Below, piece by piece: positions 1-32,000 of a DNA stretch of 32,000 nt. Source of the stretch: an uncultured archaeon (GTDB lineage Archaea; Asgardarchaeota; Thorarchaeia; Thorarchaeales; Thorarchaeaceae); assembly GCA_964648855.1 (NCBI GenBank), contig CAZYLT010000004.1, forward strand, positions 109,532-141,531, in the 5' to 3' direction. Below the pieces are notes generated by a model. The model worked only from the letters and a program-made list of their open reading frames with translations, had not been told where the DNA came from and did not search any database. A program made the translations under genes and the position numbers. Numbering within the stretch: the first letter of the stretch is position 1; every line of letters starts with the position of its first letter.

Positions 1-1
1 C

Positions 2-472
2 CTTAATCATATTCAAATATTGATATCTGATATCAGAGATCTGAATGGAACCAACATATTTCCACTCGGCAACATGGAAATCACCTGAAGTAATAGTTTT
101 CTCTATCTCAACTTCTTCGCTTCTGATGAACTCACGGCCTTCTACGAAGAACTTGAACCCATTATCTGTTGGAGGGTTATGGCTCGCAGTTATGACAACT
201 GATGCTCTTACACCGTCCCAAGTACTAAATGATGCCACAGTAGGCATAGGTGCAACACCAATATCAATAACGCTCACACCAGTAGAAAGAACACCTGAAA
301 CAAAAGCCTTCTTTAGCATTTGATTTGATGTTCGTTCATCAATACCTACACCGACTTTACCGCGTCCCTGCAAAAAGGTGCCCAGAGATTTCCCAAGATC
401 CAAGGCGAGCTTAGGAGTCACTTTCTCCGTTATACCCCCTCTGATGCCGCTAGTGCCAAATAATTTCTCCAT
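2..472 (-). CDS. glmM: Phosphoglucosamine mutase / phosphohexomutase, 5' part (runs off window start)
   Basis: Manual minus-strand translation from ATG at 472: MEKLFGTSGIRG...VITASHNPPTDNGFKFF. The FGT-GIRG and TASHNP phosphoserine motifs mark the alpha-D-phosphohexomutase family. Absent from the ORF track because it is truncated; exact substrate uncertain. Confidence 0.85.
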   Translation of the reverse strand, partial: MEKLFGTSGIRGGITEKVTPKLALDLGKSLGTFLQGRGKVGVGIDERTSNQMLKKAFVSGVLSTGVSVIDIGVAPMPTVASFSTWDGVRASVVITASHNPPTDNGFKFFVEGREFIRSEEVEIEKTITSGDFHVAEWKYVGSIQISDIRYQYLNMIK

Positions 473-483
473 TTTTGATTCCT

Positions 484-1464
484 CTAGCTCTTTGGCAGTG
501 CAAGATCTGCTATGTCCCTTGCTGCTTCGCCAATTCTAAGAAGACTGTCGATGACATAGAGCTGCGAATGGGTCTGCCCATGCGGTGAAGATAAAACATT
601 TTCCTGTAGCTCGGCAATTTGTTTAATCAGTTGTTTCTCTTCATCAATGACCCATGCTACTCGTTTAGCATTAAAAGTGAAAAGGTTCGTGACAGCTTTC
701 TCTAGCATCTCTCTTATGCGATTTGCTATTGGCTCCACCATCTTTGTCGTATGCTCATCAACAGGATCATTTGCCCTTATTGCGATATCTACCGCCAAGT
801 CCGCAACACGCTCGATGTACTGGACAGCCAACCGAAAATCTAATGCTTCAACGGGTGAAATGCCCATGGCCTCCGATATTCTGGGATACTGAATTGTGCT
901 TCGTAACTCACGAACAATCAAGAAAAACAACCGGTTTACTTCTTCATCTCGACTCGCAACATCTTGTCCTTTTTCACTATCACCCTTGAGAAATGCATCT
1001 AATGCATCATCTAGCATTCTTGAAGCTATCAAATTCATTCTTTTCATGGTCTTATGAACCGGTAAAGTTGTTGGATCCACTAAACACTGGATTACAATTT
1101 CATTTTCATCCTCTTTTTCCTCGGTAACTTCCAGTGCAACAAATCTCTTGATGATGCTTTTCAATTCATCACGTTGTTCATTTGTGATTGGTTTCTCGGA
1201 TCTTAATCTTATTTCGTCAAAGCCCAATAGATACTTGCTTGTGATTGCCCACCTGAGATTGTTCTCCATAGTAATTGATGTAGTCCTAGTTTCACCTGCC
1301 TTTGGAAGTCTGGGGTCTACTATTAGACAGCCGTCTTCTCTTTCTGATACGACTACGGGATCACCTTTTTCTAATCCCTGTCTCCTAATCCAGTCCTTTG
1401 GTAAAATGACTAGGAATGAACTACCACTACGTCCTCCGGTCCGTTGCAATTTACGAATATTCAT
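484..1464 (-). CDS. Archaeal phosphate uptake regulator (N-terminal AbrB-like domain + PhoU domains)
   Basis: RKLQRTGG..S..VILPKDW AbrB-like start; DEEVNRLFFL, IERVADLA and LLRIGEAARDIADL PhoU helices. Confidence 0.85.
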   Translation of the reverse strand: MNIRKLQRTGGRSGSSFLVILPKDWIRRQGLEKGDPVVVSEREDGCLIVDPRLPKAGETRTTSITMENNLRWAITSKYLLGFDEIRLRSEKPITNEQRDELKSIIKRFVALEVTEEKEDENEIVIQCLVDPTTLPVHKTMKRMNLIASRMLDDALDAFLKGDSEKGQDVASRDEEVNRLFFLIVRELRSTIQYPRISEAMGISPVEALDFRLAVQYIERVADLAVDIAIRANDPVDEHTTKMVEPIANRIREMLEKAVTNLFTFNAKRVAWVIDEEKQLIKQIAELQENVLSSPHGQTHSQLYVIDSLLRIGEAARDIADLALPKS

Positions 1465-1624
1465 TTCCTGAATGCATCTCCTAAACTCATTTTGGCGGGA
1501 ATGAATTTGCTTTCCGACTTAATACGGTTGTTAGTCGCAGATGTTATTCAAACCGCCGTCGCGAGTTCTTCTCACAGGCAGATGTTTATTACAGCAACCA
1601 AGACCATAAAGACCTGGTGCCTAA

Positions 1625-3250
1625 TTGACTTCGATAAATCGGAAACATATCTTGAAGAAGCTTATCTCTTCAGGATGTCAAATTTCACCCGATGCCCTAG
1701 AGTACATCATGGGAAATGAGGCGCCCATGCAGTTAGTTGACATGATATTATCTAGAGTAAAACAAAATAGTGTATCCACAGTTTTGTCAAAATCAGACCT
1801 GGCCAATCTCTTGGAAAGCACACGTGTTCTTCCCCAGAAGAAAAGCAAGTCAAAAACACAGAAAGAAACAACCATCATAGAAGAGCCCCCCGAAGCCCCC
1901 TCTTATGACATCGAGCAGCCCGACAACAAGATTTCCGTTGTAAAAAATCCCACTTTCGATGAGGTTGGTTCTTCTGGAAGTTTCGAAGACTTTTTGGCAC
2001 TCTTTACTGACCGCTTCAACAGAATCAAGAGGATCTACACAAGCAGAATCGATACAAGAAATGCATTGACTCCGGGCGCCGCAAAAGAACATAAACATGA
2101 TGCACAACGCTGGAAGGCATTGGCAAGAGAGGGTGGAAGACGAGATCGCCCTCCAAAGCAAAAAGTAATCGGAATGATACGAAACAAAAGGATATCACGT
2201 TCACGAAATATAATAGCTGAACTTGAAGACAAAGAAGACTCGATAATTTGTGTTATTCCTTCTAACCGAGAAGGTTTTGCCGGTACACAACTAGTAGAGA
2301 AAGGCAACTCATTGTTGCTTGATGAGGTAGTCTGCATCTCGGGATATATCGACCAAGATGGCAGAATGATTGCGGATGATATCCTCTATCCTGACGTTCC
2401 TACCACTCGTCCCGCTGGAAGAGCCGACCGAGATGTGTATGCCGCTTTTATCTCTGATATCCACTATGGCAGCTCAGAGTTTCTAGAGGACGAATTCGAC
2501 CAATTCATAGATTGGCTATCAGGAAAAGATGTTGACTCCGAAGACAAAGACACCGTGAACTCTATTGAGTATCTCTTTATTGCCGGGGATATTGTGGATG
2601 GTATAGGGGTGTATCCAACTCAACAAGACAATCTACTAGTTCCCGACTTATATGATCAATACAAGATGATTGCTCAAAAAATCAGAAAGATTCCCGATAG
2701 AATACGTATCATAATAATCCCAGGAAACCACGATGCGTCCAGGCAGGCATTGCCTAAACCCCCAATATCAGAGTTTTTTGCCAAGCCACTGTACGACTTG
2801 AGAAACCAAGTCATACTTCTCGGAGACCCATCAGTAGTACGAGTAGAAGGAGTTGAAGTATTGTTGACACATGGAGATTCACTTGATGACCTAGTTGTCA
2901 ACACACCTGGCGCATCTTACAAAAAACCAGCTGTGGGAATGAAAGAGCTTCTCCAGAAAAGGCATCTAGTGCCCCTCTATGGTGGAAAGACTGAGCTTGC
3001 CCCCCTGCATAGGGATTGGATGGTCATTGACACCCCTCCCGATATTGTTCATTTTGGACATGCCCATCATAATGCTGTTGACAACTATAGAGGGATTCAA
3101 ATCATAAACTCAGGTACATTTCAAGCCCAGACAGACTTTATGAGAAAACAAGGAATCATCCCAACTCCCGGAATTGTGACCCTAATCAACCTCCGAACTG
3201 GGGCCCCCCAAATCGAGTTTTTCTATGATATGACAAAACTGGATGAATAG
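1625..3250 (+). CDS. polB: DNA polymerase D small (proofreading exonuclease) subunit DP1
   Basis: OB-fold region plus intact calcineurin-like phosphoesterase motifs SDIHYGS, GDIVDG, GNHD, THG and GHAH; NSGTFQAQT C-terminus; TTG start. Confidence 0.95.
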   Translation: MTSINRKHILKKLISSGCQISPDALEYIMGNEAPMQLVDMILSRVKQNSVSTVLSKSDLANLLESTRVLPQKKSKSKTQKETTIIEEPPEAPSYDIEQPDNKISVVKNPTFDEVGSSGSFEDFLALFTDRFNRIKRIYTSRIDTRNALTPGAAKEHKHDAQRWKALAREGGRRDRPPKQKVIGMIRNKRISRSRNIIAELEDKEDSIICVIPSNREGFAGTQLVEKGNSLLLDEVVCISGYIDQDGRMIADDILYPDVPTTRPAGRADRDVYAAFISDIHYGSSEFLEDEFDQFIDWLSGKDVDSEDKDTVNSIEYLFIAGDIVDGIGVYPTQQDNLLVPDLYDQYKMIAQKIRKIPDRIRIIIIPGNHDASRQALPKPPISEFFAKPLYDLRNQVILLGDPSVVRVEGVEVLLTHGDSLDDLVVNTPGASYKKPAVGMKELLQKRHLVPLYGGKTELAPLHRDWMVIDTPPDIVHFGHAHHNAVDNYRGIQIINSGTFQAQTDFMRKQGIIPTPGIVTLINLRTGAPQIEFFYDMTKLDE

Positions 3251-3269
3251 AGCAGACACTTCATATTGA

Positions 3270-4532
3270 CTAAGAAAGCAAATCTCTCGCAACTTTTGAT
3301 AATCGAACGTCTTCATCCAAGATCGCCCCAATCTGTTTCTTACTCACTGCCAGTCTTATCTTCTTGGTTCTACCATATCGCCCCTTCGAAACCACAGTGG
3401 TATTAATAAGACCGAGCATATCAAGCTCGCTAATCAGATCACTAATTCTACGTTGAGTGAGCGTATCCAATGACATGCGTTTTGCAATCTCTACATATGT
3501 ATTATAGCACTCCCCAGTGAATATCTTCTTCTTGCCACTATCCGCAAGGGCATATACAGCAAAAAGAACGGCTTTCGATTGCATAGGAAGTGTCTTGACC
3601 GTTTCTATAATTGTGTCTCGTTCTATAAACTTTTGAGCCTCTCGAACATATTCCTGCGTGACTTTCTCCTCACCATTTCTTTCAGCCAACTCCCCTGCAG
3701 TCCGAAGTAGGTCCAGAGCACGTCTTGCATCACCGTGCTCTTGGGCTGCCAACGCTCCTACCAAGTTGATAACGCCATCATCTTCAATGACTCCTGGATT
3801 AAACGAGATTTCGACCCTCTGCTTTAGAATTCCTTTCAGTTCTACTGCATTATATGGCGAAAATATCACTTCTTCTTCTCCAAGTGTGGACAATACACGG
3901 GGATCCAACATCTCTTTGAATTTCAGGTCATTACTAATACCAATAATGGAGATTCGACTTCTTTCAAGCTCGCCATTCATTCTAGTGAGTCCATACAATA
4001 TGTCATTACCTTGGTTCACATCCCGCTTCACCAAGCTATCGACTTCATCTAACACAACTACCATGATATTTGGATCAGAATCGAGCTCTCTCTTGAGCAT
4101 TGACCGAATTTCATCAGTTGGTAATCCAGTGAATGGCACTTCTGAACCATCCGGCATCTTAGCACCGATTTCAGTACACAATTTTCTTAGAACTCTGTAG
4201 TTTGTTCCAACAATTCTGCAATTGACAAAGGCACTGAAAGGTGCTCGTATCGAACTCTGCTTGGCTTTCTCAATTAACATATTCAGCACGTAGCGAGCAA
4301 CAACCGTCTTTCCGGTACCCGTTTTACCATAGCACAAGATGTTAGACGGGGGAGCCCCTCGAAGCGAGGGCCCTAGAATGGATCCAATTCGTCCCATTTG
4401 CTCATCTCTGAACGGCAAGTCATCTGGAACATAGGTTGGTCTCAATGCATTTCTATCTTTGAAAATTGCCTGTCCTTGGATGAATTTGTCAAATAGCTTG
4501 TCAAGCTTCGGTTGTTTACTCAGAGTCTCCAT
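3270..4532 (-). CDS. cdc6: Orc1/Cdc6 replication initiator
   Basis: Walker A GKTGTGKT, Walker B VVVLDEVD, GDARRALDLLR, C-terminal wHTH with SKGRYGRT. ATG at 4532 preferred over the TTG at 4547. Confidence 0.95.
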   Translation of the reverse strand: METLSKQPKLDKLFDKFIQGQAIFKDRNALRPTYVPDDLPFRDEQMGRIGSILGPSLRGAPPSNILCYGKTGTGKTVVARYVLNMLIEKAKQSSIRAPFSAFVNCRIVGTNYRVLRKLCTEIGAKMPDGSEVPFTGLPTDEIRSMLKRELDSDPNIMVVVLDEVDSLVKRDVNQGNDILYGLTRMNGELERSRISIIGISNDLKFKEMLDPRVLSTLGEEEVIFSPYNAVELKGILKQRVEISFNPGVIEDDGVINLVGALAAQEHGDARRALDLLRTAGELAERNGEEKVTQEYVREAQKFIERDTIIETVKTLPMQSKAVLFAVYALADSGKKKIFTGECYNTYVEIAKRMSLDTLTQRRISDLISELDMLGLINTTVVSKGRYGRTKKIRLAVSKKQIGAILDEDVRLSKVARDLLS

Positions 4533-4534
4533 CT

Positions 4535-4608
4535 CCTTCTGGAGCAAGTATATATTGCAGTGGAAATATAGGTATTTCCAGTGGAGTCACCATCACTTCC
4601 ACTGGAAC
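4535..4608. promoter_or_regulatory. Cluster of ORB/mini-ORB-like Orc1/Cdc6 boxes (candidate oriC or cdc6 operator)
   Basis: TTGCAGTGGAAA (4555-4566), TTTCCAGTGGAG (4575-4586) and inverted TTCCACTGGAAC (4597-4608) match the ORB core TTCCAGTGGAA. Cores start at 4556, 4577 and 4598; a degenerate core starts at 4535. Confidence 0.7.
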
Positions 4609-4722
4609 TTTTGAACCACATAAACCTACGTATTACATTTTGGTTCATCATCGATGCCAGATTTCATATCTATGTTTGCGTCCATAACTTTTTGTCAGGA
4701 AATAGAAAGGACGAATACCATC

Positions 4723-5364
4723 TTGAAATTAAGGGACCTAGAAATTGCTCTACAAGGCATAAAGCGGTTCTCAGGTCATCGTGTGGAAATTGAGAGTTAT
4801 CCAACACCTGCTTCGATAGCCGCAGCTATTCTATTTTCTGCCCAGATGGACCATGATGATATCCGTGACTGCATTGTTTGTGATTTGGGCTGTGGGGACG
4901 GAATATTTGCAAATGGTGCTGCACTCTTGGCTGCTCGTGCTGTTGTTGGAATCGATATCCAAAGCAAAGCCTTAAAGGTCGCTCAGGAGAATTCTTCCTT
5001 ACTCGGGACAGAGGACATTGTAGACCTAATACTAGGTGATGTTGCCTCTCTGCATCTTACCGAAGCATTTGATACTGTTGTGAGTAATCCTCCTTTCGGA
5101 GTGCAAAGGCGGGGTGCAGATTTGGTGTTCCTAAAAAAAGCCATGTCCATATCTCGAGTAGTATACAGCATACACCTGGCTGGTAAAAAGAATAGGCGCT
5201 TCCTGAAAGACTATATTCAGAGATTTGGAGGAAAGGTCACGCAACTGGAAACCTTTGACTTTCCAATATCTAGGATATATGATTTTCATAGGAAACCAAA
5301 GCACATTGTCAATGTTGACTTGTACAGGATATGCGTTCATGAGCGTGAAATAAGAAATGGCTGA
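4723..5364 (+). CDS. METTL5-like class I SAM-dependent RNA methyltransferase
   Basis: ESYPTP, DLGCGDG and NPPFG motifs. TTG start at 4723 (MKLRDLEIAL) fits family length better than 4654. Sits upstream of csl4. Confidence 0.85.
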   Translation: MKLRDLEIALQGIKRFSGHRVEIESYPTPASIAAAILFSAQMDHDDIRDCIVCDLGCGDGIFANGAALLAARAVVGIDIQSKALKVAQENSSLLGTEDIVDLILGDVASLHLTEAFDTVVSNPPFGVQRRGADLVFLKKAMSISRVVYSIHLAGKKNRRFLKDYIQRFGGKVTQLETFDFPISRIYDFHRKPKHIVNVDLYRICVHEREIRNG

Positions 5365-6019
5365 TGTAAAGAGTGGAGATACAGTCGTACCAGGGGACTC
5401 TCTATGTGTTATTGAAGAAATGACTTCTGGTTATGGAACTTACGAGAACAAAGGCGTGGTATATGCAAGTACAGCTGGTACCGTTTCAATGGATCTCAAA
5501 GGACGAACTATTAGTGTTCTCGATAATCAAGGCAGAAAGAAGATAGCTCTTCCAGAAGAGGGCGACACACTCGTTGGTGAGGTCACTTTAGTTTATGACC
5601 AACGAGCAGAAGTAGAACTTGTGAAACGTAATGGTAAAGATATGCTTCCCGGTATGGTTGGCGAGATTCATATTAGCAACGTGACTCGAAGATACTTGAA
5701 GAGCATGCATAATGCACTGGAACAGGGCGATATTATTCGCGCGAAGGCATTAAGCAACCACGAAATTCCTGTTGAACTCACTCTGGTGGGAAATGATTTT
5801 GGTGTAATTCTGGGCAAATGCGTTAAATGTGGAAACGCATTGACTCTAACAACACACAACAACATGATTTGTCTTAGGTGCGAAAATAGAGAAACTCGTG
5901 AGGTTACGGATGATTACGGTGAGAGATTCGGACTAGAAACCCGTCCTGACCTCGCACCTCGAAGGAAATCATCCGGCCGTAGAGACGGTCGCCATGGTAG
6001 TAGAAGAAGCAGGAGATAA
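5357..6019 (+). CDS. csl4: Exosome RNA-binding cap subunit Csl4
   Basis: VVPGD..GYGTYE N-terminus, S1 domain (IHIS...GDIIRA), C-terminal Zn ribbon CVKC...CLRC..ETR; basic tail. Confidence 0.92.
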   Translation: MADVKSGDTVVPGDSLCVIEEMTSGYGTYENKGVVYASTAGTVSMDLKGRTISVLDNQGRKKIALPEEGDTLVGEVTLVYDQRAEVELVKRNGKDMLPGMVGEIHISNVTRRYLKSMHNALEQGDIIRAKALSNHEIPVELTLVGNDFGVILGKCVKCGNALTLTTHNNMICLRCENRETREVTDDYGERFGLETRPDLAPRRKSSGRRDGRHGSRRSRR

Positions 6020-6025
6020 TGATTA

Positions 6026-6313
6026 ATGGAACTGAAATTAATTGACTTTGACCGTTCAGAACTTCAATTCGAGCTCGTTGGAGAAGGACACTCGTTCCCA
6101 AACCTACTGAGGAAAACGCTCTTGGAAGAGCCCTCTATGGAGTTTGCTGGATATAGTTTGGACCACCCCCTGTTGGCGCATCCTGTCTTCACTCTGCGAA
6201 CCAATCGCCGACATACAAATGTCGTTCTGAGAGAAGCATTGGAAAAGATGCTAGCTCGGACTGAAGAGTTCAGGAAGATGTTTTCAGAAGTAGCCTCTGA
6301 TTCTCCGGAATAG
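6026..6313 (+). CDS. rpoL: RNA polymerase subunit Rpo11 (RpoL)
   Basis: GEGHSFPNLLR and FAGYSLDHPL motifs; follows csl4. Confidence 0.93.
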   Translation: MELKLIDFDRSELQFELVGEGHSFPNLLRKTLLEEPSMEFAGYSLDHPLLAHPVFTLRTNRRHTNVVLREALEKMLARTEEFRKMFSEVASDSPE

Positions 6314-6348
6314 GAAATGGATCACTACGATTGCATGTGGTGAGCTTA

Positions 6349-6774
6349 ATGTGGACACCACTTCTTGAACATGAAGACCTCGAATCAGTACTAAATGACA
6401 AAGGCCTGGCACAAATCGGAGACAATCTGGTAAATCTGTGCTATTCGATTGCAAAGTCGATGGTTCTAAATAAAGCCATAGGCGTGAAAGTAAGAGATAG
6501 CGTATTAGCTAGAGCTATTCGCTCTACGAAAGTCTATGAGTATGTGACGGGGCGATGTGATGTGGGATGTGCCGGTGATGCCTATGAAGCTGTCATGGCC
6601 TGGTTGTGGATGAAGGGGAAGGTCACAATAGAGTCAATCACTCAACATCTTATTCCACTACTTGAACTCGATTCAAGTACTAGCAGAAAGAAAGAGGGTG
6701 AAATATCTGCAGTTGCATTCCAGTCGTTACTAGAAACTCATATGAAGAAACTGCCGCACCCACGAACAGACTAA
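6349..6774 (+). CDS. Archaeal RNase III-like small protein
   Basis: DKGLAQIGDNLVN..YS and GDAYEA motifs. ATG at 6349 is preceded by GGTGAG. Located between rpoL and tfs. Confidence 0.7.
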   Translation: MWTPLLEHEDLESVLNDKGLAQIGDNLVNLCYSIAKSMVLNKAIGVKVRDSVLARAIRSTKVYEYVTGRCDVGCAGDAYEAVMAWLWMKGKVTIESITQHLIPLLELDSSTSRKKEGEISAVAFQSLLETHMKKLPHPRTD

Positions 6775-6854
6775 AGTGCAAGGGTGCTAATGCCATTCAG
6801 CAAGGCTTTAATGACGTGCATTTTTATTTGCCGAGAAACGGAGTTGTAAGATAG

Positions 6855-7184
6855 ATGGAATTCTGCGACAAATGTGGTGCCATGATGGTGCCATTCACTG
6901 ATGAAGATAACAAGCGTGCCTTGAAATGCAGAAGCTGTGGCCATACCAAGGCAATAGAAGGCAAACTCACAGTCTCGCAGAATGTTGAAAAATCTCCAAA
7001 GGATAAAATTGTGATAGTCGAAGATGAAGAAATTCCAATGCCAAGAACTGCAGCATCATGTCCTGAATGTGGAAACAACGAGGCATACTATTGGACAGTT
7101 CAAACCAGACGTGGCGACGAAGGTGCAACTGAGTTCTATAGATGTACCAAATGTAAGCATACTTGGAGAGACTATGGCGGCTAG
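6855..7184 (+). CDS. tfs: Transcription factor S (TFS/RpoM-like cleavage factor)
   Basis: Two Zn ribbons; QTRRGDEG acidic hairpin with the catalytic DE intact. Confidence 0.93.
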   Translation: MEFCDKCGAMMVPFTDEDNKRALKCRSCGHTKAIEGKLTVSQNVEKSPKDKIVIVEDEEIPMPRTAASCPECGNNEAYYWTVQTRRGDEGATEFYRCTKCKHTWRDYGG

Positions 7185-7295
7185 TAGAACGGTTTATTGT
7201 GGCAAACAAATTTAACGGGTTTTCAACTCGGTTATTTAATGCGTTGGGGTTATTACTCATGACCCATATATGCAATGTGAAGCGGGGAAAGCAGC

Positions 7296-7661
7296 TTGAC
7301 TCAAAAACAGTTCTCTCGTAGAAGGCCTGCAAAGTATTACAAGGTCAGAGAACTATCCAAGCATACTCCTAACCCTGTGAGAATCATTTGCATTGTAGTG
7401 GAATCTCGTCCTAGAGCTGCTCTAGTACAAGATATCTGCGATGAAATGGGTAAACAAGGGACGATTAGAGTGACAATAGATGAAGAATTGGAAGTGGCAG
7501 AAAGGTATATTCTTACCGGAGACGTTAAACAAAACGAAGAGAACCCTGATGAGGACAGAAGATTGATTGCCTTTTCAGCACTCGAAGTCACTTCCCTAGA
7601 CATCAACCTTTTCAAGGAAGTCCTAGCCCTTGGAGAAAGAGTTAAGCCAGCATCTCGATGA
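7296..7661 (+). CDS. Single OB-fold protein, RPA14/Rpa3-like
   Basis: N-terminal RRRPA..KV.EL, beta-rich core and C-terminal LD..LF..V helix resemble the Thermococcales RPA14 pattern as I recall it. Confidence 0.6.
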   Translation: MTQKQFSRRRPAKYYKVRELSKHTPNPVRIICIVVESRPRAALVQDICDEMGKQGTIRVTIDEELEVAERYILTGDVKQNEENPDEDRRLIAFSALEVTSLDINLFKEVLALGERVKPASR

Positions 7662-7686
7662 TAATACCTGAGTTGGAGGAGCCAAA

Positions 7687-8442
7687 ATGTTTCATGCGAC
7701 CTTAGATAGTACAAAGACATGGAAGCAAATAGTGGACGCATTAGCAACATTGCTAACTGAAGCCCACTTTGTCGTTTCGAAGTCCGGAATTTCTTTACGC
7801 CAACTGGACTCTTCAAAGGCGGCGATGATTGATCTTCATCTACCTGCTGGAGTATTTCAAGAATACTCCTGTGAGGAGGAACATGATGTATGTTTGGGGA
7901 TAGATGAACTCTCGAAAGTCAGCAAAAGAATGGCGGGCGATGATCGACTTGAATTCGATTTGGATGAGAAAGAAAAGCGGTTCGAAATCCGGATGCTCGG
8001 TCAAGCAGAACGTAGATTTAGCCTACAACTTCTTACTCCCCCAGATAGTAGAAGCAAACCTCCCAAGCTCTCCTTTGATGTCAAAGCCGAAATGTTTGCT
8101 GACTCGTTTAAGCAAGCAGTAAAGGATATTGGAGTGATATCTAATCATGTCAAGATTATTTCGGACTCAAAAAGTATCACCTTTGCAGGAGAAGGGGACA
8201 CCGGAGAGGCAGAAGTGTCACTGAAGAAAGGCGATGAAGAGTCACCACTCTTTGAGCTTGAAGTGGAGAAAAAGGCAACAGCTATGTACGCTTTGAATTA
8301 TCTCGCAGAAATCACCAAGGCCATGGGTAGCGATAGTGTTACTCTCCAGTTCAGTAATGATAAGCCTATACAGATTGACTTTGCCATTGCAGAGGGAGGC
8401 AGTATCAGTTTCGTTCTAGCACCTCGAGTGGAGCGTCGATGA
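7687..8442 (+). CDS. pcn: PCNA sliding clamp
   Basis: 251 aa; LDSSKAAMIDL, GEGDTGEAEV, Y.L.YL and FVLAPRVE C-terminus. Confidence 0.97.
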   Translation: MFHATLDSTKTWKQIVDALATLLTEAHFVVSKSGISLRQLDSSKAAMIDLHLPAGVFQEYSCEEEHDVCLGIDELSKVSKRMAGDDRLEFDLDEKEKRFEIRMLGQAERRFSLQLLTPPDSRSKPPKLSFDVKAEMFADSFKQAVKDIGVISNHVKIISDSKSITFAGEGDTGEAEVSLKKGDEESPLFELEVEKKATAMYALNYLAEITKAMGSDSVTLQFSNDKPIQIDFAIAEGGSISFVLAPRVERR

Positions 8443-8467
8443 ATCTAGCGTTTTGAGATGGCCGGTG

Positions 8468-9856
8468 ATGTCACAGAACGACAAAACAAGAACTCGGAAA
8501 TTTCTCCAGCTGATGTTCCAAGACTACTACCGGACACATCACGACATGGTGGACATTCCAACAAAGGTACAAACCAGAGAATTCGGGATGGAGTTATGGC
8601 AATTTACTTGGAGATGTATTGAGAGGACCGAAAGAACCAACGAATCCGAAAAAAAGGTAGGATGTGGGAAATCAGGAACCTCGTACACAAGAATCTTGAG
8701 ATGCCCAAACTGTGATGCAAAAGGCATCCAGATAAACAATTGGTCCCGTCATATCGGATTTCGTTCAAAGGACCTGCTTCTTAATGAACTGGTAAAAACA
8801 GTACCTCATAGCATCTATCACTCAGCCGCTTTCTACGAAGTTCCAGTGGCTCGAAATATGATGGAAAAGGGTTGGAAAGGCGCTGAATTGGTGTTTGATA
8901 TTGATGCCGACCATCTTGACTCTCCTTGTGCTTATGAACACGATTCTTGGTTATGTGAGAACCCTGAATGTCAATCAATTGGAAAAGGCCCTGTACCTGA
9001 GGAATGCCCTGAATGTAAACATACGTCTTTTCGAACATTGAAATGGCTCTGTGACAAATGCTTGGAAGATGCAAAGAAAACTACAAGTCAACTCTATGAT
9101 CAGTTCCTTTTGGGTAGTTTCGGATTTGATGAAAACGAGATTCAGCTGAATTATAGTGGTCATCGGGGATACCACATACGAGTAAATGCCTCCAATATTC
9201 TACAAGCAGACTCTAGTGCTCGTGTGGAAATTGCCCATTTCATCACAGGAATGGGCATGAATAATACCATCAAGGCAGATGGAACTCTAAGAGTAATCCC
9301 CTCAGGTGACTTGGGAAATTGGCAAATACCATCACTATCTAGGAGAATTGCTGATGCCATGATTGATTTCATTAAGCGGATTGATACTTACGATGGCACT
9401 GACCGATGGGTAGAGCCATTATCAGAAAACAAGAACGCAGCAATTGTGGGGTTATCTAATGACCCTCCGATACTCAGCCATAAGGTAAAGGGAGTAGGTC
9501 CGAAGTCTTGGCAAATAATCGCAGATAAGGCTCTGCAAAATTATGGAGCTGAAATAGATCTCCCAGTTACTCATGATATTCATAGGGTTATCCGTCTGAT
9601 AGGAAGTCTGAATGGAAAAACTGGTTTTGCAGTAAAAGAGATAACTAGAAGTGAGCTGGACGATTTTGATCCTTTCACAGATTCTCTAGTATTCTCCGAT
9701 GAAGAATTGCGCATAAATTTTCCCGAAAGGCCAATTCAAGTACCTGAGATTCGGATTGCAGATCAAACATACGGTCCATTTAACAATGAAACTGTGGAAG
9801 TGCCTTCTCCTGTTGGTATCTTCCTGCTTTGCAAGGGGATGGCGGTAATTGAGTGA
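8468..9856 (+). CDS. priS: DNA primase catalytic subunit PriS with zinc-ribbon insertions
   Basis: REFG, ELVFDIDADHL, YSGHRGYH and ID.PVTHDIHRVIRL.GSLNGKTG motifs; GINS-B-like C-terminal domain. Start 8468 (ATG) or 8453 (TTG). Confidence 0.93.
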   Translation: MSQNDKTRTRKFLQLMFQDYYRTHHDMVDIPTKVQTREFGMELWQFTWRCIERTERTNESEKKVGCGKSGTSYTRILRCPNCDAKGIQINNWSRHIGFRSKDLLLNELVKTVPHSIYHSAAFYEVPVARNMMEKGWKGAELVFDIDADHLDSPCAYEHDSWLCENPECQSIGKGPVPEECPECKHTSFRTLKWLCDKCLEDAKKTTSQLYDQFLLGSFGFDENEIQLNYSGHRGYHIRVNASNILQADSSARVEIAHFITGMGMNNTIKADGTLRVIPSGDLGNWQIPSLSRRIADAMIDFIKRIDTYDGTDRWVEPLSENKNAAIVGLSNDPPILSHKVKGVGPKSWQIIADKALQNYGAEIDLPVTHDIHRVIRLIGSLNGKTGFAVKEITRSELDDFDPFTDSLVFSDEELRINFPERPIQVPEIRIADQTYGPFNNETVEVPSPVGIFLLCKGMAVIE

Positions 9857-10478
9857 ATACCAATATGACGATATCAGAAAATCCTGGGAATTCGAGAGAG
9901 AAGATGAGACTCTAGGCGACCTTGAGGATTTGCAGCTTTCAAAAATGATCGAATATCTTTCTAATGTCCGATTGAGATTCGCTGAAACTCATGCAAATGA
10001 TGACATCCAGGCAGAGATATATGAACAAGAAGCCATCAATTTGGAATTCATGCTCAGAGATCTCCTCATTCTTCGTAGAAATAAGATATTGCAGGCTGCA
10101 GTAATGAAGGAAGAGCCATCAGGAACTATGACAATCTCGGAAGAGGAGTTCTACAATCGGGTGTTTCGAGCATTTTCAGGACACAATGAATTCGTAGAGA
10201 ATACAATTACTGGCAGCCCCTCCGCAACAGTAAAGCTACCAGATTCTGAGAGATCTGTAAGAGAAGAAGATACAGATGATGACACACGTCAGCTAGACTA
10301 TGTAATGGTGCGTTTTCTTCAGCCAATTGAAGAGGCCTTTGTGGGAATTGACGAGCAAATCTATGGCCCTTTTACCAAGGAAGATGTTGCAATGATTCCC
10401 ATTCATAACGCAAAAGTCTGGCTTCGAAATGGTACGGTCAGTCGTATTGTTCCTGAAGAGCGAAAAGAGAGTGACTAG
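9849..10478 (+). CDS. GINS complex subunit GINS51 (Sld5/Psf1-like)
   Basis: Helical A-domain (RRNKIL, EEEFY) then B-domain VRFL...FVGIDEQIYGPFTKEDVAMIP..NA; directly after PCNA-priS. Confidence 0.88.
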   Translation: MSEYQYDDIRKSWEFEREDETLGDLEDLQLSKMIEYLSNVRLRFAETHANDDIQAEIYEQEAINLEFMLRDLLILRRNKILQAAVMKEEPSGTMTISEEEFYNRVFRAFSGHNEFVENTITGSPSATVKLPDSERSVREEDTDDDTRQLDYVMVRFLQPIEEAFVGIDEQIYGPFTKEDVAMIPIHNAKVWLRNGTVSRIVPEERKESD

Positions 10479-10778
10479 ATGGACGATGATTATCTTAGTA
10501 GCGAAATTCAATCAACACTTATGCTACTTGAAAAGCAAATAGCACAATTCGAAGGCCAGTTTGAAAAACTCATCGTTGCTACTACAACTTCAATGAAACT
10601 GCTGAATGGACAAAGTACGACACTAGAGGGCATCGGCGGCAATCCAGATGAAATCAAATCATATCTGCTTAGATTAAGTGAATCAGTGCGCCAAGAAGTG
10701 ATTGAAGGCCTTCATAATCTAGAGAAACAACTCAGGACAATTCTAAAAGATTTTGAAGAGGAGAAGAGAAATGTCTAA
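10479..10778 (+). CDS. Hypothetical helical/coiled-coil protein (99 aa)
   Basis: ATG immediately follows the GINS stop; amphipathic heptad-like pattern; no recognised family. Confidence 0.7.
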   Translation: MDDDYLSSEIQSTLMLLEKQIAQFEGQFEKLIVATTTSMKLLNGQSTTLEGIGGNPDEIKSYLLRLSESVRQEVIEGLHNLEKQLRTILKDFEEEKRNV

Positions 10779-11013
10779 AGGCACCCCCTCTACAGCAGAA
10801 ACTATGCCCGCTGATAGATATTGGATATTAATTGTCACTGCCATCATATGCATAGCTTTGGCAACCACTAGCGTCTTTTTCTACCCCCTCAATACACAAC
10901 CAATCTCATATTTAGTGGCTTATGAAGTATTGACCATTCTGTTCATTCTTGGAATAGCGAAACTAATCTATGAACGAGGTCTACCCGAAGAAGTAACTCA
11001 ATCGCGAGATTAG
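10771..11013 (+). CDS. Hypothetical small membrane protein (2 TM helices)
   Basis: ATG at 10771 after GAGGAG; hydrophobic stretches YWILIVTAIICIALATTSVFF and LVAYEVLTILFILGIA. Confidence 0.65.
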   Translation: MSKGTPSTAETMPADRYWILIVTAIICIALATTSVFFYPLNTQPISYLVAYEVLTILFILGIAKLIYERGLPEEVTQSRD

Positions 11014-11120
11014 CCTCCTTTCCTATAATGAATACCTACCGTTCCTACAAACTTTTAATACTGTATACAATTTCGCTGAATCGTCTAGCCAATAGACAGG
11101 TCTAGAATGGTGGTCCTCCA

Positions 11121-11663
11121 ATGTCCGGAACGGAAGAAAAAGCTGACAAATCTGCTATTATTGTAGAGCCTATAGAGATATCAGACCTCGAACCCTCATT
11201 TCGAGATGAAATAAAGAGCATGCCTCATGGAAAAGAGCTATCTGCTTGTTTTGCATGTTCCACCTGTACAGCCGCCTGCCCAATAGCAAGCGTATGGGAA
11301 TACAAACCGCATCAGCTTATTCGAATGATTATTCTGGGCATGAAGGAAGAGGTTCTTTCGTCAAAAGAAATCTGGCTTTGCCTTACCTGTTTTCAATGTC
11401 AAGAGAGATGTCCACAGAATGTTCGCGTAACTGACATATTTTTTGATTGCAAGAACCTCGCCTCTGAACAAAAAATGATACCAGAGAATATAGTTGCCCT
11501 GGCTGATGAATTGATGACCAATGGACAGCTTTACGTCATAACCGCGGATTGGGAACGAGAAGATCTTAATCTTGAGCCGGAACTACCAGGTCTCTCGACT
11601 GATGAGATAAAATCAATCTTGAAAGAAACTCGCACTGGCAAGATTGTTGGAGGCGATGATTAG
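11121..11663 (+). CDS. hdrC: Heterodisulfide reductase subunit C
   Basis: CFACSTCTAACP and IWLCLTCFQCQERCP [4Fe-4S] motifs. Confidence 0.92.
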   Translation: MSGTEEKADKSAIIVEPIEISDLEPSFRDEIKSMPHGKELSACFACSTCTAACPIASVWEYKPHQLIRMIILGMKEEVLSSKEIWLCLTCFQCQERCPQNVRVTDIFFDCKNLASEQKMIPENIVALADELMTNGQLYVITADWEREDLNLEPELPGLSTDEIKSILKETRTGKIVGGDD

Positions 11664-11664
11664 A

Positions 11665-12531
11665 ATGCCAACATATAGCCTGTACATGGGTTGTAGTGTC
11701 CCGGCAAACTATCCAAATTATGAAGCCTCAATGCTTCGTGTAGCAAACGAGCTGGGTATGGAACTAAACTATATGGAGAATGTAGCCTGCTGCGGGAGTC
11801 CTAATCTGCGTGCCATCGACTATTTCGGATGGGTGACTGTCAATGCTCGAACGCTTGCAATTGCTGAAAAAGACGGTCATGATATCGTCACTCCTTGCAA
11901 CGGGTGCTTTGGGTCTCTAAAAGACGTCTATCATCTCCTAAAACATGATGAAGAAATCCGGAAGAAGATCAACTCGAAGCTAAAAGAGGAGGGTCTCGAG
12001 TTTTCTGGAAGTATCCGCCCTCGTCACTTTGTTGAAGCTCTGTACACTGATATTGGAATTGAAGAAATCAAAAAGAAGATCACTAAACCGCTGGATGGTG
12101 TTGGTATTGCTATTCATTATGGATGTCATCTCCTTCGTCCTCCAGATGTTACCGAATTCAAACGTGAAATCTTAGACAAGCTCGTTGAGGTGACAGGTGC
12201 GACAGTAGTTGAATATCCAATATGGAAGCAGTGCTGTGGCGCGACTGTCCTCCCCGTTGATGAACCCCTAGCAATTAGACTTGCACGAGATAAGCTAAAA
12301 TCGATGACCGATGCAGGTGCCTCCTTTGCTACTGTCGTTTGTCCTGCTTGTGGGAATCAGCTAGATCTGCAACAGCTCGGACTAAAGGAGTCCTATGGAG
12401 AAGAATACAATCTCCCAATACTACATTATCCCCAAATACTCGGGCTTGCAATGGGCTTGGATGCGGAAGTGCTAGGTTTGGAACTAAATCGTGTGCCTGC
12501 TGAACCAATTCTTGAGCATTTGAGTGAATGA
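11665..12531 (+). CDS. hdrB: Heterodisulfide reductase subunit B (two CCG domains)
   Basis: GC...ACCG...TPCNGC and HYGCH...QCCG...CPAC motifs. Start 11665 or 11656. Confidence 0.93.
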   Translation: MPTYSLYMGCSVPANYPNYEASMLRVANELGMELNYMENVACCGSPNLRAIDYFGWVTVNARTLAIAEKDGHDIVTPCNGCFGSLKDVYHLLKHDEEIRKKINSKLKEEGLEFSGSIRPRHFVEALYTDIGIEEIKKKITKPLDGVGIAIHYGCHLLRPPDVTEFKREILDKLVEVTGATVVEYPIWKQCCGATVLPVDEPLAIRLARDKLKSMTDAGASFATVVCPACGNQLDLQQLGLKESYGEEYNLPILHYPQILGLAMGLDAEVLGLELNRVPAEPILEHLSE

Positions 12532-12544
12532 GGTGCGTTAGTTA

Positions 12545-13795
12545 ATGTCCGACCCTGTTCTTATCATCGGAGCCGGTGTTGCAGGGATGACTGCCGCAGT
12601 GGAGTTGGCTGACTCAGGAGTAAATGTAGTACTGGTGGAAAAAGAATCATCTGTTGGTGGTAATGCATTAGATTTGTACAAAGCCTTCCCTACAGATGAT
12701 TGCTTCTATTGTTTTGAGAGTAATCACTGGCGGACTGGCATCAGAAAGTGCTTCTATCGCAGTGCCATGCTAGATCAACCCAATATTGATTTGAAAATAT
12801 CATCATCAGTGGAAGAAATAACTCGCAAGTCTGACCAATTCTTGGTGAGAATTTCCTCCGAACCCAAATACGTCGATAGCAAGAAGTGCATCATGTGTGG
12901 CCTTTGTACAGAAAAATCAGAGGCATTTTACCTCACTTCTCCTCAGTGCCAGCCACAAGCCGTAATATTCGATGCATCAAAAATGGATGATGGCGCGAAA
13001 GAAGCCGAAGAAAAGTGTCCAACAGGCGCAATCAATTTATCCTCGGAGAAAACAAGCGAGGAGCTTCAAGTTTCAGATATAGTGTTTGCATCCGGATATC
13101 ATGAGATGAAGCCTGTAAATGTAGATGAATACGGCTATGGAACCCATCCTAATATTGTCACACAGCTAGAATTGGCACAAATAATGGATCCTTTAGGAGA
13201 TAATGATGGGCAATTACTCCGGCCATCAGATAAGGCACCAGCCAAGAATGTAATGATGGTACAGTGTGTTGGCAGTCGTGATGAGAATTACTATCCATAT
13301 TGTTCCAAGATTTGTTGTGTTTATGCTTTGAAACATGCTATCATTGCTAAGACAGAGAGAGATGCGAACCGGGTAGCTGTTGTGTACATCGACATCCGTA
13401 CATACGATTGCCATGAGCGCTATTATAGCGACGCTCGAGAGGCTGGAGTGGAATTCATTCGAGGTCGCATAACTCGTGTCGAACCAGTAGATGAGAACAC
13501 TTTGAAAGTAATCGCCTATGACTCGCTTCTCGATAAATATCTCAAATTCACTGTTGACCTTTTTGTGCTTTCATCGGCACTAGAGCCATCTAAGGACCCT
13601 CATAACATCCTAAATTCATTGGGACTTGGTCTTTCCAGTGGTTTTCTTGCTCCACACGAATCCGCTCCTGAGAACAAGGTTAGAGTCGGGGAAAGCATCT
13701 ATGCATGTGGAACAGCTCTGGGCCCCGCTGAGATTCCGGAAAGTGTAACTCAGGCACGTGCGGTTGCATCCTTAATTCTTCAGGAGAGGAAGTGA
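12545..13795 (+). CDS. hdrA: Short HdrA-like flavoprotein (QmoA-sized)
   Basis: GAGVAG FAD motif, KAFPTDDC, CIMCGLC...KCP, QCVGSR...CSKICC..ALK; lacks the N-terminal HdrA cluster domain and the C-terminal ferredoxins. Confidence 0.88.
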   Translation: MSDPVLIIGAGVAGMTAAVELADSGVNVVLVEKESSVGGNALDLYKAFPTDDCFYCFESNHWRTGIRKCFYRSAMLDQPNIDLKISSSVEEITRKSDQFLVRISSEPKYVDSKKCIMCGLCTEKSEAFYLTSPQCQPQAVIFDASKMDDGAKEAEEKCPTGAINLSSEKTSEELQVSDIVFASGYHEMKPVNVDEYGYGTHPNIVTQLELAQIMDPLGDNDGQLLRPSDKAPAKNVMMVQCVGSRDENYYPYCSKICCVYALKHAIIAKTERDANRVAVVYIDIRTYDCHERYYSDAREAGVEFIRGRITRVEPVDENTLKVIAYDSLLDKYLKFTVDLFVLSSALEPSKDPHNILNSLGLGLSSGFLAPHESAPENKVRVGESIYACGTALGPAEIPESVTQARAVASLILQERK

Positions 13796-13799
13796 AACA

Positions 13800-15962
13800 A
13801 TGTCCAATAACAAAACACCTGTTGTACTTTGTACGTGCGGAAAACAGCTTTCACTTGATTATGATAGCCTTGCAGCTAGCACAGATGAAATACAACTTGC
13901 ATCGACTACTGTGGTTCATGATCAACTCTGTCAAGAAGATGGATTGGCACAGATTGCAGAACTTGTCAAAAAAGAAGATGGCCGCTTGGTTATTGCTGCT
14001 TGTACAAAACAAAAGATTCAGCCCCGAATCGATCAATATTTGCAAAACCAGAAGCTTGACCCGTCAAGAATTCAGTATGTTAATCTCCGTGAGCATTCGG
14101 CTTGGGTTCATGAAGACCCGGAAAAGGCAACGTCTAAGTCGCTTGATATGATTCGAGGTGCGCTTGCCTTATCTTCTCTCTCTGATAGTTTCGAGTCTGA
14201 AAGCAAGGCTGTTGAGCAACATGTAACAGTCATTGGTGGAGGGATTGCTGGTATAGAATCAGCATTGAATCTTTCCAATTTGGGTTACAAGGTAGTTTTA
14301 GTTGAGGCTGAAAACAAGATTGGCGGGCATGTATTGAACTTACCCGTAGTAGCACCAACTGGAAAGAGCGGTAGAGAGATACTAAGCGGAAGAATGGAAG
14401 CAGTCGAACAAAATCCTAACATTGAAATCAAACTCAATACCCGGGTTAAGTACATACAAGGAGAAATGGGCGATTTTCATGTACATCTCGTTTCTGAGGG
14501 CGAAGAAAAGGATCTAGACACATCCGCTATCATCTTGGCAATGGGGTTCAAGGAATTCAAACCATACATGATGGACGAATATATGTACTCGAAGAATCCT
14601 GACGTCTTGACACAATATGAACTCTCACAAATACTAAATGAAGACAACCTGACTCGCCCCTCTGACGGCAAAGCTGTGAATGAAGTTGTAATGGTTCAAT
14701 GTGTTGGAAGCAGATCTGAGGATTACAAGCGCGATTGTAGCAAGCTATGTTGCACTTTTGCAATTGATAATGCAATAGAGATTTTGAAGAGAGTCCCTGA
14801 TGCCACGATAAAAATTGTCTACATGGACATACGAGTTCCTTTTGAAAATGAAATGATATACAAAGAGTCAAGGGAGATGGGTGTGGACTACATCCGTGGG
14901 CGAATCAGTCAAGTATGGATGGATGATGCCGGAACCCACGTTAAGTTCTATGACTCTTTACTGAATCAATACTTCCACACTAACCCCGACTTGGTTGTAT
15001 TATCTTCAGCAATTTTGCCACCGGACAACATATCCGAGCTTTCAGAGTTTCTTGGATACGAGTTAGAAGAGGAAGGGCACATCAAGGAGCTATACGGCAA
15101 ATTAAGAAGAAATGAAACTCGTCGTCGTGGTGTAGTTGCTGTAGGTGCTGTCACGAGACCCCAATTTGTGAATGAGGCAATTACTGATGCACAAGCTGGA
15201 GCATTACTGATTCATCAGGAACTACAGCAAGGTACTATAGAGAAAGTAGCTCGTGGTGCCGTTCTTGTTGTTGATGATTGTGTGGGTTGTAGCCTATGTG
15301 CCCAACACTGTCCTAGGGGGGTGCCCCTAATGATTGAGCAGACTGATGCAGAGGAGGAGGCTGAAGACGACAAAATCCTATTCAAGGCATCAATTGACAC
15401 ATTGAATTGTCATGCCTGTGGCGTTTGCCAGAGTCTTTGTCCCTCAGCAGCAACACAGCTAAATTTTCTGACCAATGAGCAATTATGGGCACAAATCAGT
15501 TCCACACTTCAGAATGCCAGTTCGGACAATCCTATCACACTATGCTTCTATTGCGAGGAGTGTGCTGTTTCAACAATTGACATCGTTGGAACTCAAAAAA
15601 TGAAGTACTCTGTTAACACTAGGCTAATTGCGGTTCCCTGTGCTGGCCGAGTAAGTATTATTGATATCTTGAAGGCGTTCGAGAGCGGTGCAAGTACGGT
15701 CATGATTGCAGCATGTGAAACAGACCGTTGTCATATGGGCGGAACAGGCAATGAAATCGCTCAAGTACAAGTCGATGTCGCACGCGATATTCTGGATGCA
15801 ATAGGCTGGAATGGTAAACGAGTAGAGATGTTCAGAATGTTCAGTGCTGAGCCAGAAAGATTCACAAGAGCCGTCCAAGAAATGACCGAACGCGCCAATG
15901 AGTTAGGTCCAACACCGGTACACAAAGGAACAGCTGGCAAATGGATGGAGGTAGCACTATGA
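13800..15962 (+). CDS. hdrA: HdrA-MvhD fusion flavoprotein (QmoB-like architecture)
   Basis: N-terminal CTCG..LC..AAC..NLREH domain, GGGIAG, QCVGSR..CSKLCC, two CxxCxxCxxxCP motifs, and an MvhD-like end (FYCEEC, VPCAGRV, ACETDRCH). Confidence 0.9.
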   Translation: MSNNKTPVVLCTCGKQLSLDYDSLAASTDEIQLASTTVVHDQLCQEDGLAQIAELVKKEDGRLVIAACTKQKIQPRIDQYLQNQKLDPSRIQYVNLREHSAWVHEDPEKATSKSLDMIRGALALSSLSDSFESESKAVEQHVTVIGGGIAGIESALNLSNLGYKVVLVEAENKIGGHVLNLPVVAPTGKSGREILSGRMEAVEQNPNIEIKLNTRVKYIQGEMGDFHVHLVSEGEEKDLDTSAIILAMGFKEFKPYMMDEYMYSKNPDVLTQYELSQILNEDNLTRPSDGKAVNEVVMVQCVGSRSEDYKRDCSKLCCTFAIDNAIEILKRVPDATIKIVYMDIRVPFENEMIYKESREMGVDYIRGRISQVWMDDAGTHVKFYDSLLNQYFHTNPDLVVLSSAILPPDNISELSEFLGYELEEEGHIKELYGKLRRNETRRRGVVAVGAVTRPQFVNEAITDAQAGALLIHQELQQGTIEKVARGAVLVVDDCVGCSLCAQHCPRGVPLMIEQTDAEEEAEDDKILFKASIDTLNCHACGVCQSLCPSAATQLNFLTNEQLWAQISSTLQNASSDNPITLCFYCEECAVSTIDIVGTQKMKYSVNTRLIAVPCAGRVSIIDILKAFESGASTVMIAACETDRCHMGGTGNEIAQVQVDVARDILDAIGWNGKRVEMFRMFSAEPERFTRAVQEMTERANELGPTPVHKGTAGKWMEVAL

Positions 15963-18223
15963 GCAAATCTTCGCCGAGCAAGGAAATGGCTCCTAAACGT
16001 CGTCGTATGATGGATATGATCCTCTCTCTGGGTGGCTTGAGAGAAGAAGAGGCGATCCCTCTTAGCAAAATAAAACAGGAAATGGAAAACCTGAAACAGG
16101 ATTTGGACCCACTGGTGGGCACGATTCTGGATTTTCCCAATTCCTATTTCAATGCGTTCGAGAGCATGGCTCAGCGAAATGAGTTTCTTGAGAAAGTCAA
16201 GGAAAAAAGTGTGCTTATCGATGCCATTAACGACCTAGAACAAAGCATTGATGAAATGAAGATTGATGGTGTTCCTGAATTATTGACCCTCCTCAAGACG
16301 AGGAAAGAAGCCTTAGAACCCCGAAAATCTGATCACACTGAAACAGTTGTTATGGATATTGAATCTGAATTAGAAAGGATTTCGGAGTTGGCAAAACGTC
16401 TCTCAAGTAATGTGGACACCTTAGAGGAACAAGCCAAGATTGAGGCAGAAGAGGCGACTAGGGAACTTGAAGCAATCGTCGAGGAATTTCATGAGATAAA
16501 AAACAACATGGAATCAGATCCTGTTTCCACACTGGAAACACTTCAAAAGCTCGGGCCCAAGACAAGATACGGTCCATTCATGAGAACCGCGGCTCAGATT
16601 AAGCGGGGCAAACAGGATGGGCGGATTGAGGATGAAAGATTTGCTGAGCTAGTTTACAACAATATAATGTTTGAATTCAGAAGAGCCTTGATTATGTATA
16701 TTCTGAATAACATTGGATCAAAGACTGTTGTTGAAATGTCCCGGATGCTTGAAACTTGTCCTGAAGGCATTCAGAATGCAATTGTAAGTATGATCAGTCG
16801 AGGAGAAGCGGAGATGGTAGGCCTTGATGATAATTACCCCGTTTTCTCTCGAGTCGTTGATAAACAGCCTGAAACCACACTAATTCTCAAGCGAAGCATA
16901 CAACAGTTGAGAAGTACGCTAAAGGCTCTGTCCGATGAAAGAGTCACATTAATTGAGAAATCATTGGAACAACTTGAAGGAACACTTAGCCGATTGAACC
17001 GCCTAGGTGACTATGACACCTCTTTACTGTCCGATTCAATAAAAGAGTTGGAAGAAATCTCTGGAAAGATAATCGAAACTTCATTGGCTGCTCAGACAGA
17101 TGACGAATCTGAAGACTTACGCCTGTTGGTTTCTGCTGGACTTGAAGCCTTTGCCAAATTCCGGCTAAAGATTACGTTGGAGAAGGGACCAAATCTCGTG
17201 TCAGGCCTCAATGTCTATGGTGAAAAACTGGACCCCGAAGTCTATGAAAGAATGCTGTCCAATTATTTGGATAGTGAACTTGAGAGAGGTGCTATTTTAA
17301 TCCTAATTCGGGAATTGGGTGCCATGACCACTGAGGATCTTGCTAAGGAAACAAAGATACCCCAAGATCGCATACTCCAACATCTTCTACGCATGAAGAG
17401 AGATGAACTGCTCATCGTAGCTGGAGAACGTAATGGCTACGTCCTGTTCGATATTCCCAGAACTCTCAATGCTGCAGAACAAACAATACAATTGGTTAGC
17501 TCATTAGCGAATCAACTTGCTTCGGCTAGTACGGAACTGAATAAAATCCTGAGTGATTTGGACCCTCAAAGCATTGGCAGACTGGTAAACTCACTTGAAA
17601 CCTTCTCTAAAGCACGGGATAAATTGGAAGGTATAAAAATCGATGGCGAGAGGCCGCAATCTCAGCTTCTTCACGACATTGAAGATAAGATCAAGTCCGC
17701 GTTGTTATTGTCATATCGTACTCGGGCAAGAATCCCAAGCACCCGACCAAAAGTGACTATTGAAGACCTCGTTGATATTGACGTACCTTCTGTCATGGCG
17801 GACTATCGTGATAATATGGGCTATGCTCCTTTATTGGGCTTTGGCACAGTTGAATGGAATCATTCCAGGTGTCTTGGCTGCAAGTCATGTGAGATATCTT
17901 GTCCCGAAGATGCAATCGAGCTGAAGCCCCGCCTCAAAATATCTGAATTCTTCGAGTTTTCAAAGGAGGCACTTGATGAGCTGCCAGTCAATAGAGCTGT
18001 ATTCTATGATTCAGTACGCTCACTTGCCACTCACAAGCCAAATATCGACATAGAGTTGGAAAAAGAAGCACCGGGATTTGGTACAGTTGAAGTGGACCTC
18101 TGGCTTTGTGTTGCCTGTAGGACCTGTGTCAGAAGGTGTCCCGGCCCCCAAGAGGGTGCGCTAGAGCTTGAGTTGAAATGGAACTTACCTGAGGTAGTTA
18201 GCAAGATGACCGCAAAGAGCTAG
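15959..18223 (+). CDS. Large coiled-coil protein with two winged-HTH-like modules and C-terminal 2x[4Fe-4S] ferredoxin domain
   Basis: ATG at 15959 overlaps the upstream TGA (ATGA) after GGAGGT. Two wHTH-like segments; CLGCKSCEISCP and CVACRTCVRRCP. Confidence 0.8.
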   Translation: MSKSSPSKEMAPKRRRMMDMILSLGGLREEEAIPLSKIKQEMENLKQDLDPLVGTILDFPNSYFNAFESMAQRNEFLEKVKEKSVLIDAINDLEQSIDEMKIDGVPELLTLLKTRKEALEPRKSDHTETVVMDIESELERISELAKRLSSNVDTLEEQAKIEAEEATRELEAIVEEFHEIKNNMESDPVSTLETLQKLGPKTRYGPFMRTAAQIKRGKQDGRIEDERFAELVYNNIMFEFRRALIMYILNNIGSKTVVEMSRMLETCPEGIQNAIVSMISRGEAEMVGLDDNYPVFSRVVDKQPETTLILKRSIQQLRSTLKALSDERVTLIEKSLEQLEGTLSRLNRLGDYDTSLLSDSIKELEEISGKIIETSLAAQTDDESEDLRLLVSAGLEAFAKFRLKITLEKGPNLVSGLNVYGEKLDPEVYERMLSNYLDSELERGAILILIRELGAMTTEDLAKETKIPQDRILQHLLRMKRDELLIVAGERNGYVLFDIPRTLNAAEQTIQLVSSLANQLASASTELNKILSDLDPQSIGRLVNSLETFSKARDKLEGIKIDGERPQSQLLHDIEDKIKSALLLSYRTRARIPSTRPKVTIEDLVDIDVPSVMADYRDNMGYAPLLGFGTVEWNHSRCLGCKSCEISCPEDAIELKPRLKISEFFEFSKEALDELPVNRAVFYDSVRSLATHKPNIDIELEKEAPGFGTVEVDLWLCVACRTCVRRCPGPQEGALELELKWNLPEVVSKMTAKS

Positions 18224-18350
18224 GCATATACTCGGTTGTGCCCAGAGAATTTAGATTGGGCGTCTTTGAGTAAAAAATGCTGGGTCAAAAGTGACTTATA
18301 GAGCAAGAGATATTCTTTCCCATTAGCTTAATCCCTCTAGGTGTACCAAC

Positions 18351-19550
18351 ATGATTGACTTCTCACTCACTGACGAACAAATGGAACTCAGGAATAGAGC
18401 CCGAAGATTCGCACAAGAAAAAATGCTCCCCTACGCCCATTATTATGATAAGACTGGTGAATTCCCATGGCCCATCGTAAAGGAGGCATGGTCTGAAGGG
18501 CTTATGAATCTCGGAATTCCCAAGGAGTATGGGGGCCCAGGGCTGGGCATTACAGAAGCTTGTATTGTTGTTGAAGAGATGGCTGCTGGATGCGCCGGTA
18601 TGACTACTAGTATCTACGCGAATTCATTGGGACCAGAACCAATCATAATAGCTGGAACAGATGAACAGAAAGAAAAGTATTTGAAACCGCTAACGGAGGA
18701 AGTTAAGCTGGCAGCCTTTGCCTGTTCTGAACCAAGCATGGGGAGTGACGTAGCTGGAATTCAGACTCGCGCAGAAAAGAAAGGCAATCATTATGTCTTG
18801 AACGGATCGAAATTTTGGATTACTAACGCACCCCAAGCAGATTACTATACTGTATTTGCTAGCCTTGACCCATCAAGGAGGCACCAGGCTTTGTGCGCAT
18901 TTATTGTAGATGCGGACACAACCGGAGTCCGGACGGGCAAGCCAGTGCAAAAGATGGGTCATAAAGCATCTGCAACATCCGCAATCATGTTTCGTGATGC
19001 CAAGGTTCCCGAAGAGAACCTCTTGGGAAGTGAAGGTATGGGATTTCTAATTGCAATGCAAACGTTCGCACAGACTCGTCCTGCAATTGCTGCGTTTGCT
19101 ACGGGTCTAGCACGTGCTGCAATGGAATACGCTCGTGATTATGCAAAGAAACGAGAGGCATTCACAAAGAAGCTACGAGAATTCGAAGGGATACAGTTCA
19201 AGCTGGCGGAGATGTATATGAAGATTGAAGCATCTCGTCTGTTGTATCTGAAGGCTGCATGGGCGGCAGATACTTCGGGTGATTCTACGGTACCTGCTAG
19301 TGTGGCAAAAGCATATGCTACGGATGCTGCAATGTGGTGTGCAAGCGAGGCAGTGCAAATCCATGGAGGATATGGGTATATTGAACAATACCCATTGGAG
19401 AAGCTTTTCCGCGACGCAAAATTGTACCAAATCTATGAAGGGACAAGTGAGATTCAACGCCTCATACTAGCAAGGCATGTTTTAGACGGCTATGACCCAG
19501 CAATGGAAGAAATCCCAGCTTGGGCGAGAATGGATCCACCCGAGTTCTAG
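18351..19550 (+). CDS. Acyl-CoA dehydrogenase
   Basis: FACSEPSMGSD, LNGSKFWITN, QIHGGYGY and IYEGTSEIQR (catalytic Glu motif). Confidence 0.95.
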   Translation: MIDFSLTDEQMELRNRARRFAQEKMLPYAHYYDKTGEFPWPIVKEAWSEGLMNLGIPKEYGGPGLGITEACIVVEEMAAGCAGMTTSIYANSLGPEPIIIAGTDEQKEKYLKPLTEEVKLAAFACSEPSMGSDVAGIQTRAEKKGNHYVLNGSKFWITNAPQADYYTVFASLDPSRRHQALCAFIVDADTTGVRTGKPVQKMGHKASATSAIMFRDAKVPEENLLGSEGMGFLIAMQTFAQTRPAIAAFATGLARAAMEYARDYAKKREAFTKKLREFEGIQFKLAEMYMKIEASRLLYLKAAWAADTSGDSTVPASVAKAYATDAAMWCASEAVQIHGGYGYIEQYPLEKLFRDAKLYQIYEGTSEIQRLILARHVLDGYDPAMEEIPAWARMDPPEF

Positions 19551-19582
19551 GAAATATTTGCTTGCGAGATGGGAGTTGTTCT

Positions 19583-20449
19583 TCATTCTTTTTGGTGATA
19601 GCCTGATTTGGTAATGAATTCACCGACTGAGTCATTAAGAAGTGCAAGGCTTGCAATCATTGCTTCTTCCAACCTGACTGTTTCTGTGCCTTGGTCAGGA
19701 ATCGTATTTACCCAGAAGTCGATGTTATCCTTAATCCTATCCAATTGTTTTTGCCCTAATTCTCTCACCCCATGTGTAGGCCCTCCAAAGATGGAAATCA
19801 CATCTGTTGTTCCTTTAATGGTCGAAGCCAAACTTGACCTAATCCTGTTAAAGGGTACCCCTTCTCGAGAGAATACAATCCGTGTTGCATTGCCTCTCTG
19901 AATGAGATATTCTGAAAAGTTATCCACATCGTCTATTTCAAAACCAAAGTAGATTTCAGTATCTGTTCTCTGTACCTTTTCAATCCGAATCTCGGGTTTT
20001 ATTCTTATTATTCTGAATAATGCCATTTCACGATCATTAATGTGGTGAGGATAATCAATACCCTTGGTAAGGCCAATATCCACCTTTCCATCTTCTCTTC
20101 GAATCCCCCAACGCATTTCACTTTCTTCTACTTGCGATGGATTTGCATTTATGGGGTGACTCATCGTTCGAAGTGGAGGAAGTATTCCTGCATATTTCAG
20201 AGAGGGAGTATGGGGAAAAATCCGTTTTCTCAAATATTGGGGTGTATCAAGATATTGGAGAAGACGGAGAAGCAAATCTCGATCTCTTCTATCTCGAGGC
20301 GAAAGGGCATTTGTTTTGTAAACAATGACCCTCTCAACTCTAAAGACAGCTAGGGCTCTTCCAATGATTCCCATTTTTGCTGTTTTCTGGCGGAGATCAG
20401 AACAGTCCGTGAGCGATGTATCCGGGAGTGCAACCTCAAGCAATTTCAA
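19583..20449 (-). CDS. SPOUT-family RNA methyltransferase (MTH1/SPOUT1-like)
   Basis: IGRALAVFRV, TPQYLRK, GILPPLRT.SH and NTIPDQGTETVRLEEA motifs. Confidence 0.88.
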   Translation of the reverse strand: MKLLEVALPDTSLTDCSDLRQKTAKMGIIGRALAVFRVERVIVYKTNALSPRDRRDRDLLLRLLQYLDTPQYLRKRIFPHTPSLKYAGILPPLRTMSHPINANPSQVEESEMRWGIRREDGKVDIGLTKGIDYPHHINDREMALFRIIRIKPEIRIEKVQRTDTEIYFGFEIDDVDNFSEYLIQRGNATRIVFSREGVPFNRIRSSLASTIKGTTDVISIFGGPTHGVRELGQKQLDRIKDNIDFWVNTIPDQGTETVRLEEAMIASLALLNDSVGEFITKSGYHQKE

Positions 20450-20457
20450 GTCCCTCC

Positions 20458-20886
20458 TCAGAGATCCAAAGTAAATGTTATTGTAATAACCTCGTCTTCT
20501 TCATCTATTGATAGATCAGCGTAAGTCATAGCTTTGACCTCGGTTCGGGTATCATGTTTATCCAAATCTATCTCTTCACCCCAAATACGGGCGGTGAGTG
20601 AATATTCATCATTCTTGGAGATCTTGATTACTTCAAATTTGCAATAGAATTGATAGTTGATATCTACCTCGGCAAGGAGTTGGGTGATCCAATCGACGAG
20701 CAAATCTGACAGTTCAGTGCCTCCTGCTTCAATCTCAATCTTCTGTTTTGGTTCAACAGTTGAAGTATCCAACATGACTTCAAACGTACCCATGGCAGCC
20801 TGTTCGAACGCCTCTTCCATCGTTGGTGCCCAACACTCCACAGTAATGTCGGCTGTATGTTCATGATATTTGAAACCCGGCTGCAA
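20458..20886 (-). CDS. Archease (RtcB tRNA-ligase activator)
   Basis: EHTAD and EVKAMTY motifs, C-terminal TLDL; GGAGGT upstream of the TTG start. Confidence 0.93.
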   Translation of the reverse strand: MQPGFKYHEHTADITVECWAPTMEEAFEQAAMGTFEVMLDTSTVEPKQKIEIEAGGTELSDLLVDWITQLLAEVDINYQFYCKFEVIKISKNDEYSLTARIWGEEIDLDKHDTRTEVKAMTYADLSIDEEDEVITITFTLDL

Positions 20887-20978
20887 TGAATATGACCTCC
20901 TTTGTCGTTAACCACTACATGAAGCTTAAAAGGCATTCTCACGGCATGAATTCAGCAGTCATATGACTGAGATTTGAA

Positions 20979-21066
20979 GCCGAGGTAGCCAAGCCTGGAT
21001 TAAGGCGCTGGTCTTGAAAACCAGTGTCCGCTGGACTCATGAGTTCGAATCTCATCCTCGGCGCCA
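20979..21066 (+). tRNA. tRNA-Ser (anticodon UGA), intron-less, CCA encoded
   Basis: Acceptor GCCGAGG/CCTCGGC; anticodon arm CTGGT-CTTGAAA-ACCAG; long variable arm; T-arm ATGAG-TTCGAAT-CTCAT; G73 then CCA. Confidence 0.97.
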
Positions 21067-21097
21067 ATCTTGTTTAGCCTTCTAAGGTTCATTCAGA

Positions 21098-22708
21098 TTA
21101 GAGCGACTTCACCAAATAGGGGCCATCATCTTGAAAGCCCAAATTTCTATAGTAGGGTTTAACCCCGATTCCTGAGTTCACAGCAATTCTTCCGACTCCA
21201 AACTCATCCCTTGAAATTGTTTCTGATGCTTTCACCATCTCTTCTCCCAGACCAAAGTGTTGCCACGCATCTGAATCTCTGTCGCCAATTTCAACCACTG
21301 GACCATAGACCCTGAGTTCTCTTATGATTGCAGTGTCATCAGATAGTTCTGGTCTGTGAGCATCGGAGCTGGGTAGCCTTAATCTCAAAAACCCGAAAAT
21401 AACATCCAACTTACTCGCCTCATAAGACAAGAAGACCTCTTGCCCACCAGATGCCCCGTAGTTTCGTCTTACGAGTTCTATTGAGTCTAGATGAATATCC
21501 ATGTCATTGCGCAGTTGAAAATGCCCAATCTCACGATATCTGATGGTGGGATTCCTCAGATTTTCTTCCTTCATGCGTTCCTGGACCAGTTCACGAAGAT
21601 TTCCCTTGTCAAGACCCGCCTCCACCTGATGCATTGGTATATCTCTCTGCATTCTCTGAATTCTTACATACTCTGGCATCCTAGATACCGCCTTTGAAAT
21701 AAGCGATACCATCTCCTCTGTTGAGTAGGGTTCATACTCTCCACTCTTCCACCAATCATAGAGTTTCGTGTTCTTCACCACGATTGTTGGGTAGATTTTG
21801 AGCTTGTCTGGCCGATATTGCTCATTTTTGAAAATATCATCAAACACCTTGAGGTCACCTTCCAGACTTGATCCAGGGAGACCAGGCATTAAGTGGTAGC
21901 AGATCTTTAGACCACTGTCTCTAAGCAACTGTGTTGCGAGGGCTGTTTCCCTTGTAGAATGTCCCCGCTCTACGTATTCAAGAATATCATTGGACAGTGT
22001 TTGAACTCCAATTTCGACGCGCGTTGCACCCAATCGAAGCATATCATCGATGTTTTCTGGTGTGACCATATCTGGACGTGTTTCGAAAGTAATGCCAACA
22101 TTTCTTCTTTCAGAGGTTTCATTTCGTTGTTTTGCCTGTTCCAGACTCTCGCTCTGTGTATCATTCATAGCGTCAAGACAGCCCTTGACAAAGGCCTCAC
22201 GGTATTCCTTTGATTTTGAACACCAATCACCGCCCATCACAATAAGTTCTATTTTGTTCGTACTATGCCCCGTGGCATCTAACTGTTCTAGCCTTCCTGA
22301 CACCTGTCGGTATGAATCAAAATCATTCTGAATACCTCTCATTGTTGCCGGTTCGTGTCCGGTATAGCTTTGAGGCACGCCTGCATCAGGTCCACCGGGG
22401 CAATAGGCACACTTGCCATGTGGGCAAGCATGGGGCTGGGTCATTGTAGCAACGACCGCTACTCCTGACACCGTTCTGACCGGTCTCTTCTGCAATACAT
22501 GTAGTAGAATCTCAGTTTCTGCCCCTACCGTATCCTGAAGAATGTCTGCGTTAGACGGTATGTCACCTAGACTATACTTCCCGCAAACATCATTTTTGAC
22601 TCGGTTCACTACGCGTTTATTCAGCTCTTCTGGGTATTCAAGCAAAAACTGGATAATTTCCCTGTGCAGTGAATGATTATCCGGTGGGTCTGACATATCT
22701 GACTTCAT
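21098..22708 (-). CDS. elp3: Elp3 radical-SAM/GNAT tRNA wobble-uridine modification enzyme
   Basis: CPHGKCAYCPGG, QSYTGHEPA, ETRPD, KIYPT and QHFGLG motifs. Real start is probably 22708 or 22696 rather than 22783. Confidence 0.95.
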   Translation of the reverse strand: MKSDMSDPPDNHSLHREIIQFLLEYPEELNKRVVNRVKNDVCGKYSLGDIPSNADILQDTVGAETEILLHVLQKRPVRTVSGVAVVATMTQPHACPHGKCAYCPGGPDAGVPQSYTGHEPATMRGIQNDFDSYRQVSGRLEQLDATGHSTNKIELIVMGGDWCSKSKEYREAFVKGCLDAMNDTQSESLEQAKQRNETSERRNVGITFETRPDMVTPENIDDMLRLGATRVEIGVQTLSNDILEYVERGHSTRETALATQLLRDSGLKICYHLMPGLPGSSLEGDLKVFDDIFKNEQYRPDKLKIYPTIVVKNTKLYDWWKSGEYEPYSTEEMVSLISKAVSRMPEYVRIQRMQRDIPMHQVEAGLDKGNLRELVQERMKEENLRNPTIRYREIGHFQLRNDMDIHLDSIELVRRNYGASGGQEVFLSYEASKLDVIFGFLRLRLPSSDAHRPELSDDTAIIRELRVYGPVVEIGDRDSDAWQHFGLGEEMVKASETISRDEFGVGRIAVNSGIGVKPYYRNLGFQDDGPYLVKSL

Positions 22709-22999
22709 CAAAACGGTTCTAGATTTATTATATCCGGTCTGGTAGTTAGGGGGCACCGAATTTGAAGGACTCCTATCATGCATCTGGAATCAGTTTCCAC
22801 AGCCGCAACCAAGCGAAAAAGGAGTATAGCTGGGTGTGCTCAATTTAGGGGGCAGATGTTGGTAGCAGCTGTGGTTGGTACCAAAAATACATCTTGGTGC
22901 TGTCTATTAAGGTCATAAGAATCTAGGGTGCAAAAGGAGCAGCCCATTGGAATAGCCTTATATTATCAGCCTTCGGAATGGGGTTTGAGGAAATAACAG

Positions 23000-23161
23000 A
23001 TGCCTGGATCACATGGATCACTAACAAAGGCTGGCAAGGTTCGAGACCAGACCCCCAAGGTAAAGGGTCGCGAGCGACACACACCAATTCCACGTGTTCG
23101 CAACAAGAAGAACTACATCAAGCGATTTGTCAAGGGTCAAACCGTTGGCGTTCGCAAGTAG
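23000..23161 (+). CDS. rps30e: 30S ribosomal protein eS30 (S30e), 53 aa
   Basis: Manual translation [53 protein letters not shown]; HGSL.KAGKVR.QTPKV is the S30e signature. Below the ORF-track length cutoff. Confidence 0.95.
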
Positions 23162-23205
23162 TTTTGGGATTAATCGCAGGTAAGCTTTCTCTGCCCACCT
23201 GCCTT

Positions 23206-24030
23206 TCAGAATTTTCTTTTAACACCCATTTCATCACGATGGTATTCTCCAAACTCTTGTATTTCTTCAAGCTGTTTTCCTGAGAAGACAGGGCCATCTT
23301 CACATGTTAATACACCATTTGGGTCCATTGAACAGGTGCCACAAATACCACAACCACATTTCATGTACCTCTCAAGTGATGCTTGAAACATGACCCCATG
23401 TTTCCGACTGAGCTGGAATAGTCTATGCATCATCATTTCTGGGCCACAGGAATATATCGAGTCGAATTGTTGTTCATCAATCAGACCTGCTGCAACATCA
23501 GTGGCCAATCCTTCCATTCCTCGTGAGCCATCGTCAGTACAAATATGGACCGTCAAGCTGTTCTTTGGTGCATTCTCAAAATCATAGAGAAGCAATTCGG
23601 AGGCATCCCTCCCCCCAATGATAAGATCTATTCTTCTTTCCTCTTGTACTAACCGGTTCGTGAGTAATCGCAATGGTGCCATGCCTATTCCGCCTCCCAC
23701 CACTAATACTGAATCTCCATGGAAATCGTAACCATTGCCAAAAGGCCCCCTGACACCTATCCAATCATCTACATCAAGAGCACTCAACGCTTTGGTTGCC
23801 TTACCAACTTGCCTGACGGTAAACCCCATTTTTTCGTCATCGAAGTGACATATCCCCATCGGTATCTCATCTACACCTGGGACCCAGACCATCAAGAATT
23901 GCCCCGGAGTCACCTCTAGATTGGGATGATGTATCTTGAAATACAACGTCCAGTCACGGCTATTCTCCTGAACAATATCCATAATCTTAACAGAAACTGG
24001 ATTACCAAGAAGATCTCTGGTATTCATCAT
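23206..24030 (-). CDS. pyrK: Dihydroorotate dehydrogenase electron transfer subunit
   Basis: PGQF, VRGPFGNG, GGGIGMAPL, CGPE and MKCGCGICGTC..C.DGPVF motifs. Confidence 0.93.
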   Translation of the reverse strand: MMNTRDLLGNPVSVKIMDIVQENSRDWTLYFKIHHPNLEVTPGQFLMVWVPGVDEIPMGICHFDDEKMGFTVRQVGKATKALSALDVDDWIGVRGPFGNGYDFHGDSVLVVGGGIGMAPLRLLTNRLVQEERRIDLIIGGRDASELLLYDFENAPKNSLTVHICTDDGSRGMEGLATDVAAGLIDEQQFDSIYSCGPEMMMHRLFQLSRKHGVMFQASLERYMKCGCGICGTCSMDPNGVLTCEDGPVFSGKQLEEIQEFGEYHRDEMGVKRKF

Positions 24031-24956
24031 CTCTTACCTCCTGCAAGCCCTATAATCTCGGAAATGCTTTGAAATCCCTCTCTCGCCAGATACTCTCCTA
24101 CTCCTGTTTTGATATCACAAAAGACTTCAAGTTTCTCCATCACGGCTGTTCCAATCTGAATCGCACTTGCTCCAGCTAAATGCATCTCTACTGCATCTCT
24201 CCATGTAGAAACTCCTCCAACTCCAATAATTGGAATATCAAGAGCTGAATACAAATCATGGATACATCTCACAGCCACAGGAAATAAAGGTGGTCCAGAA
24301 AGCCCTCCAACTGCGTTGCCCAATACTGGTCTTTTCTGAAGTATGTCGATTTTCATGGCTCTTAGAGTATTCACAGCAACAACTGCATCCACTCCTGCTC
24401 TCTGTGCAGCCAATCCCACTCCGACTATATTTGATGCATTTGGTGTGATTTTCACAAATACAGGACAGTCGACCGCATCCGTGACCGCCTTCGCAAACTC
24501 ATATGTGAGATTCGGACTATGCGCAATCTGTGAGATTTCGGCATGGGGACAGGATAGATTGAGTTCTAGGGCTCGAGGGCCAAGCTTACAGGCCTGGACT
24601 GCTAATTCGGTCATGCCATTGACCTTTTCATCGAATATACTGATGACTACAGGTATCTCATTCAAATCGATTGAACCCAGCTCTCTGCTGAATTCCTCGA
24701 TACCCGGATTGGTTAATCCAACAGCATTAAGCAACCCATTATGCGATTCGGCCAAAATAGGCCCCGGATGTCCTCTTCTGGGATACCTTCCAATGGACTT
24801 TGTTACTATAACGTCTGCACCACTATGATATACTCGTGAAATCGATGCCGCTGAAACACCAAGAACCCCTGACGCAAGCCAGTAACCTGATATTTCCAAT
24901 TTTGTTCCCGGCCCAGTACCAACAACTACCGGTAATAAGCACACTGGACAACACAC
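24027..24956 (-). CDS. pyrD: Dihydroorotate dehydrogenase catalytic subunit (class 1B)
   Basis: LASG, TKS, NAVGLTNPG, ELNLSCPH, VKITPN and GGLSG motifs. Start codon uncertain (may be a few codons downstream). Confidence 0.92.
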   Translation of the reverse strand: MCCPVCLLPVVVGTGPGTKLEISGYWLASGVLGVSAASISRVYHSGADVIVTKSIGRYPRRGHPGPILAESHNGLLNAVGLTNPGIEEFSRELGSIDLNEIPVVISIFDEKVNGMTELAVQACKLGPRALELNLSCPHAEISQIAHSPNLTYEFAKAVTDAVDCPVFVKITPNASNIVGVGLAAQRAGVDAVVAVNTLRAMKIDILQKRPVLGNAVGGLSGPPLFPVAVRCIHDLYSALDIPIIGVGGVSTWRDAVEMHLAGASAIQIGTAVMEKLEVFCDIKTGVGEYLAREGFQSISEIIGLAGGKR

Positions 24957-25000
24957 TTATCCGATGTTATCTGTGGATTGTATCAGTAGAGTGAACCCTC

Positions 25001-26227
25001 ATGACCCGATACCTTACGTTGACTCCCTTTGGAATTTTTTTACTGAATGAATCAGGAGAAGTATCTGAAAAAAAGTCATTCTACCCCGATGTTTCGCTTT
25101 CATCTACTGTACTATTCAATTTGAATGAGGGCAACATCGAAGAGATTCCTGCCCCAGTCAATCAATTCCTGACGGGCATTGCACCCGATTCGTTGATTGT
25201 TTCAAATCCGAACCTTGCTGCAGTCTTAAAATCAAACAGCATTGACTCGTTTACTATTGAGGAGGACTCTGATGTTCTGAGGATGTTTAGAAGCACTGAG
25301 GGCACCCATCTCTTGAGAGAAGAGATTGTAGGCTCAAAGGACGATATTGACCAATTCAGGCAGAAGGTTTCTCTTGAGGTGGCTCGAAGAACGATTAGCA
25401 AGGCCATTCAGCAGGAAGACCTCTTGGTCAAAAATGCTGTTGATGCAGTAAACGAGATTGACAAGTCGATTAATATGGTTGCAATGCGATTAAGAGAATG
25501 GTATACCCTTCATTTTCCGTCGCTGTCAGATCTCATCGAAGACCATGAAACGCTTGCCCGTATCATAACCTTGAGTGGAAATAAGACAGAAATCGATTCA
25601 GATCTCCTCGAAAAAGCAGGAGTCAGTGACGAATTAGCAGCTCGCGTTTTGGATTCGTCAGTCACGGACATTGGTGCTCCTTTCTCAAAGCGTGATGTTA
25701 CCGCCATCACATCACTGGCAGAGCTGATACTGACTATGCACTCCCAGCGAAAAGAACTGGAAGAGTACATTACAAATCTCATGCAATCCGTTGCTCCAAA
25801 CATGACTGCCCTAGCAGGGTCTATGGTCAGTGCTAGACTGATCAGTCTAGCTGGATCACTAAAAGATCTGGCACGAAAGCCATCCAGTACCATCCAAATC
25901 TACGGAGCTGAAAAGGCGCTCTTCCGGAGTATGAAGACCAAGGCTACCCCTCCGAAACATGGAGTCATCTTCCAAGTACCATTGATTCACTCTGCTCCAT
26001 ATTGGCAGAGAGGGAAGCTCTCCCGTGCGCTGGCGGGCAAGTTGACTATTGCTGCACGTGTGGATGCATACTCTGACCGCGACATAGGCGACGAATTACT
26101 TGAGGATTTGAATTCCCGAGTTGAAGAGATTAGGAAGCAGTATCCTGAACCTAGCGAAGGAAATGAGAAGAAAAGGGATGAAACCAGGCGAAAATCACCA
26201 AAATCCAAACAAAGAGGGAGAGGCTAA
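25001..26227 (+). CDS. nop5: Box C/D RNP core protein Nop5 (Nop56/58)
   Basis: RLREWY..HFP, APN, PSSTIQIYGAEKALF and PKHG motifs; basic tail. Confidence 0.95.
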   Translation: MTRYLTLTPFGIFLLNESGEVSEKKSFYPDVSLSSTVLFNLNEGNIEEIPAPVNQFLTGIAPDSLIVSNPNLAAVLKSNSIDSFTIEEDSDVLRMFRSTEGTHLLREEIVGSKDDIDQFRQKVSLEVARRTISKAIQQEDLLVKNAVDAVNEIDKSINMVAMRLREWYTLHFPSLSDLIEDHETLARIITLSGNKTEIDSDLLEKAGVSDELAARVLDSSVTDIGAPFSKRDVTAITSLAELILTMHSQRKELEEYITNLMQSVAPNMTALAGSMVSARLISLAGSLKDLARKPSSTIQIYGAEKALFRSMKTKATPPKHGVIFQVPLIHSAPYWQRGKLSRALAGKLTIAARVDAYSDRDIGDELLEDLNSRVEEIRKQYPEPSEGNEKKRDETRRKSPKSKQRGRG

Positions 26228-26230
26228 CAG

Positions 26231-26929
26231 ATGACTGATATTGAACAACACAAGTATCCAGGCGTTTACGTTGCCAAGAGCAAGGGGAGGGCCACTCTTT
26301 GTACACGCAGTCTAGTTGAGCATAAGCCAATTTATGGCGAGAAGATTTTGAAAGAAAATGACGGCGAGTATAGACTCTGGTCCAGACGAAGATCAAAGCT
26401 GGCAGCGGCTATAACAAAGGGGCTTCAAGAAATGCCTATCTTGCCCGGTTCTCGTGTTCTCTATCTGGGAGCAGCATCAGGAACTACGGTTAGCCATGTT
26501 TCTGACATCGTAGGCCACGAAGGTATAGTATATGCAGTCGAGTTTTCACCTCGTGTGGCTCGCAAGCTTGTTCAAATTGCATCGTTTAGACCCAATATTG
26601 TGCCTATCGTTGCAGATGCAAGACATCCTGCGAGATACTCACAATTAGTTGGCGGCCCCATCGATGTTGTCTATCAAGATGTTGCACAGACTCAGCAAGC
26701 CAGTATATTGGTTGACAACCTCAAGAAATTCGGTTCCTTTGGTTCATGGGGGCTTATTGCAATCAAGGCAAAAAGTATTGATTCCACTGCCCCACTGGAT
26801 GAAATCTATCAGAAGGAAATCTCGGTTATGACCGAACTCGGCTTGGAAGTAGTAGAGAACATTGACTTAGCCCCTCTCGAAAAGGATCACCGCTTCTTGG
26901 TGACCAGAGTGGCGGAGGTACGGAGTTGA
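26231..26929 (+). CDS. flpA: Fibrillarin rRNA/tRNA 2'-O-methyltransferase
   Basis: RSKLAA, VLYLGAASGTTVSHVSD, VEFSPR and YQDVAQ motifs. Confidence 0.97.
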   Translation: MTDIEQHKYPGVYVAKSKGRATLCTRSLVEHKPIYGEKILKENDGEYRLWSRRRSKLAAAITKGLQEMPILPGSRVLYLGAASGTTVSHVSDIVGHEGIVYAVEFSPRVARKLVQIASFRPNIVPIVADARHPARYSQLVGGPIDVVYQDVAQTQQASILVDNLKKFGSFGSWGLIAIKAKSIDSTAPLDEIYQKEISVMTELGLEVVENIDLAPLEKDHRFLVTRVAEVRS

Positions 26930-27369
26930 GCCGTTTCTTAGAGCGGATGGTTGAGAAGGAAATAGATTCTGCAAATGATCATCTCCCCGCAAAGTGATTT
27001 TCACTCCTAAATGTTTCCCAGAATGAGAACTACGTCTTCGAAACGAGAGGTAGTAGGGAATTATCTTTCCGGTCAAAGGAAATTGAATGGCTTACCTCAG
27101 AAGTTCCCTAGAAATATCACGACGATTTCTTCATACCCATCGTGATTCTGAGAAGGATTAATCTCCGCCCTGGCACATTTTCCGTGTCTGGGTCCGAGCC
27201 CGAACTCTTTCCAAACCATAAAGTTGTAGGATATGTTGACCTATAATGACTCAAAATGGGCGAATGGAATCCAGTACATAGATATGCCGGTCCTCAAGTC
27301 CACTTCATCAGGAAGAAACTGTCCACTACCTAGGGTTTTAAGACCCCTACTAGGGATGGTCCTGTTTAA
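26926..27369 (+). pseudogene. DUF61/UPF0216-like pseudogene with multiple nonsense codons
   Basis: One frame from TTG 26926 reads MSRFLERMVEKEIDSANDHLPAK*FSL...FRSKEIEWL..VP*KYHDDFFIPIVILRR...GYVDL**...PQVHFIRKKLSTT*. The N.HLP, PIVI.RR and PQV..IR.KL.TT patterns match DUF61 as I recall it. Confidence 0.7.
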
Positions 27370-27451
27370 ATTCTGTCTTGCTTTTATCGTATTCAAAGCG
27401 GTAATATGGCAGCAAACGGTTCACAATTAGATAATCTGAAAAGGCTTCATT

Positions 27452-28438
27452 TTGAAATGGATACAGGTAAAGAGATTGGCACGCGGTAGAACACAGCTGA
27501 TTCAGGATGTGATTGACAACCTAGAGGATGCTGGGTTTACTCTCTCGTCTCAGTGCGATGTACGACCCAGTTGCTTTGATCTTGTAGCCAGAAGAGGTAA
27601 CGAGCTAGTTCTCGTGAAGATTCTCAATAATATCGACGGGCTGAATAGAAATGACGCCTTTGCCCTACAGACTGTTGCTCATTTCTTCAACGCAACACCT
27701 ATCGTTGTGGGTCAAAAAACGCGCCGAGGAGATCTAGATTCTGGCGTAGTATACAAACGCTACGGTGTTACCACAATAACTCCCACTAGTTTGAATGAGA
27801 TAATTGCAGAACAAAAGCTTCCAAGAGAGTTTATCCAGAGAGGCGGGCGTTTTGTAGCCATTGATGGAGCGAAATTAAGAGAATGTCGTAAAACCCAAAA
27901 TATGACAAAAGAGGAACTTGCTAGTCATATTGAGGTATCTACAAGAGCCATTCTTGCCTATGAAAAGGATGAAATGGACCTTAGTGCTGATGTTGCTGAA
28001 CAACTTGAAAAGGTCCTTGAAACAGACCTCATAATTCCGATTGACGTGTTGAGTGGAAATCAACAGACTAAGTCGTTGACCCAAATTCGCACTCCAGATG
28101 ATATCCCAAATCTGGAAAAGCGAGTGAACCAATTCTTCGAGCGTCTTGGAATGAATGTGCTCTGGACTGATAGAGCTCCATTCCACTTGGCGGCAAAGGA
28201 AGAAGGCCCTCCACTGATGTCAGGCGTTGGCTCTTTGGAGAGTTGGGGCCTTCAAAAAAGAATGAAGATCTTGAAGAGCGTTTCAAGTGTCACAGAATCC
28301 AACGCTGTCATAATAGTGGAAGAAGGCAAGATTGATGAGCATGTGTCTGATTTGCCGGTTATTCGACAGCTTGAACTAGATACCATTGAGAAGACTCGTG
28401 ATTTGAAGAATATAATCAAAGAGCGTTCGTGCAACTAA
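27452..28438 (+). CDS. Archaeal Cro/C1-type HTH transcriptional regulator (COG1395-like)
   Basis: CFDLVARR...VKILNNIDG, GVVYKRYG, RGGRFVAIDG then an XRE HTH (LASHIEVSTRAILAYEK); start uncertain. Confidence 0.85.
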   Translation: MKWIQVKRLARGRTQLIQDVIDNLEDAGFTLSSQCDVRPSCFDLVARRGNELVLVKILNNIDGLNRNDAFALQTVAHFFNATPIVVGQKTRRGDLDSGVVYKRYGVTTITPTSLNEIIAEQKLPREFIQRGGRFVAIDGAKLRECRKTQNMTKEELASHIEVSTRAILAYEKDEMDLSADVAEQLEKVLETDLIIPIDVLSGNQQTKSLTQIRTPDDIPNLEKRVNQFFERLGMNVLWTDRAPFHLAAKEEGPPLMSGVGSLESWGLQKRMKILKSVSSVTESNAVIIVEEGKIDEHVSDLPVIRQLELDTIEKTRDLKNIIKERSCN

Positions 28439-29127
28439 TACTCGTCCAAGGCAGTCTGAGCCCCGAATAACTCTTCTCGTATGCGTTTTATTGACTTCCA
28501 AGTTCTTCGGACGACAAGGGGTAAGTCTTCATCGGCCTTCAGAAGCGACTGAATAAATGCAACCGTTTTGGGGTCATTTGGATAACCTGATCCAAAATCT
28601 CCGAATTCTTCATGCATGAGAGAGAGGCGCCTTTCTCTCTCTTCCTTAGCTAGAATGGATGCAGCTGAAACTATGTGATATCGAGAATCTGCTTTGTGTT
28701 CCGAAATAAGTAAACACCCGTCTTTTCCAAGACCTGATTTATCAGCCAAGTTGTCCCCAAATCGTCTGGCATCAACATCTGCAGCATCTACGTATACCTC
28801 AGAAGGACGCAGTCGTTTAAGTACCGCAACGAAACCATCAACTTCTATGTCATTGAGTGATATTCCCTTGGTTCTCAGGCGGTCAATAACCTCTGCTGAT
28901 ATCACTTCGAACTCTACCTTGCCTGCAATCTTCAGAACCTGAGCAGCCAGGTTCCTTCGCCTTTTGGGAGTCAGTGTTTTGGAGTCCCTGACACCAATAC
29001 TGCGTAAATGCCCATTCATATTCTTCTCAAAAAGAACGCCACAAATGACCAAGGGCCCGATTACTGGGCCTCGACCAGCCTCATCTATACCGGCAATACC
29101 TGATAGTTGAGAGTACGCAGTGTTCAT
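28435..29127 (-). CDS. rnhB: Ribonuclease HII
   Basis: GIDEAGRGPVIGPLV, DSKTL, EHKAD, VSAASILAK and GSGYPNDP motifs; PIP-box-like C-terminus QTALDEY. Confidence 0.97.
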   Translation of the reverse strand: MNTAYSQLSGIAGIDEAGRGPVIGPLVICGVLFEKNMNGHLRSIGVRDSKTLTPKRRRNLAAQVLKIAGKVEFEVISAEVIDRLRTKGISLNDIEVDGFVAVLKRLRPSEVYVDAADVDARRFGDNLADKSGLGKDGCLLISEHKADSRYHIVSAASILAKEERERRLSLMHEEFGDFGSGYPNDPKTVAFIQSLLKADEDLPLVVRRTWKSIKRIREELFGAQTALDEY

Positions 29128-29315
29128 AGTTGCAGTTCTATCAGGGTTCTCTTATTACTTTCGTGAATCTGGATGGCGAGGGGTTGACTTTGTGCCGCCT
29201 AATCACGGAATACGAAAAGACTGAACAGTTCAAGCAGATGATTTGGGAGCTTGAAGAGAAAGAAGTGAGAAAATTAGATTGGTATTACTGATATGACTCG
29301 GTTATATCGAAAATG

Positions 29316-29543
29316 TGGTGGGGTGGAGGAGATATATTCCGTATCTAGGTAGTCTAGATAGGCTTGAACTCCTGACCGATACTCAAATTTGAGTAGATAC
29401 TCAAACTTTACGAGTGTCACCTAGACGACGGCCAGTTTTTGACCCCGCGTGTCAGGACTCGAAGAGAGCCCAGATCTGGAGCCCGTCGCCATCCCGTTCC
29501 AGGCGACTAGGGAAATCCTAGCAGCTGACTAGGCCACCACCCC
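29316..29543 (-). tRNA. tRNA-Trp (CCA) with four predicted introns, CCA end encoded
   Basis: Exons 29543-29527, 29496-29476, 29415-29410, 29378-29364 and 29333-29316 join to GGGGTGG TG GCCT AGTCCGGGA TGGC G ACGGG CTCCAGA CTCGT CGGTC AGGAG TTCAAAT CTCCT CCACCCC A CCA, a 77-nt cloverleaf. Junctions form BHB-type motifs. Confidence 0.85.
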
Positions 29544-29687
29544 ATTGGGTGTAGCAGGGCATGCCGGTTTGCGATATGAACCTTTCGCCAGCACAGCTTC
29601 AAAATGAGATTTTCTTGCAACATTGCTTCTATCGCAAGTATATTTTATGCAAAAGTACAATGTTTGGTGTATTAAAGAAGAGGACGC

Positions 29688-30569
29688 ATGAAGATGGATA
29701 AAAGAACCAACGCAATAACGCTCCTACTAGCTGTATATCTTCTTGTGGCAGTGTTCATGCCGGTGTCGGCCCAAGTGGGCACCCCTGGCGTTCCAGGAAG
29801 GATTGTTTCTGAGATGGACGCATTTACCTATCGAACATCCTTCCAAACTTCTGATGGTACTGAAATATTCCTGATTCGAAGTGCATACACCCTGCGACAC
29901 CTCTATCAACACCATCACCCTACTATCAATCATCACTACATGCGCATCTCAGTGGGCTTCTACTACGGAAAGACTCTCCTGGGTCGTCCCATTATTGACT
30001 CAATCGAATTTGATAATCTCGCCTTCTACGCCAAGTGGATCGACTCTGCAGGGTATTCCTTTGATCTGAAGGGGGAGGAAGATATGTTCTCCCTATCAGG
30101 TTCAGTTGAGGATGGCAAACTGGTTGCAGTAACTAGGTTGTTGGATAATGATGCACGTTCACGGTATATGCCCCTCTTCGGTGGTACATACGTGCTTACA
30201 GACTTCAAAATCACACTGATAGACGAAGCAGTAATCGACTATGGCAATGTAGAGATTGAGGTAGTGAAGTCTGCCAATGAGTTCACTGCTCGCGATGCAC
30301 AATTAGTCAGCGAAAAGAATCTGACCTATGAGAGCGACGAAAAATACCTTCAAATCTCATCATCCATTCAAACGCCGTTAGTTGTACTTGTAGATGCCTT
30401 CGTTGCTGTTACGCTTTTTGGTGGGGTAAGCGTCACCGCTATACTCGTCTTATTGCATGTTCGCGGGCGTATTGAATTACCAATTGATAGGCTCAAAGGA
30501 ATCATAGGTGGACAAAACAACGGAAACGAAGAACGCCCCTCACGTATCGAACCAAAGCATAGAGCATAG
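29688..30569 (+). CDS. Hypothetical exported protein with signal peptide and C-terminal membrane anchor
   Basis: N-terminal KR, hydrophobic stretch and VSA cleavage-like site; beta-rich body; C-terminal TM (LVVLVDAFVAVTLFGGVSVTAILVLL) and charged tail. Confidence 0.75.
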   Translation: MKMDKRTNAITLLLAVYLLVAVFMPVSAQVGTPGVPGRIVSEMDAFTYRTSFQTSDGTEIFLIRSAYTLRHLYQHHHPTINHHYMRISVGFYYGKTLLGRPIIDSIEFDNLAFYAKWIDSAGYSFDLKGEEDMFSLSGSVEDGKLVAVTRLLDNDARSRYMPLFGGTYVLTDFKITLIDEAVIDYGNVEIEVVKSANEFTARDAQLVSEKNLTYESDEKYLQISSSIQTPLVVLVDAFVAVTLFGGVSVTAILVLLHVRGRIELPIDRLKGIIGGQNNGNEERPSRIEPKHRA

Positions 30570-30617
30570 TTTTTTGGGTGCGTCTCTACGATTGCACTCG
30601 TCTGTCCTAGAGCAAGG

Positions 30618-30623
30618 TTTAAA
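30618..30623 (+). promoter_or_regulatory. TATA box (with purine-rich BRE) of the 5S rRNA gene
   Basis: AGCAAGG-TTTAAA about 26-30 nt upstream of the 5S start. Confidence 0.55.
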
Positions 30624-30649
30624 ACATCAAATCGAATTTCTCATTCTTG

Positions 30650-30766
30650 ATGGCGGCCATAGCACATGGGTCTTACCTGATCCCATTCTGAACTCAGAAG
30701 TCAAGCCCATGAGCGTTGAGGGAGATGTGCGGTGCGCGAGCCCGTGACAGGCCCTCAAGCTGCCAC
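30650..30766 (+). rRNA. rrf: 5S rRNA (stand-alone)
   Basis: TGGCGGCCATAGC...CCTGATCCCATTCTGAACTCAGAAGTCAAGC...GCTGCCA; terminal helix TGGCGGC/GCTGCCA; followed by a T-tract. Ends are approximate. Confidence 0.93.
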
Positions 30767-30866
30767 TTTTTCCAGTTTTACCATTACTCCTCAATTTTGT
30801 TGCTCTCTCTGCAGGAACCCAATGTACTAACAGAAACGATTAAGTGATAACTTTCAGCAGTCCGCA

Positions 30867-32000
30867 GTGATTTACATGCAACTCCCAGGTCAAGAGACCG
30901 GCGAATTCAGCTGGATCATAAATATCGCATTTTTTGCATTTATCATACTAATGAGTCTCTACGGAACCAAGATTCAGCTCTGGCAGATGCTCAAACAAAT
31001 TGAGTCAGGTCTCATTGAACTTAAGAAAATGGCAATTGAATCAAGACAGACGGCCATTGATACCTTCAAGCAGTATGGAAAATCAGAGGAAGAAGTTGCT
31101 ACTGACATAGACAAATGGTTGGATTACTTCACCATAATGCCTGTAGACCTTGACCCAGCAGGTGTATTGAAACGATTGGATCATATCTTAGATGAACGTC
31201 GCGACAGGTTCCAAGAATTTGTGTCCTCTCTTGCTCCAGATGCGACAGAATCTCAATGCCAATCCCTTGAGAACACACTGGAAGTAACTCAAGTGCTCGG
31301 GTTAATCTTCAGAATTGTAAGGCACTTCTATATCCTTGGGAAAAAGACCGGGAGTCAGATAATTATCATGCAGGTCCATATGCAGATGCCTGAACTACTT
31401 AAAATCGCGAAAGCATACTATGACGCTCTCGATGCCTTCTCTGCTGGTAAACCAATTGGCGATGGCATCGGCCCTCTAGCTGTAACGAAATTTGCTAGGG
31501 AGATGGGTGCTACGCCCGATTCATATATTCAGGAGGTTTCTCGAGAAGTAGGATATTACCCTATTGAATTTGAGGAACGTACAATCTATGCTGTTCGAGC
31601 AACAGGTCCTGGGGGTACTGTTGGAAAGCCTGGATTTGCAGTAAAGAATCTTATAGAACAGAATCAGGGACAAATCAAAAGAATAGTGACTATCGATGCT
31701 GCCCTCAAGCTTGAGGGAGAGGCACTTGCCCGTGTATCAGAAGGCACAGGCGCAGCTATTGGGGACCCCGGTCCTGAAAAATATGCAATAGAAGAAACTG
31801 CAACAGAGAACGGTATTCCTCTAGAAGCAATAGTAGTCAAACAGGACGAAGCCGCAGCGGTTGGCGTGATGGATAAGCGCATCCTTGATTCGGTTACAGA
31901 AGTCATCGAACGCATTAAGAAGGCAATAAGAATCCGTACCCAGCCAGGAGATAAAGTTATTTTGGCCGGGATCGGCAACACAATTGGAATAGGGCTTTGA
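30867..32000 (+). CDS. DUF1512-family membrane-anchored protein
   Basis: N-terminal TM, PVDLDPAG, PIGDGIGPL, GPGGTVG, IDAALKLEGE and GIGNTIGIG motifs; stop codon at the window end. Confidence 0.82.
   Translation: MIYMQLPGQETGEFSWIINIAFFAFIILMSLYGTKIQLWQMLKQIESGLIELKKMAIESRQTAIDTFKQYGKSEEEVATDIDKWLDYFTIMPVDLDPAGVLKRLDHILDERRDRFQEFVSSLAPDATESQCQSLENTLEVTQVLGLIFRIVRHFYILGKKTGSQIIIMQVHMQMPELLKIAKAYYDALDAFSAGKPIGDGIGPLAVTKFAREMGATPDSYIQEVSREVGYYPIEFEERTIYAVRATGPGGTVGKPGFAVKNLIEQNQGQIKRIVTIDAALKLEGEALARVSEGTGAAIGDPGPEKYAIEETATENGIPLEAIVVKQDEAAAVGVMDKRILDSVTEVIERIKKAIRIRTQPGDKVILAGIGNTIGIGL

Follow-up and report, generated by a model that had tools for sequence, protein, structure and literature searches.

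Transfer RNA genes interrupted by several introns have been described from Asgard archaea and from the Thermoproteales. The tRNA-Trp(CCA) gene of Atabeyarchaeia-2 is 231 nt long and was annotated with three introns by tRNAscan-SE and with four upon R2DT inspection (Valentin-Alvarado et al. 2024; PMC11291895, Supplementary Data 4). Up to five intervening sequences per gene were reported for the Freyr-, Jordi-, and Atabeyarchaeaceae in a preprint whose main text does not name the Thorarchaeia; the same study found that tRNAscan-SE misses 30% of introns, mostly in the D arm (Goswami et al. preprint, October 2026, 10.64898/2026.10.13.758758). For the Thermoproteales, the literature as far as covered by one review (PMC4090602) records no more than three BHB introns per tRNA gene, many of them at non-canonical positions (Sugahara et al. 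2007, 2008; Fujishima et al. 2010). In euryarchaeal pre-tRNA-Trp, Cm34 and Um39 are directed by a box C/D guide that the canonical intron itself encodes (Clouet d'Orval et al. 2001, PMC92551; Singh et al. 2004; both cited in the same review).

The locus described here lies in a 32,000-nt stretch of DNA (hereafter, the window) from a metagenome-assembled genome (G000), and coordinates refer to the window unless a contig is named. On the minus strand, from 29543 to 29316, we found a tRNA-Trp(CCA) gene whose five exons are split by four introns. We consider it very probable that this is a functional gene, probably the sole tRNA-Trp(CCA) gene of this Candidatus Thorarchaeota archaeon, and that it is spliced by EndA and RtcB. 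A preliminary description of the locus had given three introns as the known maximum for multi-intron tRNAs, naming the Thermoproteales; this premise holds for the Thermoproteales record only, since a four-intron Asgard tRNA-Trp has been tabulated and genes with five introns appear in the preprint. The gene layout was already described for Asgard archaea between 2024 and 2026, and the gene in the window is a clear, well-supported further case.

As in the published Asgard genes, the host is an Asgard archaeon and the gene carries at least two introns, which are short BHB introns at non-canonical sites in the D arm, anticodon arm, and T arm and are partly invisible to annotation; an (alpha-beta)2 EndA is a shared background. 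The present gene comes from a different class (Thorarchaeia), and it was missed as a whole by ARAGORN and Rfam, whereas in the published cases tRNAscan-SE left one intron in the 'mature' tRNA. Its junctions lie at 17/17a, 37/38, 43/44, and 58/59, and one exon is only 6 nt long. It resembles the Thermoproteales genes in its relaxed hBH and HBh' motifs and in an alpha2-beta2 EndA with the Crenarchaea-specific loop. However, it belongs to a different phylum, has one more intron, and gives no sign of intron copying between tRNA genes: a search of G000 for second copies of any tRNA-Trp intron retrieved none, the matches being the locus itself, the 3' end of a tRNA-Pro, and 17 nt of upstream sequence. 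The general picture of archaeal tRNA intron function is unchanged by this locus.

The 228-nt precursor is made up of exons of 17, 21, 6, 15, and 18 nt (77 nt in total) and introns of 30, 60, 31, and 30 nt. In the order of transcription, the features are:

29573 to 29587, minus strand: promoter-like element CGAAAGGTTCATATC (BRE/TATA-like), a putative promoter that ends 30 nt before the start of the tRNA
29527 to 29543, minus strand: exon 1 (17 nt), with the acceptor 5' strand, U8, the D stem 5' strand, and the D-loop to C17
29497 to 29526, minus strand: intron 1 (30 nt, D-loop, 17/17a), HBh'-type BHB
29476 to 29496, minus strand: exon 2 (21 nt), with the remaining D-loop (G18 G19), the D stem 3' strand, the anticodon stem 5' strand, CCA, and G37
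29416 to 29475, minus strand: intron 2 (60 nt, canonical 37/38), relaxed hBH; it contains a 5' ATCT (29475 to 29472), a hairpin, the tag GGGGTCA (29446 to 29440), and the block CCGTCGTC
29410 to 29415, minus strand: exon 3 (6 nt, ACTCGT, A38 to U43), the anticodon stem 3' strand
29379 to 29409, minus strand: intron 3 (31 nt, 43/44), strict HBh'
29364 to 29378, minus strand: exon 4 (15 nt), with the variable loop, the T stem 5' strand, and the T-loop to A58
29334 to 29363, minus strand: intron 4 (30 nt, T-loop, 58/59), hBHBh'
29316 to 29333, minus strand: exon 5 (18 nt), with the T-loop end, the T stem 3' strand, the acceptor 3' strand, A73, and the encoded CCA (29318 to 29316)
29310 to 29313, minus strand: TTTT run 3 nt past CCA, a likely transcription stop

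The coordinates, lengths, and motifs given in the preliminary description were all present in the sequence upon re-reading and recomputation of the BHB motifs, and its prediction of a canonical tRNA-Trp(CCA) agrees with ARAGORN, which called the spliced 77-mer tRNA-Trp(cca). In the spliced product, the acceptor stem has 7 perfect bp, the anticodon and T stems have 5 bp each, and the D stem has 3 bp with a U13-U22 mismatch. Conserved positions (U8, A14, G18 G19, A21, U33, G53 T54 T55 C56, A58, and C61), a G15:C48 pair, and the discriminator A73 are all present, and the anticodon CCA lies together with U33 in a loop of 7 nt. Archaeal and eukaryal TrpRS recognize an identity set of the A73 discriminator and G1:C72. 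The spliced sequence contains these features together with CCA and U33, and G1:C72 was found in 18 of 18 orthologues. The flanks are also shared among relatives: CGAAAGGTTCATATC or close variants precede most orthologous tRNA-Trp genes at variable distances, and T-rich trailers lie 3' of many of them. A genome-encoded CCA is found in all credible tRNA genes of the host genome.

If the gene is expressed as we propose, the BRE/TATA-like promoter would give a precursor transcript of at least 228 nt, from which the (alpha-beta)2 EndA would excise the four introns by cutting after the second base of each 3-nt bulge. The BHB motifs would be built from both exon and intron sequence, and RtcB would join the five exons into a 77-nt tRNA already bearing CCA.

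We recomputed the motifs with the published BHB geometry, in which the central helix joins the 4 exon bases preceding the 5' bulge to the 4 intron bases preceding the 3' bulge and the cuts fall after the second bulge base on each side. In introns 1, 3, and 4 the motifs are strict: all central pairs form (4/4), and the inner helix measures 8-10 bp. Intron 1 has a central helix CTAG/CTGG, bulges TC|A and AA|C, and an inner helix of 8 bp with 1 mismatch; intron 3 has ACTC/GAGT, bulges GT|A and AT|C, an inner helix of 10 bp, and two copies of TTTGAGTAT; and intron 4 has GTTC/GAAT, bulges AA|G and AT|A, an inner helix of 8 bp with 1 mismatch, and an outer helix of 3 bp. The motif of intron 2 is relaxed: its central helix CTCC/GGTG forms 3/4 pairs (U33 is unpaired), its bulges are AG|A and AC|A, its 5-bp outer helix is the anticodon stem, and its inner helix is almost absent, a pattern common to all 18 orthologues. 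Among 300,000 random 29-31-nt junctions sampled from the same genome, 4/4 central pairs with an inner helix of at least 8 bp occurred by chance at a rate of 2.7e-5 per junction.

Exon 3 coincides exactly with the 4-nt strand of the intron-3 central helix plus two bulge bases. A gene with only three introns would dispense with this micro-exon by treating introns 2 and 3 and the 6 nt between them as one intron of about 90 nt, with ATCTGG supplying the anticodon stem 3' strand. A spliced aligner favoured this arrangement under a heavy intron penalty, and ARAGORN accepted its 78-nt product as tRNA-Trp. However, the merged intron would leave no more than 2/4 central pairs and no flanking helices at its junction, even when shifted by -3 to +3, and an A27-G43 mismatch with two G-U pairs in the anticodon stem, where ACTCGT pairs 5/5. 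Intron 3 by itself is a perfect BHB. Furthermore, ACTCGT is identical in 17 of 18 orthologues (ACTCAT in L010), including those in which it is joined to the next exon, and the same micro-exon stands between unrelated intron-3 sequences in the congener G001, in L003, and in L005. On the grounds of the missing motif at nearby junctions, the poor anticodon stem, and the micro-exons of the orthologues, we rejected the three-intron gene as extremely unlikely. In the four-intron gene, the mature tRNA would read CCAGACUCGUCGG across positions 34-46.

The 228-nt precursor folds at -90.7 kcal/mol (z = -3.68), and none of 200 shuffled sequences folded as well; in the minimum-energy structure, the acceptor stem, the T stem, and the hairpins of the introns are all formed. 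The central helix of intron 3 takes up nucleotides 38-41, and the outer helix of the canonical motif takes up nucleotides 39-43. Because nucleotides 39-41 are needed by both, the motifs of introns 2 and 3 are mutually exclusive, which suggests that these introns would be removed stepwise, most likely intron 3 ahead of intron 2. The CCGTCGTC block in intron 2 (29424-29431, minus strand) is complementary to exon nucleotides G23-G30 (GGCGACGG; 29483-29490, minus strand), and its counterpart in relatives is CCGTCGYC or GACGTCGCC. This pairing appears in the minimum-energy fold, where it excludes the anticodon stem and BHB, and its role may be to open up the anticodon arm ahead of splicing.

The unspliced locus was seen neither by ARAGORN with introns allowed nor by the Rfam tRNA model, even with E up to 10. 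The expectation that standard scanners would miss the gene thus holds for ARAGORN and the Rfam tRNA model, the scanners that were run. The sole nearby Rfam match, to sR4 at E = 4, was dismissed as meaningless. As an independent route to the exon structure, we used a motif-free spliced alignment of the whole genome, on both strands and with introns of 10-130 nt, in which the query was the mature tRNA-Trp of a gene from another genus (L014) that has the canonical intron only and scores 49 bits with Rfam. The best match ends at G000:C4:138847, which is position 29316 of the window. With a score of 102, it was the single such match genome-wide; a reversed-genome decoy reached at most 43 and other tRNA genes at most 58. 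Single-intron orthologues, which are 64-72/77 identical to the spliced 77-mer, scored 46-52 bits with the Rfam tRNA model (cut-off 29), and the two- and four-intron orthologues tested fell below its threshold.

The genome-wide spliced scan, the ARAGORN list, and the Rfam list contained no second tRNA-Trp, compact or interrupted, in the assembly, which is 94.56% complete; this was a check that the preliminary description had asked for. The locus supplies the otherwise missing tRNA-Trp of the genome. Because a whole Thorarchaeota tRNA gene can vanish from ARAGORN and Rfam output, the incomplete tRNA sets of Asgard metagenome-assembled genomes are likely to be annotation gaps in part, which bears out the earlier suggestion that such genes could account for 'missing' tRNAs. 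Kaneta et al. (2018) have also taken the incomplete predicted tRNA sets of Asgard archaea as pointing to unidentified disrupted genes.

With about 5% of the genome unassembled, the locus could in principle be a decaying or silent copy that is left unprocessed while a working tRNA-Trp gene lies in the missing part. We consider this very unlikely. The exons are intact and show tRNA-type selection with compensatory pairs across genera, all four splice motifs are intact, and the promoter-like element is conserved. In the relatives searched, the best match was an orthologue beside the 5S rRNA gene and no compact second copy was found, and a genome of a different genus (G007) independently retains four introns.

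Some further observations concern tRNA annotation in this genome. A partial census for other hidden multi-intron genes, with ten isoacceptor queries, found no gene above about 140 nt apart from tRNA-Trp. A tRNA-Leu(CAA) gene with at least two introns (C19, near 16707, minus strand) is in neither the ARAGORN nor the Rfam output. ARAGORN also mislabelled several interrupted genes (G000:C4:65885-66379, C11:35454-35560, C11:6841-6978, and C6:46563-46679): its 'Pyl(cta)' and one of its 'SeC(tca)' calls are a tRNA-Glu(CUC) and a tRNA-Val(CAC), respectively, each interrupted in the D arm, 'Cys(gca)' at C11:6841 resembles tRNA-Val, and 'Thr(ggt)' at C6 resembles tRNA-Ser. The sole tRNA reported in the window by ARAGORN or Rfam is a tRNA-Ser(TGA) without intron (20979-21066, plus strand). 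A 5S rRNA gene (30649-30768, plus strand, 65 bits) lies 1.1 kb from tRNA-Trp, and this linkage is also found at L011, L019, and L020.

We searched 40 related genomes with DNA and then by spliced alignment and obtained 18 complete orthologues, all from the same family. Their introns are distributed as follows, the gene of the window (four introns) being given above:

One intron, 37/38 only: L008, L009, L010, L014, L017, L018, L019, L020
Two introns, 17/17a and 37/38: L011, L012, L015
Two introns, 37/38 and 43/44: L003
Two introns, 37/38 and T-loop: L013, L016
Three introns, 17/17a, 37/38, and near 44-46: L004, L006
Four introns, 17/17a, 37/38, 43/44, and 59/60: L005 (G007, a different genus)

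Each of the 18 splices to a 77-nt product that is called tRNA-Trp by ARAGORN and is 64-72/77 identical to that of the window. When the products are set on one shared cloverleaf, pairing is kept in 354 of 360 stem cells, and double-sided (compensatory) changes are seen at 8 of the 20 stem pairs. Exon 1 is identical or nearly so throughout. The canonical intron is present in all 18 complete orthologues and is 77-92% identical across genera, and the other introns come and go. The intron 1 junction is occupied in L002, L004, L005, L006, L011, L012, and L015 and empty in ten others; where the intron is present, its inner stem varies between genera and the exon-pairing CTRG is retained. The 6-nt micro-exon is also found in L003 and L005, measures 7 nt in L004 and L006, and is joined to the next exon where intron 3 is absent. 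T-loop introns occur at 58/59 in L016, 59/60 in L005, and 56/57 in L013, are absent elsewhere, and have unrelated sequences in different genera.

A comparison of intron presence in relatives had been suggested earlier, and it revealed the same introns present or absent at the predicted junctions. Because the inserts are present or absent at exactly these junctions and the exons are under tRNA-type selection, the inserts behave as introns. The spread of one to four introns over shared junctions points to fast intron turnover, and it makes the orthologues a compact natural series for studying EndA substrate range and splicing order. Gain or loss also occurred within one genus (g7), in which L005 (G007:C82) has four introns and L010 (G022:C120) has one.

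In the congener G001 (L002, G001:C8), introns 1-3 are present before the contig ends. Compared with the window, exons 1-3 are the same and identity reaches 83% in intron 1 and 92% in intron 2, but the sequence of intron 3 matches at only 14/31 positions despite having the same junction and the same 31-nt length. Between these congeners, intron 3 has been replaced or has diverged very fast. The congener also bears on whether the inserts could come from a chimeric contig or foreign DNA. The genome is metagenome-assembled with an estimated contamination of 4.75%, which would leave room for an assembly or binning artefact. However, the G001 assembly is independent and shares exons 1-3 and introns 1-2, the same junctions recur in independent assemblies of other genera, the 5S rRNA linkage is conserved, and the inserts have precise BHB geometry. 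We regard an artefact as hardly credible.

The genome encodes two EndA paralogues, both with PF02778 and PF01974, and an RtcB ligase (E 2e-179). The first paralogue (EndA alpha, 187 aa; L021:1474-2037, minus strand) is closest to the catalytic alpha subunit of Aeropyrum pernix (3p1z_B, E 3e-49). The alignment is free of gaps through the Crenarchaea-specific specificity loop (IRKPKEPVFDKPL versus VEKPRGADFEGPL), where K42 and K44 align to A. pernix K44 and R46, and the segment KDHAPFLVHV also aligns to the A. pernix catalytic subunit. Mutagenesis has tied A. pernix K44 to the cleavage of non-canonical introns (Hirata et al. 2011, PMC3241643). The second paralogue (211 aa) has a non-His residue at the position of the catalytic His, as would be expected for a structural beta subunit. 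The arrangement resembles the A. pernix alpha2-beta2 enzyme (PDB 3P1Z, 3AJV) in the end-to-end alignment of alpha, the loop lysine, and the catalytically dead partner; it differs in that the Thorarchaeota beta-like subunit begins with an additional acidic stretch of about 35 aa at its N terminus. An (alpha-beta)2 EndA with this L1 loop is known in Asgard archaea, including a Thorarchaeote (Kaneta et al. 2018). The preliminary description had deduced a broad-specificity splicing endonuclease, and the two-subunit EndA in this genome, with its loop lysine, appears to be of that type. The stop codon of the gene for the beta-like subunit (L022:1174-1809, plus strand) shares one base with the start of the next gene (L022:1809-3086, plus strand), which encodes a 425-aa P-loop ATPase.

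The canonical intron is unusually conserved. Whether long or short, this intron starts with ATCT and contains GGGTCA (mostly GGGGTCA) in 18 of 18 orthologues, and the hairpin between these two elements shows compensatory changes. We rejected an intron-encoded box C/D guide of the Haloferax/Pyrococcus type, as the 60-nt intron has no RUGAUGA (C box) and a single CTGA. The hairpin 3' strand beside this CTGA varies between genera and its complementarity to the exons is not kept, which also argues against a cis guide.

We found a separate box C/D sRNA at G000:C4:73621-73691 (plus strand; L030:222-291), 65 kb from tRNA-Trp and just downstream of tRNA-Gly(CCC). It consists of a C box, an 11-nt guide ending in ATGACCCCA, CTGA, a C' box, a 12-nt guide (GGATCTTGAGTT), and CTGA, and its score is below Rfam thresholds. 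Both guides are invariant in 14 of 14 copies found, from this genome and 13 relatives of the family. The D guide (GGAUCUUGAGUU) can pair with G30-G37 of pre-tRNA-Trp and the intron AUCU through 8 Watson-Crick and 3 G-U pairs with one C35-U mismatch, and C34 then faces the fifth base upstream of box D (the N+5 position). The D' guide pairs with the intron tag GGGGUCA over 7 bp. By itself, the fit of the D guide is not significant genome-wide, since at least 10 pairs, of which at least 8 are Watson-Crick, are also reached by 5188 12-mers that have a C where the target lies. The fit carries weight only when the fixed register and the tag are considered with it. Neither guide varies among the 14 copies, which leaves no covariation with the intron tag to be seen within the family. 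A search for a dedicated guide RNA fully complementary to GCUCCAGAUCU gave no candidate in a C/D context.

These complementarities lead us to propose, tentatively, that the canonical intron is kept because a box C/D sRNA acting in trans docks on it, rather than being merely tolerated, and that it would assist methylation to Cm34. We rate this as possible but somewhat doubtful. If docking occurs, Cm34 would have to form before intron 2 leaves, and together with the overlap between the motifs of introns 2 and 3 this would impose a fixed maturation order on the five-exon tRNA. It would also be a trans version of the cis-guiding euryarchaeal tRNA-Trp intron. The two systems are alike in a long conserved canonical intron, in an apparent tie to C34 2'-O-methylation (here a putative link), and in folds competent for methylation and for splicing that are mutually exclusive. 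Unlike the euryarchaeal intron, the present one is without a C box, has one CTGA, and is complementary to both arms of a separate sRNA. Docking here would extend to tRNA-Trp the idea, raised for tRNA-Leu and tRNA-Met, that a guide for Cm34 docks on a tag in the intron.

A GGGGTCAT tag in the tRNA-Leu and tRNA-Met introns of this genome had earlier been proposed to pair with a guide RNA. On its two strands together, the genome contains 315 copies of GGGGTCA, and four of them are in tRNA genes, those for Leu(UAA), Met, Gly(GCC), and Trp.

Follow-up and report, generated by a model that had tools for sequence, protein, structure and literature searches.

The purpose of tRNA introns has long been debated, and the self-guide carried by the intron of tRNA-Trp is the textbook exception. 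In the Asgard archaeon described here, the tRNA-Trp gene is interrupted by four introns, and the one at position 37/38 lacks that self-guide. What, then, is this intron for? We addressed this question with a 32,000-nt stretch of DNA that contains the gene (the window) and with the tRNA-Trp genes of related genomes.

A tRNA-Trp gene with five exons and four introns

Removal of the four introns from the precursor leaves a 77-nt tRNA-Trp(CCA) (Table 1). The minus-strand elements listed in a preliminary description of this DNA all lie where it had placed them, and the sequence is matched by contigs from four DNA runs of one study. ARAGORN called tRNA-Trp on a trial joint in which the boundaries of introns 1 and 4 were one base off; the final junctions agree with relatives that lack each optional intron. 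Multi-intron tRNAs are common in Asgard archaea (PMC11291895). For comparison, we used a family set of 59 distinct long (57 to 62 nt) and 10 distinct short (31 to 34 nt) Trp introns.

The Nop5 and fibrillarin genes lie 2.4 kb from tRNA-Trp, a linkage that recurs across many family genomes, and the named homologues of the window's fibrillarin are mostly from Thorarchaeota. The 5S rRNA gene (window 30649-30768) and an intron-less tRNA-Ser(UGA) gene (20979-21066) are ordinary. The 3' half of intron 1 (29497-29526) can pair with nt 23 to 28 or with the end of intron 2; this pairing is not conserved and was treated as accidental.

Table 1. Features of the tRNA-Trp locus and of associated loci in the same genome (window positions unless a contig is named)
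Feature	Position	Strand	Basis or remark
Gene for tRNA-Trp(CCA): four BHB/BHL introns between five exons; CCA end encoded	29316..29543	-	intron-less relatives
Exon 1 (nt 1-17)	29527..29543	-	
Intron 1 (17/17a, 30 nt), optional in the family	29497..29526	-	
Exon 2 (nt 17a-37); C34 = 29479	29476..29496	-	
nt 23-30, target of the intron-2 antisense tract	29483..29490	-	
Predicted sRNA D-guide site: nt 30-37 plus intron ATCT; N+5 = C34; one mismatch, C35	29472..29483	-	
Intron 2 (37/38, 60 nt), long form of the family module	29416..29475	-	
Covarying hairpin P1 of 6 bp with a 5-nt loop; separates the two guide sites	29455..29471	-	
GGGGTCA handle, complementary to the sRNA D' guide; also in tRNA-Met and tRNA-Leu(UAA) introns	29440..29446	-	
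CTGG; pairs with nt 34-37 in this genome; complete in 4/59	29432..29435	-	
Antisense tract CCGTCGTC, complementary to nt 30-23, with compensation at 26 and 28	29424..29431	-	
BHB2 central helix, 3' strand; 3/4 pairs here and in all long family introns folded	29418..29421	-	
Exon 3 (nt 38-43), common to anticodon stem and BHB3	29410..29415	-	
Intron 3 (43/44, 31 nt); central-helix strand GAGT 29384-29381; 7/59 long-intron genes	29379..29409	-	
Exon 4 (nt 44-58)	29364..29378	-	
Intron 4 (58/59, 30 nt)	29334..29363	-	
Exon 5 (nt 59-76)	29316..29333	-	
Nop5 and fibrillarin genes, proteins required by the model	25001..26929	+	
tRNA-Met(CAU) and tRNA-Leu(UAA) with intron ATC...GGGGUCA module	G000:C4:24703-24836 and C4:19216-19334		
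Box C/D sRNA, sR47-like	G000:C4:73619-73692 (L470:1220-1293)	+	outside the window, ~35.8 kb before its start

The intron has lost the Trp self-guide

The Trp introns of other Asgard families and of the named outgroups carry a D' guide, a D' box, a C' box, and a guide antisense to nt 31 to 38, although in the other Asgard families and TACK this self-guide was itself the search criterion. Published euryarchaeal Trp introns carry the same layout (PMC2584109 S4). The guide antisense to nt 31 to 38, which would address C34, occurs in none of the 59 family introns. A C-like heptamer anywhere in the intron was found in 6 of these 59, versus 78 of 99 outgroups, and is absent from the intron studied here. 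The preliminary description had likewise seen a CTGA and no clear C box in this intron, and both observations held: the CTGA (29455-29452) recurs in 27 of 59 introns, and there is no C box. The only part of the intron that resembles the old D' guide is GGGUCA, which may be a relic of that guide or a transfer from a Met or Leu intron. Its GGGU can pair with nt 38 to 41, and the spacing to a D'-like GA that a D' guide with N+5 on nt 39 would need fits in 2 of the 44 introns parsed, this genome's not among them.

It had been suggested, as an alternative, that the antisense tract of intron 2 is the remnant of a C/D guide. The tract targets nt 23 to 30 rather than 31 to 38, and both the C34 guide and the C' box are gone, so that the suggestion fails for the tract. 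The broader link drawn at that time to box C/D methylation of C34 is probably right, by way of a separate sRNA. Circular permutation of the old guide was ruled out because the 3' GAAGA is also a BHB strand in the outgroups, and a stand-alone C34-guide-like match on contig C1 lies inside a 503-aa open reading frame and was judged a chance match.

Two side observations belong here. The Trp introns of TACK and other Asgard genomes (L235-L354, L078-L094, L363, L366) hold the D' guide, the C'/D' motif, and the C34 guide, the last of these always 6 nt away from the C' ATGA. In most of them the D box is degenerate and a clear C box is missing, which makes them single-kink self-guides. Methyltransferases of the SpoU and FtsJ families, one of each (L397, L398), are also encoded in the genome and are possible guide-independent sources of Cm32 or Nm34.

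The intron shares a module with tRNA-Met and tRNA-Leu(UAA)

Two further 37/38 introns of this genome, in tRNA-Met(CAU) and tRNA-Leu(UAA), also start with ATC and contain GGGGUCA, the handle. This module is present in tRNA-Met of 75 and in tRNA-Leu(UAA) of 62 of 86 family genomes, and reversed controls gave 0. ATCT is invariant in all 69 distinct family Trp introns, but their retrieval required ATCT; ATC and GGGTCR were part of the search patterns, which makes the invariance counts partly circular. ATCT is fixed in the long Trp introns though it has no conserved BHB partner there. The fourth G of the Trp handle varies (45/59). Trp introns with the handle are without the self-guide.

The Leu introns are short hairpins resembling the short Trp form, and the Met introns are long, like Trp intron 2. 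The short Trp introns (L015, L018-L022, L026, L028, L077, L109) look much like Leu(UAA) introns and occur in more than one clade, which suggests that tRNA genes have exchanged introns. One tRNA-Met (L558, G295) lacks an intron at 37/38 and has its TTGGGTCAGA handle in an intron further 3', in the variable region, as if the tag had moved with or between introns. The one other tRNA-like handle match in the present genome is an intron of tRNA-Gly(GCC) (G000:C11:893-1000, minus strand), which contains GGGGTCAT, does not start with ATC, and was seen in this one genome only. No Trp handle was found among five genomes of family f9.

Of the two hairpins that had been drawn inside intron 2, GGGCTC/GAGTCC (P1) is real, with two-sided changes at five of its six pairs across the family; the TGAC arm of the second, TGAC/GTCA, occurs in just 2 of 59 introns, and that hairpin is a local accident. 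A nested intron within P1 was ruled out for want of a central helix, and H/ACA pocket geometry was ruled out since G rather than U stands at the unpaired target positions. A terminal K-turn of the short introns is possible in one genus and is not general.

A separate putative box C/D sRNA is complementary to the module

From the module, we predicted an sRNA with one arm antisense to the handle and another arm across the exon-intron junction, and such an sRNA was then found. It sits between tRNA-Gly(CCC) and cdc6 and is syntenic upstream of cdc6 in five of five genera. It has boxes C, D', C', and D, guides of ~12 nt, and a terminal stem; the D box is degenerate in many relatives, and Rfam gives only sub-threshold C/D-box matches. 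The sRNA is present in 79 of 86 family genomes and 66 of 135 genomes of family f9 (control, 0/400), and a looser pattern adds two further families, both with the handle in their Met introns. Asgard families with a self-guide still in their Trp intron gave no match to the sRNA pattern. Fibrillarin, Nop5, and L7Ae are all encoded in the genome. A search of the rRNA portions covered, namely the assembled 16S and 23S over its 3' part, gave no target for the D' arm.

The D' arm, UGACCCC, is complementary to the intron's GGGGUCA. Among the 30 f9 genomes with both partners, the handle/D' pair at the GGGG/CCCC end is U-A in 28 and A-U in 1 (hand count); covariation between D' arm and handle was found for the Met motif across Asgard families and not for Trp. 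The D arm spans nt 30 to 37 and the intron's ATC, which puts nt 34 at N+5. The pair at N+5 is G-C34 in Trp, Met, and Leu(CAA) and G-U in Leu(UAA), where it should block methylation (PMC6009581). The D arm is invariant and is matched in full by Leu(CAA) alone, so that Leu(CAA) by itself explains the D arm; the Leu(CAA) intron has no handle. Trp has one mismatch (C35, next to the target), and Met has two. Against a published criterion of at least nine continuous Watson-Crick pairs (PMC6009581), Trp offers three plus five, with C35-U between them and flanking G-U, and a second arm of 7 bp within 30 nt. Together with Leu(CAA), the three tRNAs that carry the handle, Met, Leu(UAA), and Trp, are the four position-34 C/D targets in Pyrococcus (PMC7994747). 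The two guide sites are colinear with the two arms, at a spacing of 9 to 11 nt in short Trp introns and, across the hairpin, 24 to 26 nt in long ones. Judged from this complementarity, we think it quite likely that the sRNA docks on the Trp intron.

An antisense tract in intron 2 pairs with exon 2

The preliminary description had reported that intron 2 is antisense to exon 2 and had proposed covariation across relatives as a check. In this genome alone, the duplex does not exceed shuffles (p=0.25) and is unremarkable for its GC content; therefore, a comparative test was needed. The 8-bp tract pairs with nt 23 to 30 in all 59 long family introns, with compensatory changes at two positions, so that the reported pairing is borne out. 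The pair at position 28 is C-G in 55, U-A in 3, and U-G in 1 of the 59; the pair at position 26 is G-C in 51, A-U in 7, and G-U in 1; and position 31 is paired in just 6. In an alignment of 53 sequences, 96.7% of the cells of the tract helix are paired, versus 28 to 48% for the whole structure in slid registers. The mean antisense run is 8.4 in Trp versus 4.5 after shuffling and 4.3 against the Met exon, and the Met intron is more weakly antisense to its own exon (5.7 versus 4.2 shuffled). On a tree of Nop5 plus fibrillarin, which has low backbone support and is built from MAGs, U28 arose separately in two genera, with the wobble state in the sister genome of one. Taken together, the comparisons make it very probable that the pairing is under selection. 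DNA-level inverted-repeat conversion was ruled out as a source of the tract because G-U wobbles are kept. The additional 4-bp CTGG/CCAG helix that had been described is complete in only 4 of 59 introns and is a local accident.

The ten distinct short Trp introns keep the handle and have no tract; the tract is thus dispensable, a helper rather than a requirement. As a separate observation, one genome (G056; L355, L380) has a U25/A26 variant of tRNA-Trp, yet its same-contig Nop5 and fibrillarin genes group with a C25/G26 genome, pointing to recombination or a second origin.

Opening of the guide sites and a model for intron 2

The tract helix and P1 abut the D-arm site, the helix stopping at nt 30, where that site starts, and P1 starting at its other end. 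In computed folds, which ignore tRNA tertiary structure, the price of opening both guide sites is 9.1 kcal/mol when the tract is native and 12.9 kcal/mol when it is shuffled, with the native tract cheaper in 37 of 38 relatives. With both sites open, nt 27 pairs with the 3' half of the intron at P>0.8 in 53 of 57 cases. For this genome, the gain is small (10.7 versus 12.3 +/- 2.4 kcal/mol), and a slipped register is preferred. Among the single-intron relatives, the tract fold beats the spliceable fold in 38 of 38 (median, 0.6 versus 5.75 kcal/mol above the minimum free energy [MFE]). The tract may thereby act as an opener of the anticodon arm.

We propose the following model. By sequence comparison, the Thorarchaeia Trp intron is without a C34 self-guide and has the ATC...GGGGUCA module of the Met/Leu(UAA) type. 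An sR47-like sRNA acting in trans would lay its D' arm on GGGGUCA and its D arm on nt 30 to 37 and the first intron bases, with C34 at N+5, as suggested by complementarity and, for Met, by covariation. Such docking would work solely on the unspliced precursor. By pairing with nt 23 to 30, the tract would remove the anticodon stem, free both guide sites, and block the canonical BHB. Fibrillarin, Nop5, and L7Ae would then make Cm34, the arm would refold, and the (alpha-beta)2 endonuclease would remove intron 2 last; intron 3, where present, would leave first, likely as a side effect. We give a probability of roughly 0.55 to this reading as a whole, in which intron 2 is a docking platform and a splicing hold for guided C34 methylation, including Cm34 on Trp itself. 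The wider proposal is more tentative and less likely to be right than wrong: that a single shared C/D sRNA serves as many as four tRNAs with different anticodons, methylating their wobble bases by means of an intron tag, that Trp swapped its self-guide for this tag, and that a strand-displacing tract gates splicing on modification.

The nearest competitor shares most of these steps. The sRNA would dock and the tract would open the arm, but C34 of Trp would stay unmodified; docking would serve folding or the timing of splicing, or excised introns would occupy the D' arm and so aid the RNP on Leu(CAA). The covariation of handle and D' arm is solid for Met, the D arm pairs imperfectly with Trp, Met, and Leu(UAA), and conserved guide pairings that do not methylate have been described (PMC6009581), all of which would fit. 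However, the handle occurs in the three known position-34 target tRNAs other than Leu(CAA), with one Gly intron as the sole further tRNA-like match in this genome, the ATCT of the long Trp introns is fixed in the absence of a conserved BHB partner, and the Trp self-guide is missing just where the handle occurs. We therefore consider docking without Trp methylation unlikely, and guided methylation remains the reading that we prefer.

Competing folds and the order of intron removal

Nucleotides 39 to 41 in exon 3 are required by both the anticodon stem and the central helix of intron 3, and so the anticodon stem and BHB3 are mutually exclusive, as the preliminary description had argued. It had further inferred a switch in which intron 2 sequesters exon 2 so that intron 3 is cut first; in a wider form, the switch would place other noncanonical introns before the canonical one as well. 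When the full precursor was folded, BHB3 was within the MFE structure, whereas BHB2 cost +10.0 kcal/mol and the 8+4 fold drawn earlier cost +1.6 kcal/mol. BHB2 can form with intron 3 in place, at this energy cost, and the introns are not nested. The computed P(BHB3) is 0.91 to 0.94 with intron 2 and 0.17 after its removal; it falls to 0.43 to 0.47 when the tract is replaced by A12, and its median is 0.91 when the tract is shuffled. The genome has two subunit genes for the splicing endonuclease, the catalytic chain of which is closest to PDB 3p1z/3ajv, of the crenarchaeal type, and shares their N-terminal insert; endonucleases of this type cut noncanonical introns (PMC5829648). From the computed preference of 10 kcal/mol, which is the basis for an order here, intron 3 is probably removed before intron 2 in this genome, mainly because its BHB is more stable by about that amount, and the tract would help only incidentally.

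The mutual exclusion, the folding probabilities with and without intron 2 or with A12, and documented canonical-last and nested orders (PMC3978253) all favor the switch. Nevertheless, 52 of the 59 tract-bearing genes have no intron 3, and 38 have no other intron at all; none of the 10 short Trp genes has intron 3, and its occurrence shows no association with the tract (Fisher p=0.58). The compensatory changes in the tract are found only in genomes without intron 3, and shuffling the tract leaves P(BHB3) high. Moreover, among 99 outgroup tRNA-Trp genes, which were chosen for carrying the C34 guide, about 45, mostly from Bathyarchaeia, are interrupted again at 43/44 or an adjacent position, and none of these two-intron genes has a tract of at least seven pairs. 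Because most tract genes lack intron 3, the compensation occurred elsewhere, and the outgroups manage without a tract, the tract is not a timer for intron 3. The pairing and the probable order thus survive from the earlier proposal, and the ordering purpose does not; we regard the switch as improbable.

Further alternatives

A degenerate self-guide, in cis or in trans, would cast GGGU as the ancestral D' guide, directed at nt 39, and the tract as a second guide that was retargeted. GGGUCA followed by CUGA is indeed the D' guide and box in Trp introns of Thermoplasmata and Nitrososphaerota (PMC2584109 file S4), and two family introns keep the exact spacing. In the family at large, however, that spacing to GA ranges from 5 to 9 nt, the C34 guide and nearly all C'-like boxes are gone, no box stands at a fixed distance from the tract, and the motif, which covaries with the sRNA, is also found in the introns of Met and Leu; this leaves the explanation slightly less probable than the switch. 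Least probable is recursive splicing, in which GGGG and nt 32 to 35 would form an inner central helix and intron 2 would be removed stepwise, in two cuts, at GGGGUC|A. In its favor, GGGUC is paired with nt 30 to 34 in the RNAalifold consensus (P=0.86 in this precursor) and a crenarchaeal-type endonuclease is present, but there is no 3-nt bulge or flanking helix, the fourth G varies, pairing is near zero in the short introns, the first-step product is a dead-end hairpin, and the motif covaries with the sRNA.

Comparison with known systems

The closest known relative of intron 2 is the intronic C/D guide of pre-tRNA-Trp (Pyrococcus sR50 and Haloferax volcanii; PMC7994747, PMC2584109). The two are alike in a 60-nt intron at 37/38, in a GGGUCA similar to the D' guide, and in the predicted product, Cm34 on the unspliced precursor. 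Unlike the sR50 type, the intron described here has no C, C', or D box and no guide to nt 31 to 38; it would be the target and not the guide. The Trp guide has been described as always intronic (PMC2584109), and in this Asgard lineage, against that rule, the Trp intron appears to have turned from guide to target.

The sRNA resembles sR47 of Pyrococcus abyssi, which directs Cm34 of tRNA-Leu(CAA) (PMC3413156), in its D-arm target in Leu(CAA) with N+5 on C34. It differs from sR47 as described in that its D' arm does not vary and complements an intron motif of three other tRNAs; no role of an intron motif for the sR47 D' arm was described in the literature searched. The sR49 and sR-tMet guides of pre-tRNA-Met (PMC2584109 file S5) likewise work in trans, and their D arm crosses the exon-intron junction and therefore acts before splicing. 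In those guides, the D arm is specific to Met and the D' arm varies, whereas a shared D arm, an intron handle, and a cis-acting opener are combined here. In the literature searched, we found no description of an intron tag common to several tRNAs or of a trans-served Trp intron without a self-guide. Our results suggest that introns may be portable tags that extend one guide RNA to poorly matched tRNAs.

Ordered BHB removal is known from canonical-last splicing in Cyanidioschyzon and from nested archaeal introns (PMC3978253). Here, too, BHBs compete, and the less stable 37/38 motif is predicted to leave last. Unlike in nested introns, BHB2 can form with intron 3 in place, and the tract stands outside this ordering. 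Our results further suggest that splicing may be held until modification is complete. The components of the model are thus precedented in guided Nm34, in the junction-crossing guides of pre-tRNA-Met, and in ordered BHB splicing.
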